Shown: positions 1-64,000 of the stretch, in pieces
Position numbering within the stretch: the stretch's first letter is position 1
Layout: each line of letters starts with the position of its first letter
NCBI GenBank assembly: GCA_037927135.1
Contig: JAXSPP010000004.1
Coordinates: forward strand, 1 to 64,000
Direction of reading: 5' to 3'
Origin: Candidatus Pampinifervens sinense
GTDB taxonomy: Bacteria > Aquificota > Aquificia > Aquificales > Aquificaceae
Length of the DNA stretch: 64,000 nucleotides
Position numbers and translations under genes: made by a program
Notes under the pieces: model-generated
Database searches by the model: none
Seen by the model: only the letters and a program-made list of their open reading frames with translations
What the model was told of the DNA's origin: nothing

Positions 1-24
1 TAGGTAAGGTGGTATAATTTCCAT
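1..24 (-). CDS. Probable 5' end of a gene running off the left edge (MEIIPPYL...)
   Basis: Minus-strand ATG at 24-22 with a GGAGGT Shine-Dalgarno at 37-32; only 8 codons are visible. Confidence 0.4.
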
Positions 25-149
25 GGTAAAAACCTCCGATGGTTTTTAGAGCTACTATTATAGTAGCCCTGCTGTCTTTTTATTGATATGGAAGGTTTAG
101 CTTAAAGGGAATTTCTCACTCGGCGTAATGTTATATAATATTTTCCAGT

Positions 150-902
150 ATGGCTGGGCATAGTCATTGGGCTCAGATAAAGCACAAGAAGGCTAAATTG
201 GACGCTCAAAGGGGCAAGATATTTACCAAGATAATACGCGAGATAACGGTTGCAGTCAGAGAAGGGGGACCTAATCCAGATACAAATCCTAGGCTTAGAA
301 CGGCTCTAGAGCATGCCAAAAGGGTAAATATGCCCTCGGAGACCATAGAAAGGGCTATAAAGAAGGGAACGGGTGAAATAGCTGGAGAAAACTACGAAGA
401 GGTGTTGTATGAAGGCTATGCACCCGGCGGTGTGGCGCTTATGATCATCACATACACTGACAACAGGAATAGGACAACTTCAGAGATAAGACATGTTCTG
501 TCAAAGCATGGTGGAAACCTCGGTGCTTCTGGCTGTGTATCCTTCCTCTTTGACAGGGTAGGTATCATTGAAGTGCCCAAGGAGGGCATAAGCGAAGAGG
601 AGATATACGAAAAGGCTATAGAGGCAGGTGTGGAGGATGTGGAGATAGGCGAGATAAATTACATCCTATACACAAAACCTGAAGACCTCTACTCTGTAAA
701 GGAGGCCTTAAGCTCTATGGGCCTTCCTATAGAAAGGGCTGAGATAGCTTATAAGCCAAACAGCTTTGTACAAATAAACGATGTGGAATCGGCAAAGAAG
801 GTTCTAAAGCTTATTGATGCCCTTGAGGACCTAGATGACGTTAAAGAGGTCATAGCCAACTTTGATATACCAAAGGAGATAATGGAGCAGGTAAGCCTCT
901 AA
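150..902 (+). CDS. yebC: YebC/PmpR (TACO1) family protein
   Basis: MAGHSHWAQIKHKK N-terminus, YEGYAPGG and TDNRNRT motifs, LEDLDDV C-terminus. Confidence 0.95.
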   Translation: MAGHSHWAQIKHKKAKLDAQRGKIFTKIIREITVAVREGGPNPDTNPRLRTALEHAKRVNMPSETIERAIKKGTGEIAGENYEEVLYEGYAPGGVALMIITYTDNRNRTTSEIRHVLSKHGGNLGASGCVSFLFDRVGIIEVPKEGISEEEIYEKAIEAGVEDVEIGEINYILYTKPEDLYSVKEALSSMGLPIERAEIAYKPNSFVQINDVESAKKVLKLIDALEDLDDVKEVIANFDIPKEIMEQVSL

Positions 903-1741
903 AATATTCTATCCAGTAGGACCACGAAGAAAAACACAAGGCTTATGTATCCGTTAACTGTGAAAAAGGCCTTGTTTATCTTTGAAAGGTCATAAGGCTT
1001 GATGAGGGAGTGCTCGTAGTATAAAAAGACCGCTATGGCCAAAAGACCAACAAGGTATATTAGACCTAAAAATTCTACCCTGAATAGCAGAAGGAGAAGA
1101 AAGATAAAGGTAAGAAGGTGCATAGCCTTTGAGATGAGTAAAGTCTTTTCTATACCAAACTTGACGGGTATAGACTTCAGACCATGGCTTTTGTCAAACT
1201 CGTAGTCTTGAAGGGCATATAAGATATCAAAGCCAGAGACCCAAAAGCCCATGGCTAGGCCAAGAAGGACGGCATTTAAGGAGAGGCTCTCGTTAAAAGC
1301 CACATCTATGGCAAGGGGTATAAGAAAGTAGATTAAGCCTAGGATAAGGTGAGGGTAATAGGTTATCCTTTTGGCATAGGGATACAGCCAAAGAAGGAAT
1401 AACACAAGGGGGGAAAGGAGGAAGGCATAGATGTTTATCATAAGGGAAGAGAGGAGGAAAAGGCCAGAGGAAAGCCATACGAGCTTTTTTATTTCTTCCT
1501 TTGATACCTCACCCCTCACATGAACCCAATCCTTTGTACGCGGGTTTAGCTTGTCTATAGGAAGGTCTATAAGCCTGTTTAGGGCCATGCCTGCCGTTCT
1601 GGCACTTATGAAGGCAAGGATCACCCAAAAAAGCTTCCAAAGGGAAGGCCAACCTTTGTATAAAAGGGCCACGCTAGCTAAGGCAAAGGGTAGAGCAAAG
1701 ATTGTATGTTCAAACTTTGTCAGTTCAAAGTACTTTTTCAT
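899..1741 (-). CDS. UbiA-family polyprenyltransferase (MqnP-like, quinone biosynthesis)
   Basis: KFEHTIFALPF, NRLIDLPIDKLNPRT and GFDILYALQDYEFD aspartate-rich motifs; multi-TM protein; alternative ATG at 1744. Confidence 0.85.
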   Translation of the reverse strand: MKKYFELTKFEHTIFALPFALASVALLYKGWPSLWKLFWVILAFISARTAGMALNRLIDLPIDKLNPRTKDWVHVRGEVSKEEIKKLVWLSSGLFLLSSLMINIYAFLLSPLVLFLLWLYPYAKRITYYPHLILGLIYFLIPLAIDVAFNESLSLNAVLLGLAMGFWVSGFDILYALQDYEFDKSHGLKSIPVKFGIEKTLLISKAMHLLTFIFLLLLLFRVEFLGLIYLVGLLAIAVFLYYEHSLIKPYDLSKINKAFFTVNGYISLVFFFVVLLDRIF

Positions 1742-2157
1742 CATATATCAAAGATGATCTCTGCTATCCACTGATCTCCTTCCTTTTCTACCTTTAGACC
1801 ATGGTAGGTGGCAGCTTTTATGACAAGCCTAGGCTCATGTCTCTCTGGATCAAACTTACTGCCCACAAGCTTCACCTTTGCATAGCTTTCGCTCACCTCC
1901 AAAACTTGGCATGAAGAGGCTACAAAAAGCTCCTTTTCGTGCAGGAAGATTGCCCTGTTTATGATGTCTGGAAGGAGAAAGGGGAGCTCAGAGCTCACCT
2001 CTATTATCCTCTCCTCTTTTGCCTCTACAGCATCTATGGGTGTTATCTCGTTAAAGGTTGCCAGCAAGCTTTTGCATATTAGCTCACCAAGGCTTTCTGC
2101 CCTTACCCTTATGCCTGCATCTGCTGTAATGCGGTCTATAGTTTCATAAAAGCTCAT
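1741..2157 (-). CDS. Archease (SHS2-fold)
   Basis: N-terminal D-x-x-TADAGI and C-terminal IKAATYHGL...IIFDI motifs. Confidence 0.9.
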   Translation of the reverse strand: MSFYETIDRITADAGIRVRAESLGELICKSLLATFNEITPIDAVEAKEERIIEVSSELPFLLPDIINRAIFLHEKELFVASSCQVLEVSESYAKVKLVGSKFDPERHEPRLVIKAATYHGLKVEKEGDQWIAEIIFDI

Positions 2158-2948
2158 AGCCCGAGCACCTCAAACATGGTATAAAAGCCAGGTGGCTTGC
2201 CCTTTATCCACCTGCTAGCCTCTATGGCACCCCTTGCGAATATGTCCCTTGAGGTGGCCCTATGTATAAGTTCTAGCCTTTCACCAAAGCCAAAAAAGTA
2301 GACGGTGTGCTCTCCTACCACATCCCCACCCCTCAAGGCCATAACACCTATCTCTTTTGCTTCTCTTTCTGAGAGGCCATCCCTTCCATGAACCTTCTTT
2401 TCAAGGCCCATAACCTTACAGATTATCTCCTCAAGCTTTAGGGCTGTACCGCTGGGAGCATCCTTTTTAAAACGGTGATGTATCTCCATCACCTCCACAT
2501 CAAAACCCTTATCTTTTAGAACCCTTCCAGCTATCTCCACAAGCTTAAAAAGTAGGTTGACTCCAAGGCTCATGTTGGGAGAGAGGAGTATGGGTGCATA
2601 GGAAGAGTAGGATCTTATCTCTTCAATTTCCTGTTCGTTGAAGCCTGTAGTGCCTATGACCACACCTTTTCCTGCAAGGGCAGAAAGCTTGGCATGGGAG
2701 ACGGCGGCGGTAGGGTTTCCAGAGAACTCTATAACCACATCGCACAAAGGCAATGCCTCTTCAAGCCTTGAGGTGAGTGGAAGGCCCTTCAGCTCTTGAA
2801 TGCCAGAGGCTTCTCCAAGGTCCTGTGATCTTACACAATCGGGATGTTCTACGCCCGCAACCACTTGAAAGTCTGAGTATTCAAGGGAAAGCCTGAGGAT
2901 GCTCTTGCCCATCCTTCCGAGGGCACCACAAACTACAGCCTTTGTCAT
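2154..2948 (-). CDS. dapB: 4-hydroxy-tetrahydrodipicolinate reductase
   Basis: GALGRMG, VIGTTG, EIHHRFKKDAPSGTA and RGGDVVGEH motifs. Confidence 0.97.
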   Translation of the reverse strand: MTKAVVCGALGRMGKSILRLSLEYSDFQVVAGVEHPDCVRSQDLGEASGIQELKGLPLTSRLEEALPLCDVVIEFSGNPTAAVSHAKLSALAGKGVVIGTTGFNEQEIEEIRSYSSYAPILLSPNMSLGVNLLFKLVEIAGRVLKDKGFDVEVMEIHHRFKKDAPSGTALKLEEIICKVMGLEKKVHGRDGLSEREAKEIGVMALRGGDVVGEHTVYFFGFGERLELIHRATSRDIFARGAIEASRWIKGKPPGFYTMFEVLGL

Positions 2949-3196
2949 TCTTCTTCCTCTTCACCAAAGATCATATCCTCAAGCTCTTCAACGGCATCTT
3001 CAGCTTGGTCTGGTGGCACGACGGAAGGATAGAGGGCCACCTGAATCCCTTCTGTGAAGAGGAACTTACTTATTATCTCCTGAAGCTTTTCTAGCTCTTC
3101 CGGTGTTAGGTCTCCCCTTATGCTCTCTTCAATGGGCTTGTTGGTAAAGAAAAAACCTACTAAGCTGAAGGGAACAGCGTAAAGTTGCTCTTCCAT
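2945..3196 (-). CDS. Small acidic hypothetical protein
   Basis: 83-aa ORF with AGGAGAG SD; ATGA overlap with dapB. Confidence 0.75.
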   Translation of the reverse strand: MEEQLYAVPFSLVGFFFTNKPIEESIRGDLTPEELEKLQEIISKFLFTEGIQVALYPSVVPPDQAEDAVEELEDMIFGEEEEE

Positions 3197-3244
3197 GACA
3201 CTCTCCTTTCTAGAGTTTTGTAAATTATATAATATCCTTTAACT

Positions 3245-4147
3245 ATGAGGCTGGCAAGCATTGATGTAGGTTCTTATTCTATAAGGTTAAGCGTGGCAGA
3301 CCTAGACGGTGGCCTAAAGCTCATTCACGAAGAGGGCACCATAACAGCTTTGGCAACGGATCTAAAGGAAAGGGGTCTTCTCAGAGAGGACAGGATGGAA
3401 GAGAGCTTACAAGTTATAAAGAGCTTTGTTGAAAAAGCAAAGAGCTTGGGTGCAGGGCGCATAAAGATAGTGGGCACAGAGGCTCTAAGGAGGGCAAAAA
3501 ACTCTTCAGAGTTTATAGAAAGGTTAAAGGAGCTTACAGGCATTGAGCTAAGGGTCATAGCACCTGAAGAGGAAGGAAGGTATGCCTTTTTATCGGTAGC
3601 CTACTCCCTTAGGCCTCAAGGGAGGTTTTGCATAATAGACCAAGGTGGAGGATCCACAGAGTTCGTCTGCGGAAGGGGCTTTCAGGTGGAGTCTCTTAGG
3701 TCCTTACCCTTTGGTATAGTAAACCTCACAGAAGAGTTCATCCATAGCGATCCACCAAAGCCTTACGAGCTGGAATCCCTCAAAAACTTCCTTGACGAGC
3801 AGATAAAGGAAGTGGTAGAGCCTTGCGACCAGCTTGTGGGCCTTGGTGGAACTATAACCACCATCACAGCCATAGAGTATGGCATATACCCATATAAAGG
3901 TGAGGAGGTGCATGGAAAGGAACTAAGCTTGGACAAGATCATGTTTTGGCTTGAGACTTTGAGCTCTATGAGGGAAAAAGACAGAATTGCTAGCTTTCCA
4001 CACATAGAGCCAAAGAGGGCAAGGGTGATAATTCCTGGGCTTTTGATCTTCTATAGGAGTATGATCCTTTTTGGAAAGGACAAAATAAAGGTAAGCGATT
4101 GGGGCCTAAAGGAAGGACTTTTGGTGGAGGAGGTTATAAAAAAGTAA
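3245..4147 (+). CDS. ppx: Ppx/GppA family phosphatase (short single-domain type)
   Basis: IDVGSYSIRL, TEALR, EEEG, DQGGGSTE and GLKEG ASKHA-family motifs. Confidence 0.92.
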   Translation: MRLASIDVGSYSIRLSVADLDGGLKLIHEEGTITALATDLKERGLLREDRMEESLQVIKSFVEKAKSLGAGRIKIVGTEALRRAKNSSEFIERLKELTGIELRVIAPEEEGRYAFLSVAYSLRPQGRFCIIDQGGGSTEFVCGRGFQVESLRSLPFGIVNLTEEFIHSDPPKPYELESLKNFLDEQIKEVVEPCDQLVGLGGTITTITAIEYGIYPYKGEEVHGKELSLDKIMFWLETLSSMREKDRIASFPHIEPKRARVIIPGLLIFYRSMILFGKDKIKVSDWGLKEGLLVEEVIKK

Positions 4148-4199
4148 AAAAAAGGGAGGAAAGGCGGGGGAGCAGGGGCTATATAGCTGGGCCAGCCCA

Positions 4200-5741
4200 T
4201 TAGAAGATCCACTGGAACTGCAAGGTGATGGCATCATTCTTTATTTTGACGTTTCCTTCATCAAGCTTTGTATACTCCAAGGTCCAACGGAAGTTTTCGT
4301 TGATATAGTAGTAGTTTATACCCACGCCTAGCTGTTTTATCTTGCCCAGGTAGCTTGTAGGGCTGTTGTTTTCACGTATAAAGTTTGTAGCATCTCCGTA
4401 GAACCTTGTAGCACTGCCACTTCCAACTTTAACTATCTGCGGTTTATACTCAGAGTAGCTTACATAAGGCTCAAACTTATGCTTGGACTGTGGATTTATC
4501 ATATATCCCGCCTTTACAAGCCAAAAGTCGTTCTTTATGCTCCTGTTGGGGTAGGTATTGTTAGCACTGTCGGTTAGAAGAAGGTTATCAAACTTTACTT
4601 GGCCCAATTCTGCCACAAAGGATATGGGCCCATGGTGCCAAGCAAAGTCTACGCCATAGAATTTCATATCAACCTTGTTGTCAAGGAGGACATTAGCTAG
4701 TGTTGTCAAAGGATTGGGTAGCAGTAAGTAGGGTATCCTCACATTAACAGTACCAGCCCCGTTCTCTGGTTGACCATTGTTACGAAAGCCTGGAGATATA
4801 CCTTGTGTATCGGTAATTATGTGCTGGTCTATATTGTTCTGAAAGGCATAAGAGACTCCAACTGTTACACCCTTTCTCTTGCCAAGATAGGTATCTCTGT
4901 AAAGCCAGTTGTATATGGCAGGCCTTCCCTCTGGGTCTCCAAAGCTAACAGTACCCCTAAGGGTTATAAGCGGGCTATTGGATGAGTTGCCTCTTGCCCG
5001 TGAAATACATTCAGCAGGAGAAATAGCACCACATGAAAGATTAGTTACCACAGTCTCATCCCATGGATTTCTAACGTTTTTGAAGCCACCAAACAAACCC
5101 AAAAAGCCATCCACGGTTATCTTAGAGTAGCCTTGTCCCCTGCCCGAAGCCCTTATATGCGCATACCCTCCGAAGGCTCTTCCTGTTACATCGCCTATGG
5201 TCAGGTGTGCCCACCTTAGAGTTGCGTTTGTCCTATCCAGGTCAATGTTGTCATAAGCCCTCTGGAATTGCTCTCTACCTAAAGGCACCCTTGGGTATCC
5301 AAGGTGTAGGTCAAGGGTTATACCCTTCATGTCGGTCATGGCGCTTGGCACAAGTATCACATCTAGCTCGTGTATAGTGCCCGTGTTTCTGTTGCTTTGC
5401 CTTTTGGCATGGGTTGGCTGTCCACCAAAAGGCGCATCGTAAGGATCTCTTCCAAAGTCGTTATCCCTCAAAACGAAGTTGAACTTAAACCAAGGGTTGA
5501 CACTTCCTCCAAACCTCAACCTCACCCTTCTGAAGAATACATCAGTCCTATCGCTTGCGTTTATAAAGTTTGGTCTGTTTTCACTGCTTATATCCTGCTG
5601 TCTAAACCATACTTGCATAAGAAGGTTTATGTCCATGTACTGTTCCTCTGATGCTCCAGAGAGTCTGATGGCATGAGAAAGATCTGGTGTAAATAAAACA
5701 GCGGTAAGCAAAAAGGCACCCACCACCTTTTTGTTTTTCAT
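4200..5741 (-). CDS. Outer-membrane beta-barrel porin (OprO/OprP-like anion-porin superfamily)
   Basis: Sec signal ending SHA; FRRVRLRFGG strand; GREQ...DLDR segment; alternating aromatic beta-strands; C-terminal LQFQWIF BAM signature; AGGAGG SD. Confidence 0.8.
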   Translation of the reverse strand: MKNKKVVGAFLLTAVLFTPDLSHAIRLSGASEEQYMDINLLMQVWFRQQDISSENRPNFINASDRTDVFFRRVRLRFGGSVNPWFKFNFVLRDNDFGRDPYDAPFGGQPTHAKRQSNRNTGTIHELDVILVPSAMTDMKGITLDLHLGYPRVPLGREQFQRAYDNIDLDRTNATLRWAHLTIGDVTGRAFGGYAHIRASGRGQGYSKITVDGFLGLFGGFKNVRNPWDETVVTNLSCGAISPAECISRARGNSSNSPLITLRGTVSFGDPEGRPAIYNWLYRDTYLGKRKGVTVGVSYAFQNNIDQHIITDTQGISPGFRNNGQPENGAGTVNVRIPYLLLPNPLTTLANVLLDNKVDMKFYGVDFAWHHGPISFVAELGQVKFDNLLLTDSANNTYPNRSIKNDFWLVKAGYMINPQSKHKFEPYVSYSEYKPQIVKVGSGSATRFYGDATNFIRENNSPTSYLGKIKQLGVGINYYYINENFRWTLEYTKLDEGNVKIKNDAITLQFQWIF

Positions 5742-5752
5742 AGTCCTACCTC

Positions 5753-6259
5753 CTATTGAACTTTTATGTAAGCAAAGCCTTGAGATTGTAAATGTCCTAT
5801 TACACCAACACCAGAAGGCACTATCTTTACAAACTCATGAAGCTTATTAGGATCAAGTCTAAGCCTCTGCAGTGTTATGTTGCATATGTAAAAATCAACA
5901 CCGTAGGCAAGAAGATCCTTTTCCATTTGATAAAGCTCGTTTATCTTTATTGGCTCAGTCTCCCAAGGACTACCAGATAGATCCTTCATGAAGAACTTTA
6001 CACCAGGACCGTGGGCAACAACCACTATCTTTATCCTGAGTGGATCATTATCGTAGACAGACAGATGATTCCTTATGTTTCCAAGCATAGCCTTAAACCT
6101 TGCCTCCTGTGGGAAATCACAGTGATAGACCACACCTATTTGTGCCTCCTTCTTTATGTCTTCCATCTTTACCTTAGGTGGTGCGGCATTTGCAAGCTTA
6201 TTTATAAAAGGCACAGAGGCCAGCAAAGTTACCCATTTGAAAAATCCTCTCCTGTCCAT
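5753..6259 (-). CDS. Tat-exported DsrE/DsrF-like (COG1416-type) protein
   Basis: Start reassigned to MDRRGFFK (twin-arginine signal, ANA cleavage site) behind a GGAGGT SD; VVYH, IVVVAHGPGV, ICNIT (conserved Cys), VPSGV and GFAYIK motifs. Confidence 0.85.
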   Translation of the reverse strand: MDRRGFFKWVTLLASVPFINKLANAAPPKVKMEDIKKEAQIGVVYHCDFPQEARFKAMLGNIRNHLSVYDNDPLRIKIVVVAHGPGVKFFMKDLSGSPWETEPIKINELYQMEKDLLAYGVDFYICNITLQRLRLDPNKLHEFVKIVPSGVGVIGHLQSQGFAYIKVQ

Positions 6260-6299
6260 GACCAATACCTCCTTTTTTCTTTCTCCTCTCCTTTTGAAA

Positions 6300-6316
6300 T
6301 GCAAAGAATATGCCAG
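6300..6316 (-). promoter_or_regulatory. Sigma-54 (-24/-12) promoter for the dsrE-like/porin operon
   Basis: Minus strand CTGGCATATTCTTTGCA: GG and GC exactly 10 nt apart, matching TGGCAC-N5-TTGCW; lies between a sigma-54 activator gene and the next operon. Confidence 0.85.
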
Positions 6317-6380
6317 AGGGCTACAGATTACATCTTTTAGACAAATCAAGGATTTCAAAAGGTATAGACTCTGCCACCTT

Positions 6381-6413
6381 TGCCACTTTGACCTTACTAT
6401 TGTCAAAATGGCA
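6381..6413. promoter_or_regulatory. Putative upstream activator sequences (two 13-bp pseudo-palindromic sites)
   Basis: TGCCACTTTGACC (6381-6393) and TGTCAAAATGGCA (6401-6413) are inverted copies (11/13 identical), 20 bp apart, about -92 to -124 from the predicted start site. Confidence 0.65.
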
Positions 6414-6415
6414 TA

Positions 6416-7719
6416 CTACATGAGGTTGTACCTTTTTAATTTTCTGTAGAAGGTCCTTAAAGGAATGTCCAGAAGCTCTGCAGCCTTCCTTTTGTTGAAG
6501 TTTGCTTTCTTTAGCGCCTCTTCAATCTTAGCCTTCTCTATCTCCTTAAGACTTTCAACCTTTCTACCAAGCTGTATACCCACATGATCTTCCTTGATCA
6601 ATGCTTCATTGCACAGTAGCACAGCCCTTTCTATCATGTTCTTTAGCTCCCTTACATTGCCCGGATAGTCATAGGAAAGAAGTAATCTTTTTACGCCCTC
6701 TGAGAACCCTTCTATCCTCTTGTTATACTTCCTTTTGAACCTCTCAAGAAAATGCTCCGCTAAAGGTAGTATATCCTCCTTCCTTTCTCTCAGTGGTGGA
6801 ACAACTATTTCAACAGTATTTAGCCTGTAGTATAAATCCTTTCTAAATAGCCCATCTTCTATGAGTTTTTGTATATCCCTGTTGGTTGCGGATATGATGC
6901 GCACATCGGCCTCTATCTCCTTCCTACCACCCACTCTATAAAACTTTTTCTCTTCTATAGCTCTCAGTAGCTTGGCCTGCAGGGCAAGATCAAGCTCTGT
7001 TATCTCATCTAAAAATAGAGTTCCACCTTTTGCAAGCTCCAAAAAGCCTTCTTTAGGTTGATTCGCTCCAGTGAAGGCCCCCTTTTCATATCCAAAAAGC
7101 TCTACCTCCAAAAGGTCCGTAGGTATGGCGGACACATTTATGGCTATAAAGGCCTTTTCCCTCCTGTCACTAAGTTTATGTATAAGCTTGGCCACAAGCT
7201 CCTTTCCAACTCCACTTTCACCTTGAATGAGAACATTACAATCGCTACAGGCTATCTTTTCAACTGTCTCAATTACCTTTTTCATAGCTGGGCTTACCAC
7301 AACCATCTCCTCTTCCATCAACCTTTTTTCCTGCTTTAAAAGCCTGTTTTCCCTCTTAAGGCTTAGCATGCTGTCAATCTTTTTGACAACTAGCTCAACC
7401 TCTTCCAAGCTACAGGGCTTGGTCAAAAAATCAAAGGCTCCAAGCTTCATAGCTTCAACGGCCGTCTTTATGGTTCCATGACCTGTTATTACAACGACCT
7501 CCTGGTTAGTGTTAGTCTCTTTTATTCTTTTTAATAGCTCCATACCGTTCATATCTGGCAAAAAAGGTCAAGCAGTATAATGTCATAGTGCTGTCTTTCT
7601 AAGTGTTCTATGGCGCTTTTCCCGCTTGCTACATGCTCTGTTAAGTAGCCCTTTTCCCTCAAAAACTTTGCCAAAAGCCACCCATACTCAACCTCATCCT
7701 CAACTATCAGTATTTTCAT
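6416..7719 (-). pseudogene. Sigma-54-dependent response regulator (REC-AAA+-HTH, NtrC1-like), frameshifted at 7560-7565
   Basis: MKILIVEDE...IILLDLF (from 7719) continues as LPDMNG...ITGHG...FLTKP in another frame; GESGVGKE, GAFTGA, LFLDEI, GNVRELKN and a Fis-type HTH are intact; one extra T restores a single ORF; may be a sequencing error. Confidence 0.85.
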
Positions 7720-9622
7720 AGCTCCCTTCTCCTTTTTTAATATATACACGGACCTCACAACCTTTATCTAAATTCTCATACTCTATCTTTCCTCCCATCT
7801 CCTCCACAAATCTCTTTGCAATAGATAAACCTAAACCAAAACCATCTTCCTTTGATGTATAAAAGGGGGAAAAGACCTCTTCAGAGGGTATTCCCGGACC
7901 CTCATCCCTTACCTTCCACACGAAGAAAGAATCCACCTCTTCTATGTTTATACAAACCCTACCCTGCATAGGTGAGGCATCTATGGCGTTGTCTATGATG
8001 TTTATAAGTATCTGTTCAAGCTTCCAAGGATAGGTAAAAATTCTCTTGTTATTCACGCTTGCACTCAGCTCTATGACCACACCTTTTTTCCTAGCCTTAA
8101 AGCTGATTATATCCAAAAGATCCTTGGTGAAGTTAAAGGGATCTATCTCTTCTGGTGAACCATCACAATTTTTAGCTATATATAACAACCTTTTTACAGT
8201 ATTTTTTACCCTTTCAACGTTCTTTAATACCACATCTGCCATATCTTTAATCTCCTTTTCATTAACAGTATTCCTTATGTATTCCGTATACCCCATAATG
8301 GAGGCCAATGGATTGTTCAGTTGATGTGCCAAAGAACAAGCTATTTCACCTACAACAGCCAGCCTTGAATATCTATTTATAAGGAACTCAAGGTTCTTCT
8401 TGTCTGTAATATCCTTTATATGAAAAAGGGTATAGCTTTTCTCTTCCATATCAATGGGTATGGATATTATAGAAGCATACCTGCTTTTACCTTTTATCTC
8501 TAAAAGACTTTCTGGGATAAAGGTGAAAGATCCGAGTGTTAGCTGTGGGCTTACTTCCTTTATACTCAAGCCCACAATGTCTTCAAACCTTATACCAAAC
8601 ATATCTAAAAACTTACTATTTACCATCTCTATGATACCCTTCTCATTCTCTACCAAAAGCAGGGCATCTCCGAGGTTGTTAAAAAGGTTCATATAAACCC
8701 TCTTTTCCTTTTCAAGGCTTTCAAGCAAATTTTGAAAGGCCTTTGCCAATATATAAACCTCACCATAGCCCCTTACTTCAATATTTTTCTTCTCAGCCCA
8801 ATTAATAACAGATAGCTTTAGATCTTCAAGGGGTTTAAATATCCTCCTTACTGTGAAAAAGCCAATTAGAAAAAGCCCTCCACATAAAATCAAGCTTAAA
8901 GAAAGGGACAGTTTTAAAAAGTCATAAGCATTTTTATAAACTTGATCTTCAGCTTCACTAATTTCAACACTCATACCTGTTCCTTTAACATCCGCTCTTA
9001 TGCTAAGCAATTTTCCACCAGTCTCTTGGTTCATAACTAGAAAAGGAAAGCCTTTAGAGTCTAAAAGGCTTATGTTAGCATTTTGAATTCCATAGGCACT
9101 TACATACTTCTTAAGGATATCCTTTAGATTTAAAGAACAGACTATAAAGCCTAAAGGTACGTTATCGCTCATATCAAAGACCTTTAAGTTAAGATAGCTT
9201 TCTCCCTCCGCATTCAAATGGACGCCAAGAACTTCATCCTCCCAGTTTAACCTGTCTATGCTTTTAGGAATGCTATTTACATTGGGAAGCCTTGCTTCCT
9301 GAAAGATGATCTCCCCCTTTGTATTGTAATAAGCACAGGCCACTATATGTTCTGTATCCCCTGTTATCCTCCATAATATCTCTCTTAAATCAATACCAAG
9401 GCTTCTATACCTTGCCACAAGGGACCTTATCCTTGATTGTGTTAGGCTAATCTCCTCATTTAGTCTATCGGAAAGAATCTTTAAGATAATAGTTTTATCC
9501 CTTTCCCAAGATGTCTTCAGTTGGCTTTTTAGCAATTGAAAATAGGCAAAAACAAAGAGAAACTGGGCAAATACAAGGAGAAATATAACCATTATTATAC
9601 TTTTCTTTATACTACGCCTCAT
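7700..9622 (-). CDS. Sensor histidine kinase (two TM segments, periplasmic sensor, PAS-like domain, HisKA, HATPase)
   Basis: H-box LAHQLNNPL, N-box QILINIIDNAIDA, DEGPGI, FSPFYTSK and GFGLGL motifs. Confidence 0.92.
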   Translation of the reverse strand: MRRSIKKSIIMVIFLLVFAQFLFVFAYFQLLKSQLKTSWERDKTIILKILSDRLNEEISLTQSRIRSLVARYRSLGIDLREILWRITGDTEHIVACAYYNTKGEIIFQEARLPNVNSIPKSIDRLNWEDEVLGVHLNAEGESYLNLKVFDMSDNVPLGFIVCSLNLKDILKKYVSAYGIQNANISLLDSKGFPFLVMNQETGGKLLSIRADVKGTGMSVEISEAEDQVYKNAYDFLKLSLSLSLILCGGLFLIGFFTVRRIFKPLEDLKLSVINWAEKKNIEVRGYGEVYILAKAFQNLLESLEKEKRVYMNLFNNLGDALLLVENEKGIIEMVNSKFLDMFGIRFEDIVGLSIKEVSPQLTLGSFTFIPESLLEIKGKSRYASIISIPIDMEEKSYTLFHIKDITDKKNLEFLINRYSRLAVVGEIACSLAHQLNNPLASIMGYTEYIRNTVNEKEIKDMADVVLKNVERVKNTVKRLLYIAKNCDGSPEEIDPFNFTKDLLDIISFKARKKGVVIELSASVNNKRIFTYPWKLEQILINIIDNAIDASPMQGRVCINIEEVDSFFVWKVRDEGPGIPSEEVFSPFYTSKEDGFGLGLSIAKRFVEEMGGKIEYENLDKGCEVRVYIKKGEGSYENTDS

Positions 9623-10581
9623 CTTACCACTTGATCTACAAGGGCTAGCTTATTTTTGTCCAATGCGTATCCAAGCTCCCTTAGAGCGCTTTCGTTAACA
9701 AAGAGTTTAATCCTACTAACCTTCTCAAAGGGTATATTCTCAACCTTCTCACCTTTTATTATCCTGTAAGCAATGTAAGAAGCCTGGTAGCCCTGATCGT
9801 AATTGGAGCTACCATAGGCTATGGTGCAACCTTTGTTAGCATGTTCAGGAGCTAGACAGAGTACGGGCACTTGATAGAAGCGGGCATAATGCAGTATATA
9901 ACTTGTAAGGAAGTTTTCGGTATAGAAGCATGGAGTCATTATGATGGCTCCAAAACCATCTTCTTTCATGTGGCTTATCACATACTCAAGGTCTTTCACG
10001 TCATTGACCGCCACAGGTACAACCTTCAAACCATACTTTTCCCCTGCCCTTATGGTCAATCTTGTGGCAAGCTTTGAAGCTTCAAAACGAGGTGTACAAA
10101 AAACAATAGCCTTCTTTATGTCTGGGAAGAACCTTTTGAACAGCTCTATGCGCTTCTCCATTAGCTCGGTATTGAGGTTATCAATACCCGTTATGCCTCT
10201 TATTGGCCTGTTCTTTTCGTCTATGAAACCCCAAGTTTTTATAGCTGTCCCGCCCATTATAACTATAGGAACCTTCCAATCCTCCTTGACTTTTTTAAGA
10301 TAGTAGGCTTCTAAGCTACCGCCAGCCAGTATCAAATGGAACTTATCTTCATCCTCTGCCATCTTTATAGCCTTTTCTTCAACGCCTTTAAGACTATTTT
10401 CACCGTTATAGACCAAGAATTTCACCTCCTTTATCCCTAAGCTTTTAAGACCATCTTTAAAGCCTTCTAACTTTGCCAACCTTCCCTCTCCAGATATAAG
10501 CACTCCTATAACCAGTTTTCCATCCCTTCCTCCGCATGATACAAGAAGAAGCAGTGCTAAGAAAGCTAGCAAAGGCCTCAT
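9619..10581 (-). CDS. Lipoprotein, ABC-type substrate-binding protein family (no transporter genes adjacent)
   Basis: Lipobox LLVSC; ITGI, YG..YDQGYQA..IAYRIIKGEKVENIP and LFVN...A..LG pattern typical of the ABC_sub_bind family; ATGA overlap with the kinase. Confidence 0.8.
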   Translation of the reverse strand: MRPLLAFLALLLLVSCGGRDGKLVIGVLISGEGRLAKLEGFKDGLKSLGIKEVKFLVYNGENSLKGVEEKAIKMAEDEDKFHLILAGGSLEAYYLKKVKEDWKVPIVIMGGTAIKTWGFIDEKNRPIRGITGIDNLNTELMEKRIELFKRFFPDIKKAIVFCTPRFEASKLATRLTIRAGEKYGLKVVPVAVNDVKDLEYVISHMKEDGFGAIIMTPCFYTENFLTSYILHYARFYQVPVLCLAPEHANKGCTIAYGSSNYDQGYQASYIAYRIIKGEKVENIPFEKVSRIKLFVNESALRELGYALDKNKLALVDQVVR

Positions 10582-10627
10582 GGTTAATAATATATGACCC
10601 TTATTAACTTGGGTTATTATAGTTCTT

Positions 10628-11209
10628 ATGGATAACTTGCTCTTAGTAGTCTTTGCCTACCTCTACGGTTCTGTGCTCTTTGGCGAGCATATTGCCAGGT
10701 ATAAGGGTGTGGACATAAGGTCTGTGGGAAGTGGAAATGTGGGTGCTACCAATGTGGGAAGGGCCCTTGGCAAAAAGTATGCCCTTTTGGTATTCCTTTT
10801 GGACCTCTCAAAAGGCCTTATCCCTATGCTTTTGGCAAGGCTATACTATGGTCTTGATAGCTGGACTGCCTTCTCTGTAGGCCTTGCAAGCCTCTTGGGG
10901 CATATGTATCCTATCTTTCATGGTTTTAAAGGTGGCAAGGGTGTGGCCACAGGCTTTGGCGTTCTCCTTGGCATATCTCCCTTAGTAGCCATCCTTTCCA
11001 TAGCCCTCTGGGGCCTTGTATTCAAATGGAAGGGTATAGTTTCCATAGCTTCCTTGAGTGCTTCCGCCTTTGCCATAGTGCTTTTATTGCTTTCCTATCC
11101 CTTCAAAATCTTCCTTATGGCCCTTATTATGTTCCTTCTTATCCTTTACAGACACAAAGAAAACATCTATAGGCTTATGGAGGGCAAAGAGTACAAGTTT
11201 AAAACATGA
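10628..11209 (+). CDS. plsY: Glycerol-3-phosphate acyltransferase
   Basis: DIRSVGSGNVGATN, LDLSKG, GHMYP, FKGGKGVAT and RHKENI motifs. Confidence 0.96.
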   Translation: MDNLLLVVFAYLYGSVLFGEHIARYKGVDIRSVGSGNVGATNVGRALGKKYALLVFLLDLSKGLIPMLLARLYYGLDSWTAFSVGLASLLGHMYPIFHGFKGGKGVATGFGVLLGISPLVAILSIALWGLVFKWKGIVSIASLSASAFAIVLLLLSYPFKIFLMALIMFLLILYRHKENIYRLMEGKEYKFKT

Positions 11210-12624
11210 TATATGTGCTTCTTTTTAACCTTTTTCTGCTGACCTTTAGAATCCTTTATGTGCTTTTTTATCCCCTTGACCTAACGCCAGAGGAGGCCCA
11301 ATACTGGGACTGGTCAAGAAGGCTGGACCTTAGCTACTATTCCAAGCCACCTATGGTGGCTTACTTGAACTTTTTTACAAGACAACTCCTTGGAGTCTCC
11401 GAGCTTGCGGTAAGGATCACACCCATTTTGCTTTCCTTTCTTCTCTCCATCCTAACATACCTTTTTGTAAAAAAAATCTTTGACAAGAGAACGGCACTTA
11501 TCGCCTCCACCCTTCCCCAGCTTACCATAGGCTTTGCCATAAACTCCCTTCTTATGACAACGGACGCACCCTTTGTTTTCTTCTGGTCCCTCTCTGTTAT
11601 GGTTCTATTCTTTGCCTTTGAAAAAAACTCCCTTTCCCTTTGGCTTTTGGTAGGCCTTTTGGCAGGCCTTGCCTTTTTAAGCAAATATCCAGCGGTGTTC
11701 TTACTTCTTTGCGCCCTGTTGTATGGCCTTATATACAAAAGGGATGTGCTTAAAAGTCCAAAGCCTTATGTTAGCCTAATACCTGCCATACTTTTGAGCC
11801 TTCCTGTCCTATACTGGAATTACAAACATAACTTTGTATCCTTCAAACATGTCTCCACCCTTGCCAGCAAGTCAGCAAGCCTTTTAAACATAGACAGTTT
11901 TCTTGAGTTTCTTGGCGGGCAAGCCCTTCTTCTCTCTCTTATCCCTTTCCTTTTACTTCCTTACCTTTGGCTAAAGGGGCTAAAGGATTCTAAAAGGGCC
12001 TTTTTTGTTTCCTTTTCCTTACCCATTTTCCTATTTTTTATGGTCCTTTCTATTTTTAAAAAGGTGGAGGCCAACTGGCCAGGCTTTGGCTACTTTGGAG
12101 CCTTTATACTTGTCAGCCTCTTTCTTTCAAGAAGTTTTTTACTTATTCCTACCTACCTTTTTAGCCTACTTCTTTTTATCCTTTTACACTTTACTCCACT
12201 TCTTGACCATATGGGCCTTGGAAGGCTTTTGCCACCGCAGAGGGACCCCACAAAGATAGGTATTGGGTGGTCGGAGCTTGGCAAGGTAGTAAGCCAGATA
12301 AGAAAAGGAGAGGAAAAGGTCATAAGCCCCCATTATCAGATAAGTGCAGAACTTGCCTTTTATGTGAAAGGAAATCCAAAAACGTATTGTATAAACCTTG
12401 GAAGGAGGATGAACCAATATGACCTGTGGGAGAAGGATTACCAAGGCGATGCCATCTTTGTAGACTATGAGCCCATAAACCCAAAGGTGCTGTCCGCCAG
12501 TGATGGTATAATGGAAAAGGTAGAACTTCCTATATATTGGAGAGGAGAGGAAGTAAGAAGGTTTTACATATATAGATTGAAAAATTTGAAGAAAGTGGAG
12601 GAAGAAATGCCTGGGAGTTATTAG
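11206..12624 (+). CDS. GT39/ArnT-like membrane glycosyltransferase
   Basis: EEAQYWDWSR, YYSKPPM, TTDAP and LSKY motifs; polytopic membrane protein. Confidence 0.85.
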   Translation: MIYVLLFNLFLLTFRILYVLFYPLDLTPEEAQYWDWSRRLDLSYYSKPPMVAYLNFFTRQLLGVSELAVRITPILLSFLLSILTYLFVKKIFDKRTALIASTLPQLTIGFAINSLLMTTDAPFVFFWSLSVMVLFFAFEKNSLSLWLLVGLLAGLAFLSKYPAVFLLLCALLYGLIYKRDVLKSPKPYVSLIPAILLSLPVLYWNYKHNFVSFKHVSTLASKSASLLNIDSFLEFLGGQALLLSLIPFLLLPYLWLKGLKDSKRAFFVSFSLPIFLFFMVLSIFKKVEANWPGFGYFGAFILVSLFLSRSFLLIPTYLFSLLLFILLHFTPLLDHMGLGRLLPPQRDPTKIGIGWSELGKVVSQIRKGEEKVISPHYQISAELAFYVKGNPKTYCINLGRRMNQYDLWEKDYQGDAIFVDYEPINPKVLSASDGIMEKVELPIYWRGEEVRRFYIYRLKNLKKVEEEMPGSY

Positions 12625-12646
12625 GTTTTTTGTAAGCCTTTATCTT

Positions 12647-13420
12647 GTGGGTTTTTTACTCTATTACTCTCTGCCTTTTACCTTTGTAAGATACATAAAC
12701 TACTCCATACCAAACCCTGCACCCACGCCTACCCAAAAGGAGTGTGCCTATGTGATAAACCCAAAAACTGTTTATAACAGCCCTTTGGGCAACCCCAGAA
12801 AACTTGAGAAAATACTAAAGGATAAGAGCCTTTATGTTTATGAAAGCAAGGAATATGTAAAAGGATATAAGGACCTTGGGCCTCTAAAGTGGCTTGCCTA
12901 TATGTCCTTTGAATACATACCAAAGACTTTGGTCTTTGAAAAGCCAAAAGACCCGTACACGCTCATGGACCAAAGGGCTTGCACACCCATTGCCTCCGAC
13001 ATGCCCATTGTCCTTTCCCTTTGGAACATAGACTTTCCAAGCTACTCCTTTATACTGGGAGATAGGAAAAACCTTTTGTATGAAGACTCTTGTCAAGAGC
13101 CAAAAGGGTCCGCCTTTGTGCCTTATGTGGGCAACGGTAAGGTGAGGGCTTATGTCTATTCCAATAGAGGCTTTGCTTTTCCTGGTGAGAGCTTTAAAAC
13201 TCCCGCCGTGCTTTCGGTGGATTTCTTTGAGAAAAGGGCCTTAGTCTTTTTACTAAAGGATGGGAAGGTCTATAAGGTTTACAACCAGAGGTCCATAAGG
13301 GAAAGTTTAACAGAAAAGGGCCTTTATCAAGTTTACGCCTACACTTATCATTACAACCTCTGGAGCTTTTACTTTGGTTTGAGGTTTCTCTTCTGCACTC
13401 CCGCCTTTCAGGCTATGTAA
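12647..13420 (+). CDS. Hypothetical protein (start uncertain)
   Basis: 257-aa ORF filling the gap between the glycosyltransferase and recG; the frame is open from 12590 with a hydrophobic N-terminus. Confidence 0.65.
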   Translation: MGFLLYYSLPFTFVRYINYSIPNPAPTPTQKECAYVINPKTVYNSPLGNPRKLEKILKDKSLYVYESKEYVKGYKDLGPLKWLAYMSFEYIPKTLVFEKPKDPYTLMDQRACTPIASDMPIVLSLWNIDFPSYSFILGDRKNLLYEDSCQEPKGSAFVPYVGNGKVRAYVYSNRGFAFPGESFKTPAVLSVDFFEKRALVFLLKDGKVYKVYNQRSIRESLTEKGLYQVYAYTYHYNLWSFYFGLRFLFCTPAFQAM

Positions 13421-15771
13421 GAAAGGTCCATTTTGTCTCCATACCTGTATAACAATAGTTTCTTTAAATCTTTGTAGTTTTCAAGGCTTGGGTCCTCTTT
13501 TATTATCTCTGTAGCATCCTCCTTTGCCTGCTCAAGGATAATTCTATCCTGGGCCCTTGCCAAGTTGGCCACCCAAAAGCCAAAATAGCCCGATTGAGAA
13601 ACACCCAAAAGCTCGCCGGGCCCCCTTATCCTTAGGTCCTCCTCAGCTATCTCAAAGCCATCGTTGGACCTTACCAGAACTCTTAGCCTCTTTATTGCTT
13701 CCGAGTCTGCCTTAATCTCCTCTGGCACCACAAGATAGCAATAGCTTTGCAGGTTTGACCTTCCTACCCTTCCTCTAAGCTGGTGGAGCTGTGATAGGCC
13801 AAAGCGGTGGGCAGATTCTATTACCATTAGCGTGGCATCTGGCACATCCACACCCACCTCCACCACGGTGGTAGATACCAAAAGGTGGCCCTCCTTTTTG
13901 AACTTCTCCATAACCTCCCTCTTTTCTTCCTCCTTTAGCCTTCCGTGCAGAAGAAGCACCTGCTTTCCTGGCAATAGCTCCTTCCACTTGTTATACTCTT
14001 GCATGGCGGACTTTAGCTGTAGCTTTTCCGACTCCTCTATAAGAGGGTATATGACATAAACCTTATGACCTTTTGAAATTTCGGACCTGACAGCCTCTAA
14101 TACCTTTTCAAACTCCGATTCAAAGACAAGCATGGTTTTAACTGGCTTTCTTCCTTGTGGCATCTGGTCCAGTATGGACAGGTCAAGGTCCCCGTAGAGG
14201 GAGAGGGCAAGGGTCCTTGGTATGGGCGTGGCGCTCATCACAAGGCAGTGAGGATAAAGGCCACCACCCTTCTCTAAGAGCAACTTCCTTTGCATCACAC
14301 CAAACCGGTGCTGTTCATCTATTACCACAAAGGCAAGCCTTTTGAACTCTACACCTTCTTGCAGAAGGGCGTGGGTGCCAACAAGCACATGAATATTTCC
14401 ATGCTTTGTATGGTATAGCACACTTTTCCTTAGACTTCCCTTTACAGAGCTGGTAAGAAGGCCGACCTTAATACCCAGAGGCTCAAGGAATTTTTTGAAG
14501 TTCTCATAGTGCTGTTGGGCCAAGATCTCTGTTGGCACCATGATGGCGCTTTGACATCCTTCTTTGGCAAAAGCGTAGGCTATGGCCATAGCGACCACCG
14601 TTTTACCACTTCCTACATCACCCTGCAGAAGCCTGTTCATAGGCCTTTGACTTTTAATGTCTTCCACTATTTCCTTTATCACCCTCCTTTGGGCCTGTGT
14701 TAGACTAAAGGGTAAGATCTTTACAAACTCTTCTATGCTTTCTTCCGGATTTTGTAAGGCTTGGGCTGGCATACCCTTTATTTGATGTCTCATGACTTGA
14801 AGAGCAAGCTGGAAGAGAAAGAGGTCTTCATAAACAAGCCTCCTTTGAAAGGGTGTAGAAAAGTTGTTTAACTCTTCTTCTGAGAAGCTTGTGGGCCTGT
14901 GCACAAAGTAAAGGCTTTCCGCAATTCCTGGCAACTTTCTTTTTTCAAGAATTCTTGATGGCAAATACTCTGGCATAAACTTGGCGTATTCGGAGAGCTT
15001 TGTAAGGGTTTTCCTTAAGATCTCATGCCTCCTTTTGGCCGATATGCTCTTTAGCTCCCCATCGGTCCTAATGTAATAAAAGGGCACTATCTTGCCAGCC
15101 TCTGTATCTTTTAAGAGTTCTGGATGGACCATATACTTCTCTCCCTTATACTCCTTGAGCTTTCCATAGACTATTATCTCTTGACCTTTCCTAAAGCCAT
15201 AGAGGGCCCTTTTATCCTTGTAGTTGAACCTCAAAAAGAGCTTTCCTGTACCGTCTTCACACTCCACCCATGCGGGGTACTTTTCCTGAGGGTCAAAGCC
15301 CGTATTGATTACCCTCACCTTCAGAGCCACCTTTTGTTCAGGCCTTGTGGTCTTTATAGAGTTTATCAGCCTTCTGTCTTCGTACCTCAAAGGCACAAAG
15401 TATAGGGCGGAGTAAAGGTCCTTTATGCCAAAGGCTTTCAGTATCCTCTTTTCCTTTTCTTCCAACACCCTTAGCTCTTCCACAGGCTTAAAGAAGGCCG
15501 TTATGGGCTTTTTTTCAACCTTGGAAAAGTCTATTTCAAAGGATGGCAATGGTGCCTTTAGCCTTTCCTCAAGGATCTTTAATATGCCTATGCGTTTCTC
15601 AAGAGGAAGGCGGTCAAATTCTTTCAATAGCTCAAGATAGGTATTCTCTATCCTATCCTTAAGAAGGTTGAAAAGGTATATACCTACACCCAAGCTCCTC
15701 TTTAACTTGACATAATCCTTTTCCAGAAGTTCCCTTATGACCTCCTTTGCCTTGCCGAGCCTTTCATCCAT
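13408..15771 (-). CDS. recG: ATP-dependent DNA helicase RecG
   Basis: PLRYEDR, RLLQGDVGSGKT, DEQHRFG, SATPIPRTL, QLHQLRGRVGR and DGFEIAEEDLRIRGPGE motifs. Confidence 0.97.
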   Translation of the reverse strand: MDERLGKAKEVIRELLEKDYVKLKRSLGVGIYLFNLLKDRIENTYLELLKEFDRLPLEKRIGILKILEERLKAPLPSFEIDFSKVEKKPITAFFKPVEELRVLEEKEKRILKAFGIKDLYSALYFVPLRYEDRRLINSIKTTRPEQKVALKVRVINTGFDPQEKYPAWVECEDGTGKLFLRFNYKDKRALYGFRKGQEIIVYGKLKEYKGEKYMVHPELLKDTEAGKIVPFYYIRTDGELKSISAKRRHEILRKTLTKLSEYAKFMPEYLPSRILEKRKLPGIAESLYFVHRPTSFSEEELNNFSTPFQRRLVYEDLFLFQLALQVMRHQIKGMPAQALQNPEESIEEFVKILPFSLTQAQRRVIKEIVEDIKSQRPMNRLLQGDVGSGKTVVAMAIAYAFAKEGCQSAIMVPTEILAQQHYENFKKFLEPLGIKVGLLTSSVKGSLRKSVLYHTKHGNIHVLVGTHALLQEGVEFKRLAFVVIDEQHRFGVMQRKLLLEKGGGLYPHCLVMSATPIPRTLALSLYGDLDLSILDQMPQGRKPVKTMLVFESEFEKVLEAVRSEISKGHKVYVIYPLIEESEKLQLKSAMQEYNKWKELLPGKQVLLLHGRLKEEEKREVMEKFKKEGHLLVSTTVVEVGVDVPDATLMVIESAHRFGLSQLHQLRGRVGRSNLQSYCYLVVPEEIKADSEAIKRLRVLVRSNDGFEIAEEDLRIRGPGELLGVSQSGYFGFWVANLARAQDRIILEQAKEDATEIIKEDPSLENYKDLKKLLLYRYGDKMDLSYIA

Positions 15772-15784
15772 AAGATAGTTAATT

Positions 15785-18232
15785 TTAACCCTTTAGCTCA
15801 TCCATAAGCCTTAGCCTCTCCCTCTCTATAGCCTCTCCTAGCTCCCTACCCTTTAGATGTTTAAACTTTTCCACATCTACCTTGATAAACCTTAGCCTCT
15901 CCATATATAGCCTTACCTTTTCCCTTTGGTATAGCATAAGGATAAGCAAGAAGGCTGTGGGCTTTCCCTTAAGGGTAAGGTAGATTTCAGAAGGCTTTTG
16001 TGCCTTTTGGAGTTGGCTTATGAGATTATGTAGGCTTTCTTTCATCAGTTTGTAGCTTTCTCTTACCCAAGAGGGTGCGCTAATATCTTTAAGAAGATCT
16101 TCCCCATTGGTATCTTTTAAAAGCAAAAGCAAAAATACCCAGCCATAGTCCAAGGCCTCCTGTGGAAACTCTATCTTGTGCCAGCTTACTATATCCTTTA
16201 GCTTTTCTAAAAGATTCTCCATATCTGGCTTAAATACAAAGCCTTCTATGATCTGTTCAAGGATGCCATACCTCTTGTAAAGCCTAAGTATTTCCAAAAG
16301 CCTCTCTTCTCTCAGAGCAAGCCTTAGCTCGTTGAGGATCCTACCCCTCGGTGCCTTCTTTAACAGCCCAAGGCTTACAGCCTTTTTGAGGAGCTTTTCT
16401 GTGCCTTTGGATAGCTTAAAGCCAAACCTTCCCGCAAACCTTAGGGCCCTCAAAATCCTAACCGGGTCCTCCACAAAGCTCATGGGATGTAAAACCCTTA
16501 TAATTCCATCCTTTAGGTCCCTCAGGCCTCCAAAGTAGTCAATAAGAGTGCCAAAATCCTCCGGGTTTAGAGAGAGGGCCATGGCGTTTATGGTAAAATC
16601 CCTTCTCAGAAGATCTTCTTTTAGAGTTGCCCACTCCACCACAGGGTAAGAGCCAGGATGTGGGTATGTTTCCCTCCTTGTTGTAGCAAACTCCAGCTTA
16701 TAGTCCTTATATTTCATGTGGGCCGTGCCAAACTCTTGAAAGGTGTGGCAATTCACTTGCCATTTTTCTCCAAGCTTGCAGGCAAGAGCTATTGCATCAC
16801 CTTCCACCACCAAGTCAAGGTCCCATATTCTTTTTCTCATAAGAAGGTCCCTTACTACACCACCCACCAAGTAAACCTTATAGCCCAGCCCTTTTGCTTC
16901 CTGTCCTATCTCCTCAAGAAGTCCTCTTATATCTTCTGGTATGCTTATCTTCTTTTCAATGGCTCTAAGGCCTTGTATATGCCTTCTGTAGGCATGCAAA
17001 AGGTCCATCCTTGTTATAACACCCACAACCCTATCCTTTTCCACCACGGGTATGAGCTTTTCCCCATACTTGGAAAGTATTTCCTCTGCCTTCCATATGA
17101 AGTCCTCCGGCTCCAAGGTATGAAATTCCTCCACCATAAAATCCTTTACCTTCCCCTTTATGCCGTGCCTCTGGGCCTTGAGAAGGCTTTTCTTATACAC
17201 AATGCCCACAAGCCTTCCTCTATCGTCTATGACCGGTGCCCCCGCATAGTTCCTTTGACTTAGCTCAAGAAGGGCAAGGTCAACGTCCATATCTTCATGG
17301 ATCAAAAAGGGTGGATAGCTCATTATCTCTTTTGCCTTCAGTGGGACCTTTTCGCCTTTTAAGAGGGCTTCAAGAAGGCCCTTTAGCCTTTCGGCTGGCA
17401 CTCCTTCAAACTTGCCAGCGCTTGCAAACTCATGCCCTCCACCTCCAAAGCTTTCAAGCACACCAGCTACATCAAATTCACCCCTTATGGACCTACCAAA
17501 AAGGTAGCTTTTGCCACCCGCTTCCACTATAACAAAAAAGGCAGAGGATTCTTTTATCTCCTTTAGTTCATAAAGCAAGCTCAAAATATCCGGTTTATAC
17601 TCTTCCATCCTAAGAACCACAAGGCTTATCTTCTTTCCATCCACATATAGGCTTTCCAAGCTTACCATATGCTTTGAAAGGATGTCTATCTCCTCCTTGC
17701 TTATACCACCGCTAAGGCTTTTTCTAAGGAGGCTAAGGTTTAGACCTCTTTCTAAAAGCCATGCGATGGCCCTAGCATCCCTGTAGGTGGTACCCTCGTA
17801 AGTGAGCATGCCCGTATCTTCGTATATGCCAAGGGCCAAAAGGGTTGCGGACAGAGGGTCTATTTCTACCCCTTTTTCTATAAGCTCTTCTACCACAAGG
17901 GTGGTGCAACTTCCCACACTATCCACCCTTCCCTTAAAGCCCTTTGGAGCCTTTGGATGGTGGTCGTATATGTATATGTCCCTTATCCTATCTTTAAAGC
18001 TCTTGAGGTATTCTTCATAGTCGTGGCTGTCTACCAAAATAAGGTCAAAGGTTTCAGGGAGCTCTTCCAGTATGCGGAATCGATCAGAGAAGGAGCTTAA
18101 AACCTCGCTGGCCCTTTTAGAAAGGTAAGAGGGCTTCAAAAGGTATGCATCTTCATAAAGAAGCATTATCCCGTAGGCACAAGATAGGGCATCAAGGTCT
18201 GCACCTTCCTCAAGTATGATAAGCTTTGGCAT
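15785..18232 (-). CDS. tRNA nucleotidyltransferase with N-terminal DHH-like and CBS domains (A-adding type)
   Basis: ADLDA, YDHH and GGGH (DHH); CBS pair; VGGVVRD, DLDLVV, DLLRRDFTINAMA and EDPVRILR; architecture matches the large A-adding enzyme of Aquifex. Confidence 0.88.
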   Translation of the reverse strand: MPKLIILEEGADLDALSCAYGIMLLYEDAYLLKPSYLSKRASEVLSSFSDRFRILEELPETFDLILVDSHDYEEYLKSFKDRIRDIYIYDHHPKAPKGFKGRVDSVGSCTTLVVEELIEKGVEIDPLSATLLALGIYEDTGMLTYEGTTYRDARAIAWLLERGLNLSLLRKSLSGGISKEEIDILSKHMVSLESLYVDGKKISLVVLRMEEYKPDILSLLYELKEIKESSAFFVIVEAGGKSYLFGRSIRGEFDVAGVLESFGGGGHEFASAGKFEGVPAERLKGLLEALLKGEKVPLKAKEIMSYPPFLIHEDMDVDLALLELSQRNYAGAPVIDDRGRLVGIVYKKSLLKAQRHGIKGKVKDFMVEEFHTLEPEDFIWKAEEILSKYGEKLIPVVEKDRVVGVITRMDLLHAYRRHIQGLRAIEKKISIPEDIRGLLEEIGQEAKGLGYKVYLVGGVVRDLLMRKRIWDLDLVVEGDAIALACKLGEKWQVNCHTFQEFGTAHMKYKDYKLEFATTRRETYPHPGSYPVVEWATLKEDLLRRDFTINAMALSLNPEDFGTLIDYFGGLRDLKDGIIRVLHPMSFVEDPVRILRALRFAGRFGFKLSKGTEKLLKKAVSLGLLKKAPRGRILNELRLALREERLLEILRLYKRYGILEQIIEGFVFKPDMENLLEKLKDIVSWHKIEFPQEALDYGWVFLLLLLKDTNGEDLLKDISAPSWVRESYKLMKESLHNLISQLQKAQKPSEIYLTLKGKPTAFLLILMLYQREKVRLYMERLRFIKVDVEKFKHLKGRELGEAIERERLRLMDELKG

Positions 18233-18249
18233 AAGGTTAAAATTATATT

Positions 18250-18522
18250 GTGGTAAAGCTTTTGCTTTTTTCCCTTTTTGGCCTTGCGTTGGGAGCGGGC
18301 TTTGTAGAGCTTACATACAGATTTATAAAAAGGGGCTTTTTGAACTTTTACTTTCTTAGCCTTCCATTAAAGCTCTCCCTTTGGGCCTTTAGCCTTTACC
18401 TTTCCTATACTTTAGGTAGCCTTCTCAGCTTTGTTTTGTGCCTTCTTGGCTTCCTTTTTGGCTTTTTTTCAATGCTTATACTCAGGGGGTATGTAAAGGA
18501 TGGAGGATCTGAGGGTGCTTGA
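18250..18522 (+). CDS. Small 3-TM membrane protein
   Basis: 90-aa hydrophobic ORF with GTG start, overlapping the next gene. Confidence 0.65.
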   Translation: MVKLLLFSLFGLALGAGFVELTYRFIKRGFLNFYFLSLPLKLSLWAFSLYLSYTLGSLLSFVLCLLGFLFGFFSMLILRGYVKDGGSEGA

Positions 18523-18874
18523 ACCACTTTTCAAAAACAGCCTCTTTCAGTTCTTCCTTTACATGGCACTCATCCAACTTCTTGCACAAGTTTTTTTGGA
18601 CAGAAGGATAGCCTTTTGGATAGCCTCCATCAGCACCACTCTCCTGTGGCTTAAGTATTTTGACCCACTTACACCCCTTAAGGCTTGGCTTCTCATCCTC
18701 TTTATCTTCAGCTTATACCTTGTTCCCAAGCTCCTTTTCCATTTTAACCTTTTCCTATATTTGAAAGGGAAGAAAAGATGTCCAGAGTGTTGTAGTGAGG
18801 TGCATTGGAGGGCTAGGGTATGTCCCTTCTGTGGCTTTAGGTTTAAAGGAGAGGAGGTCTGTAGGGAGGGTTGA
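18500..18874 (+). CDS. Membrane protein with C-terminal zinc ribbon
   Basis: Three hydrophobic segments followed by CPEC...CPFCG. Confidence 0.75.
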   Translation: MEDLRVLEPLFKNSLFQFFLYMALIQLLAQVFLDRRIAFWIASISTTLLWLKYFDPLTPLKAWLLILFIFSLYLVPKLLFHFNLFLYLKGKKRCPECCSEVHWRARVCPFCGFRFKGEEVCREG

Positions 18875-18917
18875 ACCTCTTCCTCCCTTGAAGTAAATTT
18901 ATAGGTGGAGGTTTGCC

Positions 18918-19400
18918 ATGATAGAAATGGTGGTGCATGGGGTTACCCTTGACCCCGTTTCTCAAATGCCTATAGTGATTTTGAGGGCAAAGGACAATGA
19001 GGAGATATTTTTGCCCATATGGATAGGTATCTTTGAGGCAGATAGTATAGTGCGCCAACTTCAAAAGATAGAACCACCAAGGCCTATGACCTATGAACTC
19101 ACAAAGAACATTATAGAGAGTATGGGGGCAAGGCTAGAAAAGGTGGTAATAACAGATTTGAGAGACAGCACCTACTATGCGGAGCTACATATACTTCATG
19201 GCAATAACTTGCTTATCATAGATTCTAGGCCCAGTGATGCTATAAACCTTGCCTTGAGGTTTGAGGTACCCGTCTTTGTTGAAGAGGAGGTCTTAGAAAA
19301 GTCAAAGGTGCCAAAGCCAGAGGAAGATGAGGAGAAGCAGAAGTTAAGAGAGTGGTTGGAAAACTTAAAGCCAGAAGACTTTGAAAAGGGGCTAAGTTGA
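18918..19400 (+). CDS. Bifunctional nuclease family protein (DUF151)
   Basis: LPIWIGIFEA, PRPMTY and IDSRPSDAINLALR motifs. Confidence 0.93.
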   Translation: MIEMVVHGVTLDPVSQMPIVILRAKDNEEIFLPIWIGIFEADSIVRQLQKIEPPRPMTYELTKNIIESMGARLEKVVITDLRDSTYYAELHILHGNNLLIIDSRPSDAINLALRFEVPVFVEEEVLEKSKVPKPEEDEEKQKLREWLENLKPEDFEKGLS

Positions 19401-19820
19401 TACTACCTTTTTTAGGCATTCCCACATGAGCTCTTTAGGTGGGCTTCCCACATCTATAATGGGCTCAACGGCCAAAAGACCCTTCTTGTCTAAAGACTCA
19501 TACAGTAGCCTGTATACCTGCTCAAGGCCTTCTTGAAAGCTATAGCCTTCTTTAAAGATATAAAGCTCTAAGTCCTCTCTAAAACCAGCCAGATTGTAAT
19601 CCTCTGGCCTTTCAATAGGCTCGTCCACACCTACCGCATAGGCTTTTCCATAAGTCAAAACAAGTTTAAAAGGAGCGTATTCTGAGGCATAACATTCCAT
19701 ATCTACAGGGCTGAGCCTCTCCTCTGAAGGCAGTGCTACCACATAAACGGCCGACCTTCTTTCCTGCCTTCCATCCTCATAATGGGCCAAAATCTCTATG
19801 TAATACACCCAAGACCTCAT
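19392..19820 (-). CDS. Hypothetical protein
   Basis: 142-aa ORF coupled to the upstream protease gene by an ATGA overlap. Confidence 0.75.
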   Translation of the reverse strand: MRSWVYYIEILAHYEDGRQERRSAVYVVALPSEERLSPVDMECYASEYAPFKLVLTYGKAYAVGVDEPIERPEDYNLAGFREDLELYIFKEGYSFQEGLEQVYRLLYESLDKKGLLAVEPIIDVGSPPKELMWECLKKVVST

Positions 19821-20461
19821 ATCCTACCTAAAAGATAGTTCCATAGGAACAGGATGGGTGGAAATATGATCTTTCCTAGAACACCAGTAAAGATCAAAAC
19901 TGTTATTATAAGGAAGCCATAGGTTTCAAACCTATAAAAGAGCTCCCAATACTTTACAGAGAAAAGGCTCATAAGGGCTCTGCTTCCGTCTAAGGGTGGT
20001 ATAGGTATGGCGTTGAAAAAGGCAAGAACTAGGTTTATGAGCACCGCCTTAGCGGAAAAGAGGGCAAGGGGCACAATAATCGCATTTCCAAGAAAGTTAA
20101 GGTAGCCTTCTTTTATAAGCCTAAAGAGTATAGCAAAGAATAGGGCAAGAAAGATGTTCATAAGGATACCTGCGATGGAGACAAAGAAGGTGCCATACCT
20201 TAAGTTTCTAAACTTCAGAGGGTTTATAGGCACAGGTTTTGCCCATCCGAAAAGAATAGGAAAAGAAAGTAGCATTAAAAGGGTTGGAAGGATTATGGTG
20301 CCAAAGAGGTCTATGTGGGGTATGGGGTTCAGCGTTAGCCTTCCTGCTTCCTTTGCCGTTGGGTCTCCCATTTTGTAGGCCATCCATCCATGGGCATACT
20401 CATGAAGTATTACAGCCATCATTATGGCTGGTATGGCCACTATGACCTCTTGGACATCCAT
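19817..20461 (-). CDS. Site-2 (M50) intramembrane metalloprotease
   Basis: HEYAH, GRLTLNP, GWAKPVP and FNAIPIPPLDG motifs. Confidence 0.93.
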   Translation of the reverse strand: MDVQEVIVAIPAIMMAVILHEYAHGWMAYKMGDPTAKEAGRLTLNPIPHIDLFGTIILPTLLMLLSFPILFGWAKPVPINPLKFRNLRYGTFFVSIAGILMNIFLALFFAILFRLIKEGYLNFLGNAIIVPLALFSAKAVLINLVLAFFNAIPIPPLDGSRALMSLFSVKYWELFYRFETYGFLIITVLIFTGVLGKIIFPPILFLWNYLLGRI

Positions 20462-22167
20462 CAGTACTTCCTCTCGGCGGGTTGATGATACTTTATATCC
20501 ACATCGGCGTATTCTATTATTAGCTTATCACCTTCCTGCCTAAGAATGGTATGCTTTAAAAAGTTTTCATCGTCCCTGTCTGGATAATCTTCCCTGTAGT
20601 GGCTTCCCCTTGATTCCCTTCTGTGCAGGGCACAGTAAGCTACAGCCCTTGCAAGATGTAGCATGTTCCTGAGCTCTATAGTTTCCACCAGGTTTGTGTT
20701 AAATATCTTGCTTTTGTCCACCACAGGCACCCTTTCCCATCTTTCAATGAGCTCAGAAAGCTCCTCGTATGCCGACTTTAGAGACTTCTCATCTCTAAAT
20801 ATACCCACCTTTTCCCAAGTTATCTCTCCCATCCTTCTTCTCAAGTCCGCCAACCTTTCCTTTCCCTCTCTTCTCATCAGCCCTTCTATAAACTCTTGAC
20901 CCTTTTTCTCTTCTCCTGGTGTTATGTCCAAAAAATCCACCTGCTTGGCATACTCCCTGGCCGATATACCGCAGAACTTGCCAAAGACAAGAAGTTCTAT
21001 GAGAGAATTACCACCTAACCTGTTGGCCCCATGCACACCCGTGCAAGCACACTCACCCACCGCATAAAGGCCTTCCATAGGCGTTGATGATGTCATGTAG
21101 TTTTCCACGTATATACCACCCATGCAATAGTGGGCCGTGGGCCTTATGGGAACAGGGTCATAAACTGGGTCCACACCTTCAAAGTCTATAGCAAGCTGGC
21201 GCACCTGCGGAAGCCTCTCCCTTATCCTCTCCTCTCCCAGATGCCTAAGATCCAAAAGCACATAGGCTGAAGTGCCCTCTCCAAACCCCCTTCCTTCCCT
21301 TATCTCATACTCTATGGCCCTTGATACCATGTCCCTGGGAGCAAGCTCCATCTTCTCTGGTGCATACCTTGCCATAAACCTCTCTCCCAGCTTATTTATA
21401 AGGTAGCCTCCCTCTCCTCTACAGGCCTCAGAGAGCAAAATGCCCGTCTTAGCAAGGCCAGTAGGATGAAACTGGATAAACTCCATATCCTTTAAAGGTA
21501 TGCCGTTCAAAAGGGCTACTGCCACACCATCACCTGTGTTGCCTATGGCGTTTGTACTCCTCTGCCAATATATACGGGCAAAGCCACCTGTAGCTAAAAC
21601 TACAGCCTTGGCTCTTAGCACAAGCACTTCACCGTTCCTTATGTCATAGACCACCACACCCTTTACCCTTTGGCCGTTGTGAAGAAGGTCCAAGAGAAAA
21701 AACTCGTTAAAGAAGTCTATGTTATCTCTTGCTAGGGCCTGTTCAAAAAGCGTATGTAAAAGCACATGGCCAGTTCTGTCTGCAGAGTAGACTGTCCTCG
21801 GAAAAGAGGCACCACCAAAGGGCCTTTGAGCTATCCTGCCATCCTCCATCCTTGAGAAGGGCACACCCCACCTATCAAGTTCGTAGACCACTTCGGGAGC
21901 ATGCCTGCACATAAAGTAAACAGCCTCCTGGTCTGCAAGAAAGTCAGCTCCCTTTATAGTATCAAAGGCATGAACTTCTGGGGTGTCCTGCGGTACTGCA
22001 TTGCCAAGGGCGGCGTTTAGCCCTCCTTGAGCTGCACCCGTGTGTGAACGCGTAGGATAAACTTTAGATACCACAGCCACCCTTATGGAAGGGTCCCTTG
22101 CGCATTCTATGGCAGTACGCAGCCCTGCACCGCCAGCACCCACAATAACCACATCATAACTTTTCAT
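20461..22167 (-). CDS. frdA: Fumarate reductase/succinate dehydrogenase flavoprotein subunit
   Basis: GAGGAG, RSHTGAAQGG (covalent-FAD His), QFHPT, SEACRGEGG, HYCMGG, HGANRLGGNSL and RESRGSH motifs. Confidence 0.92.
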   Translation of the reverse strand: MKSYDVVIVGAGGAGLRTAIECARDPSIRVAVVSKVYPTRSHTGAAQGGLNAALGNAVPQDTPEVHAFDTIKGADFLADQEAVYFMCRHAPEVVYELDRWGVPFSRMEDGRIAQRPFGGASFPRTVYSADRTGHVLLHTLFEQALARDNIDFFNEFFLLDLLHNGQRVKGVVVYDIRNGEVLVLRAKAVVLATGGFARIYWQRSTNAIGNTGDGVAVALLNGIPLKDMEFIQFHPTGLAKTGILLSEACRGEGGYLINKLGERFMARYAPEKMELAPRDMVSRAIEYEIREGRGFGEGTSAYVLLDLRHLGEERIRERLPQVRQLAIDFEGVDPVYDPVPIRPTAHYCMGGIYVENYMTSSTPMEGLYAVGECACTGVHGANRLGGNSLIELLVFGKFCGISAREYAKQVDFLDITPGEEKKGQEFIEGLMRREGKERLADLRRRMGEITWEKVGIFRDEKSLKSAYEELSELIERWERVPVVDKSKIFNTNLVETIELRNMLHLARAVAYCALHRRESRGSHYREDYPDRDDENFLKHTILRQEGDKLIIEYADVDIKYHQPAERKY

Positions 22168-22229
22168 GGCTTACAATTTTAACCTAAAAGGTACTATAAT
22201 ATAGCTAAAAAAGATCAAGGAGGTAAATC

Positions 22230-22931
22230 ATGGGAAAGATGATAAGCTTCAAAAGGAATGGGGTGGAGGTTTCAGGCTACCTTGCAGAACCAGAAGGAAA
22301 GGGCCCTATGATTATAGTCTTTCATGAGTGGTGGGGGCTTGTGGATCATATAAAGGATGTGTGTGAAAGGTTTGCCAAGGAAGGCTTTTACGCCTTTGGT
22401 ATAGATCTGTATAAAGGTAAAACAGCCAGCGATCCAGACACTGCTGGAAAGCTTATGCAAGACCTTTTCCAAAACAGGCTTTCTGAAGCTGAGGCCATGG
22501 TAAAGGCCTCCATTGAATACTTTAGAGAACAGGATATGGGCTATGTAGCAAGGGTGGGTGAGTTTATGCTTGGTGCTACCGGTTTTTGCTGCGGTGGAAC
22601 ATGCACTTGGTACTTTGGATCCAAGTTTTCAGAGGACTTTAAGGCCTTGGTGCCCTATTATGGCCTCTACAGCATAGTTCCCATTGACTTTTCAAAGATT
22701 AAGGCCCCCGTGCTTGCAATCCATGCAGGACAAGATGCCTTCATCCCACTTTCAGAAGTGGTAAAGGCAATAGAAGAGTGCAACAAAAATAAAGTGTCAG
22801 CCCAATTTATCATATACTCTGGTGTAGATCACGCTTTCTTCAACGATACAAGGCCAGAGGTGTACCATGAGGAGTATGCCAACGATGTATGGGAGAAGAC
22901 TATAGCCTTCTTTAATAAGCACCTCAAATGA
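22230..22931 (+). CDS. Dienelactone hydrolase family protein
   Basis: HEWWGL, GFCCGG nucleophile elbow, YYG and HAFFNDTR motifs. Confidence 0.9.
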   Translation: MGKMISFKRNGVEVSGYLAEPEGKGPMIIVFHEWWGLVDHIKDVCERFAKEGFYAFGIDLYKGKTASDPDTAGKLMQDLFQNRLSEAEAMVKASIEYFREQDMGYVARVGEFMLGATGFCCGGTCTWYFGSKFSEDFKALVPYYGLYSIVPIDFSKIKAPVLAIHAGQDAFIPLSEVVKAIEECNKNKVSAQFIIYSGVDHAFFNDTRPEVYHEEYANDVWEKTIAFFNKHLK

Positions 22932-24940
22932 GCTGGAAGGATAGGCTAATACTCCTTGCAGTCTCTATTGTAGGTGCCTTTGCCTTTGGTGTACTTGCTT
23001 TATCCAGAGGAGAGTCCATTGGAGCCTTTTGGCTTTTGCTTGCCACCTTTTGCATATACTTTATAGGCTACAGGTATTACTCCTACTTTATAGCCTATAG
23101 GGTCTTTGAGGTAAACGACAACAACCCCACACCCGCCCACAAGTTTTACAACGGCCTTGACTATGTGCCTACAAATAAGTGGGTTCTTTTTGGACACCAC
23201 TTTGCTTCCATATCGGGAGCTGGTCCACTGGTGGGTCCTGTGCTTGCAGCCCAGATGGGCTATCTTCCCGGAACAATCTGGCTACTTGTGGGTGTGCTTT
23301 TGGCCGGTGCTGTCCAAGATATGGTGGTCCTTACCATATCCATGCGCAAGGGTGGCAAGAGCCTTGGACAGATAGCGAGGGAGGAGCTGGGAAGGGTTGG
23401 TGGTTTTATAACTCTTTTGGTAATATACAGCATTTTGATAATTCTTCTTGCCGTCCTTTCCTTGGTGGTAGTAAAGGCCTTGGCTCAAAGCCCCTGGGCC
23501 ACTTTTTCCGTGTTTATGACCATTCCCATAGCCATGATAATGGGAGTTTATATGTGGCACATAAGGCCTGGGGCTGTGCTCCATTCTTTTGTCTTTGGAG
23601 CCATAGCTCTTCTCATAAGCTTATACATTGGAAGGCTTGTAGCCCAGCATGAGGTCCTTGGAAAGGCCTTTAACCTGTCTGAGCCTGTCCTTGCCATAGC
23701 CCTCATGGTCTATGGTTTCTTTGCCTCCGTTCTGCCCGTGTGGCTCCTTTTGGCACCAAGGGATTACCTTAGCACCTTTTTAAAGCTTGGCACAATAGTC
23801 CTTATGGCCTTGGGAGTTCTCATAGTAAACCCAGAGATAAAAATGCCAGCTTTTACCCAGTATGCCTTCACTGGCATGGGGCCAGTATGGAAAGGAGACC
23901 TCTTTCCCTTCCTCTTTATAACCATAGCCTGTGGAGCTATCTCTGGCTTTCATGCCCTTATATCCTCTGGCACCTCTCCCAAACTCCTTGACAAAGAGAG
24001 CCACGTGAGGCTTGTAGGCTATGGTAGTATGCTTGGCGAATCCTTTGTGGCCATAATGGCCCTTATTGCCGCCATCTCTATGGAACCAGGCCTATACTTT
24101 GCCATAAACAGCCCAGCTTCTGAGATAGGAAGAACAGTGCAGGAGGCAGCTAGCAAAATATCAAGCTGGGGCTTTCATATAACACCAGAGTATCTAGAGG
24201 AGATAGCCAGAAAGATAGAGGAACCCACTATCCTTTCAAGGGTGGGAGGTGCCCCAGCCCTTGCCATAGGTATGGCCCTGATCTTTTCCAAGATAACGGG
24301 TGAAGCCCTTCTGGCCTTCTGGTACCACTTTGCCATCCTCTTTGAGGCAGTCTTTATCCTCACCACCATAGATACGGGAACCAGGGTAGGAAGGTATATA
24401 CTTCAGGACCTCCTCTCTAGCATATCACCGGTCTTTAAAGATTACAAGAACCTTTGGGTCAATGTGCTTACCAGCGGGATAACGGTGATGGCTTGGGGCT
24501 ACTTCTTATATGTGGGTGTGATTGACCCTTATGGGGGTGTAAAGACCCTTTGGCCCCTCTTTGGTATTGCAAACCAACTTCTTGCAGCCACAGCCCTTGT
24601 TATATCAACCGTATACCTTGCCAACAATGGAAAGATAAAATATCTGTGGATCACAGGCCTTCCCGCAACCTTTATGGTGATAAATACAGGAACGGCGGGC
24701 CTTGAAAAGGTCTTCCATCCCGATAAGGCCATAGGCTTTCTCTCCCATGCAAGATGGTTGGAAGAAGCCCTCCAAAAAGGAAATCTTCCACCCATAGCAC
24801 CCACTCCAGAGATAGCCCAAAGGCTTATATTCAACGATTATGTAAATGCCTTTATGGCCATGCTCTATGTTTCCCTTGTGGCCAGTGTGGTCCTTATAGC
24901 CATCTTCAAGATAGGCATGGCTTATAGGAAGAAGTGGTAA
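22928..24940 (+). CDS. cstA: Carbon starvation protein A family transporter
   Basis: GHHFASISGAGPLVGP, LLAPRDYLS, IACGAISGFH and LWPLFGIANQLL motifs. Confidence 0.95.
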   Translation: MSWKDRLILLAVSIVGAFAFGVLALSRGESIGAFWLLLATFCIYFIGYRYYSYFIAYRVFEVNDNNPTPAHKFYNGLDYVPTNKWVLFGHHFASISGAGPLVGPVLAAQMGYLPGTIWLLVGVLLAGAVQDMVVLTISMRKGGKSLGQIAREELGRVGGFITLLVIYSILIILLAVLSLVVVKALAQSPWATFSVFMTIPIAMIMGVYMWHIRPGAVLHSFVFGAIALLISLYIGRLVAQHEVLGKAFNLSEPVLAIALMVYGFFASVLPVWLLLAPRDYLSTFLKLGTIVLMALGVLIVNPEIKMPAFTQYAFTGMGPVWKGDLFPFLFITIACGAISGFHALISSGTSPKLLDKESHVRLVGYGSMLGESFVAIMALIAAISMEPGLYFAINSPASEIGRTVQEAASKISSWGFHITPEYLEEIARKIEEPTILSRVGGAPALAIGMALIFSKITGEALLAFWYHFAILFEAVFILTTIDTGTRVGRYILQDLLSSISPVFKDYKNLWVNVLTSGITVMAWGYFLYVGVIDPYGGVKTLWPLFGIANQLLAATALVISTVYLANNGKIKYLWITGLPATFMVINTGTAGLEKVFHPDKAIGFLSHARWLEEALQKGNLPPIAPTPEIAQRLIFNDYVNAFMAMLYVSLVASVVLIAIFKIGMAYRKKW

Positions 24941-24982
24941 AATTGTGAATTTTGTGGTATATTTTATTAGGACGGGTAATTA

Positions 24983-25072
24983 GGAGAGGTGGCCGAGTGG
25001 CCGAAGGCGGCTCCTTGCTAAGGAGTTGTAGGGTTTAAAGCCCTACCGCGGGTTCGAATCCCGCCCTCTCCG
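24983..25072 (+). tRNA. tRNA-Ser(GCT)
   Basis: GGAGAGG/CCTCTCC acceptor stem, TTGCTAA anticodon loop, long variable arm, TTCGAAT T-loop; no encoded CCA. Confidence 0.96.
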
Positions 25073-25088
25073 CATTGAAGAAAAGGTC

Positions 25089-26210
25089 ATGAAAAGGGCC
25101 ATACTAGCCTTAGAAGACGGAAGCTACTTTATAGGCTACTCCTTTGGTGCAGAGGGAGAAACGTGGGGAGAGGTGGTCTTCAACACATCCATGACAGGCT
25201 ACCAGGAGATACTTACAGACCCATCTTATAAGGGACAGATCCTTGTGATGACCTATACCCAGATAGGGAACTACGGGATAAACGATGAGGATGTAGAGTC
25301 TGAAAAGGTTCAGGTAAACGGCTTTGTGATAAAGGAGCTTTCTCCAATCTACAGCAACTGGAGAGCGAGGAAAAACCTTGATGAGTATCTAAAGGAAAAC
25401 GGTGTGGTGGGCATATGGGGCATAGATACAAGGGCCCTTGTAAAGAGGATAAGAGAGAAGGGAGCTTTAAGGGGAGTTATATCCACCAAAGAGGATGACC
25501 CTATAAAGCTTGTAAAAAAGGCGCGCAGTCTTCCAGACATATCCGATTTGAACCTGGTAGAACAGGTGGCCACAAGGGAGGTATATTACTGGAAGGAGGG
25601 TGATTGGGATCTAAAAAAGGGCTACATACATAAGGATAACCAGAGGCCTCTTATTATGGTTGTAGATTACGGAGTAAAGAGGAATATACTGAGAAGGCTT
25701 ACCCAAGAGGGAGCAAAAGTTGTGGTTGTCCCGCCTTACAACGTGGAAAAAAGGATAGAAGAACTAAAGCCAGATGCCCTATTCCTTTCCAACGGGCCTG
25801 GAGACCCTCAGAGGGTTGTGGAAGGTATAAGGCTTGTGAGGAAATACATGGAAAAGCTTCCCATAATGGGAATATGTTTAGGGCATCAGATAATAGGCCT
25901 CGCTTTGGGGGGAAAGACCTATAAGCTAAAGTTTGGGCATCACGGTGGCAACCATCCAGTGAAGGATCTAAGGGATGGTCATATTGAAATAACGGCCCAA
26001 AACCACAACTTTGCCGTAGATCCTGAAAGCCTAAAGGATGTGGAAATAACCCATATAAACCTGCTAGATAACACATTGGAAGGCTTTAGACACAAATACT
26101 TACCCATATTCTGCGTTCAATACCATCCTGAAGCCTCTCCAGGACCCCACGACTCTAAAAACATATTCAAAGAGTTTGTACATCTGGCTTTAGCCTATGC
26201 ACAATCTTAA
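25089..26210 (+). CDS. carA: Carbamoyl-phosphate synthase small subunit
   Basis: GEVVFNTSMTGYQE, SNGPGDP, GICLGHQ and QYHPEASPGP motifs. Confidence 0.97.
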   Translation: MKRAILALEDGSYFIGYSFGAEGETWGEVVFNTSMTGYQEILTDPSYKGQILVMTYTQIGNYGINDEDVESEKVQVNGFVIKELSPIYSNWRARKNLDEYLKENGVVGIWGIDTRALVKRIREKGALRGVISTKEDDPIKLVKKARSLPDISDLNLVEQVATREVYYWKEGDWDLKKGYIHKDNQRPLIMVVDYGVKRNILRRLTQEGAKVVVVPPYNVEKRIEELKPDALFLSNGPGDPQRVVEGIRLVRKYMEKLPIMGICLGHQIIGLALGGKTYKLKFGHHGGNHPVKDLRDGHIEITAQNHNFAVDPESLKDVEITHINLLDNTLEGFRHKYLPIFCVQYHPEASPGPHDSKNIFKEFVHLALAYAQS

Positions 26211-27858
26211 AGGTATTAACGCAAAGATAGTCTTCCTTACCCTTCTTATGTTCCTAGCCGTGCTAACGATAGGTATAAGGTTCTTTTACATACAGCTTAT
26301 AGGTAGGGAAAGCTATGTGGAGAAGGTTGTTGAAAAGTTTCCCAAGGCTTCTGTGGTGAAGCTTTCTTCTCCTAGGGGTTCCATAAAGGACAGGAACGGT
26401 AATGACCTTGCCATAAGCATACCAGCCCTATCCCTTTACGCTTTTCCCAATCAGGTGAAAAACAAGGAGGAGCTCATAAGAAGGCTTTCTGCTATACCGG
26501 AGATAAAGGAGAGAGATCTTTGGGAGAAGTTAAGCTCAGATAAAAAGTTTGTTTGGCTTGCAAGACATATTGATAAGTCTTATATGCCTTATCTTAGAGG
26601 GGTGATAAAGGATACAGATAATGTTAAAGCTGTTGGCTTACAAGAGGAGTACAAAAGGTTTTACCCTCATGGAAGCTTGGCAGGAAACCTTTTGGGCTTT
26701 GTAGGGCTAGACGGTCAAGGCCTTGAAGGTATGGAATATAAGCTGGACAAAGACCTCAAAGGTGAGGAAATAAAAGCCCTTTTCTACCTTGGAAAGCTTG
26801 TAGCAGTTCCCATATGGGAGGAATTCCAACAGAAGGAAGTGAGGCTTACCATTGACCTTGGTGTCCAAACCATACTTGAGGACATAAGGGACAAGATAGT
26901 GAGACAGTGGAACCCGGATAGAGTGGGCATTCTTGTCATGGATGTAAAAACCGGTGAAATACTGGGATTGGCCAACTATCCTACCTACGATCCTAATAGC
27001 TACCAAAAGTATCCCCCTTCTTATAGGAGGAACTTTGTAGCTACAGACCTTTTTGAGCCTGGTTCTGTGATGAAGCCCTTTTTTATAGGTCAAGCACTTC
27101 AAAAGGGATACGTAAGGCCTGGTATGTGGATAGATACGGAGGGAGGCAGGATTGAAGTCTACGGGAGGTATGTGAAAGATGTAAAACCTTCTGGAAGTCT
27201 CACCCTTGAGCAAGTGCTCATAAAGTCCTCCAACGTAGGAACTATAAAGGTAGCAAGGTTCCTCTCCAAAAGGGACGTGGAGGAGATATTGGAAAAGATA
27301 CATATGAAGGATAGGTTTGATATACTTCCTGGAGAGGTAAAACCCAAGCTTCCCAACTTCAACTATCCTGCCAACATACTTTATGCTAGCATAGGGCAAG
27401 GTATGGCTTCAAACCTTCTAAATCTATGCGTAAGCTTTAATGCCCTTGCTACCAACAGAATAGTGAAGCCAAAGATACTTTTAGATGATAAGGTTCAGAT
27501 TTTGGAAGATAACGTCTTCTCACCGCAGGTTTTCAGATGGCTTCAAGAGAACTTAAAGAAAGTGGTAGAGGAAGGAACGGCAATTATGGCTAAGTCTGAC
27601 TACTTTAGTATAGCTGGCAAAACGGGCACATCTCAGAAGTTTGACTTTAGCACAGGAAGATATTCAAGGGATAAGGTGGTTGCCTACTTTATAGGCTATT
27701 TCCCAGCTAGCAACCCAAGGTTTATAGCGGGGATAATGGTAGACAATCCAAGGGGGCCAAATCCATACGGTGGCACAGTCTCCGCTCCCTACTTTAAGGA
27801 GCTCGTGGAAAGGATAGCCTTTTACTACCGTTTAGAACCCGACAAGCTCAGCAAGTAG
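26197..27858 (+). CDS. ftsI: Class B penicillin-binding protein (FtsI/PBP3-like)
   Basis: RGSIKDRNG, RFYPHG and GLEGME motifs; SxxK (SVMK), SSN and KTGT catalytic motifs. Confidence 0.85.
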   Translation: MHNLKGINAKIVFLTLLMFLAVLTIGIRFFYIQLIGRESYVEKVVEKFPKASVVKLSSPRGSIKDRNGNDLAISIPALSLYAFPNQVKNKEELIRRLSAIPEIKERDLWEKLSSDKKFVWLARHIDKSYMPYLRGVIKDTDNVKAVGLQEEYKRFYPHGSLAGNLLGFVGLDGQGLEGMEYKLDKDLKGEEIKALFYLGKLVAVPIWEEFQQKEVRLTIDLGVQTILEDIRDKIVRQWNPDRVGILVMDVKTGEILGLANYPTYDPNSYQKYPPSYRRNFVATDLFEPGSVMKPFFIGQALQKGYVRPGMWIDTEGGRIEVYGRYVKDVKPSGSLTLEQVLIKSSNVGTIKVARFLSKRDVEEILEKIHMKDRFDILPGEVKPKLPNFNYPANILYASIGQGMASNLLNLCVSFNALATNRIVKPKILLDDKVQILEDNVFSPQVFRWLQENLKKVVEEGTAIMAKSDYFSIAGKTGTSQKFDFSTGRYSRDKVVAYFIGYFPASNPRFIAGIMVDNPRGPNPYGGTVSAPYFKELVERIAFYYRLEPDKLSK

Positions 27859-28491
27859 ATTTCTGTACTCTGCTGGAAGAAGTAAACCCTCTATTTTTGG
27901 TATCTCTATCACCTTGAGGCCAGTCATTTCCCTTATTATGAAAGGATTAGTTCTTTCAGAGACATCTTTACCTTCAAAGCCGTTCATAACTACGCCTATG
28001 GGCTCGACTCCCATGGACTTCATATAGTACCAGCTTAGAAAGGTATGGTTGAGTGTACCAAGGCCAGCTCTAGCTACAAGCAAAGTCTTTAGTCCCCAAT
28101 CTTTGGCAAGGTGAGCGTAGTTATATCCTTTCTTTATAGGCACTGCTACGCCACCAGCACCTTCCACTATAAGAAAATCATATTCCTTTACAAGCTTCTC
28201 ATAATGTCTTTTCAACTCTTCCAAGGAGAAGTCCTTCCCTTCCTCCAATATGCCCGCATAAGGAGAAAGGGGCAGAGAAAAGCGTACAGGCACTACTTCC
28301 TCAAGGGTTTGACCCGTTAATGAAGCAAGCAGTGAACCATCCTGAGGCACATCTTTCACATCAGTTTCCACAGGCTTCAGATAGCCCACTTTCACACCCC
28401 TTTCTTTAAGGGCATAGGCAAGGTTGTAGCTTATAAAGGTTTTCCCTACTCCTGTATCTGTTGCTGTTATGAGAAGGGCCCTTAGCCTCAT
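27832..28491 (-). CDS. bioD: Dethiobiotin synthase
   Basis: TDTGVGKT, KPVET, VEGAGG and GLGTLNHT motifs. Confidence 0.96.
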   Translation of the reverse strand: MRLRALLITATDTGVGKTFISYNLAYALKERGVKVGYLKPVETDVKDVPQDGSLLASLTGQTLEEVVPVRFSLPLSPYAGILEEGKDFSLEELKRHYEKLVKEYDFLIVEGAGGVAVPIKKGYNYAHLAKDWGLKTLLVARAGLGTLNHTFLSWYYMKSMGVEPIGVVMNGFEGKDVSERTNPFIIREMTGLKVIEIPKIEGLLLPAEYRNLLAELVGF

Positions 28492-28492
28492 C

Positions 28493-30376
28493 CTAATAGT
28501 TTATCTTAACCTTTATGGGGTTAATTCCCAGCTTTTTCAATACGTTCAAAAACTCTCTAAACTTAAAAACTCTCTTATCGCACAGAATTATCGTCCCATC
28601 ATCATCCTTTGTTCTCATAAGCCTGCCTATGCCTTGTCTGAACTTTATAAGAGCCTTTCTTTTTTGATAATCAAAGGGGTCCAAGCCTAACTCCTTTAAA
28701 AACCTTATCCTATGAAAGGTGATAGGCTCCTCTGGGCTTTCAAAGGGCAACTTTGCCATAAGAAGACCCTTTTGCCCTGGAACATCCACTCCAAGCCACA
28801 AGGAATCAAAGCCAGCCAAAGCCTTTATTTTGCCTTCCCGCAAGCCTTGCACAAGCTCAGACAATCCTCCCTCACCTTGAAAACACAGACCCTCCTCTCC
28901 TTCAAATATGGCCTTCTGTTCCTTATTGGTTAAAAGCACAAGAACCTTATCGTAAAGACTTCTAAGATATTTGTAAGCGTACTTTAAGGCCAAAGGCCAG
29001 TTTTTTTCTCGCGGATCCACCTCATACACAAGGAAGTTTATCCTATGGTAAGGAAAGGTGTGGGCAAGCTCATAATATTGACCTTCCAGTCCAAGGGTGA
29101 GCTTGAGATCCTCTGGGTCCAATGTGGCCGAAGTTGCTATCACAGCCTTGTAATCTTTAAAGTCCACGTGCCCCGCTGGAAAGACTGGGAAAACCCCTAT
29201 CCAGTAGTTGAAGGTTTTCAACCTTTTGCTCCATTTTCTTCCCACGAGGTAACCCAGATGTGGCTTACTTTCCTTCATGATAAGGTTGAAGTTCCTAAGC
29301 TTTATCATGGCCTTCAGCAAAAGATCATAAGACTTTAGCCTTCTTATCAACCTCTCTTCCTCTTCCGATGGGTCCTCATAGCTGGAGCTCAGAGCAAGAT
29401 AGGACTCCCAGCCTATTATTCCAAGCATCAAAAGATAATCCTTTAGCTTTAGACTGATAAAAAGCCTGCCTTCTAAAAACTCCCTTACTTCTTCCCCTAC
29501 TATTTCCTTTACCCTGTTGAACAGATACTCCAGCGGTATAAGCACGTCCCTTTCAAAGGAAGGCTGGTATATGCTAAGGCTATCTAAAGGAATCTCTTCC
29601 TCCTCTTCCTTGAAGAGTTTTTCAAAGTTTTTTATAAAAAAGTCTTCCACATCCACGTTTGCTTCCGGAAGGAATTGCCTTATCCTACCTAGTATTTGAA
29701 CCCTTAAGGTGTATAAGGAAAGGTCTGTTCTTAGACTGTTGGTTATGTATTTGTCTAGCTCGTGGGCCTCATCTATTATCAAAACCTTCTCTTGAGGGTC
29801 CTCAAACTCCTTTAGACTCAAAAGGGCATGGTTTATTACAATTATCTGAGCTTGTCTTTCCAAGCTTTTTATCCTTCCCCAATAATAGCAATCCTTTCTG
29901 TACTTACATATACTTCTATAGTGGCTATCGCAGTAATCATCATCCACGCATATCTCCGCCCAAACCTCAAGAGGAAGACCTACAAATTCATAGTCGCCAT
30001 CCCAGCCAGAGTTTATATAATCCTCCAAATCTACCTTTTGACTAGAATAGTACCTATCAAGACAAAGGTAGTTGGCCTTACCCTTTAATATCAAATAGCT
30101 AACATCTTTGTTTAAAAGATATTTGGCATAAGCCTTAAGCGTTTCTATATCCCTCCTTAACTGTTCTTGCAGCATTTTAGTACCTGTGGAGATAATGGCC
30201 TTTTGACCCTTTTCTATGATAGGTATGAGATAGGCATAGGTTTTACCGGTGCCCGTTGGTGCTTGTATGATCTTTGTGCCACCCTTTTCAAAGGCCTCAA
30301 GCACTATATGAAAAAACTCTTCCTGTGCCTTTCTTCTTTCCAGTCCCCTGCTTACAAGAAATTCATAGAGAAGCAC
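28493..30376 (-). CDS. DinG/YoaA-family ATP-dependent helicase
   Basis: QAPTGTGKT, KGKANYLC plus a Cys cluster (Fe-S), DEAH, TSATL, GVDVPG and QGIGRLMR motifs. Confidence 0.9.
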   Translation of the reverse strand: MLLYEFLVSRGLERRKAQEEFFHIVLEAFEKGGTKIIQAPTGTGKTYAYLIPIIEKGQKAIISTGTKMLQEQLRRDIETLKAYAKYLLNKDVSYLILKGKANYLCLDRYYSSQKVDLEDYINSGWDGDYEFVGLPLEVWAEICVDDDYCDSHYRSICKYRKDCYYWGRIKSLERQAQIIVINHALLSLKEFEDPQEKVLIIDEAHELDKYITNSLRTDLSLYTLRVQILGRIRQFLPEANVDVEDFFIKNFEKLFKEEEEEIPLDSLSIYQPSFERDVLIPLEYLFNRVKEIVGEEVREFLEGRLFISLKLKDYLLMLGIIGWESYLALSSSYEDPSEEEERLIRRLKSYDLLLKAMIKLRNFNLIMKESKPHLGYLVGRKWSKRLKTFNYWIGVFPVFPAGHVDFKDYKAVIATSATLDPEDLKLTLGLEGQYYELAHTFPYHRINFLVYEVDPREKNWPLALKYAYKYLRSLYDKVLVLLTNKEQKAIFEGEEGLCFQGEGGLSELVQGLREGKIKALAGFDSLWLGVDVPGQKGLLMAKLPFESPEEPITFHRIRFLKELGLDPFDYQKRKALIKFRQGIGRLMRTKDDDGTIILCDKRVFKFREFLNVLKKLGINPIKVKINY

Positions 30377-30400
30377 TCCATTATTTTATAATCTTTTACC

Positions 30401-31249
30401 ATGCTTAGTATGACTGGGTTCGGTTCAGGATCCTATGAAAACGACAGATGGGCTGTGAGCGTCTTTGTTAAAAGTTTAAACGGTAAGGCTTTAGACATCT
30501 TCATAAAATCCAACTACAATCTCATGTCTCTTGAGTTCTCTATAAGAAAGATGGTGAAAGAATTTATAAGGCGTGGAACCGTCCATGTCTATCTGGACAT
30601 AAAGAGAAAGGATATAATTGAACCTGTAAACCTGGAGGCGCTGCTGACCAATCTAAACTTCTTTAAGATAATTAGAGAGAGGCTAAGCTTAAACGTTAGC
30701 GACGATACAGTATTGCAACTTGCAGCAAGGTTTTCCGAAGCCCCAAAGGAAGAAGCGGATGCTTTTCTTGAAGAAGCCATATCCTGCGCCCTCACCGATG
30801 CCCTAAAGGAGCTTTTAAACAGAAGGGCAGAAGAAGGAGAGCATATTAGATTAGATATGGAGGAAAGGTTAAAAAGGATTGAAGAGCTCCTTGGAGAGAT
30901 TTTGAGGCGTAAGGAAGAGGCCTACGAAAAGGCTAAGAAAAGAGTTTTGGAAAAGGCTGAGGAGCTTGGCCTTTCAGACAACAAGGCTTTGGTCTTAAAT
31001 GAAATAGCTTTGATACTTTCCAAGATGGATGTGGAGGAAGAGATAACTAGGTTTATGGCGCATATACAGAGGAGTAGGGAACTTATGAGATCAAAAGAAG
31101 ATGTGGGGAGAAAGTTGGAGTTTATCTTTCAAGAGATGCACAGAGAAATAACCACGCTTGCTAATAAACTTCCAGAGCTTTCTTCTATCGCCGTGGATAT
31201 AAAAACGGAGATAGACAGGTTAAAACAACAGGTGGCAAATGTGGAATAG
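30401..31249 (+). CDS. yicC: YicC/YloC family endoribonuclease
   Basis: SMTGFG, KSLN, DVEEEITR, GRKLEFIFQEMHREITT and QVANVE motifs. Confidence 0.93.
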   Translation: MLSMTGFGSGSYENDRWAVSVFVKSLNGKALDIFIKSNYNLMSLEFSIRKMVKEFIRRGTVHVYLDIKRKDIIEPVNLEALLTNLNFFKIIRERLSLNVSDDTVLQLAARFSEAPKEEADAFLEEAISCALTDALKELLNRRAEEGEHIRLDMEERLKRIEELLGEILRRKEEAYEKAKKRVLEKAEELGLSDNKALVLNEIALILSKMDVEEEITRFMAHIQRSRELMRSKEDVGRKLEFIFQEMHREITTLANKLPELSSIAVDIKTEIDRLKQQVANVE

Positions 31250-31271
31250 TGTATAATATTTTATATAGTAA

Positions 31272-31343
31272 GCGGGCGTAGCTCAGAGGTGGAGCGGCTG
31301 CTTGCCATGCAGCAGGTCGCGGGTTCGAGTCCCGTCGCCCGCT
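31272..31343 (+). tRNA. tRNA-Gly(GCC)
   Basis: GCGGGCG/CGCCCGC acceptor stem, TTGCCAT anticodon loop; no encoded CCA. Confidence 0.96.
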
Positions 31344-31347
31344 TATA

Positions 31348-31419
31348 GGCAACGTGGCCGAGTGGTCAGGCGAGGGACTGCAAATCCCTTCTACGGCGGT
31401 TCGAATCCGCCCGTTGCCT
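31348..31419 (+). tRNA. tRNA-Cys(GCA)
   Basis: GGCAACG/CGTTGCC acceptor stem, CTGCAAA anticodon loop, U discriminator; no encoded CCA. Confidence 0.96.
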
Positions 31420-31460
31420 CATGCAAGAAAATAAATAAAAGCCTTTAAGGAGGTTTTGGC

Positions 31461-31766
31461 ATGCCCAATACGAGACAGGCTGCAAAGAGGATGAGAAGGG
31501 ATGAAAAAAGGAGGTTGAGAAACAGGTATCATCTTTCAAGGATGAGGACTTATATAAAGAAGTTTAGAAAGCTTGTAGAGGAGAAGAAGCTGGAGGAAGC
31601 GCAAGCCTTTTTACCAGAGGTTATAAGCATCATATACCATACGGCTTCAAAGGGTGTAATACACAAAAGGGAGGCTGCAAGAAGAGCCTCAAGGCTTACC
31701 AAACTTCTTAACAAAGCTCTTAAAGAGGCTCAAGCTCAAGAGAGCCAAACGCTCCCTCAGCAGTAA
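31461..31766 (+). CDS. rpsT: 30S ribosomal protein S20
   Basis: MPNTRQAAKRMR, RMRTYIKK and KGVIHKREAARRASRL motifs. Confidence 0.96.
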   Translation: MPNTRQAAKRMRRDEKRRLRNRYHLSRMRTYIKKFRKLVEEKKLEEAQAFLPEVISIIYHTASKGVIHKREAARRASRLTKLLNKALKEAQAQESQTLPQQ

Positions 31767-33179
31767 AAGGGAAAGCCAATATATTATCATAGATAAAGGT
31801 ATAAGGTATATGAGATCATAGGGTTGGGGATCAAACGATATTAAAATTAGGCACATAAGGAGAGTTCCGATAAGACTTTTTATAAAAGTCTCCGCATATT
31901 CTCTCTTTTTAAACCTCTTTTCCTTCCAAAGGTATATCAAAAAGAGAAGGCTTGCCAATGAAGAGGAAGCCGTTCCAAGGGCTAGGCCAACAACGCCTAG
32001 CTTTAAATAGAAGGCAAAGATAAAGCCCAACACACCCTCTACCAGAACTCCGATAAAGGAGGAAAGGACAGGCGTTTTGGTATCACCTTTGGCAAAGAAA
32101 ACGCTTGAAAGCACCTTTTGGAGAGAAAAGAAGAGGAGACCTAGGGAATATACAGCAAGAACCTTTCCTGCCACGTGGATGTCTTCTAAAGAAAATTTCC
32201 CCCTTCCATAAAGTAGGGCTATGATCTGATGGGAAAGGACCATGAGACCTCCTGTGGCGGGCAAGGCAAGAAGTGTAACAAACCTAAAGGCCAGTGTGAT
32301 GTTCTCCCTTTGATCTTCACCCCTTGAAAGAAGGGAAAGTAAGGAGTTTGCCATACCTACCGATAGTGCCCCCAAAGGAAGCTGGAATACTCTGTTGGCA
32401 TAGTACAGGTAAGATACGGCTCCCAATGCAAGGAAAGAAGCCAAAAAGGTGTCAACAAAGAAAGACAGCTGTGCTACACCAAAGCCCATGGTGGCTGGAA
32501 GAAGCCTTTTGAGAAGCAGGCTAAGGTCCTCATCCTTTTGAAAGCTTACTTTTGGAAGAACATTATTTTTTATAACGGAAGGAAGATGGAAAAAAAGCTG
32601 GGCAAGACCCCCAAGAATGACACCCATTATAAGGGCAATGTATCCTAAGCTTTGGGCTGTAAGAACCATACACAGAGCAAAGACCATGTTGAAGACAGCT
32701 TGAGCAAAGGCTGGTATAAAGAACACACCCTTTGTATTAAGCACAGCCATAAAAAAGGCACTAAGCCCTACAAAGAAAAGGTAGCTAAAGAGGAATCTGG
32801 CCATAAATACGGCAAGCTCAAAGTATTCTCTCTTTACTATACCGGGTGCCAGAATCTTTATGATCCAATCTGCAAAAAATATACCCAACAATGTTATAAA
32901 AAGGTTAAAAAGGGTATAGTAGGTAAAGGTGGAGTTTAGAAAGGGTTTTTCTGTGCCTTCCCTTAATCTTTTTGCAAATATAGGGACAAAGGCGGCGTTA
33001 AAGCCTCCTTCTCCCAAAAGCCTTCTAAAGGTGTTTGGAAGTCTAAAGGCTATAAAAAAGGCATCCGTTATGTGTGATACACCAAAGTGGTAAGCTATAA
33101 GGGCATCCCTTATATAGCCAAGTATTCTACTGAGTAGGGTTGCAAGGGAAAAGGATAAGGAGTGTTTTATCAGACCCAT
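31689..33179 (-). CDS. murJ: Lipid II flippase MurJ
   Basis: SRILGYIRD, DAFFIAFRLPNTFRRLLGEG, YYANRVFQLP and DTKTP motifs. Confidence 0.96.
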   Translation of the reverse strand: MGLIKHSLSFSLATLLSRILGYIRDALIAYHFGVSHITDAFFIAFRLPNTFRRLLGEGGFNAAFVPIFAKRLREGTEKPFLNSTFTYYTLFNLFITLLGIFFADWIIKILAPGIVKREYFELAVFMARFLFSYLFFVGLSAFFMAVLNTKGVFFIPAFAQAVFNMVFALCMVLTAQSLGYIALIMGVILGGLAQLFFHLPSVIKNNVLPKVSFQKDEDLSLLLKRLLPATMGFGVAQLSFFVDTFLASFLALGAVSYLYYANRVFQLPLGALSVGMANSLLSLLSRGEDQRENITLAFRFVTLLALPATGGLMVLSHQIIALLYGRGKFSLEDIHVAGKVLAVYSLGLLFFSLQKVLSSVFFAKGDTKTPVLSSFIGVLVEGVLGFIFAFYLKLGVVGLALGTASSSLASLLFLIYLWKEKRFKKREYAETFIKSLIGTLLMCLILISFDPQPYDLIYLIPLSMIIYWLSLLLLRERLALLSLSLFKSFVKKFGKP

Positions 33180-33187
33180 AGTACTTT

Positions 33188-33274
33188 TGGTGCCGGAGGC
33201 GGGAGTCGAACCCGCACGCCCTTACGGGCACTGCCCCCTCAAGACAGCGCGTCTGCCAGTTCCGCCACTCCGGC
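33188..33274 (-). tRNA. tRNA-Leu(GAG)
   Basis: Reverse complement reads GCCGGAG...TTGAGGG loop...long variable arm...CTCCGGC-A-CCA; CCA encoded. Confidence 0.96.
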
Positions 33275-33293
33275 TCACTCATAATATATTATA

Positions 33294-34478
33294 CTAGCCT
33301 TTTAGTCTAAAGTAAAGAGATCCTCCCATAGCTATGTTATAAAGAAAGAACAAGGAAGAAAGAAAGTGTACAAAAGAGGAAGCAATAAAGCCAACCTTTT
33401 TACCTGTAATAAAAGACAAGATTACACATGCTACCCATAAGGCATGCAGATAAAAGCTAAGCTTTATCCTTCCGTAAGGAATTACTTCAGACATTAGAGG
33501 CACTCTCTTTGAGGGCATGTTGCTAAGATGGAACCAAACAAGGAAAGGTGTTATCCTATACATCATACCCATTATGATGCTTGAGAAGAAGACAAGGAAA
33601 GAAAAAAGGAAGGGGACAAATAGTTTATTTGTAAAAGGATATAGCAAAAGGGAGACCATTAAAAAGGTTTGAGATATGTACCAAAAGAGAATGACAGGTT
33701 CGGCTCTCTTCCTTCTTTTTATGAGCCTCTTTATGGTCATGTAAGAGTAAGCTAGAAAGAGTAGAAGGAGGGGTATTGAGAGGAGGTTATCAAGGGTAGC
33801 TAAAAGAAGACTTATGGAGATTGCTGTGGGGAATATCCTTGAGAAGTTTTTGTTGTAAGGTTCTGTTATAAAGAACATCTCCACCACCTGAAAGGAGACA
33901 CTTGCTACAAGAAGGCCTATCCACCCAAAGAGGAGGATGGTAAGGTGCGCATGTATGGCCTTGTTCCAAAAGGGTACAAGGTCAAAATAGGAAAGCACTT
34001 GGTAAAACCCAATGGTGGCACCTACCATGAGAAGGATCAAAGCGTATCTAAAACCTAAAGGTGTAGGTGTATAGGCCTTTATTCTAAATAGGTGCCACAG
34101 CATAAGGAGAGAGGTATAAGTTATAGCTATATAGACAAGGAAAGATCCGGGCAAAAGAAGGCCTTTTTTAAAAAAGCCAAGGATAAAGAGGGTGGAGCCT
34201 GTTAGTAGAAGAGAGTAGGAGAGGAAGGCCTTTGGCTTTGGATCTTTTATCACAGCGCCTGCCACCACAGGCAACATCTGGAAGAGGGTACCAAACATGG
34301 TAAATAGACCAAAGCCTAGGGTGTAGAGGTGAACCAAAGGAGGTAGGATTAAAAAACCTTTTATAGATAAGTACAGCTCAAAGAGGGAAGCTATTAAGCT
34401 AAAGGTGCAGGCGGTTATAAAGAAGCTAAAGACTATAACAAATGGTGGAGCTTGAAGTAGGGAGAGTCCTTGGCTCAT
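33294..34478 (-). CDS. Polytopic membrane protein with intramembrane histidines, function unknown
   Basis: About 12 TM segments; HLYTLG, FQMLPV, HAHL..FGW, FQVVEMF and YRITPFLVWFH motifs; ATGA overlap with the hemerythrin gene. Confidence 0.8.
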   Translation of the reverse strand: MSQGLSLLQAPPFVIVFSFFITACTFSLIASLFELYLSIKGFLILPPLVHLYTLGFGLFTMFGTLFQMLPVVAGAVIKDPKPKAFLSYSLLLTGSTLFILGFFKKGLLLPGSFLVYIAITYTSLLMLWHLFRIKAYTPTPLGFRYALILLMVGATIGFYQVLSYFDLVPFWNKAIHAHLTILLFGWIGLLVASVSFQVVEMFFITEPYNKNFSRIFPTAISISLLLATLDNLLSIPLLLLFLAYSYMTIKRLIKRRKRAEPVILFWYISQTFLMVSLLLYPFTNKLFVPFLFSFLVFFSSIIMGMMYRITPFLVWFHLSNMPSKRVPLMSEVIPYGRIKLSFYLHALWVACVILSFITGKKVGFIASSFVHFLSSLFFLYNIAMGGSLYFRLKG

Positions 34479-34903
34479 AAGGTGTCCATTCTGTTTATAA
34501 GCTCTAAGCTGTCAAGGTATTGATCGCACATTGGGTAAAGGATCTGCTCTTCCTTCATATTGTGCTGTTGGAGAAGTATCATGAGCGTGTCTCCTATAGA
34601 AAGAAAAGACCTTTTGTCCTTATCATCTAAAGCTAGCTTCATCCTACTTAAAAGATCTCGCACCTGACTGTGTTCTATCCTCATGACCTGCGTGGGCCCT
34701 GTAGTTATACCTGTGACCCTTTCAAACTCTGGAAAGAGGATCTCTTCCTCCTTTCTGAAATGTGTGAGCACATCTTCTTCAAAGGCCTTGAAAGCTTCCT
34801 CAGCCTCTTGCCATTTTTCTGACCTTACAAGCTCCTCCACCCTGGCATACAGACCATCACCTCTTCTGTGTTCCTCTGTTAGGTATTCCCTTATGGTATA
34901 CAT
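34475..34903 (-). CDS. Hemerythrin-domain protein
   Basis: Start reassigned to MYTIREY behind an AGGAGG SD; EEH, HFRKEEEILFP, EH and HNMKEEQILYP (two HxxxE motifs). Confidence 0.9.
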   Translation of the reverse strand: MYTIREYLTEEHRRGDGLYARVEELVRSEKWQEAEEAFKAFEEDVLTHFRKEEEILFPEFERVTGITTGPTQVMRIEHSQVRDLLSRMKLALDDKDKRSFLSIGDTLMILLQQHNMKEEQILYPMCDQYLDSLELINRMDTL

Positions 34904-34914
34904 CCGCCACCTCC

Positions 34915-34951
34915 TAAGTATATATATACTTACTTTAATGGCCTCTGTCAA
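34915..34951 (-). promoter_or_regulatory. Sigma-70-type promoter overlapped by a perfect 18-bp palindrome (candidate repressor operator)
   Basis: Minus strand TTGACA-17 nt-TATATA; TAAGTATATATATACTTA (34915-34932) is its own reverse complement and abuts the SD. Confidence 0.6.
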
Positions 34952-34987
34952 GAAGAAAACAAAAGCTTTTTGTACTATACTAGAAAT

Positions 34988-35806
34988 ATGAAGCCTGTTT
35001 TGTTGCTTTCGGAAACCCACAGAGTAAAAAAGCTTTTGAGAAGCTTAAGGCTAAACACCGTATGTGAAGAGTCTAGATGTCCAAACATAGGTGAATGTTT
35101 TGGGGCTGGCACGGCCACCTTTATGATACTGGGGGATAGGTGTACAAGAGGCTGTACTTTTTGCAATTTAGAAAGGGGCAAGACAAGGGCACCAAACCCA
35201 GAGGAGCCATACTTACTTCTTCAGGCGGTAAAAAGCCTTGGATTAAACTATGTGGTCATCACCTCACCCACAAGGGATGACCTCAGCGATGGTGGGGCAG
35301 AGCATTTCTACAGATGTGTAAAGCTTTTAAAGGATGAGATAGAGCATATAAAGGTGGAGGTGCTTGTGCCGGACTTTAGGGGAAGTGTGGAGTCTCTCAG
35401 GCTTGTGCTCTCCGCTGGTCCAGATGTTCTGGCTCATAATGTGGAAACGGTGCCAAGGCTATATCCAAAGGTTAGAATTGGCTCCAAGTATGAGAGAAGC
35501 CTAGAGGTGTTAAAAAATTCAAAGCTTATCAATCCACAGATTCCTACAAAGTCTGCCTTGATATTGGGCTTTGGGGAAAGCTGGGAGGAGATTATTGAGG
35601 TTTTAAAAGATCTTAGAAAGGTGGACTGCGATTTTATTACCATAGGCCAATACTATCAGCCTTCTAAGCTTCACCATCCTGTGGTCAAATACTACACTCA
35701 GGAAGAGTTTATGGAGCTTGAGAAGATAGCCTACTCCCTTGGTTTTAAAAGGGCAAAGGCTGGAGCTCACATAAGGAGCTCCTATAGAGCTTGGGAGCTT
35801 ATTTAA
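34988..35806 (+). CDS. lipA: Lipoyl synthase
   Basis: CEESRCPNIGEC auxiliary-cluster motif, CTRGCTFC radical-SAM motif, HNVETV and RSSY. Confidence 0.96.
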   Translation: MKPVLLLSETHRVKKLLRSLRLNTVCEESRCPNIGECFGAGTATFMILGDRCTRGCTFCNLERGKTRAPNPEEPYLLLQAVKSLGLNYVVITSPTRDDLSDGGAEHFYRCVKLLKDEIEHIKVEVLVPDFRGSVESLRLVLSAGPDVLAHNVETVPRLYPKVRIGSKYERSLEVLKNSKLINPQIPTKSALILGFGESWEEIIEVLKDLRKVDCDFITIGQYYQPSKLHHPVVKYYTQEEFMELEKIAYSLGFKRAKAGAHIRSSYRAWELI

Positions 35807-35807
35807 A

Positions 35808-36683
35808 TCATTCTCCTTTTGCCTCTTTTAGGGCCTGCTTTATATCCTGATCGGCCTTTCTAAAAATCTCTGCATTCTCTTTGCTAAGGTGCTTCCCATA
35901 AACCTTTAAGAGAAAAGGTATGTTTATATAGCCTGTGGCTACCTTACCCTCCTTCTCGTAAAGGTATACCCTGCATGGGGCCAGCGTTCCAAACTGGGGT
36001 ATGTCCTTCAGTATGGCTTCTCCGTAGGTAAGGTTGCATGCCAGGAAGATGGATAGCTTTGGGCTCTCTTGTCTTATGTCCATTATGTCAAGGATGTTCA
36101 TATTTACACCGTCCAGCGCCGTCTTATAAAGTGTTTTAAAGGTTTCAAAGTCCATATTTTCTATAACTTCCTCATATACTAAGTTTTCCTTTATATGTGG
36201 AGCCTGTGGAACCTTTGGCCTATTTGTGCTTACCTTTGTCAAAGCGATGTGTAGCCTTTTATACACATCTCTTATTGCTTTCTTCTCCGAGGGATCTAAA
36301 GCCTTTTCGTACTTTGAGAGGAATACCTTATGGTTTATAACCGTTGCCCTTATCTTGCCTTTATCCTCATAAACGGCCACACTACATGGTGCTATGTTTG
36401 TAAGGGCTGGAGCCTTTATCAACACACTGTCCATACCGTCAAACCTGCAGCCAAAGATGACATAGTAATTCCTGAAAGCTTTGTTTCCTCTTGCCCTTAT
36501 GGCATCGGATATGGTGAGTGTTCTCATCACCTTTAGCCCTTGTTCTTCCATACTCTTTTTTACAGCTTCCACACCAGCCTTAAAGTCCTTTTCTTTCAAG
36601 TTGTAGGTAATATACATTATCCGCAGAGGGTCCATTGCAAAAACAAAAAGGGGAAGGAAGAAAAGGAGAAAAGCCTTTAACAT
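35808..36683 (-). CDS. Periplasmic protein with tandem DUF302 domains, last gene of the sox operon
   Basis: Sec signal; two repeats, each with a C...APC(S/R)V.(V/L)YE motif. Confidence 0.75.
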   Translation of the reverse strand: MLKAFLLFFLPLFVFAMDPLRIMYITYNLKEKDFKAGVEAVKKSMEEQGLKVMRTLTISDAIRARGNKAFRNYYVIFGCRFDGMDSVLIKAPALTNIAPCSVAVYEDKGKIRATVINHKVFLSKYEKALDPSEKKAIRDVYKRLHIALTKVSTNRPKVPQAPHIKENLVYEEVIENMDFETFKTLYKTALDGVNMNILDIMDIRQESPKLSIFLACNLTYGEAILKDIPQFGTLAPCRVYLYEKEGKVATGYINIPFLLKVYGKHLSKENAEIFRKADQDIKQALKEAKGE

Positions 36684-36686
36684 CTT

Positions 36687-38429
36687 TCACCTCCAGTAGC
36701 AGTCTGTATTGTATGGATGGTCAAGCACTTTAACATTGGGCCTTCTCTCCACCTCTATATACTTCTTCTTCCTTATATAGTCTATCACAATCTCCCTTAT
36801 GTTCTTCTTTTCAGGCTCTACACCCATAGGTGGTGGGCCACCGTAGACGGCCACAAGGTATTCCTTATTTGGATCTAGGGGCTTGCCCCTTATCCTAACA
36901 TTCCTTATTCTCTCTCCCTGTTTGGCGTTTATCTTTAGTTCATACTCCACACCGTATATCCTGGACATGTCGCCTCCCTGTTGGTAAAGAGGGTTAGGAT
37001 TAAACACGTTGTCCGCCACATCCTCCCAAAGGGTCAAGAGGTCCCTTCCCTTCCTCTTCATTATAAAGACCTGTGGATAGGTTATACCAAGAACATTATA
37101 AACATGTTCTACGGTGATCTTTTGACCAGGTAGTACGGTGGGACCCCACCTGTATCCAGGAGAAGTAGCTACATCCAAGGACATTACCGCATCTACACCA
37201 TGGTAGTAGTCTGCTATAGCCTCTCCGATGAGCCTGTCCCATGTGCTGTATACTGTGTCTCTCTTGTAAAGCAATGTGCCAGCGGTGCCTATGACGGTGT
37301 TAAACTCTTGCTCATAAGGTTTGTACCACTTTTTAACAAGCTCCTTTGCTCCCTTGTCTTCGGGCACAACCTCTGAAAGCACTGGTATGAGTTTAAACCT
37401 GTAGCCATGAATCTTTCCGTTCCTAACATCTAGGTCCATCCTTCCTACAAACTTGCCGTGGGAACCTGGTGAGACTATTAGTGTGTCTCCAACCCTTACG
37501 GGTGTGGGTGTAATGTCGTGTGTGTGGCCAGAGATGACTATGTCTATACCTTTAACTATCTTCATAAGGGCTATGTCCAAGGGTAATCCGTCATGAGAGA
37601 GGAGTATTACAAGGTCTACCTTATGCTTTTCTCTTAGTTCATTGACATACTTTTGGAGCTCTTCCGGCCTTACACCAAAGCTCCATCCTTCTGTATACAC
37701 CCGTGGGTTGGCTATGGGTGTGAATGGGAAGGAGCTCCCTATTATACCTACCTTTACTCCACCCCTTTCTACCACATCGTAAGGTGGGAAGACCAGGTCT
37801 CCAAAGGGCTCCTCCGTTATGTTATAGGAGATAAACTTGGCCTTTAGCTTGTTTTTAACTATGTCTAGGAACTTTTCCTTTCCTACTGTAAAGTCCCAGT
37901 GGCCTACAATATAATCGTATCCCACATAGTTTAGCCAATCCACTACTGCTAAACCATCCGTCTTTAGGGCTATGCCAGAGGTTACCCATGTGTCTCCACC
38001 GTCAAGGATGAGGCATCTGTCCCTTCCCCTCTCATTTATTATGGTCTTTATTATGGTGGCCATCTGCGGAGCACCACCGGTCATGCCATAGAGTTTTGCA
38101 AGCCTTATGAAGCTCACACAAGATCCTGTATAGGCTTCCACAGTTCCAGGCTTTATATTGTAGTATCTCAAAAAGTCCATACCGGCCAAGTAGCCGGGTG
38201 TGCCTCTAAGGGGCTCTGGTGCCAAAAGGTTCATAGGCTCTGCAAAATATATGGGTTTTAGGTGTCCATGAATATCGGATGTGAATATGAGGGTGAGGTT
38301 TCCATAGGGTTTAAACTCCATAAGCTTTTCAAAGCTTACTGGCCTTTTGGCAAGGGCCTGTGGAGCAAGAAACAGAGAAGATATTCCTAAAGCGGAGTAG
38401 CTCAAAAATTCTCTTCTGCTTATACCCAT
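36687..38429 (-). CDS. soxB: Thiosulfohydrolase SoxB
   Basis: Tat signal SRREFL; SDIHG, DGGDTW, GHWDF, LSHDG, SGHTHD, GYRWG and QQGGDM motifs. Confidence 0.96.
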   Translation of the reverse strand: MGISRREFLSYSALGISSLFLAPQALAKRPVSFEKLMEFKPYGNLTLIFTSDIHGHLKPIYFAEPMNLLAPEPLRGTPGYLAGMDFLRYYNIKPGTVEAYTGSCVSFIRLAKLYGMTGGAPQMATIIKTIINERGRDRCLILDGGDTWVTSGIALKTDGLAVVDWLNYVGYDYIVGHWDFTVGKEKFLDIVKNKLKAKFISYNITEEPFGDLVFPPYDVVERGGVKVGIIGSSFPFTPIANPRVYTEGWSFGVRPEELQKYVNELREKHKVDLVILLSHDGLPLDIALMKIVKGIDIVISGHTHDITPTPVRVGDTLIVSPGSHGKFVGRMDLDVRNGKIHGYRFKLIPVLSEVVPEDKGAKELVKKWYKPYEQEFNTVIGTAGTLLYKRDTVYSTWDRLIGEAIADYYHGVDAVMSLDVATSPGYRWGPTVLPGQKITVEHVYNVLGITYPQVFIMKRKGRDLLTLWEDVADNVFNPNPLYQQGGDMSRIYGVEYELKINAKQGERIRNVRIRGKPLDPNKEYLVAVYGGPPPMGVEPEKKNIREIVIDYIRKKKYIEVERRPNVKVLDHPYNTDCYWR

Positions 38430-38446
38430 TTTTGTACCTCCATAAA

Positions 38447-38471
38447 GATTATAAAGGGGGCATGTGCCCCC
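38447..38471 (-). terminator. Intra-operon hairpin between soxX and soxB (weak terminator or mRNA stabiliser)
   Basis: Minus strand GGGGGC-ACAT-GCCCCC followed by TTTATAATC. Confidence 0.55.
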
Positions 38472-38478
38472 AGAAGGA

Positions 38479-39153
38479 TCATTTGTTGACAGGAGAATCT
38501 GGATGTAAGAGGAAGGCTACTATGTTTGCCACGTCTTCTGGTGAGAAGACACCGTGATAGCCAAACCTGGGCATGGAAGAACAAGGGAATGCAGACCAAG
38601 AGTTGTATACTATGTTATACACAGCCTTTATCTTTTCTATGGTCTCTGGAGAGTTTAAGTTTTCCTTGGTTATACCCCATCTTTTGCCATACTGGTAGAG
38701 GTTAGGTCCCATTGTACCACCCGGTTGACCTTTCTCTATCAGGTGACAAGCATAGCAGTTTCCACCCTTATCGGTAGGTTCATCGGAAAAGCCATAGCTT
38801 GCATACCTTCCTCCCCTTGGAGAATCTACAAGCTTTTTACCTTCCTTCCAATCTCCCATATAGATGCCCCATTGGGGGTATTTTATCTCTGCCTGGCTTA
38901 GCTGGATCACCTTTTGGACGGCGCTTGCTGGCATCTCCTCCCTGCTGGGATACTGAGAGCATATCCTTTGAGCTTCATCCTGCTTTATCTTCCACGCAAA
39001 CCTTGGGTCCGAAGAAAGGCCAGACTTTAAAACTTGCATCACTTCTTCTTGCTTTACAGCTTGTTCCTTCTTAGGCTGTACCTTTTTCTGCTGTGCTTGG
39101 ACCACACCAGCCACAAGGACAAAAAGCCCGGTTAATATTAATCCCTTCTTCAT
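38479..39153 (-). CDS. soxX: SoxX c-type cytochrome
   Basis: GGNCYACH heme site, GTMGPNL and CSSMPRFG motifs; ATG at 39153 behind a GGAGGTG SD. Confidence 0.95.
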   Translation of the reverse strand: MKKGLILTGLFVLVAGVVQAQQKKVQPKKEQAVKQEEVMQVLKSGLSSDPRFAWKIKQDEAQRICSQYPSREEMPASAVQKVIQLSQAEIKYPQWGIYMGDWKEGKKLVDSPRGGRYASYGFSDEPTDKGGNCYACHLIEKGQPGGTMGPNLYQYGKRWGITKENLNSPETIEKIKAVYNIVYNSWSAFPCSSMPRFGYHGVFSPEDVANIVAFLLHPDSPVNK

Positions 39154-39158
39154 GTTTA

Positions 39159-39998
39159 TCACCTCCCTATACCTGGTGCCTTTATCTCTGTGCCATTAGC
39201 CAAGCCATACAGGTATGTGGAAAGGGCCACTCCAAGGTCTGAATGTGGTATAAACTCAGGCCATCTCATCTGTCTTATACACTCTGCATACCTATAGTGC
39301 ATGGTCATAGGTAGGCCCCACCTCACCAGGTATTTGGGGAATATGGATACCGCTTGACCTGCTTCACCAGGCCTGTCTGCACTCCAAAGCCTTGTAGCTC
39401 TTATTCTTACTTCCTTAGTTCCTGCATGACAGGTAGCACAGTTAAAGTCCCAAGGCCCAAGCCTTGCGTAGTATATCTGCTTTCCTATTTCAAACATCTT
39501 TTTCACATGAGGATCCTTTAGATTCACGTTTATCTTGTGGCCGTTGGACTCCATGGTAAGGTACATGATTATGCCATCGTACTCACTCACACAGTTTCCA
39601 GTCTTACCCCAACATTCGCGGACAAACTTTAGCACCTGCTCCTGTGTCATTCCCGCATACTTTTGTAGGCACCAGCCTACCCTTGTTTCAAGGTCCATAA
39701 CCTTGCCCGCATCTGCAAAGTACCTTGGAAGTTGTGCGGCCGCACCCTTGAAGACACCGGGACCCAATCCCAGGTCGCACTTATCCAGGTTATACTTCTT
39801 TATGGCTGCCTTACCAACCTCATACCATATCTCTCCAGGATTTACACCCTCAGCCAACATTCTGTTAAACTCTTGAACCAACCTCATTTCTTCTTCTGGT
39901 GTAAGCTCCCTATCCGTTTGAGCAAAGGCCTTGGTAGAAAGAATACCACCTACCAAAGCACCAACTGTAAATACACCAAGGACTACCTTCTTTCTCAT
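39159..39998 (-). CDS. soxA: SoxA c-type cytochrome (single CxxCH)
   Basis: NPGE, LPRYFAD, DLETRVGWC and FNCATCH motifs; catalytic R..ECIRQMR. Confidence 0.95.
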   Translation of the reverse strand: MRKKVVLGVFTVGALVGGILSTKAFAQTDRELTPEEEMRLVQEFNRMLAEGVNPGEIWYEVGKAAIKKYNLDKCDLGLGPGVFKGAAAQLPRYFADAGKVMDLETRVGWCLQKYAGMTQEQVLKFVRECWGKTGNCVSEYDGIIMYLTMESNGHKINVNLKDPHVKKMFEIGKQIYYARLGPWDFNCATCHAGTKEVRIRATRLWSADRPGEAGQAVSIFPKYLVRWGLPMTMHYRYAECIRQMRWPEFIPHSDLGVALSTYLYGLANGTEIKAPGIGR

Positions 39999-40011
39999 GC
40001 CTTCTCCTCCC

Positions 40012-40338
40012 TCAAGATACCTTTATTTCTGCCGTCCTTTCCCATTTGCCACCCTTGTTGTCTTCGTAAACGATCTTAACGATACCGCTTTCTTCTACCT
40101 TTAGAGTGAGTGCCATAAAAGGATTGGCGCTTACACCAGCACCCATATTGACGGTGCTTACAAGCTTGTCATTAAAGAATAGGTCAAGCTTGGTAAGATG
40201 GTAAGCGGGTATGGTTTGACCTGTTTGAGGGTCCTTTCTTGGCGGTGTCATAGGATGAGTTATAACCATCTGGACCCTGACTATCTCTCCCTTCTTTGCC
40301 TCCTTTGGCACACGCAGTATACCAGTTCCTACAGCCAT
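40012..40338 (-). CDS. soxZ: Sulfur carrier SoxZ
   Basis: ITHPM..RKD.QTGQTIPA, VSANP and EDNKG motifs. Confidence 0.95.
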   Translation of the reverse strand: MAVGTGILRVPKEAKKGEIVRVQMVITHPMTPPRKDPQTGQTIPAYHLTKLDLFFNDKLVSTVNMGAGVSANPFMALTLKVEESGIVKIVYEDNKGGKWERTAEIKVS

Positions 40339-40391
40339 ATTACACCTCCTTTATGAGATTTATTAGCTTTTAGACTTTTCTTTTACTTTTT

Positions 40392-40835
40392 TTATCCGCA
40401 ACCACCAGCTGTTACCTTTACCTCCTTGGTGGCCATCACATAGGAGCCGTCCTTTAGTTTGAGTATGGCCCTAACGTTAGAGGTTTCTCCCATCTTTATC
40501 CTTGTGGAGAAGTATACTTGACCGTTCATAGGTGTAAAGCTTACATCGGCTATCCATGGCACAGGGTTCTTGTCCACAAAGATGTAGAGCTTTTCCACCT
40601 TGTCTACAGGTATGGTGGCTTCAACGGTTATAGGCACATTGGCACCAGATTCTGCTATGGTGGGGGCTGTAAGTTTTATATCTGCAGACTCTTTGATCTG
40701 GGAGAGCTGTACTCCTAGCCTCTTTTGGATCTCCTCTTCCAGCTTGGTAGCCCCAAAGGCTGGCCTAAAGGTTGGGACCATGGTAAGTCCCACAACTGCT
40801 GCTACAGACAAGATTAGAAACTTCCTCCTATCCAT
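40392..40835 (-). CDS. soxY: Sulfur carrier SoxY
   Basis: Tat signal DRRKFL; APTIAESGANVP; KNPVP; C-terminal VKVTAGGCG. Confidence 0.97.
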   Translation of the reverse strand: MDRRKFLILSVAAVVGLTMVPTFRPAFGATKLEEEIQKRLGVQLSQIKESADIKLTAPTIAESGANVPITVEATIPVDKVEKLYIFVDKNPVPWIADVSFTPMNGQVYFSTRIKMGETSNVRAILKLKDGSYVMATKEVKVTAGGCG

Positions 40836-40856
40836 GTCTATACCTCCTTAAAGTTT

Positions 40857-41261
40857 TTAGCATGTTTTCAAGTTTGTTCTTTTACATATACCGTTTATCA
40901 AATTCAGGACCTCTCCCCTTGACCTGCTGCCAAAGATGGCTCCAAGTATCTTGTCCTGCCTTGGGTCATAGAAAACTATGGTTGGCACGCCGGGAACACC
41001 TAGCTTCCTTGCCCATTTGCTACCCTCTTCTGAATATATATTAAGGCTAATTACCACAAAGTTTTCAAGCTTTCTTTGTACATCCTCCTGGTTTAGCACA
41101 AACTCTTCCATCTGGGCACAATAAGGACAATGCTTGCTATAAAAGTAGAAGGCCACTGGCTTGTTTTCTTTCTTTGAAGCCTCCAAACCCTTTTCTGCAT
41201 TTGTGAACCATCCACCCAATCCTATTCCTATAAACAAAAGCAGGCCTATAAGCGCCCTCAT
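40857..41261 (-). CDS. soxW: Periplasmic thioredoxin (SoxW-like)
   Basis: Signal peptide, CPYC active site, GVPT cis-Pro loop; first gene of the sox operon. Confidence 0.75.
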   Translation of the reverse strand: MRALIGLLLFIGIGLGGWFTNAEKGLEASKKENKPVAFYFYSKHCPYCAQMEEFVLNQEDVQRKLENFVVISLNIYSEEGSKWARKLGVPGVPTIVFYDPRQDKILGAIFGSRSRGEVLNLINGICKRTNLKTC

Positions 41262-41272
41262 AACACTTATCT

Positions 41273-41324
41273 ATGATACAGATTTGAGAATCGTTTGCAA
41301 TAAGAAGATTTTATGATAGCATAA
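41273..41324 (-). promoter_or_regulatory. Putative sox operon promoter with overlapping operator-like sites
   Basis: Minus strand TTGCAA-16 nt-TATCAT; Fur-box-like TTTGAGAATCGTTTGCAAT (41283-41301); inverted repeat TTATG-N4-CATAA (41311-41324). Confidence 0.45.
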
Positions 41325-41353
41325 GAACTATTAATGTCAGAATATAAGGATTT

Positions 41354-42205
41354 TTAATTTTCCTCAAGAGACCTTCTTTTATAACTTGCCTTAGAAAGAT
41401 AGCTTTCTAGCTTCAATGGATCTCCTTCTAGCATCAATCTTTTGAGCTCTTTTAGGGCTTCCTCAAAAACTACCATTGCCTTAATTACCTCATCTTTATT
41501 CTCAAGGAATATATCTCTCCACATGATGGGGTCTGAGGCTGCTATACGCGTAAAGTCTTTGAAGCCTCCACCAGGATATTTAAAAAGGTTTATTTTTTCG
41601 CTTAGCCTATCAATGGTTTCTATGAGGGCAAAGGCTACCGCATGGGGAAGGTGAGAGACAGCACCGAAAACAAAATCATGAAGGTATGGATCCATATCTT
41701 CCACAAGTGATCCAAGCCCTTCCCAAAGCTTTCTGATCTTTTCTTTTGCCACAGGGTCTGTGTTTGGAGTGGGTGTAAGCACAAACCTTTTTCCTTTAAA
41801 AAGATCCTTTAGTGCATTTTCAACGCCCGCTTTTTCTGTGCCAGCGATGGGATGGCCTCCCACAAACCTGCTTCCCAGGATCTCTTCCATTCTGTAAACA
41901 AGCCTACCTTTAACGGAGCCAAGGTCTGAAACTATGCACTTTGGGCTTATAAGTTCTTTTAAAGCTAGAGCTATGCCTTCAAAGGCCCTCACGGGCGTAG
42001 CAAGCATAACCAAGTCTGGGTTAAATTCTTTGATGTCTTCTATGGAAAGGCTCCCCTCATCTATTACTCCAAGCTCTAAGGCCTTTTCTATAGATTCCTT
42101 CTTTATATCAATGCCGAAGATCTTGGAACCGAAAGCCTCTTTGCATGCAAGGGCAAAGGAGCCTCCCATAAAGCCCACACCTATCACCGCTACCCTTTCA
42201 AACAT
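41354..42205 (-). CDS. tyrA: Prephenate dehydrogenase
   Basis: GVGFMGGS, DLGSVK, GGHPIAGTE, VSHLPH and GFKDFTRIA motifs. Confidence 0.95.
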   Translation of the reverse strand: MFERVAVIGVGFMGGSFALACKEAFGSKIFGIDIKKESIEKALELGVIDEGSLSIEDIKEFNPDLVMLATPVRAFEGIALALKELISPKCIVSDLGSVKGRLVYRMEEILGSRFVGGHPIAGTEKAGVENALKDLFKGKRFVLTPTPNTDPVAKEKIRKLWEGLGSLVEDMDPYLHDFVFGAVSHLPHAVAFALIETIDRLSEKINLFKYPGGGFKDFTRIAASDPIMWRDIFLENKDEVIKAMVVFEEALKELKRLMLEGDPLKLESYLSKASYKRRSLEEN

Positions 42206-43472
42206 CTTGATAGACCACCCTACCTTCAAAGATGGTGTATATTACTTTGCCTTTTAACGGTTTGTTCCAAAGGGGTGTGTTCCTTGATTTAGAAAAGTTT
42301 GTCTCTTCACCAAGTATCCATTCCCTTTCTGGATCAAAGAGGACAAGGTTTGCCTTTGCTCCCACCCTTATACTTCCACAGTCTTCCAAGCCTAATATTT
42401 TTGCCGGATTGCAGGCCATCAGCTCCACCATCTTTGAAAGACTGATGTGTCCTTCTTCCACAAGCTGGAGCATCATGGGAAGAGCTGTCTGCAGGCCTAT
42501 TATGCCCGGCATGGCCTTCTCCAAGGAACCCTTTTCCCATGGCGCGTGGGGTGCATGATCCGTGGCTACACAGTCTATGGTTCCATCCTTTAGGGCTTCA
42601 AGAAGGGCTTTTCTTTGATCTTCTCCCCTCAGTGGTGGGTTTACCTTGGCGTTGGCATAAGAGTTTAAAAGTTCAAGCTCGTTAAAAAGAAGGTGGTATG
42701 GGTTTACCTCACAGCTCACCCTTACTCCCTTATCCTTGAAAAACCTGATAATATCCAAGCTTAGACTACTGCTGACATGCTGTATGTGTATATGGCCACC
42801 TGTATAATAGGCTAAAACACAATCTCTGGCTACAAGGATGTCCTCCGCGGAGGCTGACCGCGAAGCCAAGCCCAAAAGGGAACTCACATATCCATCGTTT
42901 ATGTAGCCGTAAGCGATCCTGTCGTCTTCGCAGTGGTTCATAACAAGGCTTCCCAGCTGTGCGGTAAGCCTTAGGGCCTTTTCCATAAGGCCTGGGTCCA
43001 TAAGGGGAGATCCATCATCGGTAAAGGCCACACAGCCAGCCCTTTTTAGGGCATAAAAGTCTACAAGATCTTTGCCTTTCCTTCCTTTTGTTAAGGCTCC
43101 AGCGGGCAAAACCTTACAAAGCCCTATATCCTCCGCCTTCCTGATTATGTATTGGGCAACCTCTGGAGAGTCTATGGGTGGGTTTGTGTTTGGCATACAT
43201 ACAAGGGTGGTAAAACCGCCCGCCACCGCACTTTTCATACCACTTTCAAGGTCCTCTTTGTACTCCTGACCTGGGTCCCTCAAGTGCACATGCATATCCA
43301 CAAAGGAAGGGCAGGCTATAAGACCATGGGCATCTATTATCTGTGCCTCAAGCTCAAAAAGGCCATCTCCTACACTCTTTATACGACCCTTTTCTATGAG
43401 GATATCTTTGACGCTGTCAAGGCCTTGAGATGGGTCAATTACCCTTGCCCTTTTTATCAAGATCTTTGACAT
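42198..43472 (-). CDS. pyrC: Dihydroorotase
   Basis: DMHVHLRDPG, MPNTNP, KVNPPLR and ATDHAPH motifs. Confidence 0.96.
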   Translation of the reverse strand: MSKILIKRARVIDPSQGLDSVKDILIEKGRIKSVGDGLFELEAQIIDAHGLIACPSFVDMHVHLRDPGQEYKEDLESGMKSAVAGGFTTLVCMPNTNPPIDSPEVAQYIIRKAEDIGLCKVLPAGALTKGRKGKDLVDFYALKRAGCVAFTDDGSPLMDPGLMEKALRLTAQLGSLVMNHCEDDRIAYGYINDGYVSSLLGLASRSASAEDILVARDCVLAYYTGGHIHIQHVSSSLSLDIIRFFKDKGVRVSCEVNPYHLLFNELELLNSYANAKVNPPLRGEDQRKALLEALKDGTIDCVATDHAPHAPWEKGSLEKAMPGIIGLQTALPMMLQLVEEGHISLSKMVELMACNPAKILGLEDCGSIRVGAKANLVLFDPEREWILGEETNFSKSRNTPLWNKPLKGKVIYTIFEGRVVYQDV

Positions 43473-44610
43473 CACATAGATTATAAACCACTTCCTTCAA
43501 GGCCTTATATGGGTTCTTTTCCTCCGTTTCCCATACGAAAACACCACCTTGGGTTAGAATGCCCTTTGCACTGGAAGAAAAGGGATGATGACCGCATACC
43601 ACCACAAGGAGGCCTTTGCTCTTTATCAGTTCTGATAAGGCTTCCTCTCCCTTTGGAAGGCTTGAAAGTCTCTCAGGAGATCCTCCAAAGACCAAAAGCT
43701 CCTTTGCCCTTTCAAAGGTGGGGCTAACTTCTCCCTTTTCATCCACAAGCACACCCACCCTAAGGCTATCTCCATCCACAGGTTCATAGTGTATAAACAC
43801 CATATCAAGCTCCTTTACTTCTTCCTTTAGCTTTTCTTCTATCTTATCCACCGTCTGGTGTATCTTTATAAAGTCTCTTCCTTCAAGCACAAGGATAATG
43901 TCTGCAAAAAGCCTTCCTCCAGAGCTCCTCACAAAGAGCCCTTTTATCTCCTTTACCTCTGGGAAGGAAAGAAGGACCTCCCTTATCCTCTCCAAGGTCT
44001 TTTCATCAGCCGATACGTCCAAAAGCACGGAAACTTCCTTCCAGAGTATGCCGAAGGCCGTATAACCTATTAACATGGCTACACAAAAAGCAAAATACCT
44101 ATCCAGCTGATAACCCATGGAAGCGCTAAGAAGGCTAAGAAGGACCAGGGAAGAGCCAAAGGCATCGGTAAGCGTATGGTAAGAGTCTGCTACAAGGGTT
44201 GGAGAGTTCAGCCTTTTTCCTGCCCTTCTTTCAAAAAAGGAAAGGGTAAGGGAGCTAACCAAGGAGAATAGGATGACCGCTAGACCTAAGCCCAAATACT
44301 CTTCTTTGATGATCACCTCTCTTCCCAGGGCCCTCTTGCCTATTTCATAAGCTGTAAGAAGGAGGAAGAAGGCTATGACTATGGAGCCAAGGTTTTCAAG
44401 CCTATAGAGGCCATAAGGAAACCTTTTGACTTTCTTATCTGAAAGCTTTATGGTGATGAAGGCTATCACAGAGGCAAAAGAGTCGGAAAGGGAGTGGAAT
44501 GCTTCACCTATCATGGAGAGGCTTCCTGTGAGCGTACCCGCCAAAAACTTCAATAGAGACTGTGTGAGGTTGAGGCTGAGGGATATAAGGGCCCAGTGGT
44601 GCTTTTTCAT
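43435..44610 (-). CDS. Cation diffusion facilitator with a C-terminal NifB/NifX-like extension
   Basis: HSLSD, FPYG..RLE, DSYHTLTD and IHYEP motifs; extra domain of about 110 aa (VSPTFERA...VVVCG...GVFVW). Confidence 0.88.
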   Translation of the reverse strand: MKKHHWALISLSLNLTQSLLKFLAGTLTGSLSMIGEAFHSLSDSFASVIAFITIKLSDKKVKRFPYGLYRLENLGSIVIAFFLLLTAYEIGKRALGREVIIKEEYLGLGLAVILFSLVSSLTLSFFERRAGKRLNSPTLVADSYHTLTDAFGSSLVLLSLLSASMGYQLDRYFAFCVAMLIGYTAFGILWKEVSVLLDVSADEKTLERIREVLLSFPEVKEIKGLFVRSSGGRLFADIILVLEGRDFIKIHQTVDKIEEKLKEEVKELDMVFIHYEPVDGDSLRVGVLVDEKGEVSPTFERAKELLVFGGSPERLSSLPKGEEALSELIKSKGLLVVVCGHHPFSSSAKGILTQGGVFVWETEEKNPYKALKEVVYNLCDVKDLDKKGKGN

Positions 44611-45548
44611 CGGTTAAAAGGCATCTTACAGCCCTGATAGCTTCCGCGCCTTTTCATCTCTTCAATTATGGCCTTTATCACCTCTTGTTTTTTTGCATAG
44701 GTGCAATAATCTGGGGCTATAAGCCTGTCCGGTTCTACTTCACCGGTAAGCCTATGTATGACCACGTTAGGAGGCAATATTTCCAGTATGTCCACTGCAT
44801 ACCTAGCATACTCTTCAAGGCTCAAGACCTCAAACTCTCCTCTGAGGTACTGTTCTGCCATTTTTGTGTTCTTTATTATGTGCAAAGGATGGATCTTTAC
44901 ACCATCTATGGGCAAGCTGGCAAGGAGCTTTCCAGTTTCTAGCATATCCTCCCTGTCCTCATAAGGCAGTCCAAGGATAATATGGGCGCACACTTTAAGG
45001 TTTCTCCTCTTGGTCCTTAGGACCGCATCCACAAAGTCCGATACACCATGGGCTCTGTTTATGAACCTCAAGGTCTTAAAGTTAGCACTTTGAAGGCCAT
45101 ACTCTACCCACACTTCAAGGCCTCTTTTTGTGTAGCTCTCAAGGAGGTCAAGGACCCATTCGGGTGCGCAGTCTGGCCTTGTACCCACATCTATGCCTAC
45201 AACCTCCTCAAACTCAAGGGCCGTATCATAAACAGACTTCAAGTATTCATACTCTCCATAGGTGTTGGAATAGGACTGATAGTATACGAAAAAGAGTATA
45301 TTTTTGCCATATCTGTCCTTTGCCCTCCTTATTCCCTTCTCTATCTGTTGCCTTAGTGGAATATGGGGTTCAAGATGGGCTGGCCTTGTGCCAGAAAAGC
45401 AATAGGTGCAACCACCCCTTGCCTTAGTGCCGTCTATGTTAGGGCAGGTAAAGGGTAAAGCTACTGTTATCTTCTGAACTCTCCTTCCATACTTCTCCTT
45501 AAGATAGTCCTTGAGAGAATAATAGGGCAGCTTTTCTGTGGCCAGCAT
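44607..45548 (-). CDS. Radical SAM protein, YhcC/TIGR01212 family
   Basis: FTCPNIDG...GGCTYC, TRPDC, EYGLQS, HIILGLP, GVKIH and IHRLTG motifs. Confidence 0.92.
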   Translation of the reverse strand: MLATEKLPYYSLKDYLKEKYGRRVQKITVALPFTCPNIDGTKARGGCTYCFSGTRPAHLEPHIPLRQQIEKGIRRAKDRYGKNILFFVYYQSYSNTYGEYEYLKSVYDTALEFEEVVGIDVGTRPDCAPEWVLDLLESYTKRGLEVWVEYGLQSANFKTLRFINRAHGVSDFVDAVLRTKRRNLKVCAHIILGLPYEDREDMLETGKLLASLPIDGVKIHPLHIIKNTKMAEQYLRGEFEVLSLEEYARYAVDILEILPPNVVIHRLTGEVEPDRLIAPDYCTYAKKQEVIKAIIEEMKRRGSYQGCKMPFNR

Positions 45549-45606
45549 GGTTATAAATTTATTTACCCTTCCTCTTAGTTGCAATATATTATAATATTTA
45601 GCCTTA

Positions 45607-45679
45607 AGGCGCGTAGCTCAGATGGCAGAGCGCCGCCCTTACAAGGCGGAGGTCGGCGGTTCGAGTCCGCCCGTGCCTA
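45607..45679 (+). tRNA. tRNA-Val(TAC)
   Basis: Cloverleaf with CTTACAA anticodon loop; no encoded CCA. Confidence 0.96.
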
Positions 45680-45701
45680 TGTGATATAATTTTTATTAAT
45701 A

Positions 45702-45773
45702 GCTGGCGTAGCTCAGTGGTAGAGCGCGGGATTTGTAATCCCGCGGTCGTGGGTTCGACCCCCACCGCCAGCT
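45702..45773 (+). tRNA. tRNA-Thr(TGT)
   Basis: Cloverleaf with TTTGTAA anticodon loop; no encoded CCA. Confidence 0.96.
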
Positions 45774-45781
45774 TTAAGGCA

Positions 45782-45869
45782 GGAGGGGTGGCCGAGTGGC
45801 CAAAGGCAGGGGACTGTAAATCCCCCGGGCTTCCGCCCTGCGCAGGTTCGAATCCTGCCCCCTCCACCA
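45782..45869 (+). tRNA. tRNA-Tyr(GTA)
   Basis: CTGTAAA anticodon loop, long variable arm; CCA encoded. Confidence 0.96.
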
Positions 45870-45941
45870 GCGGGCGTAGCTCAGTGGTAGAGCAGCTGCC
45901 TTCCAAGCAGCAGGTCGCGGGTTCGAGTCCCGTCGCCCGCT
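45870..45941 (+). tRNA. tRNA-Gly(TCC)
   Basis: CTTCCAA anticodon loop; starts immediately after the tRNA-Tyr CCA; no encoded CCA. Confidence 0.96.
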
Positions 45942-45963
45942 CTTAAAATTGATGCTTAAAACA

Positions 45964-46036
45964 GCCCAGGTAGCTCAGGAGGCAGAGCACACCCTTGGTA
46001 AGGGTGAGGTCGCCGGTTCAAGTCCGGTCCTGGGCT
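45964..46036 (+). tRNA. tRNA-Thr(GGT)
   Basis: TTGGTAA anticodon loop; no encoded CCA. Confidence 0.96.
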
Positions 46037-46039
46037 TAA

Positions 46040-47201
46040 TAAGGAGGTAAGCGATGGCGAAGGAAAAGTTTGTGAGAGAAAAGGAGCATGTGAACGTAGG
46101 AACCATAGGGCACGTAGACCATGGCAAATCTACCCTTACATCAGCCATTACATGCGTGCTTGCAGCTGGGCTAATGCCTGGCGGTAAGGCAAGGTGCACC
46201 AAGTATGAGGAGATAGACAAGGCACCGGAAGAGAGGGAAAGGGGAATAACCATAAACATCACCCACGTGGAGTATGAGACACCCAAGAGGCACTATGCCC
46301 ATGTGGACTGTCCTGGGCATGCGGACTACATAAAGAACATGATTACTGGTGCTGCTCAGATGGATGGTGCCATACTGGTGGTATCTGCTGCTGATGGGCC
46401 GATGCCACAGACGAGGGAACATGTGCTTTTGGCAAGGCAGGTGAACGTACCATACATAGTGGTATTTTTGAACAAGTGTGATATGGTAGATGATCCTGAA
46501 CTTTTAGATCTTGTGGAGCTTGAGGTGAGGGAGTTATTAAACAAGTATGAGTTTCCTGGAGATGAGGTGCCAGTGATAAGGGGTTCAGCTTTAGGGGCGT
46601 TGCAGGAGCTTGAGGCTGGCAAGCCTGACAAGTGGTGTCAATCAATAGTGAAGCTATTGGAGGCCATAGACGAGTACATACCCACACCGCAGAGGGAAGC
46701 GGACAAGCCATTTTTGATGCCTATAGAGGACGTGTTTTCCATATCTGGGCGTGGAACGGTTGTGACAGGGAGGGTAGAGAGGGGTACATTAAAGCCTGGA
46801 GAGGAGGTAGAGGTAGTAGGGCTAAGGGAGGAGCCCATAAGGACAGTGGCCACATCAATAGAGATGTTTAGGAAGGTGTTGGATGAGGCATTACCTGGGG
46901 ATAACATAGGAGTGTTGCTTAGGGGGTTGGGTAAGGATGATGTGGAGAGGGGGCAAGTGTTGGCGAAGCCTGGAACGGTGAAGGCACACAGGAGGTTCAA
47001 GGCACAGGTGTATGTGCTAACCAAGGAGGAAGGAGGAAGGCATACACCATTTTTTGTGAACTACAGGCCACAGTTTTACTTTAGGACGGCGGATGTGACT
47101 GGTACTGTGGTGAAGTTGCCTGAGGGACAAGAGATGGTGATGCCTGGGGACAATGTGGAGCTTGAGGTAGAACTTGTCAAGCCTGTGGCTATGGAGGAAG
47201 G
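46040..47201 (+). repeat. Near-identical direct repeat of 62839-64000 (duplicated tuf including its SD)
   Basis: Offset 16799 bp; the only difference seen by eye is a synonymous GAA/GAG at codon 4. Confidence 0.95.
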
Positions 47202-47271
47202 GCTAAGGTTTGCCATAAGGGAAGGTGGAAAGACTGTTGGAGCGGGTGTAGTCACAAAAATTATTGAGTGA
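46054..47271 (+). CDS. tuf: Elongation factor Tu (copy 1)
   Basis: [25 protein letters not shown] and FAIREGG motifs. Confidence 0.99.
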
Positions 47272-47281
47272 GGTGTAAAGG

Positions 47282-47440
47282 ATGGCTGCGGTGAGAGAGG
47301 TAATAGTATTGGCATGCACAGAATGCAAAAGGAGGAACTACTCTACCACTAAGAATAAGCAGAAGCATCCTCAAAGGCTGGAGCTCAGAAAGTATTGCAA
47401 ATGGTGTAAAAAGCATACTATACATAGAGAGGTAAAGTAG
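47282..47440 (+). CDS. rpmG: 50S ribosomal protein L33 (zinc-binding type); not in the ORF track
   Basis: Hand translation [60 protein letters not shown]. Confidence 0.96.
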
Positions 47441-47512
47441 GGGCGCTAGCTCAATTGGCAGAGCGCGGGACTCCAAATCCCGCGGGTGGGGGTTCGAGTC
47501 CTCCGCGCCCCG
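47440..47512 (+). tRNA. tRNA-Trp(CCA)
   Basis: GGGGCGC/GCGCCCC acceptor stem, CTCCAAA anticodon loop; G1 is the final G of the rpmG TAG; no encoded CCA. Confidence 0.95.
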
Positions 47513-47528
47513 CAGGAAAGGTTTTAGC

Positions 47529-47720
47529 ATGGACAGGATAAAGGAGTTTCTAAAAAGCTTGAAAAAGGAGATTGATAGGGTTTCTTGGCCTCAAAGGGAT
47601 TTGGTTGTAAAAGCCACAATTAGTGTTATAATATTTTCTTTAGCTTTAGGTGTAGGTTTGTGGATCTTTGACCTTATATTTACTAGGGTGGTGCACTTTT
47701 TACTTTCTTTGAGGGGCTGA
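47529..47720 (+). CDS. secE: Preprotein translocase subunit SecE
   Basis: EIDRVSWP motif plus one TM segment; located between tRNA-Trp and nusG. Confidence 0.93.
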
Positions 47721-47722
47721 TT

Positions 47723-48448
47723 ATGGAGGAGTTTAAGTGGTATGCCTTGCAGGTTGAGGCTGGAAAGGAGGCTACAGCAAAGGAGAACCTTTTGAAGGTT
47801 TTAGAGCTTGAAGGCTTATCTGATCAAGTGGAAGAGGTGGTGGTTCCAGCGGAGGAAAAGGTGGTTATAAAGACTATGGGAAAGGAGAAGTATAGGCTAT
47901 CTTTGCGTGGAAACAACAGGGATATAAGCGTGCTTGGTAAAAAGGGTGTGACCACCTTTAGGATAGAGAACGGTGAGGTGAGGGTGATAGAGAGTGTAGA
48001 GGGAGACTTGTGTGTTGAAGCTCCACCCATATCAAAGCCCGGTCAGAAGATAACCTGTAAGGAGAATAAGACGGAGGCAAAGATAATACTTGAGTCTAAG
48101 ATGTTTCCAGGTTATCTGTTGATAAAGGCTAAGATGAGCGATGCCCTTTTGCGTGCTATAGAGAAGACTCCCCACGTATACAGGCCCGTTTTGGTAGGCG
48201 GTAAAGTGGCCCCCCTTGATGAAAAGGAAGTGGAAAGGATAATAGCCTTTGTAAAGAAGGGTGTGAAACCTGTAAGGGTTCTCTTTGAGAAGGGTGATCA
48301 GGTTAGGGTGATAGAGGGTCCCTTTATGAACTTTACTGGCACGGTGGAAGAGGTCTATCCTGAAAAGGAAAAGGTTGTTGTTCTTGTAAGCATATTTGGA
48401 AGGCTCACCCCCGTAGAGTTAGACTATTCTCAAGTAGAAAAGCTTTAA
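47723..48448 (+). CDS. nusG: Transcription factor NusG with an inserted domain
   Basis: KWYALQV, MFPGYLL, KOW motif [18 protein letters not shown]. Confidence 0.97.
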
Positions 48449-48461
48449 AGGAGGAGTTAGA

Positions 48462-48896
48462 ATGAAAAAGGTGACAGCGGTTGTGGAGCTTATGTTGCCA
48501 GCACAGCAGGCAACACCCGCTCCACCGGTAGGACCTGCCCTTGGACAGCATGGTGTAAACATTATGGAGTTTGTAAAACAGTTTAACGCAGCAAGCAAGG
48601 ACTATGAGCCTGGTACCATACTTCCCGTAGTGATAACCATCTATCAGGATAGAAGCTTTAGCTTTGTATTGAAAACACCACCCGTTTCCTACCTTTTGAA
48701 GAAGGCTGCAAAGGTGCAAAAGGGTTCCTCCGACCCTAAGAAGCAGAAGGTGGGCAAGGTTACCCTACAGCAGGTGGAAGAAATTGCTAAAATAAAACTA
48801 AAGGATATGAACACAAAGGATCTGAAGGCTGCCATAAGGCAGATAATAGGAACGGCTAAAAGTATGGGAATAGAAGTAGAAGGATGGAAGGAGTAG
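48462..48896 (+). CDS. rplK: 50S ribosomal protein L11
   Basis: [21 protein letters not shown] and GTAKSMG motifs. Confidence 0.98.
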
Positions 48897-48900
48897 AGCC

Positions 48901-49626
48901 ATGACTAGAGGCAAAAGGTATAAAAAGTGTTTAGAGTTGTACGATAGGAACGCATTATACTCGGTGGACAGTGCGGTAGAGATACTCAAAAGGTTTCAGC
49001 AGGAGTGTGGTACAAAGTTTGATCAGACGGTAGAGCTTGCTATGAGGCTTGGTGTAGACCCTAAGTATGCTGACCAGATGGTAAGGGGATCTGTGGTCCT
49101 CCCTCATGGCCTTGGAAAGGAGATAAAAGTGCTTGTGCTCGCAGAGGGTGAATACCAAAAGATAGCAAAAGAGGCTGGTGCGGACTATGTGGGTGGTGAA
49201 GAGCTTATAAACAAGATAGCCAAGGAAGAATGGGTGGATTACGATGTGGTGATAGCCACACCGGAGATAATGCCAAAGGTGGCAAAGCTTGGTAAGATAC
49301 TTGGTCCAAAGGGTCTTATGCCAAACCCAAAAACAGGAACGGTGACCACAAACCTAAAGCAGGCCATAGAGGAGGCTAAGAAGGGAAGGGTGGAGTTCAG
49401 GGTAGACAAGACGGGAAATGTGCATATGCCTGTGGGTAAGATATCCTTTGAAAACCAAAAGCTAATTGAGAACATATATACTGCCATAGATGCGGTGGTA
49501 AAGGCAAAGCCTCCAGGTGCTAAGGGACAGTATGTAAAAAGCATAAGCCTTAGCCTTACTATGAGCCCTTCCGTTAAGATAGATGTGGCTTCCACTCTTA
49601 GAAAGCTTCAAGAGTTGGTAGCTTAG
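48901..49626 (+). CDS. rplA: 50S ribosomal protein L1
   Basis: KFDQTVE, DQMVRG and [16 protein letters not shown] motifs. Confidence 0.98.
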
Positions 49627-49638
49627 GAGGATGAGCCT

Positions 49639-50172
49639 ATGAGGAAGAGTTTAGAGCTGAAGGCCAAATTGGTAGAGTCATACAAGGAGAGGATAAATAG
49701 GTCCAATCTGGTCATATTCTTTGACTTTACCGGCATTGATGCACCATCAATAACCAAGCTAAGGGCGGATGTGAAGGATGTGGGTGGTGAGATGCTGGTT
49801 GGCAAAAACTCCCTCTTCTACAGAGCCTTTATGGATACGGTGATGGCTGATCACAGGGAGGTGCTCACTGGTCCCACCGCTCTATTCTTCGCCTACGAGG
49901 ACCCTGTAAAGGTGGCCAAAGTGGTCTTTGATTTTATAAAGGAACTGGACAAGGAAAACTATCTGGCGAGAATAAAAGGCGGTTTTATGCAGGGAAGGTT
50001 CTTAAAGCCTAAAGAAGTGCAGGCCATAGCAGAACTTCCACCCAGAGAAGTCCTCATCTCCAAGCTTATGGGAGCAATACAAGGTCCCATATATGCCCTT
50101 GTTATGGCCCTCAAGTCTGCACCTCAAAAGCTTGTGCTTACATTAAAGGCCATTGAAGAAAAGAAATCTTAA
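49639..50172 (+). CDS. rplJ: 50S ribosomal protein L10
   Basis: KNSL, LTGPTA and LPPREVL motifs; synteny. Confidence 0.95.
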   Translation: MRKSLELKAKLVESYKERINRSNLVIFFDFTGIDAPSITKLRADVKDVGGEMLVGKNSLFYRAFMDTVMADHREVLTGPTALFFAYEDPVKVAKVVFDFIKELDKENYLARIKGGFMQGRFLKPKEVQAIAELPPREVLISKLMGAIQGPIYALVMALKSAPQKLVLTLKAIEEKKS

Positions 50173-50187
50173 TAAGGAGGTATAAAG

Positions 50188-50580
50188 ATGGCAACACTTA
50201 CCGTTGACGAAATCGTAGAGGCTATAGGCAACCTTACCCTTCTAGAGGTTGCCGAACTTGTAAAGAAGCTTGAGGAGAAGTTTGGAGTTTCTGCTACTAT
50301 GGTAGCTGCAGCTCCTGCCGTGGCTGTAGCTGGAGCACCAGCCGCCGGAGCACCCGCCGCTGAAGAGAAGACGGAGTTTGATGTGATACTCAAATCCGCC
50401 GGAGCCAACAAGATTAACGTGATAAAGGTGGTAAGGGAGATCACAGGGCTTGGACTGAAGGAAGCCAAGGATCTTGTGGAGAGCGCACCAAAGCCTGTGA
50501 AGGAAGGGGTTTCCAAAGAGGAGGCAGAGAAGATAGCGGCCAAGCTAAGGGAGGCAGGAGCAGAGGTGGAGATAAAGTAA
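50188..50580 (+). CDS. rplL: 50S ribosomal protein L7/L12
   Basis: EEKFGVSA, Ala-rich hinge, EEKTEFDV and [13 protein letters not shown] motifs. Confidence 0.98.
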
Positions 50581-50615
50581 GTAAAGATATTATGCTCGTT
50601 GAGCTGGAAAGAGAG

Positions 50616-50649
50616 AACCCTCTGCGGAAGCAGGGGGTTTTTCTTTTTT
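50616..50649 (+). terminator. Intrinsic terminator after rplL
   Basis: AACCCTCTGC-GGAA-GCAGGGGGTT hairpin (GNRA loop) followed by a T-rich tract. Confidence 0.8.
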
Positions 50650-50656
50650 ATTGACC

Positions 50657-50685
50657 TTGACATGCAACAAAGTATGATTTATAAT
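50657..50685 (+). promoter_or_regulatory. Consensus sigma-70 promoter for rpoBC
   Basis: TTGACA-17 nt-TATAAT, 34 nt upstream of the rpoB ATG. Confidence 0.85.
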
Positions 50686-50719
50686 AAAAAGCTTACACCA
50701 CCGATGAGAGGGTTCTGAC

Positions 50720-53700
50720 ATGAGGAGAAGCAACGTTGCACTACCAAGGAAGTTTTTTGGTAAAAGGGAGGAGTTTATAAGCCCACCTTACCTTCTCTTT
50801 CTTCCAAAGGAATCCTTTGAATCCTTCATACAGTTTTATGTGAAGCCTCAAGAAAGGGAAAAGAAGGGATTGGAGTACGTATTTTCAACCTCTTTTCCTT
50901 TTAAGGACCCCGATGAAAAGATAATTTTGGAGTATTTAGGATACGAAGTGGGTGATTGGGAATGTAGCAAATGTGGTTATAAAGCCTATACGGACCCTGG
51001 CTTTTTGGGTGGTTATGGTGTGGAATGTCCAAAGTGTGGCACGCCTTTAGTTCACAAAGAAAAATACACAGAGGATGAGTGTAAATTGAAGGGCTTTACC
51101 TATGCAGTCCCATTAAGGGTGATGGTGAGACTAAGGACAAAAACGAAGAAGGGAGAGAGGGTGAGCGAACCCAGAAAGGTCTATTTTGGCGAGATTCCTA
51201 TGATGACAAAGACTGGATCCTTCATTATAAACGGGAGCGAGAGGGTGGTGGTAAACCAGCTTATAAGGTCTCCAGGTGTCTTCTTTGAAGAAAAGGAGGA
51301 GCGCCAAAAGGAGACAACCATTATAAGGATGATCTATAGGGCCAGCATTATCCCCGACAAGGGTCCAAGGGTAGAATTTGAGCTCTCTAGCACAACCGAT
51401 GTGCTTTCAACGAGGATAGACAAAAGAAAAGTAGGATCTACATCCATTCTTAGAGCCCTAGGCCTAGAGACGGCTTATCATATCCTAAAGAACTTCTACC
51501 CGGATACAAGGGCCTTCTTTGTTCAAGATGGTGCTATCTTTGATAAAGAAACAGGAGAGGAGTATAGACTTGAAGACCTTGAAAACTTCTATCTTTTTGC
51601 CATACTGCGCTACAGGGCTAAGATAGAGGAGAGGGGTGTGGAAGAGGAGATCATTGAGGAGAGGTATATAGAGGAGATAGACCATTTAGAGAGGCTGTTA
51701 AAGGATGATAGGATAAGGGTTGAACTTATATCTGCTGTACCAAGAGAAAGCGCCGTCAAAAGCCCCTATGGAAAGATAATGATAGAAACTCTAATATCGG
51801 AGACTGCTCCAAGGGACCAAGATAAGAAGAGCCCGCTTAAGATACCGGCAAGGTTCAGCCTTAGGGATTATGCCCTTGTGGATATATACAAGAGGTTAAG
51901 GGCTGTAGAGCCCATGATCATGGAGCTTGAGCACCTTATAAACAGGGCAAGGGCGCACTTTGACCTCTACTTTAGGGATATCACTAGGTATGACCTGTCC
52001 AAGGTGGGTAGGGTAAAGCTCAATGCGAAGGTCCACAGGATTCCAAAGGAACTAAAGCCTTCCGACCTTGACAGATTCTCCCAGCTTCCACCCTTGGCCC
52101 TTGCGGAGGATGTGGATGGTTATAAGGCTGGCACCTTACTTACAAAGGAAATGCTCTCTGAAATATTCAAGAGTAAGGAGAACATTAAAGTTAAGGATTA
52201 CACAGAAGGTGAAGCTAGGTTTTTGAGCGCCCTTGACCTTGTGAACACCATAAAGTACCTCATAAACCTAAGGTATGGAAGGGAGAAGAAGGATGATATT
52301 GCCTACCTTGGCAACAGAAGGGTTAGGGCTGTGGGAGAGCTCCTGGAAAACCAGGTTAGGGTAGGCATAGCTAAGATGGAGAAGTTCTTTAGAGACAGGT
52401 GCACTGTGGCCAATCCAGAAGACCCCAACCTTAAGCCTCAGGACCTTCTTAACCCAAGGTATTTAACAGGAGCCATATATGAGTTCCTAAAGGGTGGCAC
52501 CCTCTCCCAATACCTTGACAACACCAACCCGCTCTCTTCTTTAACACACAAAAGAAGGCTTTCTGCCCTCGGCCCTGGTGGTCTGACCAGAGAAAGCGCC
52601 AAGTTTGAAATAAGGGACGTGCATCCTTCCCACTACGGAAGGATATGTCCTATAGAGACACCGGAAGGTCAGAATATAGGCCTTGTGACCTCCCTTACCG
52701 TATACGCTCAAACTAACGAGTATGGCTTTATAGTGACCCCCTACAGAAGGGTGGAAAATGGCAGGGTGACGGACAAGGTAGAATACTTGGCTGCCTACGA
52801 AGAAGAAAATTATGTGATAGCTCAGTATACACCTACAGATGAGGAAGGTAGGATACTTAGCGATAGGGTCTATGCTAGGTATAAGAACGATATACAGATA
52901 GTGAGGGCTGAGCAGGTCCATTACATGGATGTCTCTCCAAGACAGGTAATATCCGTGTCCGCCTCCCTCATACCTTTCCTTGAGCATGATGATGCCAACA
53001 GGGCCTTGATGGGTTCCAACATGCAAAGACAGGCTGTTCCCCTCATCTTCACCTCCTCACCCCTAATAGGAACAGGTATGGAGAGAAAGGTGGCCTACGA
53101 TAGCGGTGCGGTAGTTGCGGCCAAAAGGGGAGGTGTGGTAGAGGAAGTGGATTCAAGAAGGATAATAATAAGGGTAAATCCTGAGGAGATAAACCTGGCC
53201 GATCCTACAGATATAGGCATTGATGTATATGAACTCAAAAAGTTTGAAAGGTCTAACCAGAACACCTGTATAAATCAAAGACCCCTTGTGGTAAAGGGAC
53301 AGAAGGTGAAAAAGGGTGAGCTAATAGCCGACGGACAGTCTACCGATAGGGGTGAGCTGGCCTTAGGAAAGGATGTGCTTGTGGCCTTTATGCCATGGAG
53401 GGGCTACAACTTTGAGGATGCTATAGTCATATCAGAAAGGCTTGTGAAGGATGATGTTTACACTTCCATACACATTGAAGAGCTGGAAGTGGAGGCAAGG
53501 GAGACAAGGATAGGAAACGAGGAGATCACCAGACAGATCCCTGGTGTGCCAGAAAGGGCCTTGGCTCACCTGGACGAGTTCGGTATTGTAAAGATAGGTA
53601 CCTATGTAAAGCCCGGAGACATTCTGGTAGGAAAAGTAACTCCTAAGGGAGAGGCCCAGCTCACTCCAGAGGAGAAGCTCCTCCAGGCTATCTTCGGTGA

Positions 53701-55132
53701 AAAGTCTAGAGATGTTAAAGACTCTTCTCTTAGGTGCCCGCCGGGCCTTGAAGGTGTGGTAGTGGATGTGAAGGTCTTTGTAAGGAAGACGGGTGAGAAG
53801 AGGAACTACCTTGCCGAGCATGTAGAGAGGATGGAGAGAGAAGAGCTAGAAAGAGAGCTTGAGAAGAAGAAGAAGCTCATAGTGGAGGGAAGAAACAGGG
53901 TCATAAAGGGGCTTGTGTTGGGAAGGAAGTTGGACAAGGAGGTGGTGGTCAAAAAGAAGGTTTACAAGCCTGGTACGGTCATAGACGAACAAAACTTTGA
54001 AGTGCTCTTGAACTACATAATAACGAAGCCTGAGAACTTCTTTGATGATGAGGAGCTATGCCAGAAGATAAACAGCATAAGGGATAGGACCAAGTTCCAA
54101 ATAGAGATGCTTACAAAGATCTATGAGGAGAGGATGGAGTCTATAGGCAAAAGGAGTGAGCTACCGCCAGGTGTTCATACACTGGTTAAGGTCTACATAG
54201 CCCAGAAGAGGAAGATAAAAGTAGGGGACAAGATGGCTGGAAGACACGGGAACAAGGGTGTGATATCGGTGGTTCTACCTGTGGAGGATATGCCCTTCTT
54301 GGAGGATGGCACTCCTGTAGATATAGTGCTCAATCCTTTGGGTGTGCCCTCTCGTATGAACGTAGGACAGATCTTAGAGACACACCTGGGCTGGGCATCT
54401 AAGGAGCTGGGTAAAAAGATAGGCAAGCTTATAGAGGAAGGTGCTAAAAGGCATGAACTTATGGAATTCTTAAAGAAGATCTATGCGGTGGGGGACCACA
54501 AGGGAGAGAACGAAAGGTATATAGAGGAGTTCTTGTCTGGCTTGAGTGATGAGGAGTTTATGGATGTGATGAGGCTGTATGCGGAAAAGGGCATACCTAT
54601 GGCAACGCCAGCCTTTGAGGGTGCCAGCGAAGAGCATATAAAGGAACTCCTAAGGATGGCCGGCCTCCCAGAGGATGGTAAAACGGTCCTCTACGATGGT
54701 AGAACGGGTGAGCCCTTTGATATGAGGGTGACTGTAGGCTACATGCACATGCTTAAACTCATACACATGGTGGATGATAAGATACACGCAAGAAGCACAG
54801 GCCCTTACTCCTTGGTCACCCAGCAGCCCCTTGGTGGAAGGGCACAGTTCGGTGGTCAAAGGCTTGGAGAGATGGAAGTTTGGGCCTTGGAAGCCCATGG
54901 TGCAGCCCACACCTTACAGGAGATGCTCACGGTCAAATCGGATGATATAGAGGGAAGGACAAGGGTCTATGAAGCTATAGTTAAAGGTAAGTATATCTAT
55001 CAGCCCGGAATACCAGAGTCCTTTAGGGTCCTTGTACGTGAGCTAAAAGCCCTTGGCCTCAATGTAAAGTGTGAAAACGGGGTTTCCATGCCCTGTGATC
55101 AAGTAGAGATTGAGGAGGAGGAGAAGCCATGA
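50720..55132 (+). CDS. rpoB: RNA polymerase beta subunit
   Basis: [43 protein letters not shown] and [14 protein letters not shown] motifs. Confidence 0.99.
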
Positions 55133-58100
55133 AAAAAGGTCTTTTACCTTTTGAAAGAATAAAGCTTATGCTTGCTTCTCCTGAAGAAATTAGAAGCTGG
55201 AGCTATGGTGAGGTCAAAAAGCCAGAGACCATAAACTACAGGACCCATAAACCGGAAAAGGATGGCCTCTTTTGTGCCAAGATCTTTGGCCCTATAAAGG
55301 ATTATGAATGCCTGTGTGGTAAGTATAGGGGTAAGCGTTTTGAAGGAACTATATGCGATCGTTGTGGAGTGGAGGTTACAAGGTCTTATGTGAGGCGTCA
55401 AAGGTTTGGTCATATAGAGCTGGCAGCGCCAGTGGCCCACATATGGTTCCTAAAGAGCACACCTTCCAAGATTGCCACCCTTATGGGCCTTTCCGTTAGG
55501 GAGGTAGAAAGGGTCATATACTTTGAGTCCTACCTTGTAATAGAGTATCCTATGGACGAGGAGGAAGAAAAGGCCTTCAGAGAACAGGAGGATACCATAC
55601 CCCTAAGGGACGATATGGGCAATGTCAAGTTTGTAAAGCTCCATGTGGTGGATGAGGACACCTATAATGCAGAGTTTGCCACAAGCCTTGAGCACAAGTA
55701 TGAAGGTGGAATGGGTGCGGAGATAGTCAAGAAAGTTTTGGCTTCTTTAGACCTTGAGGCCTATGCCCAGAAGTTGAAGGAGGAGGTAAAGCCCTACAGC
55801 TTTGGCTTTGAAGATCTCTCGGAGGAAGTCTATCAAAAGTACAAGAAGCTCTATGAGCGAATGATAAAGGTGCTTGCAGAAGACCTAAACCTTTACGGTG
55901 CAGATATAAAGGTTCCTGAAGGCCTAACTCTAAACGAAGTACTCCACAGGATCATCTGTAACAAGCTTTACCTCAACCCAGATACGGGCGAGGTCTCAGA
56001 GGAGCCCCTTGAAGGCTATCAAACGGGAAAGGAGGCCATACAAGCCTATTATGAAAGGCTACGTCAAAGAAAGAAGGACTTGCCCGTCTTTGAAAAGATA
56101 AAGCTTGACATCAGGAATGCGGTGCTCAAGGAGGTATCGGAAACAAAGGTCAAAAAGCTTCTAAAGGTTCTAAAGCTTGTGGAGGACTTTATAAAGAGTG
56201 GAAACAGACCAGAATGGATGATACTTGAGGTGCTTCCTGTATTGCCACCAGAGCTTAGGCCTCTTGTGGCCTTGGATGGTGGAAGGTTCGCCACCTCAGA
56301 CCTGAACGACCTCTACAGAAGGATCATAAACAGGAACAACAGGCTAAAGAGGCTCATAGAGCTGGACGCTCCAGAGATAATCATAAGGAACGAAAAGAGG
56401 ATGCTACAAGAGGTGGTATCAGCACTCATAGACAACGGCAAGCGTGGGAGGGTGATAACACAGAACGGAAGACCGTTAAAGTCCTTGTCCGATTATTTGC
56501 GCGGTAAGCAGGGAAGGTTCAGGCAAAACTTGCTTGGAAAGAGAGTGGACTATTCAGGAAGGTCTGTTATAGTGGTGGGTCCTGAGCTCAAGATGCATCA
56601 ATGCGGTCTTCCGAGGATAATGGCCCTTGAGCTCTTCAAACCATTCGTTTACAGAAGGCTTGAAGAGAAAGGTTATGCCACTTCAATAAAGCATGCTAAA
56701 AAGTTGGTAGAGCAGAAGACTCCGGAAGTTTGGGAGTGTTTGGAAGAGGTGGTCAAACAGCATCCAGTGCTTCTCAACCGTGCACCAACCCTTCACAGAA
56801 TGTCCATACAGGCCTTTGAACCTGTCCTTGTGGATGGAAAGGCCATACAGCTTCACCCCTTGGTGTGCCCACCTTTCAATGCGGACTTTGATGGAGACCA
56901 GATGGCCGTTCATGTACCCTTGGGTATAACAGCCCAGCTTGAGGCCTACATCCTTATGCTCTCCACCCAAAACATCCTCTCTCCAGCCCATGGAAAGCCC
57001 ATAACCATGCCCTCTCAGGACATGATACTTGGCGTCTACTACATGACGCAGGAAGTACCTAACGTAAAGGGAGAGGGTAAGCTCTTCTTCAGTAGGGATG
57101 AGGTTCTTTTGGCCCTTGAAAACAAGAAGGTTGATATGCATGCAAGGATAAAGCTTAGGTTGGAAGATGGAAGGGTTATAGAGACCACACCGGGAAGGGT
57201 GCTCTTCAACAGCATACTTCCAGAAGGCTATCCTTTTGTGAACGAGGCCCTAGACAAGAAGAAGATCTCCAAGTTGATAGCCGATGTGTACAAGAGGTTT
57301 GGTGTAGAGAGGACTGCCCAATTCCTGGATGACCTTAAGGACCTTGGCTTCAAGATAGCCACGCAGGCGGCCGTATCTATAGGAATAGATGACCTACTTG
57401 TGCCAAAGGTAAAGAAGGATATAATCCTTGAGGCCTTTGAGCAGACTGACGAGATAGCCGAGCTCCACAGAAGCGGTATAATCACCGCAAAGGAAAGGTA
57501 TAACAGGATCATTGACCTCTGGTCTGAGATCACAGACAAAGTTTCTAAAGCCATGTTTGAAGAGATTGAAAAGAGCACCATTGAGGAGAGGGGTAAGGTC
57601 TATCCAGGTATATTCAATCCCATATACATGATGGCCAACTCTGGAGCCCGCGGAAACAGGGATCAAATAAGGCAGCTTGCTGCGATGAGAGGACTTATGG
57701 CAAAGCACACGGGTGAGTTTATAGAGACACCTATAGTATCCAACTTTAGAGAAGGTCTTTCCGTGCTTGAATACTTTATCTCCACTTATGGAGCTAGGAA
57801 AGGTCTTGCGGACACAGCTCTCAAGACCGCCTTTGCAGGATATCTCACCAGAAGGCTTGTAGATGTAGCTCAAGATATCACCATAGTGGAAAAGGACTGT
57901 GGTACTTATAAGGGTATAGTGATGGAGGCTATAGTGGAGGGTGGTGAAGAGAAGGTGCCTCTGAGGGAGAGGATCATAGGAAGGACCTTGGCGGAAGATG
58001 TGATAGATCCATATACCGGTGAGGTCATAGCTCAAAGGAACCAGATAATAGATGAAGAGTTGGCAGATAGGATAGTCCATGCGGGTATAGAGAAGGTAAG

Positions 58101-59826
58101 GGTGAGGTCGCCGCTCACCTGCGAGTCTCAATACGGCGTGTGTGCAATGTGCTACGGATGGGACCTCTCTCAAAGGAAGCTTGTGGATATAGGTGAGGCG
58201 GTGGGTATCATAGCCGCTCAGTCCATAGGAGAGCCTGGAACACAGCTCACCATGAGAACCTTCCACATAGGCGGTGCTGCTATAGCGGAAAGGGCAAAGG
58301 GTGAGCTTTTAAACGAGAACGCTGGAAAGGTTAAATACTACAACATAAAGCTTATAACCAACAGGGAAGGAAAGAAAATAAACATATCCAAGGATGGCGC
58401 TATAGGTATTCTGGACAAAGACGGCAGGATGGTGGAGCGCCATGCGGTGCCTTACGGTGCTAGCATACTCGTTGAAGAAGGTCAAGAGGTACAAGAGAAC
58501 ACCCTTTTGGCAGAATGGGATCCATTCAACACTTACATAATAGCGGAAGAGGGTGGAAGGGTTGAATTCAAGGACATAGCCCTTGATATAACCGTTAAGG
58601 AAGAGCGCGATCCGTTTACCGGTAAGACCTCCACCGTAGTATCCTTCACAAGACCAAAGGATGCTATGCTCCATACACCCAAGATAGTGATACACACAGA
58701 AGATGGAAGAGAGGTCTCTTACGACCTTCCGGTGAACTCCATAATAAACATACCCGCAGATAAGGTAAGCTTAGAGTGGATTGTTTGCCCCACATGTAGT
58801 GAATCGGAAGGCACGGAGATACAGCACAGATACTACGTGGTAAAGGATTACTATGTACAGCCCGGTGACGTGCTCGCGCGTATTCCAAAGGAGATGGCTA
58901 AGGTGCGCGACATTGTGGGTGGTCTGCCAAGGGTAGAAGAGCTCTTTGAGGCAAGAAGACCTAAGAACCCGGCCATACTCACAGAGATTGACGGTATTGT
59001 CAGGATCTTTGAAGATGCTGATGAGGTCATCATCTTCAATCCGAAGACTGGTGAGACTAGAAAGTACGATATAAAGAAGGATGAGTATATACTTGTGAGC
59101 CACGGTCAGTACGTTCAAAAAGGTGCCAACATCACAGACAGCATAAAGGCGGACATAGAAGGACAGGTAAGGATAAAAGGTAAGGGCTATAGGATAGTGG
59201 TGTACAACAAGGAAACTGGTTTGCAAAGGGAGTACTTTGTGCCAAAGGGTAAGCACCTCCTTGTGAAGAACGGTGATACGGTGAAGGCTGGAGATCCTCT
59301 AACTGACGGAACACCCGTACCTGAGGAGATCCTGAGAATAAAAGGTATGGAAGAGCTCCAAAAGTTCCTGCTCAAAGAGGTGCAAATGGTCTATAGACTA
59401 CAGGGTGTAGATATAAATGACAAGCACTTTGAAATAATCATACGTCAGATGCTAAGACGTAGACGTATAGTGGATCCTGGAGACAGCAGATTCCTTGTAA
59501 ACGAAGAGGTAGAGATAGAAGAACTTCAGAAGGAGATAGAGAGGATAAAGGAAGAGGGTGGAAAGATACCAAAGGCGGAACCCATACTGGTGGGTATATC
59601 AAAGGCAGCCCTAACCTCCAGAAGCTGGATCTCTGCCGCATCCTTCCAAGAGACAACAAAGGTGCTAACCGATGCAGCCTGCGAAGGAAAGGTGGATGAC
59701 CTGAGAGGTATAAAGGAGAACGTGATCATAGGAAACCTAATACCTGCAGGAACGGGTATAGCGGAGTATGCTGAGGTAGAAGTGTTGGAAGAGGAGAAGG
59801 CAAGAATGCTAAAGGATGTGTTATAA
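55129..59826 (+). CDS. rpoC: RNA polymerase beta' subunit
   Basis: [33 protein letters not shown] and SAASFQET motifs. Confidence 0.99.
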
Positions 59827-59827
59827 T
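59817..59827 (+). promoter_or_regulatory. Extended -10 promoter for the str operon, overlapping the rpoC stop codon
   Basis: TGTG-T-TATAAT ending 23 nt upstream of the rpsL ATG. Confidence 0.55.
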
Positions 59828-59850
59828 AAATAGCTTAGGAGGTTTGGCGC

Positions 59851-60264
59851 ATGCCTACCATAAATCAGCTGGTAAAGTATGGAAGGGAAAAGAAGAAGAG
59901 GAAGAGTAAGGTACCCGCTTTGCAGGGCAACCCTCAAAAGAGGGGGGTGTGTATACGTGTCTACACAGTTACACCCAAAAAGCCCAACTCTGCTCTAAGA
60001 AAGGTTGCTAGAGTGAGGCTTTCAAACGGTATTGAGGTCACAGCCTACATACCGGGAGAGGGACACAACCTTCAGGAACACTCCATCGTTCTTGTAAGAG
60101 GAGGAAGAGTAAAGGACCTGCCTGGTGTGAGGTATAAGATAATAAGGGGTGCCCTTGATGCTGCTGGAGTGGCCAACAGAAGACAATCCAGATCTAAGTA
60201 TGGAGTGAAGAAGCCTAAAGCTACACAGCAAGCACAACCTCAAGCCAAAGGAGGTAAGAAGTAA
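59851..60264 (+). CDS. rpsL: 30S ribosomal protein S12
   Basis: [11 protein letters not shown] and [12 protein letters not shown] motifs. Confidence 0.99.
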
Positions 60265-60746
60265 TGCCTAGAAAAGGTCCAGTCCCTCCCAGAGAAATAC
60301 CACCCGATCCTAAATACGGCGATGTGTTGGTACACAAGCTTATAAACAAGGTGATGAAGGATGGTAAAAAGTCTGTGGCCGAATGGATAGTCTATACTGC
60401 CCTTGAGGAGGCTGCCAAGGAAGCCAACATGCATCCTGTGGAACTGTTGCACAAAGTGGTGGAGAAGTTAAAGCCGGAGTTTGAAGTGCGCCCAAGAAGG
60501 GTAGGTGGAGCTACCTATCAGGTGCCTGTGGAGGTTCCACCAAGAAGACAGATAAGCTTGGCCATAAAGTGGCTGGTGGAGGCTGCAAGGGAAAGGCCAA
60601 GGCACAAAGGAAGCTACACTATGATAGAGAGGTTGAAGGCTGAACTCCTTGATGCGCTTCAAGATAAGGGTGGAGCCATAAAGAAGAAAGAGGAAACCCA
60701 TAGGATGGCTGAAGCCAACAAAGTTTTTGCTCACTTCAGATGGTAA
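60264..60746 (+). CDS. rpsG: 30S ribosomal protein S7
   Basis: [11 protein letters not shown] and [15 protein letters not shown] motifs. Confidence 0.99.
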
Positions 60747-60756
60747 GGAGGAAGCC

Positions 60757-62841
60757 ATGCCTAGGTTAGTACCAATAGAGAGATTAAGAAATATAGGTAT
60801 AGTGGCTCATATAGACGCTGGAAAAACCACCACCACAGAGAGGATACTTTACTACACTGGAAAGACCTATAAGATAGGTGAGGTTCATGAGGGAACGGCC
60901 ACTATGGACTGGATGCCCCAGGAGAGGGAAAGGGGCATAACCATCACAGCCGCTACTACCGCATGTTATTGGAAGGATCACCAGATAAACATAATAGACA
61001 CTCCTGGACACGTAGACTTCTCCGTGGAAGTAGTTCGTTCTATGAAGGTTTTGGACGGAATAATCTTCATATTCTCCGCTGTGGAGGGCGTTCAGCCCCA
61101 GTCGGAGGCCAACTGGAGATGGGCTGATAGGTTTAAGGTTCCAAGGATAGCCTTCATAAATAAGATGGACAGGCTTGGAGCCGATTTCTACAGAGTCTTG
61201 AATGAAATTGAGAAGAAGTTAAGCATAAAGCCTGTGGCCATTCAGATACCTCTGGGAGCGGAGGACAACTTTAGAGGTGTGATAGACCTTATGGAGATGA
61301 AGGCCATAATATGGCTTGAGGAGACCCTGGGTGCCAAGTATGAAACAGTTGATATACCACCGGATTATATAGAAAGGGCTCAAGAGTGGCGATCCAAGAT
61401 GGTTGAGGCTATAGTGGAAAAGGATGACGAGCTTATGATGAAGTATCTGGAGGGTGAAGAGATACCAAAGGAGGATCTAAAGAGGGTATTAAGGAGGGCT
61501 ACGATAAACAGGGAGCTGGTGCCTGTTCTTTGTGGATCGGCCTTTAAGAACAAAGGCATCCAACCCCTTTTGGACGCCGTTATAGACTATCTTCCTTCTC
61601 CTTTGGATGTGCCACCTGTAAAGGGTATAAACCCCAAAACAGGTCAGGAGGAAGAAAGAAAGCCGCTGGATGAGGAGCCCTTCTGTGCTTATGTGTTCAA
61701 GGTGATGAGTGATCCTTATGCCGGTCAGCTCACCTACTTTAGGGTCTTCTCTGGAAAGGTTTCTGCAGGAACCTATGTCTACAATGCCACAAAGGACAAG
61801 AAGGAAAGGATTGGAAGGCTCCTTCTTATGCATGCCAACTCAAGGGAAGATGTGCAAGAGGCTGCCGCCGGTGAGATAGTGGCCGCCGTTGGTATGGATG
61901 CTACCACCGGTGATACTATTTGTGATGAAAAGCATCCTATACTCCTTGAAAAGCTAGAATTTCCAGAGCCTGTTATCTCAATGGCTATAGAACCAAAGAC
62001 GAAGAAAGATCAAGAAAAACTCTCTCAAGTGCTAAACAAGTTTATGAAAGAAGACCCAACCTTTAAGGTGAGTGTAGATCCAGAGACCGGACAAACGCTT
62101 ATCCACGGTATGGGTGAGCTTCATCTGGAAATAATCGTAGACAGGATGAAACGGGAATATGGAATAGAGGTCAATGTGGGCAAACCGCAGGTGGCATACA
62201 AGGAGACCATAAAGGGTAAGGCTGTGGCTGAGGGCAAGTTTATACGTCAGACGGGAGGTAGGGGTCAATACGGGCACGTGGTCATAGAGATAGAGCCTTT
62301 AGAAAGGGGTCAAGGCTTTGTGTTTGAAAATGCTATAGTGGGTGGTGTAATACCTAAAGAGTTCATACCCGCTGTGGAGGAAGGTATAAAGGAGGCTATG
62401 CAGAATGGAGTATTGGCGGGATATCCGGTGGTGGATGTGAAGGTAAGATTGTTTGACGGATCTTACCACGAGGTGGACTCTTCAGACATAGCCTTCAAAA
62501 TAGCCGCTTCCATAGCCTTTAAGGAGGCGGCCAAAAAGGCAGGCCTTGTCCTTCTTGAACCTATAATGGAAGTGGAAGTGGAAACACCGGATGAGTATGT
62601 GGGAGATGTCATAGGAGATATAAACTCCAGGAGAGGGAAAATAGTTGGTATGGAAAATAAAGGAGTTATAACGGCTATAAGGGCCTATGTGCCCCTTGCC
62701 GAAATGTTTGGTTATGCTACCACCCTTAGGAGCTTGACACAGGGAAGAGGAACGTTTATAATGAAATTTTCTCATTATGAAGAAGTTCCCCAGAATATTG
62801 CAGAACAGATCATAGGGGAACGTATGGCGACAGCAAAGTAA
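60757..62841 (+). CDS. fusA: Elongation factor G
   Basis: ATG at 60757 behind an [32 protein letters not shown] and [10 protein letters not shown] motifs. Confidence 0.99.
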
Positions 62842-62852
62842 GGAGGTAAGCG

Positions 62853-64000
62853 ATGGCGAAGGAGAAGTTTGTGAGAGAAAAGGAGCATGTGAACGTAGGA
62901 ACCATAGGGCACGTAGACCATGGCAAATCTACCCTTACATCAGCCATTACATGCGTGCTTGCAGCTGGGCTAATGCCTGGCGGTAAGGCAAGGTGCACCA
63001 AGTATGAGGAGATAGACAAGGCACCGGAAGAGAGGGAAAGGGGAATAACCATAAACATCACCCACGTGGAGTATGAGACACCCAAGAGGCACTATGCCCA
63101 TGTGGACTGTCCTGGGCATGCGGACTACATAAAGAACATGATTACTGGTGCTGCTCAGATGGATGGTGCCATACTGGTGGTATCTGCTGCTGATGGGCCG
63201 ATGCCACAGACGAGGGAACATGTGCTTTTGGCAAGGCAGGTGAACGTACCATACATAGTGGTATTTTTGAACAAGTGTGATATGGTAGATGATCCTGAAC
63301 TTTTAGATCTTGTGGAGCTTGAGGTGAGGGAGTTATTAAACAAGTATGAGTTTCCTGGAGATGAGGTGCCAGTGATAAGGGGTTCAGCTTTAGGGGCGTT
63401 GCAGGAGCTTGAGGCTGGCAAGCCTGACAAGTGGTGTCAATCAATAGTGAAGCTATTGGAGGCCATAGACGAGTACATACCCACACCGCAGAGGGAAGCG
63501 GACAAGCCATTTTTGATGCCTATAGAGGACGTGTTTTCCATATCTGGGCGTGGAACGGTTGTGACAGGGAGGGTAGAGAGGGGTACATTAAAGCCTGGAG
63601 AGGAGGTAGAGGTAGTAGGGCTAAGGGAGGAGCCCATAAGGACAGTGGCCACATCAATAGAGATGTTTAGGAAGGTGTTGGATGAGGCATTACCTGGGGA
63701 TAACATAGGAGTGTTGCTTAGGGGGTTGGGTAAGGATGATGTGGAGAGGGGGCAAGTGTTGGCGAAGCCTGGAACGGTGAAGGCACACAGGAGGTTCAAG
63801 GCACAGGTGTATGTGCTAACCAAGGAGGAAGGAGGAAGGCATACACCATTTTTTGTGAACTACAGGCCACAGTTTTACTTTAGGACGGCGGATGTGACTG
63901 GTACTGTGGTGAAGTTGCCTGAGGGACAAGAGATGGTGATGCCTGGGGACAATGTGGAGCTTGAGGTAGAACTTGTCAAGCCTGTGGCTATGGAGGAAGG
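62853..64000 (+). CDS. tuf: Elongation factor Tu (copy 2, runs off the right edge)
   Basis: Near-identical to 46054-47201. Confidence 0.99.

Follow-up and report, generated by a model that had tools for sequence, protein, structure and literature searches.

The window, the whole 64,000-nucleotide stretch that was analysed, comes from a hot-spring bacterium and carries five genes that lie on the minus strand and point in the same direction, as delimited from its open reading frames and a domain search. In the order of transcription these encode a binding protein, a kinase and an activator and, after a gap of 156 bp (6415..6260) that holds a promoter and an enhancer, a DsrE-fold protein and a porin. 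A sequence-only reading had described this layout (five co-directional genes, the 156-bp gap, a −24/−12 promoter, a twin-arginine DsrE protein and a porin 11 bp further on), all of which was confirmed. It had taken the REC–AAA+–HTH activator for one gene, which proves to be split by a 1-nucleotide deletion within the receiver domain. The features are:

9619..10581, minus strand: orphan lipoprotein solute-binding protein, PF04392, 320 amino acids (PF04392 E = 5.3e-76; lipobox LLVSC), a proposed co-sensor of the kinase
7700..9622, minus strand: sensor histidine kinase, 640 amino acids, with TM1, a periplasmic domain of about 205 amino acids, TM2, linker, PAS, HisKA and HATPase (Pfam PAS_9, HisKA, HATPase_c)
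7549..7719, minus strand: activator, N-terminal fragment, 56 amino acids, covering the first half of the receiver, with the LLD acceptor region (Response_reg positions 1–50 of 111)
7560..7565, minus strand: T6 run that marks the 1-nucleotide deletion (one gap column in an alignment with three relatives)
6416..7561, minus strand: activator, C-terminal fragment, with the second half of REC (52–107), Sigma54_activat AAA+, lid and Fis-type HTH (HTH_8), from Pfam and motifs
6381..6413, minus strand: upstream activator sequence TGCCATTTTGACA-N7-GGTCAAAGTGGCA, two 13-bp sites of the form TGNCA-N3-TGNCA with centres 20 bp apart
6300..6315, minus strand: sigma-54 −24/−12 promoter TGGCATATTCTTTGCA (TGGCAT-N5-TTGCA), starting 56 nucleotides 5′ of the DsrE ATG
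5753..6259, minus strand: DsrE-fold protein, predicted to be Tat-exported, of the MTH1491/COG1416/ex-DUF1791 subfamily, 168 amino acids (PF02635, 48.4 bits; cut-off 22.7)
4200..5741, minus strand: outer-membrane porin, 513 amino acids, of the long type within a superfamily that is OprO/P-like and related to ExtI (signal peptide; C-terminal ...QWIF)
35.8–41.3 kb: sox cluster of DUF302 (twice), SoxB, cytochrome c, SoxA, SoxZ, SoxY and thioredoxin, from domain search

The binding-protein gene is the only PF04392 gene of the genome, and its end overlaps the start of the kinase gene by 4 nucleotides. As had been noted from the sequence, no ABC permease or ATPase gene was found near it; the sole BPD_transp_2 permease pair of the genome comes with a Peripla_BP_6 binding protein and two ATPases of its own. 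The lipobox cysteine is invariant in 14 orthologues. Where the source names an organism, the clade is restricted to Aquificota, and the next relative is 26% identical. Four further cysteines (C162, C218, C242 and C252) are invariant and specific to this clade, whereas the solved PF04392 relatives 6hni, 3lkv and 3lft lack them. The kinase has transmembrane segments at about residues 8–30 and 238–258, and the part between them resembles dCache_1 (score of 0.96 from language-model features), which we treat as a lead. We infer that the binding protein may act as a co-sensor for the kinase.

The kinase gene overlaps the ATG of the activator (7719) by 20 nucleotides. Against the Protein Data Bank, the C-terminal activator fragment matches 4l4u (E = 1e-147) and 1ny5 (E = 9e-136), and the activator of the same module at another locus (L160) aligns with 4l4u at 933 bits over 439 amino acids. 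On these alignments, the activator is the orthologue of NtrC1 of Aquifex aeolicus, a structural model protein; the sequence-only reading had missed this orthology. The N-terminal fragment ends in ...LLDLFCQI* at a premature TGA, just past the region of the acceptor aspartate, and the C-terminal fragment continues in another reading frame with its GAFTGA and Walker A and B motifs retained. At the T6 site the relatives read CTG/CTT-TTT-TTA (LFL), and one intact protein (G010) runs through it as ...LLDLFLPDMNG.... The activator is intact in all 15 linked relatives, at 434–443 amino acids. The frameshifted sequence is also present, ungapped, in assembled contigs of two runs (X1, depth of 201; X3, depth of 23), which come from two studies and are both flagged as possible sources of the window DNA.

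Upstream of the DsrE gene, 18 of 24 orthologous regions have a strict sigma-54 motif, which lies between −39 and −59, and the remaining six have near-matches. The 13-bp enhancer motif is present in at least one copy in 23 of the 24 regions and in at least two copies in 18; in the window, the second site has one mismatch (GGTCA). Single sites number 42 in the 1.55-Mb genome and the paired pattern occurs once, at the module. Conservation over 24 loci, together with the single genomic occurrence of the enhancer pair, puts both kinds of motif beyond what chance would produce, and the tandem arrangement fits two dimer sites. With rpoN and tatC both found in the genome, the description of the circuit as self-contained stands. 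A search for the strict sigma-54 motif at the sox cluster found none.

The two predicted products of this promoter are a DsrE-fold protein and a porin whose gene begins 11 bp downstream. The Tat signal of the former begins MDRRGFFK, and its twin-arginine motif is kept in 23 of 23 porin-linked orthologues. It matches Protein Data Bank entry 1l1s at E = 1e-9 alone and at E = 5e-17 with a family profile, and its predicted structure (pLDDT of 88.7) superimposes on 1l1s with a Foldseek TM score of 0.91. Cys126, in the motif C-N-I-T, is invariant in 71 sequences and common to MTH1491 and ST0148; a persulfide or thiosulfonate could be carried on this residue. The porin, putatively selective for anions, is rich in conserved arginine and lysine. 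The proposal of an OprO/P-like barrel holds at the level of fold, with OprO and OprP as best matches (E = 1e-14), but the model is of moderate confidence (pLDDT of 74) and the PF07396 score (19.2 bits) lies under the cut-off of 20.9.

Across the Aquificales, DsrE lies directly 5′ of the porin at 27 of 27 loci, and 16 of 25 loci (15 of 24 fetched relatives, and the window) also have the binding-protein, kinase and activator genes in linkage with this pair. The five-gene unit is real, and the synteny survey bears out its conservation. Five of the nine unlinked loci belong to one genus (g5); in each of these five genomes the binding-protein and kinase genes are found at another place. In the two that were fetched further, an activator gene is near these, among housekeeping genes. 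The promoter and enhancer sites are still upstream of DsrE in this genus. Decay of the DsrE–porin pair is frequent. The porin gene is split, truncated or interrupted by stops in four genomes (G007, G016, G067 and G033), and the binding protein is shortened in the first of these. Within the genus of the window, the porin is present in 7 of 19 genomes, counting that of the window, and SoxB in 19 of 19, so the pair is dispensable for Sox function.

The sox cluster expected at about 25 kb was found at that distance, and the module is not co-transcribed with it. SoxB is present in all 27 module-bearing genomes, which rules out that the module occurs mainly in organisms other than sulfur oxidizers; this correlation carries no weight, because 57 of 62 genomes across the family have SoxB in any case. 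Independent evidence of context comes from gene neighbourhoods beyond the module. The DsrE subfamily lies beside sox genes at 52 of 65 further loci (L037–L101), 63 of which are from other phyla, mostly Alphaproteobacteria; the flanks contain SoxX (52), SoxA (51), SoxY (49), SoxB (48) and SoxZ (47), and the start of DsrE is often some 90 bp past soxX or about 2.5 kb after soxB. Passages in PMC3797975 place the DUF1791 protein Snov_0966 of Starkeya novella inside its sox cluster and report its detection in proteomes. In a quick tree, the Sox-linked alphaproteobacterial proteins form a clade apart from those of Aquificota, and the functions of the two may have diverged. For the porin, a sister family (f3) has 35 genomes with SoxB, and 32 of these encode a porin of about 420 amino acids from the same superfamily within 1 kb downstream of soxB. 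At one of these loci there is, in addition, a DsrE-like gene together with a binding-protein–kinase pair.

The module as a whole is best explained, at about an even chance, as a sensing part that controls a DsrE–porin operon for the entry of sulfur anions and their carriage in the periplasm; judged from sequence, its function is probably periplasmic sulfur handling, again at roughly even confidence. The orphan periplasmic lipoprotein, the Cache-like membrane kinase and the NtrC1-type sigma-54 activator would form the sensing part, and the activator would bind the two tandem 13-bp sites and fire the −24/−12 promoter. The sole output would be the two-gene operon for the Tat-exported, cysteine-bearing DsrE-fold protein and the arginine-rich, OprO/P-like and ExtI-related channel. 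The porin would most likely admit anionic sulfur species (thiosulfate, polysulfide or polythionate) to the periplasm, where the DsrE-like protein would bind or carry sulfur and so feed or service the Sox system of these bacteria, which lacks SoxCD. Any hand-over from DsrE to SoxYZ is conjectural, as is the identity of the signal. A precedent for sigma-54 two-component control of sulfur genes is TspS/TspR, which controls the sox-II cluster of Acidithiobacillus caldus according to passages in PMC6335251.

The sulfur proposal of the sequence-only reading is partly supported, by context (DsrE beside sox, porins after soxB and the retrieval of ExtI by the porin profile) and not by the known ligands of PF04392, which are aromatic amino acids. 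Instead, the signal sensed by the binding protein might be one of these amino acids or some different organic compound; the porin would then let in nutrients, and the MTH1491-like protein would have another periplasmic role, redox or unknown. According to Table 1 of PMC10443332, L-Trp, L-Tyr and L-Phe are the ligands of the three solved PF04392 proteins. TrpX is the nearest NCBIfam model (72 bits; cut-off 390), AtoS, which responds to acetoacetate, is the best full-length match of the kinase (176 bits; cut-off 646), and no function has been assigned to the MTH1491 subfamily. The distance of the binding protein from everything beyond its clade, its four private cysteines and the repeated embedding of both output families in sox clusters make this non-sulfur function unlikely. 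Less probable still is that the porin takes up selenite, tellurite or sulfite and that the periplasmic cysteine protein binds or detoxifies them, as proposed for ExtI and ExtH of Geobacter. ExtI is the only NCBIfam match of the porin (44 bits) and, among 52 superfamily members tested, the only one of 31; the porin profile also retrieves a true ExtI (E = 3.7e-10). However, the similarity is distant, with the porin score under the cut-off of 150, the module contains no cytochrome, rhodanese or selenoprotein gene, and closer relatives of both output proteins are in sox clusters. Passages of PMC6148476 group ExtI with ExtH, a rhodanese lipoprotein, and report that selenite and tellurite reduction requires ExtI. 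PMC13510729 cites a 2019 paper whose title names selenite uptake by ExtI, but its own passages tie the ext cluster to a polysulfide reductase that is essential for sulfur respiration, and describe how the substrate crosses the outer membrane as unknown.

The fold matches to OprO and OprP, the weak PF07396 match and the convergent neighbour ppx/gppA, an exopolyphosphatase gene found there in many relatives as well as in the window, would also suit a phosphate or pyrophosphate channel induced by phosphate limitation. However, ppx is not co-transcribed with the porin, because it is convergent, and a ppx match is present in none of ten fetched loci with an intact DsrE (genera g4, g7 and g9, and family f3). 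No role in phosphate uptake is known for a DsrE-fold cysteine protein, the regulators here are sigma-54 and NtrC1 rather than one of Pho type, and the nearest porin relatives follow soxB; a phosphate function is very improbable.

Whatever its function, signal control of the module is impaired in this genome: the broken receiver domain implies the loss of normal phospho-control. Sigma-54 promoters require an activator, and the circuit here could be a decaying relic, inactivated by the frameshift with its DsrE–porin operon silent, a serious possibility that we place somewhat below even. The position of the deletion just past the acceptor region, its recurrence in the contigs of two runs and the decay of module genes in other lineages point in this direction; the intact state of every other module gene in the window and the retained motifs of the C-terminal fragment argue against it. 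According to passages in PMC10084136 and PMC4878744, NtrC1 is negatively controlled and becomes constitutive when the N-terminal domain is deleted. Because the receiver holds NtrC1 off, three outcomes are conceivable. The C-terminal fragment has an in-frame ATG (7552..7550) that shares bases with the preceding TGA as ATGA, and translation re-initiated there could yield an activator without a receiver, perhaps constitutive. Frame slippage at the T6 run could restore a little full-length protein, as a −1 slip of tRNA-Phe would bring back the ancestral LFLPD reading. With neither, the operon would be silent.

The module consists of five minus-strand genes arranged head to tail, with ppx/gppA (convergent) on one side and plsY (divergent) on the other. 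Re-reading the window confirmed the positions and spacings that the sequence-only reading had assigned to all five.

10628-11209 (+): plsY, divergent neighbour of the module
10581..9619 (-): lipoprotein binding protein; PF04392, E 5e-76; lipobox LLVSC; stop overlaps the kinase start
9622..7700 (-): kinase; two membrane segments, PAS, HisKA and HATPase
7552..7549 (-): candidate restart ATG of the second frame of the activator, overlapping the upstream stop as ATGA
6415..6260 (-): activator-DsrE gap, 156 bp
6259..5753 (-): DsrE-family protein, 168 aa; leader MDRRGFFK...ANA, followed by A
5741..4200 (-): porin, 513 aa, 11 bp past the DsrE gene; C terminus ...QWIF
3245-4147 (+): ppx/gppA, convergent neighbour of the module
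35.8-41.3 kb of the window: sox cluster (gene positions)

The membrane segments of the kinase, at about residues 8-30 and 238-258, enclose a predicted periplasmic part of ~205 amino acids, and the kinase gene overlaps the activator ATG (7719) by 20 nt. The activator had been taken for a single open REC-AAA+-HTH gene, but we found it split over two frames by a 1-nt deletion. Scans of 3900-10900 for sigma-70 promoters and terminators returned no more matches than shuffled sequences did, and in the ~3% of each of two metatranscriptome runs (X8 and X9) that was read, 0 reads fell on 2000-12700; none of the listed runs that contain the stretch is recorded as RNA. Elsewhere in the window, a 394-aa ORF at 33294-34478 (-) and a 257-aa ORF at 12647-13420 (+) have no Pfam match at the thresholds used.

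The porin family occurs in 30 of the 121 sampled genomes of the order Aquificales. By group, it was found in 25 of 62 genomes of Aquificaceae, the family of the window's organism, and in 0 of 8 and 4 of 50 genomes of the other two families; in the organism's own genus it is present in 6 of 18 genomes, apart from that of the window. A strong porin match was obtained at 27 loci, and each of them has the DsrE gene directly upstream. Longer stretches were examined for 24 of the 26 relatives (the contigs of the other two end too early), and the full order of binding protein, kinase, activator, DsrE and porin is found in 15 of these 24, or in 16 of 25 when the window is included. A synteny survey had been proposed as a check on the sequence-only reading, and by both counts the module is conserved as a unit. 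Cultured strains that carry it intact include Thermocrinis albus DSM 14484, Hydrogenobacter thermophilus and Hydrogenivirga caldilitoris.

Nine loci have no linked sensing genes. Five of these belong to one genus (g5), and in all five g5 genomes the binding-protein and kinase genes are found elsewhere; in the two examined further, an activator gene lies near them, in a housekeeping neighbourhood that offers no other obvious target. Decay affects both parts of the module. In the porin gene it takes the form of a stop (G007), a truncation (G016), a split (G067) or reduction to remnants (G033); among the sensing genes, G007 has a shortened binding-protein gene and the window a broken activator gene.

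A sigma-54 promoter, TGGCATATTCTTTGCA, is predicted at -56 of the DsrE gene; it fits the TGGCAC-N5-TTGCW consensus, with GG and GC 10 nt apart, upstream of a gene in a genome that carries rpoN. In 18 of 24 loci the DsrE start is preceded, at a distance of 39-59 nt, by the strict pattern TGGCAY-N5-TTGCW; the other 6 have near-matches. Farther upstream, a 13-bp TGNCA-N3-TGNCA site is present in at least one copy in 23 of the 24 loci and in at least two copies in 18, the second usually 19-21 bp after the first. Promoter and enhancer sites are both kept upstream of DsrE in the g5 loci, whose sensing genes lie elsewhere. The window's genome, which encodes rpoN, tatC and six sigma-54 activators, has 42 single enhancer sites on its two strands and the paired pattern once, at the module. 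The DNA-binding domain of NtrC1, an activator of Aquifex aeolicus, sets four protomers in tandem on enhancers (PMC3841738), which fits two dimer sites.

NtrC1 is also the best PDB match of the module's activator (4l4u, E 1e-147; 1ny5, E 9e-136), and NtrC4 is a weaker one (3dzd, E 6e-88). In one relative (locus L160, genome G067) the module activator is near-identical to the 4l4u chain, at 933 bits over 439 amino acids, and is therefore NtrC1 itself. By sequence comparison, we identify the window's activator as the orthologue of A. aeolicus NtrC1, a structural model of sigma-54 activators (PDB 1NY5, 1NY6 and 4L4U). Both have a REC domain, an AAA+ domain with GAFTGA and a Fis-type HTH, whereas the receiver domain in the window is split by the frameshift. 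The DsrE-porin operon is likely to be the NtrC1 regulon. The structures of NtrC1 underpin the negative-control model of sigma-54 activators, and the protein has served as a structural model for two decades; the literature searched, a set without Lee 2003 and Vidangos 2013 and 2014, names no NtrC1 target gene and no link to a DsrE protein or porin. The module supplies NtrC1 with a candidate regulon, enhancer sequence and sensory input. Strict sigma-54 promoter matches number 17 in the whole of the window's genome (for example, C1:192434 (+), C8:20742 (-) and C5:124304 (+)); in two cases the ORF that follows closely has a twin-arginine leader, and another match precedes a PII-like ORF.

The first product of the operon has the DsrE alpha/beta fold. 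It matches PF02635 at 48.4 bits (cut-off, 22.7), and its nearest solved relative is MTH1491 (1l1s; E 1.2e-9, or 5.5e-17 with the family profile), to which its model (pLDDT 88.7) aligns with a Foldseek TM of 0.91 to the target. ST0148, other DsrE-like proteins, YchN, DsrEFH and TusBCD follow (entries 2pd2, 2qs7, 3pnx, 1jx7, 3mc3 and 2hy5, with 2d1p lower). At the junction of a strand and a helix lies a C-N-I-T motif whose cysteine, Cys126, does not vary among 71 sequences and aligns with the cysteines of MTH1491 and ST0148. The protein shares its fold with DsrEFH, TusBCD, DsrE3 and MTH1491, and belongs to the MTH1491 (COG1416) subfamily, which has no assigned function. The characterized carriers of the DsrE superfamily are cytoplasmic; by contrast, the module protein is a predicted Tat substrate, with the leader MDRRGFFKWVTLLASVPFINKLANA followed by A, which comprises a twin-arginine motif, a hydrophobic region and an AxA site, in a genome that encodes TatC. 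All 23 porin-linked orthologues share the twin arginines. The window's genome holds a second, solitary Tat-type DsrE paralogue of 162 amino acids (contig C2:93231-93476, equivalent to L190:4202-4690 (-)), between a glycogen-branching-like gene and trpF. Solitary copies of this genus nest within the porin-linked clade in a quick tree, which suggests a recent duplication.

The link to sulfur comes from genomic context, in two independent families. A scan with the DsrE alignment matched at least 599 stretches of a species-level genome collection, at least 559 of which encode a relative; the best 80 were kept, and 65 of these are the loci L037-L101. Sox genes flank the DsrE gene in many of these 65 loci (SoxX in 52, SoxA in 51, SoxY in 49, SoxB in 48 and SoxZ in 47), with DsrE often right after soxX or ~2.5 kb after soxB. 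The 13 loci without Sox genes include two from Aquificaceae, and several of the others are short contigs. The DUF1791 proteins encoded in alphaproteobacterial sox clusters belong to the same subfamily as the module DsrE; they carry a Tat or Sec signal, are 40-50% identical to it and have its invariant residues. Their genes, unlike the module, sit inside sox clusters, with neither a porin nor an NtrC1-type circuit, and in a quick tree the Aquificota and alphaproteobacterial proteins form separate clades. One of them, Snov_0966 (Orf1) of Starkeya novella, is encoded in the sox locus and has been detected in proteomes (PMC3797975), and it has been suggested as a putative membrane anchor of the Sox complex.

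A ~420-aa porin of the same superfamily as that of the module is encoded in 41 of 50 genomes of the sister family f3 and in 0 of 62 of Aquificaceae. Of the 35 f3 genomes with SoxB, 32 carry the porin gene on the soxB strand and no more than 1 kb downstream of soxB, as judged from the coordinates of the two genes. One such locus has, in this order, genes for a DsrE-like protein, a PF12974 binding protein, a kinase, a cytochrome c, a thioredoxin, SoxY, SoxZ, SoxA, SoxB, a DUF302 protein and the porin. Sensor domains of the PF12974 type occur in known kinases for tetrathionate and thiosulfate. Flanking the sox cluster at L162:6825-15874 (G036, an f3 genome) is a binding-protein/kinase pair of a second kind, of the PF12974 phosphonate-binding type with HisKA/HATPase; a DsrE-like gene (29% identity) stands at one end, and DUF302 and porin genes at the other. 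The last gene of the window's own sox cluster, at 35808-36683 (-), encodes two DUF302 domains, and in f3 a single-DUF302 gene lies between soxB and the porin gene.

In the window, the module lies 25 kb from the sox cluster and has its own predicted promoter, and is thus neither located in that cluster nor seen to be co-regulated with it. As for the correlation with sox genes that had been proposed as a check, SoxB is present in 27 of 27 module genomes, but its co-occurrence does not discriminate among the 121 Aquificales genomes; it is also present in 57 of the 62 genomes of the family. In the organism's own genus, 12 of 19 genomes have SoxB and no porin match, and the DsrE-porin pair is therefore accessory.

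Control of this type has a precedent. TspS/TspR of Acidithiobacillus caldus, a sigma-54 two-component system that controls sox genes, comprises a periplasm-sensing kinase and a sigma-54 activator that switches on periplasmic sulfur-oxidation genes from a palindromic upstream site, TGTCCCAAATGGGACA (PMC6335251). Its genes lie directly upstream of soxXYZA-hyp-soxB, and the description there includes no separate binding protein. The module differs in its targets (DsrE and the porin), in its predicted site (TGNCA-N3-TGNCA, twice) and in the addition of an orphan lipoprotein binding protein.

The binding protein had been seen to have no ABC permease or ATPase gene nearby, and the gene content of the window's genome agrees with this: its PF04392 gene is the only one, and the sole BPD_transp_2 permease family comes with a binding protein of its own. 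We thus classify it, from these gene assignments, as an orphan. Its gene adjoins the kinase gene in 15 of 15 linked and 5 of 5 unlinked loci, and its clade is confined to Aquificota wherever the source names an organism, the next relative being 26% identical. LuxP-LuxQ and TorT-TorS are established cases of co-sensing by a binding protein and a kinase. Judged by its genes, the module resembles them in that an orphan periplasmic binding protein is encoded beside, and co-inherited with, a membrane kinase with a PAS/Cache-like periplasmic domain (a lead only, as regards Cache), and differs in that the binding protein is from another family, PF04392.

We propose that the ligand-loaded binding protein would switch the kinase, which would phosphorylate the NtrC1 orthologue; the activator would then assemble on the two enhancer sites and open the sigma-54 promoter, and the operon would supply a channel for an anionic sulfur species together with a periplasmic Cys protein that binds that species. 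We give this mechanism, taken as a whole, an even chance of being correct. A signal and function unrelated to sulfur are unlikely. The three solved PF04392 proteins bind amino acids (L-Trp, L-Tyr and L-Phe; PMC10443332 Table 1), which speaks against the sulfur reading; the module's binding protein is very distant from them and has four cysteines (C162, C218, C242 and C252) that are invariant in 14 orthologues and absent from these three relatives. One of the four lies within an invariant T-P-C-F-Y-T-E-N-F, and together they could form disulfides or a thiol-based sensing site.

The porin bears on two further alternatives. Its best structural matches are OprO/OprP of Pseudomonas aeruginosa (4rjx, 4rjw and 2o4v; Foldseek E 1e-14, TM 0.61-0.62 to the target, from a model with a pLDDT of only 74), and it has many conserved basic residues, ~20 Arg/Lys positions being invariant or nearly so. 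It is, however, ~90-100 amino acids longer than OprO/OprP and falls below the PF07396 gathering cut-off (19.2 bits versus 20.9), which shorter relatives pass (57.6 bits in L164 and 32.6 in L162). A phosphate-related module, the reading to be set beside these matches, is highly improbable. The other likeness is to ExtI of Geobacter sulfurreducens. The module porin fails the ExtI equivalog NF040900 (44.3 bits versus a cut-off of 150, with only residues 260-304 matched); ExtI is nonetheless the sole NCBIfam match, below the cut-off, for 31 of 52 porin relatives, and one relative retrieved by profile (E 3.7e-10) is a true ExtI (317.6 bits). Distant homology to ExtI is supported by these sequence matches. 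ExtI stands beside the rhodanese lipoprotein ExtH and is required for selenite and tellurite reduction (PMC6148476); the same cluster includes the gene for a polysulfide reductase that sulfur respiration cannot do without, and a 2026 paper states that the outer-membrane route of polysulfide is unknown (PMC13510729). As in the module, a channel of this superfamily is paired with an extracytoplasmic, Cys-based protein of sulfur-transferase type, in a chalcogen-linked cluster. The module differs in its porin, ~100 amino acids longer than ExtI, in a partner with a DsrE rather than a rhodanese fold, in having no cytochromes and in its NtrC1-type activator, whereas a LysR-family regulator, encoded upstream and on the other strand, goes with most ext-type clusters, and a few come with TetR-family regulators or none. 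That the module handles another chalcogen oxyanion is improbable.

Searched against 1.84 billion representatives, the porin-family profile retrieved 262 relatives; three of their clusters have the long form (~510-527 aa), and the others are of ~400-450 aa. Among the short forms, named porins of Sulfurihydrogenibium and Persephonella are the nearest, and pattern scans with the porin, as a single sequence or as an alignment, gave no match beyond Aquificaceae.

A sulfur-sensing circuit with a sulfur channel may form part of something broader, although we put this forward tentatively and regard it as doubtful: the physiological regulon of NtrC1 would be a hitherto unrecognized branch of sulfur oxidation in the outer membrane and periplasm. 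Thiosulfate or polysulfide would enter through an anion porin related to ExtI, and the Tat-exported MTH1491-type DsrE, as the first periplasmic sulfur carrier of the DsrE family, would act together with SoxYZ in bacteria that lack SoxCD. Carriers of this family would also operate within the sox clusters of Alphaproteobacteria, and the four clade-specific cysteines of the orphan PF04392 lipoprotein would sense sulfane sulfur. The elements are of known kinds: TspSR-type control, ExtHI-type porin pairing, LuxPQ/TorTS-type co-sensors and DsrE carriers. The sequence-only reading knew of no characterized module with the full composition, and we likewise found none described in the literature searched, nor an exported MTH1491-type DsrE as a regulated output, the long porin form, a PF04392 co-sensor or a DsrE-porin operon as the likely NtrC1 regulon; PMC13500833, PMC13609358 and the main text of the Hydrogenobacter RSW1 paper contain nothing on the module. 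If correct, the proposal provides a function and a testable context for the exported MTH1491/DUF1791 branch of the DsrE superfamily, and bears on the passage of sulfur species through the outer membrane, and on their periplasmic handling, in oxidizers with a truncated Sox system.

In the window's genome itself, the circuit is interrupted at the activator. The first 56 codons (REC positions 1-50) end in ...LLDLFCQI and a stop, and the remainder lies in another frame (REC 52-107, AAA+ with GAFTGA and Walker A/B, lid and Fis-type HTH), so that all domains and motifs are present but not in one polypeptide. Alignment with three relatives places the missing base in the present T6 run, 7565..7560; the activator of the closest relative reads ...LLDLFLPDMNG... 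in one frame, and the protein is intact, at 434-443 amino acids, in 15 of 15 linked relatives. The frameshifted version recurs, ungapped, in contigs assembled from the sequencing runs X1 (depth 201) and X3 (depth 23), which come from two studies and have limited independence, as both are flagged as possible sources of the window DNA.

In NtrC1, the receiver domain keeps the ATPase as an inactive dimer until phosphorylation releases it, and such regulators are constitutive when they lack the N-terminal domain (PMC4878744, PMC10084136). The deletion is predicted to abolish normal phospho-control of the activator in this genome. Re-initiation at the ATGA could yield a receiver-less activator that, by the NtrC1 precedent, would be constitutive, and a -1 slip on the T6 run would bring back the LFLPD reading; with neither, the DsrE-porin operon would be silent. 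The T6 run offers no canonical X XXY YYZ heptamer in the zero frame, and only P-site slippage or transcriptional slippage would therefore work. Programmed frameshifting as a designed feature was rejected, the relatives being in frame and without the T run. As a natural frameshift after the acceptor Asp, the deletion presents a ready-made test for constitutive activity, in vivo, of an NtrC1 orthologue that lacks its receiver.

Two related loci show other disruptions. At L160:9699-11067, in the genome with NtrC1 itself, the porin gene is in two pieces (query residues 38-250 and 252-495), which reflects either a frameshift or an assembly error. In the closest relative (G010), a 496-aa ORF on the opposite strand (L138:3226-4716 (+)) lies between the activator stop and the enhancer sites. 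Its weak match to a Cas12f1-like TNB domain (E 8e-4, below the cut-off) suggests a TnpB-type element, and the promoter and enhancer are kept downstream of the inserted ORF.
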